From an uncultured virus (IMG/VR IMGVR_UViG_3300020599_000006) (Duplodnaviria > Heunggongvirae > Uroviricota > Caudoviricetes): a DNA stretch of 20,000 nucleotides. Positions 1 to 20,000 of this stretch are shown piece by piece (positions within the stretch are counted from its first letter, which is position 1; each line of letters opens with the position of its first letter). The notes beneath the pieces are model-generated. The model did not search any database. It saw only the letters and a list, made by a program, of their open reading frames with translations, and was not told the DNA's origin. The position numbers and the translations under genes were made by a program. Where the stretch lies: the IMG/VR virus record IMGVR_UViG_3300020599_000006; one strand, written 5' to 3'.

Positions 1-122
1 CAGTGGCAATCGCTTGCTACTGTTCAAAGGACAAGTTCTGTCACCGACACTTGCTGTGCGGTTACTTTCGAGAACTGTGCTTAGCACGAAACATTCCATT
101 TGAATACAGAGGGGAGCTCTGA
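1..122 (+). CDS. 3' end of a DUF488-like protein (partial, runs off the window start)
   Basis: Frame 3 reads VAIACYCSKDKFCHRHLLCGYFRELCLARNIPFEYRGEL* with TGA at 120-122 overlapping the next ATG. The C-x(6-7)-CHR motif resembles DUF488-family C-termini. Confidence 0.6.
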   Translation, partial: VAIACYCSKDKFCHRHLLCGYFRELCLARNIPFEYRGEL

Positions 123-832
123 TGGGTGAGGTAGTAGAACTCGACGTTTTCCGGGAGAAGAAGAAAGCCGAACAGGACGAAAAGTTCTTGAACAGCCGCA
201 TGCCGGACTTTCTCCGCGAATCTGTAGACAATATCCGTCAAATCGCGGCCACTGCTCCAACGGGGAGTGCGGCGTGCTTTCTTTCCGAAGCATTGGCTGG
301 TGCGTGGGAAGATTGGTACCGTGTACTGCCAGATGTCCAGGATGACCTGTTCCGTGAACATACCCAGCTACTCTTCCAGCCGCTGGTGAATAACGATGCT
401 GAAGTGACGGTTCGGTATGTGTTTGCCTATGGTGACTCGGACGATCCTGATGAGGCCGAGAGCGGGTCTACCTACGAAGCCTGCAAGATCGCTGTAACGC
501 TGGAAAAGAAGAGCGAAGCTTCGGACGAGTTCCGTAACGAGTACCAACCCACTGTCAACCAGATGAGCCAGATAGCACAGCGGGTGGACGAGTTACTCGA
601 GGGCGAACATGCAGGCGCCGGCGGTCTGACCTTTCCCATCTTCAGCATCATCGATCGGTTCGAACGTAAAGGCCTTCAGTACACTGTTCAGCGTACTTGG
701 AAGAAGGACCGAGTGTTTGCCATCCTTCGACACGAAGTGGATAATGACCACGTCATGACCATGACGATCGACATCTTTGCTTCGGCCCTCAAGAACGCTT
801 ACTCCACCCTCCGGGAGCTGCACGGAATATGA
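122..832 (+). CDS. hypothetical phage protein (236 aa)
   Basis: Long ORF with a GGGGAG RBS at 111-116; TGATG overlap with the upstream gene and ATGA overlap with the next. Confidence 0.85.
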   Translation: MGEVVELDVFREKKKAEQDEKFLNSRMPDFLRESVDNIRQIAATAPTGSAACFLSEALAGAWEDWYRVLPDVQDDLFREHTQLLFQPLVNNDAEVTVRYVFAYGDSDDPDEAESGSTYEACKIAVTLEKKSEASDEFRNEYQPTVNQMSQIAQRVDELLEGEHAGAGGLTFPIFSIIDRFERKGLQYTVQRTWKKDRVFAILRHEVDNDHVMTMTIDIFASALKNAYSTLRELHGI

Positions 833-1206
833 ACCTTCAGACTTACCTCCTCGTCAAGACCATCGAGGAGGCTAACGAGCTGAGTCATGCTGGCTGTAAG
901 GCGGTTCTGAACGGCTTGTCTGACATCAACCCGAAAGAGCAGTGTACCTCGCTTCAGCACTTCATCAATGAGTTCAATGACATGTTCGCCATGGCGCAAA
1001 TGCTGCAAGATCATGGTATCGAACTGCCAGGTCTGAAAGACCCCATGGCCATCATGAAAAAGAAACTCAAGGTTTACCGCTACATGCGTGCTCCCATCAA
1101 TAATGGCATCCTCCAGCTTACCCCGAAAGAACTCGATAAGCGCACGTTCGATATGATGACCCTGTCGCAGATTATCGAGGGAAGCCATGATGCTGAACAG
1201 CCCTAA
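829..1206 (+). CDS. MazG-like all-alpha NTP pyrophosphohydrolase-like protein
   Basis: EEANEL...K...G...P...EFNDM matches the EExxE ... ExxD pattern of MazG-like phage proteins; translationally coupled to the upstream gene. Confidence 0.5.
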   Translation: MNLQTYLLVKTIEEANELSHAGCKAVLNGLSDINPKEQCTSLQHFINEFNDMFAMAQMLQDHGIELPGLKDPMAIMKKKLKVYRYMRAPINNGILQLTPKELDKRTFDMMTLSQIIEGSHDAEQP

Positions 1207-1576
1207 ACCCCACCGGGTGCTGCCCGCTTACATCGAGCCCATCAAGGGTCTACGGTTCATTTTCGACTCTCCCATCTATCGGGTGGTCAAGGGTACTGAG
1301 GACGGTGCGTTCTTGATCAAGACACGTTACCCGTCCTCCGAGGCTGAAGAAATCTGGAGTTCAGCTGCCAAAGTGGTACGCTTTCGTCTCATCAACACGC
1401 TCTGTCAGAATGAAGAACTGAAGATTTTCGACTCCGTGAACTTCAACTACTACTTAAAGCACCACATCGAGAAGGTCAGTGGTGACATGGCTCATGTCTT
1501 TGTGATCGAGTGGAAAGGTGACTATCCCTTCGAGGATATCGAATTTACTGCGAGCGATCCCTGGCCTGTCAAATAA
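1187..1576 (+). CDS. hypothetical protein (129 aa)
   Basis: ORF with a GAGGGA RBS, overlapping the previous gene on the same strand. Confidence 0.75.
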   Translation: MMLNSPKPHRVLPAYIEPIKGLRFIFDSPIYRVVKGTEDGAFLIKTRYPSSEAEEIWSSAAKVVRFRLINTLCQNEELKIFDSVNFNYYLKHHIEKVSGDMAHVFVIEWKGDYPFEDIEFTASDPWPVK

Positions 1577-1625
1577 CCCTTTAGGGACGTCCACCCGGTA
1601 TTTTTCTAACGAAGAGGGTAAGTGT

Positions 1626-1829
1626 ATGGAACTTGGCATCGAAAGGAGCGATGTGGTTGATTCCTTGGGTTTTTACCGCAACGCCCAGACTCTCAGAAAA
1701 GTACACTCGGTAAAACGGGTGACGTCAATAATGGCAGAGTTTTACAACCCTCTGCTGCAAGAGCGCGGTTTGGAGCCTGTTACTGAACAGGATGTCCGGC
1801 ACGTTCTGAACGAAACTGCAAACACCTAA
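1626..1829 (+). CDS. hypothetical protein (67 aa, start MELGIERS)
   Basis: In frame with the listed 1518 ORF; GAGGG precedes ATG 1626 and this start avoids overlap with the upstream gene; followed by a hairpin. Confidence 0.65.
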   Translation: MELGIERSDVVDSLGFYRNAQTLRKVHSVKRVTSIMAEFYNPLLQERGLEPVTEQDVRHVLNETANT

Positions 1830-1837
1830 AGGGACTT

Positions 1838-1868
1838 GGGGAGGTTTTGAACCTCCCCGTCTATGCCC
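1838..1868 (+). terminator. hairpin followed by TATGCCC
   Basis: GGGGAGGTT-TTG-AACCTCCCC (1838-1858), then GTC and TATGCCC (1862-1868), just after the stop at 1829. Confidence 0.7.
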
Positions 1869-1906
1869 TTTCACCGCTGGGGCGAAAAGAGCTGACTCCA
1901 CAGATT

Positions 1907-1919
1907 TTCAGTCATACAT
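1907..1919 (+). promoter_or_regulatory. putative phage early promoter motif
   Basis: TTCAGTCATACAT is 12/13 identical to TTCAGTGATACAT at 13268-13280; both lie after a terminator hairpin and before small + strand genes. Confidence 0.5.
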
Positions 1920-1974
1920 GGTTATTCGTGAGACGCCTGGATTAACAGGATAAAAACCACACGGAGACGCCATT

Positions 1975-2175
1975 ATGAAACTGATTCATCTGCGCATTAA
2001 CAACAACTTCAAAGAGTTGCTTGCCGCAGGTCTGGAACGGTCGGTGGCAGTGGCCATCGCTGTCCGGATGAGAATGCGGGTGATCCTGAACGTTGCTGTT
2101 GCTGACACCGGAGTGACCGTTTCGTACTACGAAGACCGTGCTGAAAAGCGGACGGTTTTCAAGTTCGAAGCCTAA
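1975..2175 (+). CDS. hypothetical protein (66 aa)
   Basis: GGAGA RBS upstream; first ORF after the putative promoter. Confidence 0.75.
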   Translation: MKLIHLRINNNFKELLAAGLERSVAVAIAVRMRMRVILNVAVADTGVTVSYYEDRAEKRTVFKFEA

Positions 2176-2301
2176 GCTTATTCAACCTGACTTACCACTC
2201 TCATAAAGCCGTTGAGGTATAAGTTGGCTAACCCTAACCCTTAGTTAGCCTCACCGATGATCACATATCGGATGGGGCACTGTAATCCTGGAGACCATCG
2301 C

Positions 2302-2454
2302 ATGGCGACCAGATGTTCCCCTAAGATAGCGCTTTGGAAGAAGCGTGTAAAAGAAGAGCTGGCAAAGACTCAGCCGGATCAAGACACGATCATCGGACTC
2401 CTTGAAGAGGCCCTGCGGCTTCGACATGAGAGATGTAAGTCTGGAAAGTTCTGA
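2302..2454 (+). CDS. small hypothetical protein (50 aa, start MATRCSPK)
   Basis: GGAGA at 2290-2294 precedes ATG 2302, which is in frame with the listed 2257 ORF. Confidence 0.6.
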   Translation: MATRCSPKIALWKKRVKEELAKTQPDQDTIIGLLEEALRLRHERCKSGKF

Positions 2455-2467
2455 CGGAGACTAAATC

Positions 2468-2779
2468 ATGCAAGACCTGATCGACGCCCTCCGGCAACTC
2501 GACTACTCGTCGATTCCGGACAACTACAACGCCAACCTGAACGATCCCCACAGTGCGATCGACCACGTGGACGGTGGACGTATCCTGCTCGACCGTATTG
2601 ACGAGCTGGCTAGCGAACACCTGGTCTACAATGAAGGTCGCCTGCAAGGTCGTCCTGACCAGTACAACCAAGAGGTCCTCAGAGATGAAGGCTTCACGGT
2701 GACTGAACTGGGTGACAACCGAGGTGGGATGTTCCGTGGAGTCATCCACACCAGGAAAGGTAAGATTGTCTTCGGATGA
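2468..2779 (+). CDS. hypothetical protein (103 aa)
   Basis: GGAGA RBS, C-ending codon bias, followed by a terminator. Confidence 0.85.
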   Translation: MQDLIDALRQLDYSSIPDNYNANLNDPHSAIDHVDGGRILLDRIDELASEHLVYNEGRLQGRPDQYNQEVLRDEGFTVTELGDNRGGMFRGVIHTRKGKIVFG

Positions 2780-2786
2780 TCGTGAC

Positions 2787-2831
2787 TGCCCTCCCCGCTC
2801 TTGGGGAGGGCAAGATACCTTTTCTTTTTTT
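2787..2831 (+). terminator. intrinsic terminator
   Basis: TGCCCTCCCC-GCTCTT-GGGGAGGGCA 10-bp stem, then a T-rich tract at 2820-2831. Confidence 0.7.
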
Positions 2832-2859
2832 GGGTGAATAAAGATGATGAACACAGAGA

Positions 2860-2900
2860 CGGCATAAAGGCCCAGGGTTATCCCCTGGGCCTTTATGCCG
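2860..2900. terminator. bidirectional terminator-like 18-bp inverted repeat with TATGCCG on both strands
   Basis: CGGCATAAAGGCCCAGGG-TTATC-CCCTGGGCCTTTATGCCG at the convergence of the + and - gene blocks. Confidence 0.8.
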
Positions 2901-2901
2901 C

Positions 2902-3360
2902 TTAGGCAACGAGTTGCAACTGGATATCTTCAACAACCGCCATTGGTGTCCAGTCAACCTTCTTCTCGGAGAAGTGGGCATTACCGCCGACTCGCACACC
3001 CGCGTAGAACATCCAAGCACGCCAGCGGGCTACGCCCTCTGCCCTGAGCGCTCGGTAGAGGACTTGATCAGCCTCCTTACGAGTGGGGTAGTAGATGCTA
3101 CCGTCGGCCTTACGGATGCCGTAACCCGAGTAAAGCCAATCGTGGATGGTTGCCGACTTGTCGCCGTAATCGGCCAGCAGGGCGTAGAAGATGAACAGCA
3201 GGATGTTGCGCAGGCTATCGAGACTGGCGTAGTTGGTGATGAAGGTGGCTTGTGCCTCAATCAGACCGTGAACGCTGTCCAGATAGCCCAGGGTTTTGTT
3301 CAGCTGGAATGTCCGACGATCAACCTCGGTCGTGCTCAGCTGTGTGAACGATTTAGACAT
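2902..3360 (-). CDS. DUF1353-family protein
   Basis: Motifs FITNYAS, ATIHDWLY, RKEADQVL...GVARWRAWMFYAGVRVGG are typical of DUF1353, often found next to tail-fibre genes; GGAG RBS. Confidence 0.75.
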   Translation of the reverse strand: MSKSFTQLSTTEVDRRTFQLNKTLGYLDSVHGLIEAQATFITNYASLDSLRNILLFIFYALLADYGDKSATIHDWLYSGYGIRKADGSIYYPTRKEADQVLYRALRAEGVARWRAWMFYAGVRVGGNAHFSEKKVDWTPMAVVEDIQLQLVA

Positions 3361-3373
3361 GGCATCTCCCTGA

Positions 3374-4003
3374 TTATTCCGTTTCCGGTGTAGTGACAGT
3401 GGGTTGTTCTGGCAGGGTTAAGGTGAAGTCCCAGGTTACGTCCAGGATGTCTTCCACCTCACCGGCTTCCAGCGCCAGGTAGAGGTCTTGTTCAGCCTTG
3501 TGCCGTCGGGCCGTCAGAGACGCAATCGCAGGGCTGTAGATGGCGTCGTTGTTGAGGATCCTGGACACCAGATCAGCTAGGCCATTACCTACACCAACGG
3601 CGTCCCTGGCAGCTGACAGGTCGCTCAGGAAAGGCGTGAGCGGAGCATCGCCAACGCTGCCGCCAGTCACCCAATCTTGGTAGCTCTTGGCTTCCGCCAA
3701 TTGCACGGGCCAAGTGGATGTTTCTGCTTGTGGATAGGTATCGCGTAGCTGACTCACCGCCATCTCATAATCCATGTTCAGACGTTGAATCTGGCCACGG
3801 AATGCCTCGGACTTCGTGGGCGCTGCTGGAGTAGGTGCCGGTACGAAGATTGGTTGTCCATTCTCATCTGCACCCAGGGAGGAACCTGGGTTCGTTGAGA
3901 GTTGATCCAGGAGTTGGTTGTGCACCTCGTCACTGACCTCAACACAATCTTCCCAAACGGGCGTACTGGCGAATGCTTTTTGTGATGCGGAGAAGAAAGG
4001 CAT
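3374..4003 (-). CDS. tail fibre assembly chaperone-like protein (Tfa-like)
   Basis: N-terminus FFSAS..AF...EDCVEVSDEVHNQLL...GADENGQP and YPQAETSTWPVQLAEA resemble tail fibre assembly proteins; lies directly downstream of the fibre and tip genes. Confidence 0.7.
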   Translation of the reverse strand: MPFFSASQKAFASTPVWEDCVEVSDEVHNQLLDQLSTNPGSSLGADENGQPIFVPAPTPAAPTKSEAFRGQIQRLNMDYEMAVSQLRDTYPQAETSTWPVQLAEAKSYQDWVTGGSVGDAPLTPFLSDLSAARDAVGVGNGLADLVSRILNNDAIYSPAIASLTARRHKAEQDLYLALEAGEVEDILDVTWDFTLTLPEQPTVTTPETE

Positions 4004-4015
4004 GCTTACTCCCGT

Positions 4016-4534
4016 TTAGAAATAAAGGTTGTAGGTACCCGAAACTGGCAGTTGTGCAGCGAATTTGTACGTGTAAACAGTGACGTTGTAGGGACTGGCA
4101 GTGTACTGGCCGTTACGGATGATCCCAATGGAGGTTTGTCCATTCCAAGTGATCTTAGGAATATCCATCCCTGACTGATTGCCATTGAAATAGACGTCAA
4201 ACCACAGACGTGCCCCAGTGCCATCAGTGGCAGCTGGTTCGCCCGTCTGCATGTTGGCAACTAACATCCCAGTGGTCAGGTACTTGTTGGACATGGCACC
4301 TATAACAGAGCTGCCGTCAGTGTTATTCTGAGCACCGTAGTAGGGGCCAGTGCCGACGAACATGAACGATTGAAGGGTGATGTTCGAGTTAAACAGCAAG
4401 TCTTTCTTCCTGAAGAACCTACGCCAGGTACCGCCGACGTTAACCCAAGCCTGCGTCGACTTTTTCCATGCCCCACCGACCCTGACCCATAAATCCACGG
4501 GGGCTTTCCATGCCCCACCGACTCGCGCTTGCAT
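4016..4534 (-). CDS. tail fibre tip / adhesin-like protein with N-terminal VGGAWK repeats
   Basis: Three (R/N)VGG(A/T)W(K/R) repeats followed by a beta-rich domain; GGAGG RBS; follows the fibre gene ending in GDIWIQYS. Confidence 0.65.
   Translation of the reverse strand: MQARVGGAWKAPVDLWVRVGGAWKKSTQAWVNVGGTWRRFFRKKDLLFNSNITLQSFMFVGTGPYYGAQNNTDGSSVIGAMSNKYLTTGMLVANMQTGEPAATDGTGARLWFDVYFNGNQSGMDIPKITWNGQTSIGIIRNGQYTASPYNVTVYTYKFAAQLPVSGTYNLYF
4463..4522. repeat. exact 18-nt direct repeat
   Basis: TTTCCATGCCCCACCGAC at 4463-4480 and 4505-4522; encodes VGGAWK on the - strand. Confidence 0.9.
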
Positions 4535-4549
4535 GGGAGCCTCCTATCC

Positions 4550-6106
4550 TTAACTGTACTGAATCCAGATATCCCCATCCGCACCACCCGATGGTGCAGC
4601 CGTACTGATCGTGACGTTACGCGTGGCCATAGAGCCAATGCCCAGACCAGAACGAGCCGTGGCCTGATCAGTACCCCCAGTACCGCCCCGCGCTACCGGG
4701 ATCGAACCACTGGTGATCTTACCGGCATCCAGATTAGGGATATCACTTGCTGCCAGACCAGCTCCGGCGGTAACGATACCCTTGGCGTTGACTGTGACTT
4801 TTCCATAGGTACCTGCGGTTACACCGCTATTGACCAGAGTCAGGGCAGCTGACGCATTGGCAGAACCGTCAAAGCTCATACTGCCGGTGGCGTCGCCGGT
4901 GAGGCTCAGGGTTCGTGCCGTGGCCAATTTTACCGCTGCAACAGCCGTGGCGCCACTGGCCAACTTACCCGCTAATGCGGTGTCCAACCCATTGACTTGA
5001 CTGGTTTCGATGTTCGGAATATCGGCCGGTGCCAAAGCAGCCCCACCTGTGACCAAACCCTTAGCGTTTACAGTGACCTTCCCGTACGTACCCGCTGTGA
5101 CACCGGAGGCTGCTAAGGTTAATACACCAGAGGCGTTTGCAGTGCCATCGAAGCTCATACTCGCAGTGCCATCACCAGTAAGGTTCAGGGTGCGAGAGGT
5201 GGCCAGCTTGGTAGCGGCTGCTGCCGTCGCAGTGGCATCGAGTTTACTCGATTGCAGCGCCGTGATCTGAGCTTGTAGTTTACCCAAAGCAGCCAGCAGA
5301 GTGTCTGTCGCAACCACAGCCGTCGAAACCGCGAAACTGATTCCCGTCAGTACACTCCCACGAACTGTAGTGGCAAAGTCAACCCAGCTCTTTACGCCAG
5401 ACCAGAATTGAGCGGAGGTCCCGGCGGCGATGGCAGGTTCTTTGGTACTATCCGCAATCGTGATGTTTGCAGTACCGTTGAATGATACACCGTTGATCGT
5501 ACGGGCAGTAGCCAGTTTAGTGGCTGTGTCCGCATTACCGGCAGTCGCTGCTTTGCCAGCGAGTGCTTGAGCGATAACTTGTGCTAGCGTAAAACCTTGG
5601 AACAGTGAGGTATCAGCGGCGATACCCGTTTTGTCCAGTTTGTTGTCGAGCGATGACAGTAACGCAGCGATGGTGTCATCGTCCTCTGCCAACTTGTCGG
5701 CGATTTCCTTCAGCGTATCGAGCGCCGTAGGTGCACCGTTGACCAGCGCGGTGACAGCCTCATTGACCATTTGCTTGGTACGCACGACAGTCATGTATTT
5801 GTCGCTGGCGGTGCCGGTGGTTACATCCTGGGTGCTGGCGATGTCGTAGTTCTGCACATTGCTCAGCCCAACGGTAGTCTTGGTGACCATCGCCACGATG
5901 TCGTTAACCGTTTTGTCTTGCAGCAGCAGTGCATTGTCCGCAGTGCCAGCTTCACTGGCTTTACCTGCCAGTGCTTGAGTAATCACTTCGTCGAGGGTCT
6001 TACCCTCCAGTTTTAACGCATTGGGGTTGACGACGACTTCGGAGACGGCCTGCCCCAGGTTGCCGATTGCCGCTAGCAGTCTTTCCAAGGAAGTGGGTTC
6101 GGGCAT
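4550..6106 (-). CDS. tail fibre protein (518 aa)
   Basis: Fibre motifs LVNGAPTALDTLKEIA, KLATARTINGVSFNGTANIT, two SGVTAGTYGKVTVNAKG units 93 aa apart, and C-terminal TISTAAPSGGADGDIWIQYS. Confidence 0.9.
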   Translation of the reverse strand: MPEPTSLERLLAAIGNLGQAVSEVVVNPNALKLEGKTLDEVITQALAGKASEAGTADNALLLQDKTVNDIVAMVTKTTVGLSNVQNYDIASTQDVTTGTASDKYMTVVRTKQMVNEAVTALVNGAPTALDTLKEIADKLAEDDDTIAALLSSLDNKLDKTGIAADTSLFQGFTLAQVIAQALAGKAATAGNADTATKLATARTINGVSFNGTANITIADSTKEPAIAAGTSAQFWSGVKSWVDFATTVRGSVLTGISFAVSTAVVATDTLLAALGKLQAQITALQSSKLDATATAAAATKLATSRTLNLTGDGTASMSFDGTANASGVLTLAASGVTAGTYGKVTVNAKGLVTGGAALAPADIPNIETSQVNGLDTALAGKLASGATAVAAVKLATARTLSLTGDATGSMSFDGSANASAALTLVNSGVTAGTYGKVTVNAKGIVTAGAGLAASDIPNLDAGKITSGSIPVARGGTGGTDQATARSGLGIGSMATRNVTISTAAPSGGADGDIWIQYS

Positions 6107-6121
6107 GGTTTCGTTCTCTTA

Positions 6122-6159
6122 AGTTAGAAGAGCCCTCCCCAGCCTAAACCAGGAAGGGC
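6122..6159 (-). terminator. terminator-like hairpin between fibre genes
   Basis: The - strand reads GCCCTTCCTGG-TTTAGG-CTGGGGAGGGC-TCTTCT; the stem needs G-U pairs that work on the - strand. Confidence 0.45.
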
Positions 6160-6195
6160 GATATTACTTGGATAACCTCATGTTACCGACGCGCT

Positions 6196-6861
6196 CTATT
6201 CGAGCGTGAAACTGACATCAGTAGTAGCACCGTTAGCAGGCAGACCTGTGTCGTCACCTGAGATGAGCCATGCAGTTACATCGGGGTCACCCAGGTACCC
6301 TATTGCTTGACTGGTTGCCAGTGTGACACCGTTAATGGTAATCGAGGGTACATTGTACTGCTCCTGATTACCCGCCAGCAGCAAATAGAGACTGGCTATG
6401 CCACCGCTCACCGACCATGTGATGACGACCACTTCGATGCCATTGACAGTGTTGGGGGTGAGGCTACCAAAAGGTGCACCACTGACGAAGGAAGATCCAG
6501 CTGCCGCAGCATAGCCGATCATGCCGTCGCCTGGCTGAGCACCTATCACCATGCTACCACTGTAGGCATTGTTGACAGGCGGATCTCCGCCGTCATTCGT
6601 AAGGGTGTCCACCATGTCCTGAATAGCGGCGGTCAGCTGATCCAGGACATCCCCTACTCCAGCAGGGGTGATGAACTTATCAGTGATAGCACCTTCCGTG
6701 GACTCTTCACTGGAGGCGGTCAGATCGACCTGGGTTTTACCTGCCAGTTTGGCAGTGTCCACCGCTTGTTCTGTTTTCCCCAGCTTATCAGCCAGCTTCC
6801 CTGCCACCGCTTGACCGAACTGCTGGAACTTCGATGCCAGTTCAGGCAGATTTATCGTCAT
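6196..6861 (-). CDS. short tail-fibre-associated protein (fibre repeat plus C-terminal beta domain)
   Basis: KLGKTEQAVDTAKLAGKTQVDLTAS...KFITPAG is shared with the 6918 and 7615 genes; a GGAG RBS favours the start at 6861 (MTINL). Confidence 0.75.
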   Translation of the reverse strand: MTINLPELASKFQQFGQAVAGKLADKLGKTEQAVDTAKLAGKTQVDLTASSEESTEGAITDKFITPAGVGDVLDQLTAAIQDMVDTLTNDGGDPPVNNAYSGSMVIGAQPGDGMIGYAAAAGSSFVSGAPFGSLTPNTVNGIEVVVITWSVSGGIASLYLLLAGNQEQYNVPSITINGVTLATSQAIGYLGDPDVTAWLISGDDTGLPANGATTDVSFTLE

Positions 6862-6879
6862 GTTTAGCTCCATGATAGC

Positions 6880-6917
6880 AAGAAAGGGGAGGGCTTAGCC
6901 CTCCCCGCTCTATGCCG
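6880..6917. terminator. hairpin with flanking TATGCCG
   Basis: GGGGAGGGC-TTA-GCCCTCCCC (6886-6906); the - strand has TTTCTT after the stem, the + strand has TATGCCG at 6911-6917. Confidence 0.7.
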
Positions 6918-7559
6918 TTAGGACAGCGACCCGGTGTACTTGAGTTCTACTGCCACGTTGCCGCTGGTGGGTACGGAACTGAGGTCGCTGAAGGTGAACA
7001 CGATCTTGGTGTCCGTGCCGTCCAGGGTGGCAGTGACCGATGTGCTCAGTTGACCGCCCAGTTTCAGCGATAGCCATTCGACCGCGGTCAGATCTGTTTC
7101 GTAGAACCAGATCTCGGCCGTGTTACCCAGCGACCAGGTCAGTTCGTCGACCGTGTGACTTCCCACTGCCCCAGGCGTCAGGGTACCACGGTCGTCCTTT
7201 TCGTAACCATAGGTGGCAAACCCGCCCTGCTCGCCGAAGCTCCCCGGAACCAGGGTGCCGGTCCAGGTGGTGCCACCGTCACCGCTACCAGTGATAGCAG
7301 CGATGGCATCTTCGAACGCTGTGGTCAGTTGGTCCAGGGTGTCACCCAGTCCTGCTGGTGTCACGAACTTGTCCGTGACGGTACCGGCACCGGTTTCTTC
7401 GTTGCTGGCCGTCAAGTCAGCCTGTGACTTACCGCCGAGCTTGGCAGCATCGGCCGCCTGTTCTTCCTTACCAAGCTTGTCGTTGAGCTTAGTGACGATG
7501 TTCTGACTGAATTCACCGAACTTCGTCGCCATCTCCGACAGTTTTTGCGCAATGGACAT
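6918..7559 (-). CDS. short tail-fibre-associated protein, paralog of 6196-6861
   Basis: KLGKEEQAADAAKLGGKSQADLTAS...KFVTPAGLGDTLDQLT; a GGAG RBS favours the start at 7559 (MSIAQK). Confidence 0.75.
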   Translation of the reverse strand: MSIAQKLSEMATKFGEFSQNIVTKLNDKLGKEEQAADAAKLGGKSQADLTASNEETGAGTVTDKFVTPAGLGDTLDQLTTAFEDAIAAITGSGDGGTTWTGTLVPGSFGEQGGFATYGYEKDDRGTLTPGAVGSHTVDELTWSLGNTAEIWFYETDLTAVEWLSLKLGGQLSTSVTATLDGTDTKIVFTFSDLSSVPTSGNVAVELKYTGSLS

Positions 7560-7581
7560 GACTTTCTCCATTTAAAACTGA

Positions 7582-7601
7582 GGTCAGGGACATCCCTGAC
7601 C
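7582..7601. promoter_or_regulatory. intergenic hairpin (terminator or processing/stability element)
   Basis: GGTCAGGGA-CA-TCCCTGACC inverted repeat between the 7615 stop and the next RBS. Confidence 0.45.
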
Positions 7602-7614
7602 CCATGGGGGATGG

Positions 7615-9744
7615 TTAGACGGGATCGTTGTTCAGTGCATCGATCGCATCGTTCAGCGCTTGGGTCATGGAGTCGACCACCTCTTCCAGCTCAGCGCTGG
7701 TGGCGAGGGTATCGGTCACCGACTTCAGACCCGCCGGGGTGACGAACTTGGCAGTCTCGGTACCGGTCTGAGTTTCGACATCCGATGCCGTCAGATCGGC
7801 CTGAGTCTTACCGCCCAGTTTTGCGGAATCCGCAGCCTGTTCGGTCTTACCCAGTTTCTGGCCCAGCTGGGTCACCAGGGCAGCCAGCGCGTCGTCCTGA
7901 TCGGCCAGTGCATCCGCCAGCTCTTTCAGAGTGTCGTAGGCTTCCGGCGCGCCGTTGACGAGGGCGTTGATCGCATCATCCACCTTGGCCTTCAGAGCCA
8001 GCGCAGTGATGTATTTCTCGTCGTCAGTACCAGCGATTGCCTCAGCCGAGGAAGCCTTCTTGGCAATGAAGCCGTCGATGGCATCACGCAGGGTCTTCAG
8101 GGTTTCGTCGGCATCGCCACCGTCGATAAAGCGATCGACCAGTTCACTGTTCGCCGCAGCGACCGCCGTATTTACGAAGTCCTGGGTCGCCATCGTGCCC
8201 CAGCTGGGGCGCATTGACCCACCGCCGTTCGAGGCGTAGCTGCCGTAATGGTACAGCGTGACGTTGGAGACCCCGTCAGCGGAGGCATTCCCGAGGATCT
8301 GGACCTTGCGAGAGACTTCCACCCCACCTGGCAGTTTCTTCGACGGCACGATCCAAACGGTCATCACGCCGGATTCGTTGCCCGTGAGTCCGGGAATTTC
8401 CGGCCAGACCGCGCTCAGGTCGGGAATTTCACCCGTGTAGACACCCGTGGGAATGGTAGCCCAGTTCCAGGAAATGTCCTGTACAAAGGCCCTGTACGGA
8501 TCTTGGGTAAAGTCCACCAGTGCCGTGCTGGCCGGGATATCGGACAGGATGTCGGCCTTGGCATCAGCGTAGGTCTTACCGTCGAACTTGGCGCTGTCAG
8601 CGGCCTGTTCCTGTTTACCGAGTTTACCGTCCAGGTCAGCACGCAGGCTGCTCAGGGTGTCGGTATTCGGCGTACCGCCGCTACCTGCCAGGGTGAAGAG
8701 GTTGACCCAGGTATCGGGGCTGGTTTCCACCTCGATTAGGGCATCGAGGTTGGTGAGGTCGTAGTTCGGGTAATCACCGCGCACCATGAAGTACGGTGCT
8801 GCTGCACTGAACGCGAAGGTGTAGGTGTTACCCTGGGATACGTTCGACCAGTTGGCACTGGTGGGGCTGGTGGCTGCCGGGTTGGCAGTGAAGCCCACGT
8901 AGTTGTTGTTCGGACCACCCGAGGTGATGCCGTCGATACGGATACGGACGCCCTGACCTTCGGTCAGACCGGTCAGGTTCCACGCCAAACCACGGACGTT
9001 GTTGTAGGTGGCGTTGAGCATCCAGTACAGCGTATCGTCATCAGCGGGCTCGTAGCTGAAGTTCAGGCTGTCCGGGTTCGTGGCGGCGTCGTACAGGTTG
9101 ACCTGATCGAGCGTCGGACGAGCCAGCCCCAGGGCCAGGTTCAGTCCGCCACCGGTACCAGGGCCGCGCAGATCGCTGGTGACGGCGTCGATGATTTCCT
9201 GCTTGGTGCTACCGCCGAGCAGCGCGGAGTCGGCTGCTTGCTCGGTCTTGCCGAGTTTGTTGTCCAGCGCCAGCGTGATGGCGGCGATGGCATCCTGGTC
9301 ATTGGCCAGGGCGTCTGCCAGTTCCTTGAGGGTATCCAGCGCAGTGGGGGCGCCGTCGACCAGATCGGCGATTGCCTTGTCGGTGGCAGCCTTGAGGCTC
9401 AGTGCGGTGATGTACTTGCTGTCGTCGGTACCGGTGGTAGCGTCTTCAGCCGTGGCCTTGTTGGCGATGAAAGCATCCAGCGACCCCTTCAGGCCAGTCA
9501 GCGCTGCTGCCAGGGTCTGGGTGGTGCTGTTCCAGGTGACGTTATACGCACCGAAGTCGTCGGTCTTCTTGGTATAGTCCGACAGATCAGTGCCAGCGGC
9601 CGCTTGATCGATGACTTCTTGCAGGGTTTTACCGGCCAGCTTCAGCGAGTCGGGAGCCTGGCGGGTGTTGATGGCGGTGTTGACCGCAGTCGAGAGCGCT
9701 GCAATGGCTTCGACCAGCGCCTGCAACTTAGTGAGATCAGACAT
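7615..9744 (-). CDS. long tail fibre protein with duplicated shaft modules (709 aa)
   Basis: Two copies of FIA.KA....GTDD.KYITAL.LKA...LV.GAP.A.DTLKELADALA, three KLGK.EQAADSA units, and two intervening non-repetitive domains. Confidence 0.85.
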   Translation of the reverse strand: MSDLTKLQALVEAIAALSTAVNTAINTRQAPDSLKLAGKTLQEVIDQAAAGTDLSDYTKKTDDFGAYNVTWNSTTQTLAAALTGLKGSLDAFIANKATAEDATTGTDDSKYITALSLKAATDKAIADLVDGAPTALDTLKELADALANDQDAIAAITLALDNKLGKTEQAADSALLGGSTKQEIIDAVTSDLRGPGTGGGLNLALGLARPTLDQVNLYDAATNPDSLNFSYEPADDDTLYWMLNATYNNVRGLAWNLTGLTEGQGVRIRIDGITSGGPNNNYVGFTANPAATSPTSANWSNVSQGNTYTFAFSAAAPYFMVRGDYPNYDLTNLDALIEVETSPDTWVNLFTLAGSGGTPNTDTLSSLRADLDGKLGKQEQAADSAKFDGKTYADAKADILSDIPASTALVDFTQDPYRAFVQDISWNWATIPTGVYTGEIPDLSAVWPEIPGLTGNESGVMTVWIVPSKKLPGGVEVSRKVQILGNASADGVSNVTLYHYGSYASNGGGSMRPSWGTMATQDFVNTAVAAANSELVDRFIDGGDADETLKTLRDAIDGFIAKKASSAEAIAGTDDEKYITALALKAKVDDAINALVNGAPEAYDTLKELADALADQDDALAALVTQLGQKLGKTEQAADSAKLGGKTQADLTASDVETQTGTETAKFVTPAGLKSVTDTLATSAELEEVVDSMTQALNDAIDALNNDPV

Positions 9745-9747
9745 GAT

Positions 9748-10221
9748 TTACTCCATGGGTTGAAATGAAGAGGCTTGTTCATTGATGGCGTCGGTCAGGG
9801 TATCCAAGATCTGATCGATGTCAGTGTTCTTGGTATACTCCGAAGCATCCAAGCCACCCAACTTGTTCGAGTCAGCCACAGTCCCATTGCGTGCTTCATC
9901 GATAACTTCTTGCTTGGAACTTCCTTCAAGTCTTCTTGAGTTTACAGCGATGTCGGAGACACCCAGTTTCTGTTGGAGGAACTGGACGATCTCTTCTTTG
10001 GTGTAGGCGCCCACTTGGGCAGCCGTCACCTGGTTGGGGTTGTTCCTTAGCGCACCGTAGACTGCCAGCACATGGTTGATGGTAGTACGGTAGGATTTCT
10101 TTCCGTTACCACCACCATCGGCACGTGTAGCAATCGTGATCTCAATACTTTCATCACCATCAATGGTGTCCATGAGATCTAGCGCATCGATTGTTACACC
10201 ATCTTGCGGGCTAATGGACAT
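9748..10221 (-). CDS. virion / proximal tail fibre protein (157 aa)
   Basis: NPNQVTAAQVGAY fibre motif and NSRRLEG/DSNKLGG repeats; an AGGAG RBS favours the start at 10221 (MSISPQ). Confidence 0.7.
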   Translation of the reverse strand: MSISPQDGVTIDALDLMDTIDGDESIEITIATRADGGGNGKKSYRTTINHVLAVYGALRNNPNQVTAAQVGAYTKEEIVQFLQQKLGVSDIAVNSRRLEGSSKQEVIDEARNGTVADSNKLGGLDASEYTKNTDIDQILDTLTDAINEQASSFQPME

Positions 10222-10259
10222 GGGGTTACTCCTAAAAGCATAACCAATAGAGCTGGCCA

Positions 10260-10269
10260 ATGCATATCA
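10260..10269 (-). promoter_or_regulatory. putative TATG-type late promoter
   Basis: The - strand reads TGATATGCAT ~40 nt before the fibre operon, after a terminator; an identical 10-mer is at 11890-11899 (+). phiKZ late promoters have a TATG core. Confidence 0.4.
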
Positions 10270-10304
10270 TCGACTGTATTTTTTAACAGCAAACCTTATA
10301 TAAG

Positions 10305-10340
10305 CGGCATAAAAGGATAGGGCAGTACACCCTATCCTTT
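10305..10340 (-). terminator. hairpin followed by TATGCCG
   Basis: AAAGGATAGGG-CAGTACA-CCCTATCCTTT (10312-10340); the - strand reads stem then TATGCCG, just after the stop at 10354. Confidence 0.75.
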
Positions 10341-10353
10341 AGGAAACAAAGGG

Positions 10354-10875
10354 TTACTGGACCATAACGGTGGCACCACCGGGAAGGTACAGACCATCCA
10401 AGAGGGTAACAGGGATTACTTCAGAGAGGTCGATGTCAATGTCTTTGAAGACGACTTCCAGCTCTCCCACGAATGCGATCGACCCAGGAGCGAACTTGAG
10501 ACGGTAAGTATGGGGAAACTCCGTGACAGGCTCGATGTCCTCAACGATGATATCACTTTCCACTAAGGACAGTGCATAGCGAGTGTTCAGCCGCGCCATC
10601 ACCTCCAATGAATTGACGATATCCGTCCCTGGGATGTCAATCTCGGTGATCCCAGCGGCCAAGAAGGCAGGGAGTAGTTCAATACGGGTGTAGAAGACGG
10701 TGGTGCTCCCGTAGTAAGGGCTGTCTTCAGCAGCGGTCAGCTCCAGCTGAGTGTTAGCATCCTGTCTGTCCGCTACGGTAGGAGTGCCGAAAAGTAGTTC
10801 CTCCATCTTGAACTGGATCACGTTCACGCGATTGATTGCGTCGAGGAGTAACTCGGCTGCACTTTTCGCAGACAT
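10354..10875 (-). CDS. jumbo-phage virion structural protein
   Basis: The pattern LLLDAINRVN...FGTP...NT.....A...Y.G...V.Y.R..L...LN.RY.L.L...D...SIAFVG...LSEVI....LDGL resembles paralogous virion proteins of phiKZ-like phages. Start uncertain (10875-10890). Confidence 0.6.
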   Translation of the reverse strand: MSAKSAAELLLDAINRVNVIQFKMEELLFGTPTVADRQDANTQLELTAAEDSPYYGSTTVFYTRIELLPAFLAAGITEIDIPGTDIVNSLEVMARLNTRYALSLVESDIIVEDIEPVTEFPHTYRLKFAPGSIAFVGELEVVFKDIDIDLSEVIPVTLLDGLYLPGGATVMVQ

Positions 10876-10969
10876 CACATTCATCTCCATAACTGTGTGG
10901 GGGCATATGATCGCCCCACGTTAAAAAGTAAAGGAAAATGAGACCCTATGACTAGGGCAGGGACTCTAC

Positions 10970-11272
10970 ATGAAAATCATCAAGGCTGACACCATCGAAA
11001 CGCATCTGTCGCTTAAACCCAACCAAGAAGAACTGACGTTAGGTCAGCGTGAGTTGATTGCACTGACCTTTGGCACCGAGCTGTTGTCGACCATGCTCGC
11101 GCGAGTCCATGAAGCATTTACACCCAAGCGTAAAGGGGTGCAGGTGGAACCCTACTTTTTCTGCAACATGGAGTTCCCACGCAAGAGAGGATTCGGGGAG
11201 GCTTTCGTGAAAGTGCTCGACAACGCTAATGTGCCTAAACGTGTTGGCGAAGATTGGCGTTGTTTCTACTGA
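10970..11272 (+). CDS. hypothetical protein (100 aa)
   Basis: AGGGA RBS; divergent from the structural module. Confidence 0.75.
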   Translation: MKIIKADTIETHLSLKPNQEELTLGQRELIALTFGTELLSTMLARVHEAFTPKRKGVQVEPYFFCNMEFPRKRGFGEAFVKVLDNANVPKRVGEDWRCFY

Positions 11273-11319
11273 CACGTAAAAAATAAACTCAATAGCCTCT
11301 AATATGCGGAGACATTCTC

Positions 11320-11661
11320 GTGAGTCTTATCATCACGAATCCCGAGCAAGAAAAGCAAAATCGCGAGATGGTGATTTTCATTCTTCGCTCGAAGACCATC
11401 GAGCACACCTCCATCTGGCCTGAGTTCCAGAAAAAGATGCTGGCCACTAACCACCCCAAGGCCACACGCCGTAGGGGAGCTGTGGCGCTGGAGGTATACA
11501 ACAGCATCGAGAATCGCACGTACTACGAGGCCAGCGACCTGGCAGAAGTCATGAACAAGTGGTTCGATGACCAGGGGGTTCCACGCCCACCGGAAGCGGC
11601 CATCAACCACATGTTACAACAACACCACGACCGGGCTCGGAAAGCTGGCGTAAAACTCTGA
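11320..11661 (+). CDS. hypothetical protein (113 aa)
   Basis: GTG start preceded by GGAGA; codon usage like neighbouring genes. Confidence 0.8.
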   Translation: MSLIITNPEQEKQNREMVIFILRSKTIEHTSIWPEFQKKMLATNHPKATRRRGAVALEVYNSIENRTYYEASDLAEVMNKWFDDQGVPRPPEAAINHMLQQHHDRARKAGVKL

Positions 11662-11685
11662 CCAAGAAGGTCAGTAAGGGAATAG

Positions 11686-11850
11686 ATGACGAGACTCTTC
11701 TTTGTGTGGCTGTGGGTGATACTGGTTAAACGTCTGCTGCTATGGACCTTCATGGTGACGCTGGTGGATGCGGTACTCCCCGAGAGCAGTCATGCATCGG
11801 CGATCAACTCGGCCGTGATGCCGTACACCGCACTGCGATGGGCAGTGTAG
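11686..11850 (+). CDS. small hydrophobic protein (54 aa; not in the ORF track)
   Basis: AAGGGA then ATG; MTRLFFVWLWVILVKRLLLWTFMVTLVDAVLPESSHASAINSAVMPYTALRWAV*. Confidence 0.45.
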   Translation: MTRLFFVWLWVILVKRLLLWTFMVTLVDAVLPESSHASAINSAVMPYTALRWAV

Positions 11851-11895
11851 GACATGGCAAAAACCGTCCACCACGAGTTTTTGATTGCTTGATAT

Positions 11896-12400
11896 GCATA
11901 GAAGCTCACTTTGGGCTCTGATTGGCCAGCTTATTAGCCAGTCCACATGGGTGATCTCCATCTACCTACAGGGGTGGATTCACTCGGGCAGCGGTAAGCC
12001 AGTTGAACAGATGATTCCCAACACGTCCCGGACACACGGCAAGGGGCCGTGGAGGTCGGGGCGACATCGCCCCTGGATTGAGGCCTTCTTCCCCACACGT
12101 TGGGCGATTCTTATATCACCTCAGTCCAAAAAACTTCGCACTGGCTATAGGCCGGTAATGAGGGATGAGAATCCCCGCCGCTTCCTGGATTCGAGTTTCT
12201 CGAATCCTCGAGGTCGTTGAACAGATGAGTGGCCGTTCGTCAATGTGATGATAGGCAGTGCTTGCCCACTGCTTACCCTTCCGCACCTATCCGTACTGTC
12301 AGGGGATATTTGACCCCTGATCGTCTGATAGGGCCGTGGGGCTTGAACAAACGGCCGTTTATCCACTCCACTAAAAATGTGGGTAGCACCTGAGTGCGCC
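11896..12400 (+). ncRNA. candidate large structured non-coding RNA of unknown class
   Basis: No credible ORF; more than 10 stem-loops and at least 3 long-range helices; G-U pairs favour the + strand; one GAGA tetraloop; exact repeat GTTGAACAGATGA twice. Boundaries approximate. Confidence 0.6.
12002..12228 (+). repeat. exact 13-nt direct repeat GTTGAACAGATGA
   Basis: Copies at 12002-12014 and 12216-12228; partial third copy TTGAACA at 12343-12349. Confidence 0.9.
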
Positions 12401-12418
12401 TAACATCAAGGAATCGTA

Positions 12419-13222
12419 ATGGAAATCGAACTGTACCGTGACGAACACATTCGCGTTTATGCCCTTAAAGAGAAACGCGAATACCTGACCAGTCTGCGTC
12501 AGCACAGCAACCTATGGCTCCCTGAAGAGAGCGACGCAGGTGGCGTGCGTGAGGATGGTCCTGAGGAATACTACGTCAAGCACCGTAACGTCTTCCTCGA
12601 ATACCTTACCCCTGAGAAAGGTCCACTGAAGTACGCACCGGATCGCTACCCGACCCATGTAGCCATCCTGACCATCCAGGGTTACCAGGCCCATTTCGGT
12701 AAGAGTATCGTACTAACTGAGGAGCTGTTTAAGCGCTTCCGGTTGGTGATCGAACATGAAACCAACCTGGTCTTCACCGGATCGAGCCTCAATACCCAGT
12801 TCCATAAATCACCATTTACCATTTATCTGCCAAATGGGATGCTGATGACGACCGGACAGGTCAACTACCGACCATTGGAACTGCTGATGACGGGTGAGAT
12901 CACGGTTGTTCGTAATAGCCGTCGCTACGGCTTTGCTATCACAGCACGCCATGGCGCTGCTTTGTCGCCGTTTGATATCAACGGCGAGAATGGCGAAAGA
13001 ATCAAACATGAAATCCTTTCGCACATCAAGTTGATTTTCCCAGAGTGGGCCGCAAACACTAAGCTTACACTAAGGACCAGTAACCCTTACAGTGCCACTG
13101 GTCAGCGCATAGCGCACACGCTCTGGGCAGATGGCGTGGGACCTGAGAATGCTATCCACGATGTAAATCAGGTAACCGCCCGTGCCATCGCCGATGATCC
13201 GAAGGTCTGGTCGGCTAATTAA
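12419..13222 (+). CDS. hypothetical protein (267 aa)
   Basis: AAGGA RBS, long ORF, ends at a UUCG hairpin. Confidence 0.85.
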   Translation: MEIELYRDEHIRVYALKEKREYLTSLRQHSNLWLPEESDAGGVREDGPEEYYVKHRNVFLEYLTPEKGPLKYAPDRYPTHVAILTIQGYQAHFGKSIVLTEELFKRFRLVIEHETNLVFTGSSLNTQFHKSPFTIYLPNGMLMTTGQVNYRPLELLMTGEITVVRNSRRYGFAITARHGAALSPFDINGENGERIKHEILSHIKLIFPEWAANTKLTLRTSNPYSATGQRIAHTLWADGVGPENAIHDVNQVTARAIADDPKVWSAN

Positions 13223-13225
13223 TGG

Positions 13226-13255
13226 CAGGGGTCTTCGGACCCCTGACTTATGCCG
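13226..13255 (+). terminator. cUUCGg hairpin followed by TATGCCG
   Basis: CAGGGGTC-TTCG-GACCCCTG-ACT-TATGCCG immediately after the stop at 13222. Confidence 0.8.
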
Positions 13256-13267
13256 ATTCCAATAAAG

Positions 13268-13283
13268 TTCAGTGATACATTAC
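13268..13283 (+). promoter_or_regulatory. putative phage early promoter motif
   Basis: TTCAGTGATACATTAC; TACATTAC is one mismatch from the phiKZ early consensus TATATTAC, and the site matches 1907-1919. Confidence 0.55.
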
Positions 13284-13414
13284 CGCACTGATGTCCTAAC
13301 CATTAATTGACAGAGGAAAACTCTCTATGTCGAGCATCAGCGTAAAAACCCCGCATCTGACCCTGACTGAAATCTGCCCGGCACCCCACCTGTTGACAAG
13401 CGGAGTACAAGCTC

Positions 13415-13759
13415 ATGTCTAAACAAAACCCCACCATCACTTTCTCCACCGAACAACGCGACCCCCACCAGGGTTCCGTCGGCATCGCCTCGGACAACGA
13501 CCGTGGTTTGTTGTACTTCTACGCCGACCCGTTCATTGGTGAAGTCCCCGAACATACCGGTGAAGATCGGCGTGCCTTCGAGACCTTCATCCGTGAAGAA
13601 GCAGAGAAGCACTGGAGGATCCTGCACCCCGAAGCTAGCGATGTGCGTAGTCTGCGCATCAACTACGGCTACCGCTGGCGCAACTGCCTGGCCAAGATCG
13701 GCAAGGTAGAGAGTTACATCTTCACTAAGCCGTATGTCGGCAGTGAAGTCTCCGTCTAG
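13415..13759 (+). CDS. hypothetical protein (114 aa)
   Basis: GGAG RBS and typical codon bias. Confidence 0.8.
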   Translation: MSKQNPTITFSTEQRDPHQGSVGIASDNDRGLLYFYADPFIGEVPEHTGEDRRAFETFIREEAEKHWRILHPEASDVRSLRINYGYRWRNCLAKIGKVESYIFTKPYVGSEVSV

Positions 13760-13839
13760 TAAGACCTCACATCAGGGAGCTGAGTTTCGCTTACCTGAAT
13801 AAATCGATAGAAGTCATTGATGTGAATTGGAGTGTTACC

Positions 13840-14412
13840 ATGCAAATCATCAAACTGAAAAGCGGCACCTATGTTCCTGGCCTGGGGCTGGTCTCCATCC
13901 CCGTTGGCATCAGTCGCTCCAATGCGACTAGCAAACGTGGCGGTGGTTGGATACTGAGCTACTCGATGTTCCCGGATGCTCAGTTCCATTGGTTCTCCGA
14001 CTACGCATGGGGTACTGTGGGTGCTGCTCTTCAGGCTTGCATTGCTGAGTTGCAGAAAGAGCAACGTGCTGAAGAGATCACCATTGGTCGCCGCCTGGAG
14101 ACCGCTGAGCGTATCAACAAGCAGCTGAAGCTCGATAGCCCTGGTATCTGCTACATCGAGTACGAACTCAAACCGGGCTATTGGGTGCATCGCTTCGGTG
14201 TTAGCAACCCATTGACCAATCGCCCTCATTCGGTGTACATCGGTAACGATAACACCTACGAGGATAACTGGGACAAGGCGCTGAAGAAAGCCCGTGATCT
14301 GCGCCATGGCTTTGAGCGCGACTACACCGTTCGCAACTACTGGAGCGGTCTGTACAACACGCTGTTGAGCAAGAAGAACACTGCTAAGAAACGGGTCCCT
14401 ACGCCGGCCTAA
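13840..14412 (+). CDS. basic protein, possibly with AP2-like DNA-binding repeats
   Basis: GGAG RBS before ATG 13840; two GI...beta...helix units (FSDYAWGTVGAALQAC; VYIG...DKALKKARDLR). ORF solid, function weak. Confidence 0.6.
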   Translation: MQIIKLKSGTYVPGLGLVSIPVGISRSNATSKRGGGWILSYSMFPDAQFHWFSDYAWGTVGAALQACIAELQKEQRAEEITIGRRLETAERINKQLKLDSPGICYIEYELKPGYWVHRFGVSNPLTNRPHSVYIGNDNTYEDNWDKALKKARDLRHGFERDYTVRNYWSGLYNTLLSKKNTAKKRVPTPA

Positions 14413-14413
14413 G

Positions 14414-14444
14414 CAGCATAAGGGGCAGGGTCTTCGGACCCTGC
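14414..14444. terminator. cUUCGg hairpin preceded by CAGCATA (TATGCTG on the - strand)
   Basis: GCAGGGTC-TTCG-GACCCTGC at 14425-14444 after the stop at 14412; nearly identical to the 13226 hairpin. Confidence 0.65.
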
Positions 14445-14475
14445 TGCCTACCCTTCATTTTTAAACAAAACCGAG

Positions 14476-14709
14476 TTGTCTATGGATAGCTACATCATCC
14501 CGTTTGTACTCATTTCCTGCATCATGACCGTGATCACTGCGGTGGTGGTGTATTGGTCCACTCGTTCGTGGGTGGAGAAGCACGTGTTCTTCCCGCAGTA
14601 TGAAATGCTATTGGCTCACATTACTCGCTGTGGGTTGATCTACCCGGCTGTGTCCGTGTATTGGTACGCCGGGCTTTATTTCATCATGACAAAAGGATAT
14701 TTGGGATGA
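14476..14709 (+). CDS. small membrane protein
   Basis: Two hydrophobic stretches; start at 14476 or 14482; ATGA overlap with the next gene. Confidence 0.65.
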   Translation: MSMDSYIIPFVLISCIMTVITAVVVYWSTRSWVEKHVFFPQYEMLLAHITRCGLIYPAVSVYWYAGLYFIMTKGYLG

Positions 14710-15089
14710 GTAATGCGTATTCCAAGCTGGATTACTCGCGCATGCGCTTTGAGTGGTTTGAAGGAGCCATGGAGACGACGTTGTGCATGGTGCTGGAGGC
14801 TCGTTTCGATCGCCTGGACTCCATTCGTCGAGAAGCCTTCGTCGAACAGCTGAAACACTGCCTGGCTGACCTTAAGTCCAAGCTTGATCTCTTCGACGGG
14901 GCTGTGAAAGACCATGGCTTTCACGACAGCATTTATTACAGGCTGTTCCTCTATCCGGTAATCGTCCGGCGAGCGATGAAGAAGTATCGCGAGGCCATGC
15001 GTCACATCGAAGACTTCATCAGTATCTATAAGCGGTCTGTTTACGAACAGAGCCGTCAGTATCACGAACACGCAATCAGGGAGAAGTAA
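14706..15089 (+). CDS. hypothetical protein (start MSNAYSK)
   Basis: ATG 14706 overlaps the upstream stop; its own stop abuts the dcd start. Confidence 0.75.
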   Translation: MSNAYSKLDYSRMRFEWFEGAMETTLCMVLEARFDRLDSIRREAFVEQLKHCLADLKSKLDLFDGAVKDHGFHDSIYYRLFLYPVIVRRAMKKYREAMRHIEDFISIYKRSVYEQSRQYHEHAIREK

Positions 15090-15866
15090 ATGCCCGGCAT
15101 CATGACCGACCGTCGGATCAAAAAGCTTAGCCAGTATCCGACGCACATGCTCTGCGACGAGTTCTGTTTCCCAGTGCGTCCTATCTGCGCACCCTTCACC
15201 GATGAAGAAGCGTGGGCAGTGGGCAATTGGTCCAGCGAGAACCAGTCCGATCACATCCTCGGTTTACCCTACGCTTATCCGCTGGGCGAAGATTCTCCGC
15301 ACGTGCAGAATTTCAAGCCGATGATCGAGCCGTTCCTGCCGTCCCTTATCCGTAAGGTGGATGATCAGAAGGTGATCTCCTTCGGCGTGAGTTCGATGGG
15401 CTATGATGTACGTCTCTCGTCCAAAGAGCTCAAACTGTTCACCAACGTCTGGGGTGCTGAAATCGATCCGATGGAGATCGATGTCGATAAGTGCTTCGTC
15501 ACGCCGGTGATCCGCACCTGTGAGAAGAAGGGTCTGAAGTACGTCCTCATCCCACCCAACAGTTACCTGCTTGGCCATACGGTCGAGTATTTCCGCATAC
15601 CGCGTAACTGCCTGGTGATCTGCCTGGGTAAGAGCACCTACGCCCGTGCAGCCGTGGCCGTCAACGTCACCCCCATCGAACCTGGATTTGAAGGCAACGT
15701 GGTTCTGGAGATCGCCAACCATTCCAACCTGCCTGCTCGGGTGTACTTGGATTGCGGTGTTTCGCAATTCGTTTTCTTCGAATCGGAAGAAGAGTGCGAA
15801 GTTTCCTACGCCGACCGAGCCGGAAAGTACCAACATCAGACCGGGTTGACTCACGCAAGGGTGTGA
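15090..15866 (+). CDS. dcd: dCTP deaminase
   Basis: Motifs MIEPF, ISFGVSSMGYDVRL, IPPNSYLLGHTVEYFRIPR, CLGKSTYAR, NVTPIEPGFEGNVVLEIAN, SYADRAGKYQHQTG. Confidence 0.95.
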   Translation: MPGIMTDRRIKKLSQYPTHMLCDEFCFPVRPICAPFTDEEAWAVGNWSSENQSDHILGLPYAYPLGEDSPHVQNFKPMIEPFLPSLIRKVDDQKVISFGVSSMGYDVRLSSKELKLFTNVWGAEIDPMEIDVDKCFVTPVIRTCEKKGLKYVLIPPNSYLLGHTVEYFRIPRNCLVICLGKSTYARAAVAVNVTPIEPGFEGNVVLEIANHSNLPARVYLDCGVSQFVFFESEEECEVSYADRAGKYQHQTGLTHARV

Positions 15867-15867
15867 C

Positions 15868-16203
15868 ATGACCACTGAAATCATTCGGATAGACGACGAC
15901 CTCCCGGCAATCTTTGGCACGATCAAGCGCTTGAACGTTAAGTGCTTCGAACAGACAGCTAAACTGTTGGGCACTGTACTCAGTGAGATGGACAGCAAGG
16001 GCATTTCCAAGTTCGCTATCACACTGACGAATGAGCCGGAATTCATGCCTGCTGATTTCCAAATGGATCATGGCCGTAAGCTCTTGACGTTAGTGGTGTT
16101 TGGTGTCGTCAAGAAGAAGATCTCAGAAGACCCTGCCGGGGCATTTGTCATTGACCTTGATAGATCAGAGGTGATCTCAGCCAGGATCGTCGAGGACAAC
16201 TAA
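15868..16203 (+). CDS. hypothetical protein (111 aa)
   Basis: Starts 2 nt after the dcd stop on the same strand. Confidence 0.8.
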   Translation: MTTEIIRIDDDLPAIFGTIKRLNVKCFEQTAKLLGTVLSEMDSKGISKFAITLTNEPEFMPADFQMDHGRKLLTLVVFGVVKKKISEDPAGAFVIDLDRSEVISARIVEDN

Positions 16204-16283
16204 TACGCGACCTAAGTCGCACCAGAACACGGGGACATGTCGTTCCCGATGTAGCGCCACATGACGTGGCTAAGGAAATAGTA

Positions 16284-16994
16284 ATGCAACACGAAGAAAC
16301 GATGAAAGAAGCGATCAAATACGTCATTGAAACCTTTGAAGGGTTCGACGAGTTGACCGAACAGGAAAGGGAAGGGATCATTAAGTTCCTCACGGTCAAT
16401 AACCGTGGTTATAACTTCCGCCTGCTCCGGGCGCGCTATCTAGAGGCACTGCCCAAGAGCAAGAGTGGTGTGGAGGCCCTGCGCAAGGCGTTCTATAGTC
16501 AGTACCTGCTCTTTGGTGGCATCCCGGGTGAGGGGGAAGGTAACGCCTCGGGTAATGTCGACATCATGCGCCGTGAGCAGCAACGCCGTCAAGAAACTCG
16601 CCCCAATGAGTTGGTGGAACTGCTCACCGATCCGGCCCGCATGCAGCGGCTGTATCGGCAGAAAGTCTACACCTACTTGGTGACACGGGCCTTCAACGAG
16701 CGTACGACCACGTACGAGGAGATCGCCAATCATTTCGATTTCCCGGCCAAGGGCAATCAGTTGGGTCAGTTCCTCTCGCCCATCCTGTACGATATCCTGC
16801 ACTGGTGCGAGGAAACTAACCAACCCAAGATCACCTCGCTGGTGGTCCGTAAGTCGGGAGCACTGCAAGGGCTGCCCGGTGATGGGTTCTGGACGGTGCT
16901 GGGTAAGAAGGACATCACAAAGGCTGAGAAATCCAGACTGACCAAGCAATATCAGGCTGAGGTGTTCGAGTACTTCAGTCAACTGGGTCAATAA
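16284..16994 (+). CDS. hypothetical protein with a C-terminal putative nucleic-acid-binding domain
   Basis: AAGGA RBS before ATG 16284; the C-terminal part TTTYEEIA...L..I...C.....P.ITSLVVRKSG...PGDGF resembles a widespread helix-turn-helix-like domain of unknown function. Confidence 0.75.
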   Translation: MQHEETMKEAIKYVIETFEGFDELTEQEREGIIKFLTVNNRGYNFRLLRARYLEALPKSKSGVEALRKAFYSQYLLFGGIPGEGEGNASGNVDIMRREQQRRQETRPNELVELLTDPARMQRLYRQKVYTYLVTRAFNERTTTYEEIANHFDFPAKGNQLGQFLSPILYDILHWCEETNQPKITSLVVRKSGALQGLPGDGFWTVLGKKDITKAEKSRLTKQYQAEVFEYFSQLGQ

Positions 16995-17002
16995 CCGCCA
17001 TG

Positions 17003-17037
17003 GGGTGTATGGGAATTCCCATACACCCTCTATGCCC
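17003..17037 (+). terminator. palindromic hairpin followed by TATGCCC
   Basis: GGGTGTATGGG-AATT-CCCATACACCC-TC-TATGCCC after the stop at 16994. Confidence 0.75.
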
Positions 17038-17056
17038 TATTAATGGATGAAGCGCC

Positions 17057-17311
17057 ATGTATCCTGATCTCATCGAACTGTTGCTGATCGCTGACGCCCT
17101 GAAAGTCTTGAGCTGGACCCTGCTGCTGTTATTCGTAATAGCCGCAGTCGTCGAACCCGTTCGCATCGCTGTCTATAAACCCACTCGTTTGGAAGTGGTC
17201 CGTTTGCTGACCAACGATGTGCTCTATGGCGTCTCGATTGCGCTGGTTATCGCAATCCTGTACTACATCGTGATCAAGGTGCAACACGAGTTCCCCTTCC
17301 TCCAGTTCTGA
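17057..17311 (+). CDS. small membrane protein (2 predicted TM helices)
   Basis: Hydrophobic segments VLSWTLLLLFVIAAVV and VLYGVSIALVIAILYYIVI. Confidence 0.7.
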   Translation: MYPDLIELLLIADALKVLSWTLLLLFVIAAVVEPVRIAVYKPTRLEVVRLLTNDVLYGVSIALVIAILYYIVIKVQHEFPFLQF

Positions 17312-17405
17312 TATGGTTTGGAAGCTTCGATTGGCTGTCCTTTTAAATAGAGGGCATCTGTAGTATGGATGCCCGATTAACCAACCTGAAATAGTAGGAA
17401 CCGCA

Positions 17406-17624
17406 ATGGCAATGCGTACCCAGGGTGCTGAAGTAAACGTGTCGTTTGTCCGCAAGGACACTGGCGAGCGTGTGGAATTCGTCCAGACCGTGCAAGCACG
17501 CTGCACCGACCATGCCACCCACGAGGTCGAGCATGAAGTCCGCCACGATTACCCTGGCGCGATGGACCTCGTCGTGAAGTTCAAGCAGTGGCTACCGCTT
17601 ATGCCGGTAGCCACCACCAAGTAA
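17406..17624 (+). CDS. hypothetical protein (72 aa)
   Basis: AGGA RBS and typical codon bias. Confidence 0.75.
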   Translation: MAMRTQGAEVNVSFVRKDTGERVEFVQTVQARCTDHATHEVEHEVRHDYPGAMDLVVKFKQWLPLMPVATTK

Positions 17625-17645
17625 CAACTCAACAGGGGTGTTGAC

Positions 17646-17972
17646 ATGCAAAACCTTCGTCGCAAAATGAGCCAAAATCCGTTGATCGGATTGACACTGG
17701 GCATCGTCCTGCTGCCTATCACCATCCTCTGGTGTTTGCTGGACTGGGTGATCAGCAAACACTGGAAGAAATACCCGACGCTGTATAAGGTTGAGTATTT
17801 CCTGGAAATGGGTAATCCTCATTCCGAAGAACCCAGGACGACCGTGGAGATCAACGGTCAGTGGGTGCCGGCCCGCAGCGAGGGCTTCGCCAGCCTGCGG
17901 CATCGATTCATGATCGCCTGGGAAGTGTTCACGGGTAAGGCCGATGCAGTGCGCTGGCCTGGAGGTCAGTGA
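17646..17972 (+). CDS. hypothetical protein with an N-terminal TM helix
   Basis: AGGGG RBS; hydrophobic LIGLTLGIVLLPITILWCLL; overlaps the next gene. Confidence 0.75.
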   Translation: MQNLRRKMSQNPLIGLTLGIVLLPITILWCLLDWVISKHWKKYPTLYKVEYFLEMGNPHSEEPRTTVEINGQWVPARSEGFASLRHRFMIAWEVFTGKADAVRWPGGQ

Positions 17973-18457
17973 TGGAATTCAAACTCGGTCCAAACACCAC
18001 ACTCGACTTGTCGGCAGATCGTTGGCAACGGCAATTTGAATACGAGCAGACTGTACTCAGTGCAGAGACGGCCATGTCCGAAGCGTACCAGTGCTTCATC
18101 CAGCATGATAACGCACAAGCACTGCATCAGCTCTACTGTGCCGCTGCCGCACTGGCCCGTCAACACTGCCTATTGCTTTACACGCATCAGGTAAACAACG
18201 CCATGGCTGTTCTTTCAATGGTTGTGGATTCCATGATAGAGCGTCAGGTCGACCATCTGTGCAAGCGACTAGCAGTAGCTGCACTGGTCGCGCATCGCAT
18301 CGGGATTGCTGCGCATTTTGGTTCGTCGCATGATCTTAATGCGTACGTCAAGGCCCATCGAAATTTTGATGTGGTTACCATTACGGAGTGGACGACCAAG
18401 AATGTCGTGGAGCTGGCTGATTGGTGTGCTGAGATAGGAGGTGCCCATGCCCATTAA
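17969..18457 (+). CDS. hypothetical protein (162 aa)
   Basis: GGAGG RBS; GTGA overlap with the upstream stop. Confidence 0.75.
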   Translation: MMEFKLGPNTTLDLSADRWQRQFEYEQTVLSAETAMSEAYQCFIQHDNAQALHQLYCAAAALARQHCLLLYTHQVNNAMAVLSMVVDSMIERQVDHLCKRLAVAALVAHRIGIAAHFGSSHDLNAYVKAHRNFDVVTITEWTTKNVVELADWCAEIGGAHAH

Positions 18458-18704
18458 GCGCGAACCCCTGTTCCCATTCCGGGAAGCGTTAATCTGCTCT
18501 AAATGTGGGGAAGTGATGACCACCGCAGCTACACCTGAGGTGAGGCGCTGGCCTCGTGAGGAGCCGGTCTATTACACCCACTTCTGTATCAATGGCCACA
18601 GTACCAGCGCGGTCGAGCGATATCCACGCCAGGTGTTCTACACCCAGAACGAGTTGGATGAAATCCAGCGCAACGAAGAAGAGCGTGCACGGCGCGGGGA
18701 GTGA
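18441..18704 (+). CDS. small putative zinc-binding protein
   Basis: CSKC ... HFCINGH ligand pattern; AGGAGG RBS suggests a start at ATG 18447. Confidence 0.65.
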   Translation: MPMPIKREPLFPFREALICSKCGEVMTTAATPEVRRWPREEPVYYTHFCINGHSTSAVERYPRQVFYTQNELDEIQRNEEERARRGE

Positions 18705-18722
18705 TCCCCGCGTTTTATGCCG
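18693..18722 (+). terminator. GNRA-loop hairpin followed by TTTTATGCCG
   Basis: CGCGGGGA-GTGA-TCCCCGCG-TTT-TATGCCG; the TGA stop of the gene lies in the loop. Confidence 0.75.
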
Positions 18723-18759
18723 TCTTCGATATGAAACCCACCACTAAGAGTGTCTTATC

Positions 18760-19278
18760 ATGGCCTATAGTGTCTACACTGAGTTCTTTGCTGAATTCTA
18801 CAAGGACCACATCAACGAGCATATTGCTCAGGCAATTGAGTCGGGTGCCATTCGCCCTCTAGCAGAAGGCGAGCGTTACATGTGCTGGGTCTCAGCACAG
18901 AAAGGCGATGGCCATAATCCCAACCGTAAACTGAACGTTTGGCTAATCATCGTAACAAATTCCAGTTTACCCAAGTCGTATGCGTACAACCCCACCACGC
19001 ACCTGGAAGAACGCTGCCATGAGGAATCTGGCATCCGTTTCTACTACACCCGGGTGGCGGAACAGGGTTATGCGCACATGGCGGAGCATTTCGCTAACCG
19101 CATCGACAATAAACTGCTTGCCAGTGAGATCATGTTTCACATGAGCAAGCGTAATCAGCTGGAGCGCATCTGCACGCGCCTATCAGCCTGGCTGGATGTG
19201 ACCTCAATCACCAAGGTGACAGAGATCCTGCGGCCTAATCCACTGCTCTGTGCCAAAGAAGACGCAGTGGGTGTCTAG
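18760..19278 (+). CDS. hypothetical protein (172 aa)
   Basis: Long ORF in a co-oriented cluster. Confidence 0.8.
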   Translation: MAYSVYTEFFAEFYKDHINEHIAQAIESGAIRPLAEGERYMCWVSAQKGDGHNPNRKLNVWLIIVTNSSLPKSYAYNPTTHLEERCHEESGIRFYYTRVAEQGYAHMAEHFANRIDNKLLASEIMFHMSKRNQLERICTRLSAWLDVTSITKVTEILRPNPLLCAKEDAVGV

Positions 19279-19286
19279 GGGGAGCC

Positions 19287-19775
19287 ATGACATTCAATCA
19301 ATTGTTCAACACATTGTACGCTATGTACAACCACGTCAACGATCCCGATCACAAACAGGTTTATCTGGAGGTGATCGGTACAGTGGCAGCGTTCTACGAG
19401 ATAGAGGACGGTATAGACTTGCCGAGCTATCCGGAGACCACCAAGGTCCTGGATACGCTACCGCTGGTTATGCCGTCGGAAATTGAGAATGCCTACCGGG
19501 AGGATCTTGAGAAGTATCGCCTCTGGGTCAGATCACTGAGTGTGGTATTGACCAAGGTCCTTGAAGACAACGGTTACGGGGTATCGCCAGCGACTTTCCA
19601 CTACTTGCTGCTGGACATGTTGAATCTCTACGCCATGAACAATGCCTTCGAGACCCTCAAGAATGATCCTGAATTGGTCGGTAACTACATGCTCTCTCAC
19701 TACACTGTGAGCAAAGGCATGGAAGAGCTGACCCTTGGGGGTGAGAACTACTGGTGGAGTGGAGCAGACCTGTGA
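19287..19775 (+). CDS. hypothetical protein (162 aa)
   Basis: GGGGGAG RBS and long ORF. Confidence 0.8.
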   Translation: MTFNQLFNTLYAMYNHVNDPDHKQVYLEVIGTVAAFYEIEDGIDLPSYPETTKVLDTLPLVMPSEIENAYREDLEKYRLWVRSLSVVLTKVLEDNGYGVSPATFHYLLLDMLNLYAMNNAFETLKNDPELVGNYMLSHYTVSKGMEELTLGGENYWWSGADL

Positions 19776-20000
19776 AACAAGAGAAGAAAACCAACCCAGT
19801 CGAGAAACCTAAAGACCCCTACGTGGAGATCAAGCGCTATGATCAAATCAACGTGCTAGATCACTTCGTACCGGGTAACGTGCAGTTGGTCGTGTCGCTG
19901 AACAACGAACAAGCGTTCCTCTCCACCAACATCCGCCCGTTCAATGCCTTGAAGTTGGGTCCTCTGCACAACCTACTCAAAGAGAACAGGCTGATTGAGC
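19772..20000 (+). CDS. hypothetical protein, 5' part (partial)
   Basis: GTG 19772 overlaps the upstream TGA, with a GGAG RBS; MKQEKKTNPVEKPKDPYVEIKRYDQ... is open to the window end. Confidence 0.7.
   Translation, partial: MKQEKKTNPVEKPKDPYVEIKRYDQINVLDHFVPGNVQLVVSLNNEQAFLSTNIRPFNALKLGPLHNLLKENRLIE

Follow-up and report, generated by a model that had tools for sequence, protein, structure and literature searches.

phiKZ-type jumbo phages rely on their own polymerases for transcription, and their RNA biology is little known; to our knowledge, small RNAs derived from 5'UTRs are the sole ones mapped in them to date. In the early mRNA of T7, the intercistronic hairpins processed by RNase III are single and about 60 nt long. 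GOLLD and ROOL are large structured RNAs of phages and prophages, and both families are supported by strong covariation among numerous genomes. The available text of two reports describes structured RNAs that phiKZ and 201phi2-1 make from 5'UTRs (PMC10914365, PMC11512511). The 5'UTR or intergenic ncRNA candidates of phiKZ-like phages are described there as shorter than about 250 nt and as delimited by a mapped start and a premature terminator; for some, conservation extends across genera (PMC10914365, PMC11512511).

The element considered here is a gap between genes at 11851-12418 in a 20,000-nt stretch of DNA from an uncultured phage, referred to below as the window. It resembles the phiKZ and 201phi2-1 ncRNAs in that it is noncoding and hairpin-rich and lies upstream of a gene, on that gene's strand, in a phiKZ-like phage with TATG-type promoters. 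Unlike them, it is 350-568 nt long, has no mapped ends, lacks an internal terminator of the kind this phage normally uses, and has yielded no relatives. Its long imperfect helices, exemplified by the predicted hairpin 12276-12341, would lie between the cistrons of a polycistronic phage message and in this recall the RNase III sites of T7, but here they belong to a multi-hairpin region with a predicted four-way junction. Like GOLLD and ROOL, the gap is phage-borne, several hundred nt long, and made up of many helices, whereas it is a singleton with no match in Rfam release 15 at the gathering score.

A Noncoding Gap among Plus-strand Genes

The gap lies on the + strand between a 54-aa ORF (11686-11850) and a 267-aa ORF (12419-13222), and every flanking gene from 10970 to 13222 is on that strand. 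The gene map bears out the claim of an earlier, first-pass annotation that this is the longest span in the window lacking a credible gene: it measures 568 nt, the runner-up has 334 nt, and no coding signal appears in any of the six frames. Codon usage was scored as log-odds after training on 16 clear genes of the window, whose own scores run from +0.11 to +0.67. Fourteen of the 15 smaller accepted ORFs score between 0.006 and 0.43, the exception being a doubtful ORF at 2257-2454 (-0.25), and the 267-aa gene scores +0.286. The eight scored ORFs of at least 54 aa that overlap the gap (seven distinct, one at two starts) range from -0.22 to -0.56. No frame within 11860-12340 has positive codon usage, and the high-low-high pattern of GC by codon position is also absent there. 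None of the 17 ORFs of at least 20 aa in the gap is protein-like; they resemble random translations, and comparison of the gap ORFs with Pfam and PHROGs found no family. The G+C content of 0.52-0.585 is the same as that of the genes. The gap is noncoding.

Predicted Structure of the Gap

The + strand of the gap has a minimum free energy (MFE) of -226.3 kcal/mol (z -5.86) that none of 100 dinucleotide shuffles equals, and the - strand has a z of -4.40. As a genomic control, 138 windows of 568 nt were folded and their MFE was regressed on G+C, with a residual sd of 13.4. The residual of the gap on the + strand, -28.9 kcal/mol, is third of the 138, and the - strand ranks ninth; the two windows that outrank the gap both overlap a double terminator at 2780-2900. 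This regression replaced a 300-nt sliding z-scan (14-25 shuffles, to 14250) that was too noisy for ranking windows. The gap contains five hairpins of at least 6 bp when only Watson-Crick pairs are allowed, compared with a mean of 1.78 elsewhere, and 2 of 130 control windows reach that number. With G-U pairs allowed, it contains 11, compared with a mean of 7.65. One of the 13 hairpin loops of the gap fold is a GNRA tetraloop by visual count, a frequency that was counted against the leader reading favored below. Overall, the gap is predicted to fold better than chance, chiefly in its last ~350 nt: the signal is uneven along the gap and concentrated in 12020-12372.

Three domains can be distinguished. 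The 5' third (11851-12019) is weakly structured on the + strand (z -1.59), with 12 of 200 shuffles folding as well. The central hairpin cluster (12020-12222) has a z of -3.31 on the + strand and -2.22 on the - strand, and its helices have probabilities of 0.87-0.99; on the + strand it comprises hairpins at 12058-12073, 12074-12128, 12140-12156, 12162-12175 (with a GAGA loop), and 12181-12213. The 3' domain (12224-12363, +) is predicted to form a four-way junction with helix probabilities of 0.74-1.00. A 13-bp helix, 12224-12236/12351-12363, closes this junction, and its arms are hairpins 12237-12251 and 12252-12275 and the long imperfect hairpin 12276-12341, which has about 24 pairs interrupted by small internal loops. 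The segment 12216-12372 folds at -67.2 kcal/mol on the + strand and -65.7 on the - strand (z -5.22 and -5.21), and this equal stability of the - strand was counted against an RNA reading. On the + strand the MFE structure of the 3' domain is also the centroid, and the ensemble diversity of 0.061 per nt is below that of 150 of 150 shuffles (mean 0.235). The corresponding value for the - strand is 0.084, a level that 2% of shuffles also reach. In these models the four-way junction within 12216-12372 is very well defined. A last predicted hairpin (12377-12406, +) precedes the ribosome-binding site of the 267-aa gene and is built from helices 12377-12380/12403-12406, 12381-12384/12398-12401, and 12386-12389/12394-12397. 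In sum, the gap is a credible but unproven structured RNA region.

These results alter the picture drawn in the first-pass annotation, which had listed 13 helices and viewed them as parts of one ~500-nt multi-domain RNA. All 13 are present at their listed coordinates; 90 of the 91 pairs are canonical, and the single mismatch had already been declared. Ten are found in the MFE fold, whole or minus one pair, and three are not. The pairing probability is close to 0 for the enclosing helix 11985-11994/12178-12187 and is 0.19 and 0.34 for helices 11903-11917 and 12035-12051, respectively. The comparison with shuffles that had been proposed as a check came out in favor of structure on the + strand, but the description of the gap as nearly tiled by helices was overstated, because 24 of 260 control windows reach its hairpin count when G-U pairs are allowed; any short sequence inspected visually gives a tiled impression. 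Similarly, the argument that G-U pairs valid only on the + strand point to selection on an RNA is weak, given that G-U accounts for 6 of the 91 listed pairs and that the best domain is as stable on one strand as on the other. A single multi-domain RNA of ~500 nt is likewise not supported, as the 5' third shows no significant structure and the long-range enclosing helix is not predicted.

The gap also carries an exact 13-nt direct repeat on the + strand, with copy 1 at 12002-12014 in the 5' third and copy 2 at 12216-12228 at the foot of the 3' domain, 214 nt apart. These are the two exact copies in the window, which has no other copy with fewer than 2 mismatches, and by a rough estimate a chance occurrence is unlikely. 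A tandem duplication around the repeat was considered and rejected, because local alignment of 12002-12215 with 12216-12430 yields the 13-mer alone. Reading the sequence by eye revealed no terminal inverted repeats at the repeat borders, and the gapped two-copy pattern of the 13-mer has 0 matches in IMG/VR. A third TTGAACA lies beyond both copies at 12344-12350. Perfect palindromes of 12 nt (12349-12360) and 8 nt (11893-11900 and 12206-12213) are also present.

Transcription Context

A GC-rich hairpin followed by YTATGCC recurs in the intergenic DNA of the window, where the motif has 12 matches compared with 3.6 expected; eight directly follow an intergenic hairpin and one lies inside a hairpin loop. 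The eight motifs of the hairpin-YTATGCC units are at 1861, 2861 (-), 2893, 6910, 10306 (-), 13248, 17030, and 18715. With 0-4 nt between hairpin and motif, the units span 1840-1867, 2855-2902 (both strands), 6880-6916, 10306-10345 (-), 13226-13254, 17000-17036, and 18690-18721. The available text of one study gives TATG as the consensus of the phiKZ late promoters, which are used by the nvRNAP, with the G as the start site (PMC4666361). Because the phiKZ late promoter is TATG, the YTATGCC units are read as a terminator combined with a late-type promoter. A variant, TATGCT, occurs at 14420 (-), and the unit at 6910 is oriented against its flanking genes.

The first unit downstream of the gap (13226-13254, +), a hairpin (13226-13245) followed by TTATGCC, is likely to mark the end of a transcription unit and the next late-type promoter. 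No hairpin-YTATGCC unit lies between 10970 and 13225, and the gap is therefore probably co-transcribed with its neighbors in one + strand unit. A T-tract terminator is likewise absent from the + strand of 11851-12418, and the gap contains no YTATGCC motif, in agreement with the original observation that no TATGCC terminator separates it from the 267-aa gene. As read by eye, the sole + strand TATG in the gap belongs to TATGCA at 11893-11898, 43 nt past the upstream stop codon; no hairpin precedes it, and a single occurrence within 568 nt is close to the chance expectation. Measured against the 5'UTR ncRNAs of phiKZ-type phages, the position of the gap upstream of the gene at 12419 fits, and the TATG at 11893, at its chance-level count, is the sole candidate for a start. 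No premature terminator that would give an RNA below about 250 nt was found in the gap, and the structured part is ~350 nt.

The 267-aa gene (12419-13222, +) is preceded by a Shine-Dalgarno-like AAGGAA at 12408-12413 (+). Masking of this ribosome-binding site by helix 12011-12018/12410-12417, which has a probability of 0.82, was considered and rejected: among 28 genes folded alike, the start region of the 267-aa gene has an unpaired probability of 0.44, and those of 19 of the 27 other genes are less open. Because this start region is not unusually sequestered, translational masking is not indicated.

Genomic Setting and Searches for Relatives

Protein matches place the window in a phiKZ-like jumbo phage, which supports the jumbo-phage setting assumed at the outset. 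The DUF7941 virion protein encoded at 10354-10890 (-) has ~30% identity to proteins of phiKZ-like jumbo phages of Xanthomonas, Erwinia, and Salmonella. For the dCTP deaminase (15090-15866), the nearest proteins are those of the Pseudomonas phages Noxifer (48.6%) and pPa_SNUABM_DT01, and the latter phage encodes a phiKZ-type non-virion RNA polymerase. The region 9748-15090 and its counterpart in pPa_SNUABM_DT01 share their ends, a homolog of 9748-10260 and the dCTP deaminase, and differ in their contents: ribonucleotide reductase genes in pPa_SNUABM_DT01, and the DUF7941 gene, orphan small genes, and the gap in the window. Judged by this comparison of sequences, 9748-15090 is an accessory island with different cargo, and the place of the gap in a variable island fits either accessory cargo or a relic. 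The 267-aa protein is itself an orphan. Searched against 5.8 billion clusters, it finds itself alone, on one 276,567-bp contig; it matches no Pfam or PHROG family, and in the ESM Atlas its own model has a pLDDT of 0.37 and no usable neighbor. The joint action of the gap RNA with this protein that the first-pass annotation suggested is accordingly not supported.

No known RNA family was recognized. The Rfam scan suggested in the first-pass annotation (release 15, 4227 models) gave 0 matches at the gathering score across the whole window, and relaxing the threshold to E up to 10 on 11600-12500 gave two noise matches, uc_338 (13.5 bits against a threshold of 120) and snoU13 (13.4 against 46). ARAGORN found 0 tRNAs or tmRNAs in the window, and no intron family, including group I, matched even at E up to 10, consistent with the initial impression that hallmarks of tRNA, tmRNA, and known introns are missing. 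Nor do the flanking ORFs look like halves of a split gene: the upstream ORF closes with a stop codon of its own (11848-11850), the downstream one begins at its own ATG behind its own ribosome-binding site, and neither flanking protein belongs to a known family that an intron could split.

Searches for homologs were equally negative. blastn of the gap against 50,697 phage records returned nothing at E 1e-5 or E 5. A covariance model of the 3' domain was built for finding relatives and paralogs; neither the gap DNA nor this model matched the full records of Noxifer and pPa_SNUABM_DT01, and the model did not match the full records of PA7, Xoo-sp14, and pEa_SNUABM_54. In four IMG/VR records reached via the dCTP deaminase, no relative of the gap was found in the whole records; five IMG/VR dCTP deaminase loci have only that gene in common, and the best scores of the model there are noise (at most 14.2 bits). 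No relatives of the 267-aa protein or of the DUF7941 protein were found in IMG/VR. A paralog within the window was rejected, as the model finds itself (193 bits) and otherwise generic hairpins at up to 21 bits. A metagenome scan with the 21-nt hairpin 12187-12207 had a lone match, which was discarded as an unrelated GC-rich contig that shares the hairpin alone.

Near-identical DNA does occur in sequencing runs from soil and wastewater: of the 24 rows listed, 20 carry all or a portion of the stretch, with 11 studies represented. Over 10900-13400, contigs from four runs match the window at 99% identity or more. Two substitutions fall in the gap, 12314 C>T and 12316 C>T in runs X2 and X5, and both are carried by the + strand hairpin 12298-12321, in its 3' arm opposite G. 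Each converts a G-C pair to G-U on the + strand and to an A-C mismatch on the - strand. As a signal of a + strand RNA this pair is a hint only, because about half of transitions at paired sites would be equally harmless and the two changes travel together. The density of substitutions, 2 in 568 nt for the gap and 6 in about 1600 nt for the coding flanks, matches, and there is thus no sign of stronger or weaker constraint on the gap. A 21-nt insertion behind 11961, in the 5' third, is present in runs X2 and X7 and absent from the RNA-library run X6; in the fourth run, contigs break on either side of the insertion site (11961/11962). By eye, the insertion looks capable of forming a 6-bp hairpin of its own at the tip of helix 11957-11978. 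The polymorphism of this indel and the different content of the island fit relaxed constraint. Contigs from the metatranscriptome span 11146-12221, where DNA carry-over is possible and where assembled contigs are no proof of transcription, of its strand, or of transcript ends; contigs of run X6 are missing over 12222-12589, a hole that is no evidence either way.

Interpretation and Alternatives

The explanation that we favor, at a probability of roughly 0.4, is that the gap is a structured leader or intercistronic RNA element that acts in cis on a + strand mRNA. The gap would be the noncoding part of a + strand unit bounded by about 10950 and the terminator hairpin (13226-13245). The RNA of 12020-12372 would form a series of stable hairpins with a 140-nt four-way junction as its final element, 56 nt ahead of the start codon of the 267-aa gene. 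The long imperfect helices may serve as endonucleolytic processing sites and/or as barriers that stabilize the downstream message, and one or more stable RNA fragments may be released, by analogy with the 5'UTR-derived RNAs of phiKZ-like phages. We infer transcription, its strand, and any processing or effect on the downstream gene alike. Counted in favor of this cis-acting leader were the noncoding character of the gap, its above-chance fold, its + strand neighbors, the lack of an internal terminator or promoter unit, the G-U-preserving substitutions, the RNA-library contigs over 11146-12221, and the precedent of phiKZ and 201phi2-1; counted against it were, besides the GNRA count and the unexceptional substitution density, the lack of relatives in the collections searched beyond strains at least 99% identical, the equal - strand stability of the 3' domain, the start region of the 267-aa gene, which is not unusually sequestered, and the signs of relaxed constraint in the island and the indel.

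Alternatively, the gap could be a functionless relic of gene turnover in a variable island, a decayed gene or a remnant of inserted DNA whose hairpins would have no present role. The different island content of pPa_SNUABM_DT01, the polymorphic 21-nt indel, and a substitution density equal to that of the coding flanks fit such a relic, and the 13-nt direct repeat that brackets 214 nt could be the scar of an insertion or of slippage. The neighbors searched are orphans as well: the 267-aa gene finds itself alone, and the flanking small ORFs have no Pfam or PHROG family. A decayed gene should, however, fold like its shuffles, whereas the gap has a z of -5.86 and its 3' domain beats 150 of 150. Its G+C is gene-like, a residual coding signal is absent, neither protein nor DNA similarity emerged in the searches made, and the borders of the repeat lack terminal inverted repeats; we regard a relic as somewhat unlikely. 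The same structural evidence that argues for a leader (the z of -5.86, the rank of third of 138, and the 3' domain) would serve equally for the proposal of the first-pass annotation, a free-standing or excised ncRNA of a new family, ~350-520 nt long and acting in trans through protein binding, as a scaffold, or in catalysis. Such an RNA would agree with the lack of an Rfam family at the gathering score, or of a meaningful one at E up to 10, and the TATG core at 11893-11896 could be its own start if the late-promoter consensus given in the available text for phiKZ applies (PMC4666361). However, TATGCA departs from the YTATGCC form, has no GC-rich hairpin before it, and occurs at chance-level frequency; moreover, no terminator precedes the 267-aa gene, structure in the 5' third falls short of significance, and neither homologs nor paralogs were found in the collections searched. 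A trans-acting RNA is thus unlikely, and its boldest form, in which 12020-12372 (or perhaps 520 nt from 11896) represents an undescribed RNA family that is made or excised during infection and acts in trans, for example by binding a phage or host protein, is more doubtful still.

Good folding on both strands and perfect palindromes such as that at 12349-12360 might instead reflect an element that works at the DNA level, be it a replication origin, a site of single-strand initiation, a packaging site, or a protein-binding site. The gap is not AT-rich, has no iterons, and has no repeats beyond the one 13-mer pair; no GC-skew turn occurs at the gap on the scale of the window, and a replication origin was rejected on these grounds (G+C 0.52-0.585, no iterons, no strand-skew switch). 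Short stems, several of them dependent on G-U pairing, also speak against it, and overall the + strand is favored (z -5.86 versus -4.40; rank 3 versus 9), which leaves a DNA element very improbable. Even less credible is a small protein gene, for which the candidate is the longest ORF in the gap, 11885-12220, with a 111-aa product. The 21-nt strain indel is a multiple of three, and reading of the letters by eye indicates that this frame stays open. Translation of this ORF, the outcome that the first-pass annotation had named as fatal to its RNA, is nevertheless argued against by a codon score of -0.32, without a GC3 pattern, and by the start region, which lacks a ribosome-binding site: no Shine-Dalgarno-like run lies ahead of 11885 or 11894, whereas most other genes have one. 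The product would be rich in W, R, S, and P and matches neither Pfam nor PHROGs. The ORF itself is not in a library of predicted proteins (1.84 billion representatives) that was searched exhaustively with HMMER, and the lone match there (E 3.8e-06) was dismissed as an artefact in which weak similarity, 27% identity per unit, adds up over an eight-fold 69-aa repeat.

A stable RNA of at least 350 nt in an accessory island would extend the RNA repertoire of phiKZ-type phages and would be a candidate for control of mRNA processing or stability, or for protein binding. If a trans-acting RNA is true, it might be one of several lineage-specific large RNAs in accessory islands of nucleus-forming phages. 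For the present, the gap is an orphan element in an orphan phage, and its main value is to mark a target for the time when an isolate, strand-specific RNA data, or relatives are at hand.

Other Features of the Window and Its Relatives

The region 2780-2901 contains two strong hairpins between convergent genes, one of them a palindrome of ~40 nt whose stem includes TTATGCC on both strands. Its neighborhood is the most stable 568 nt of the window, and it probably acts as a bidirectional terminator. Other gaps, 190-330 nt long, or doubtful small ORFs are found at 2176-2467, 13223-13414, 14413-14660, 17312-17645, and 18458-18759, and none of these five is among the best-folding 568-nt windows.

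A 419-nt gap upstream of the dCTP deaminase of Noxifer was considered as an equivalent of the gap studied here and was rejected, because it reads as an ORF, has a z of -0.35, and is followed by unrelated proteins. This segment (9964-10382 of Pseudomonas phage Noxifer, upstream of NOXIFER_236) has an unannotated open frame from an ATG near 9969 and is probably a gene missed in the record. In the window, three tail-fibre-like proteins encoded on the - strand at 4550-6106, 6196-7571, and 7615-9744 have repeated segments in common (families D1-D3), and they share segments of 52-70% identity with a single protein located at the end of the record of pPa_SNUABM_DT01.
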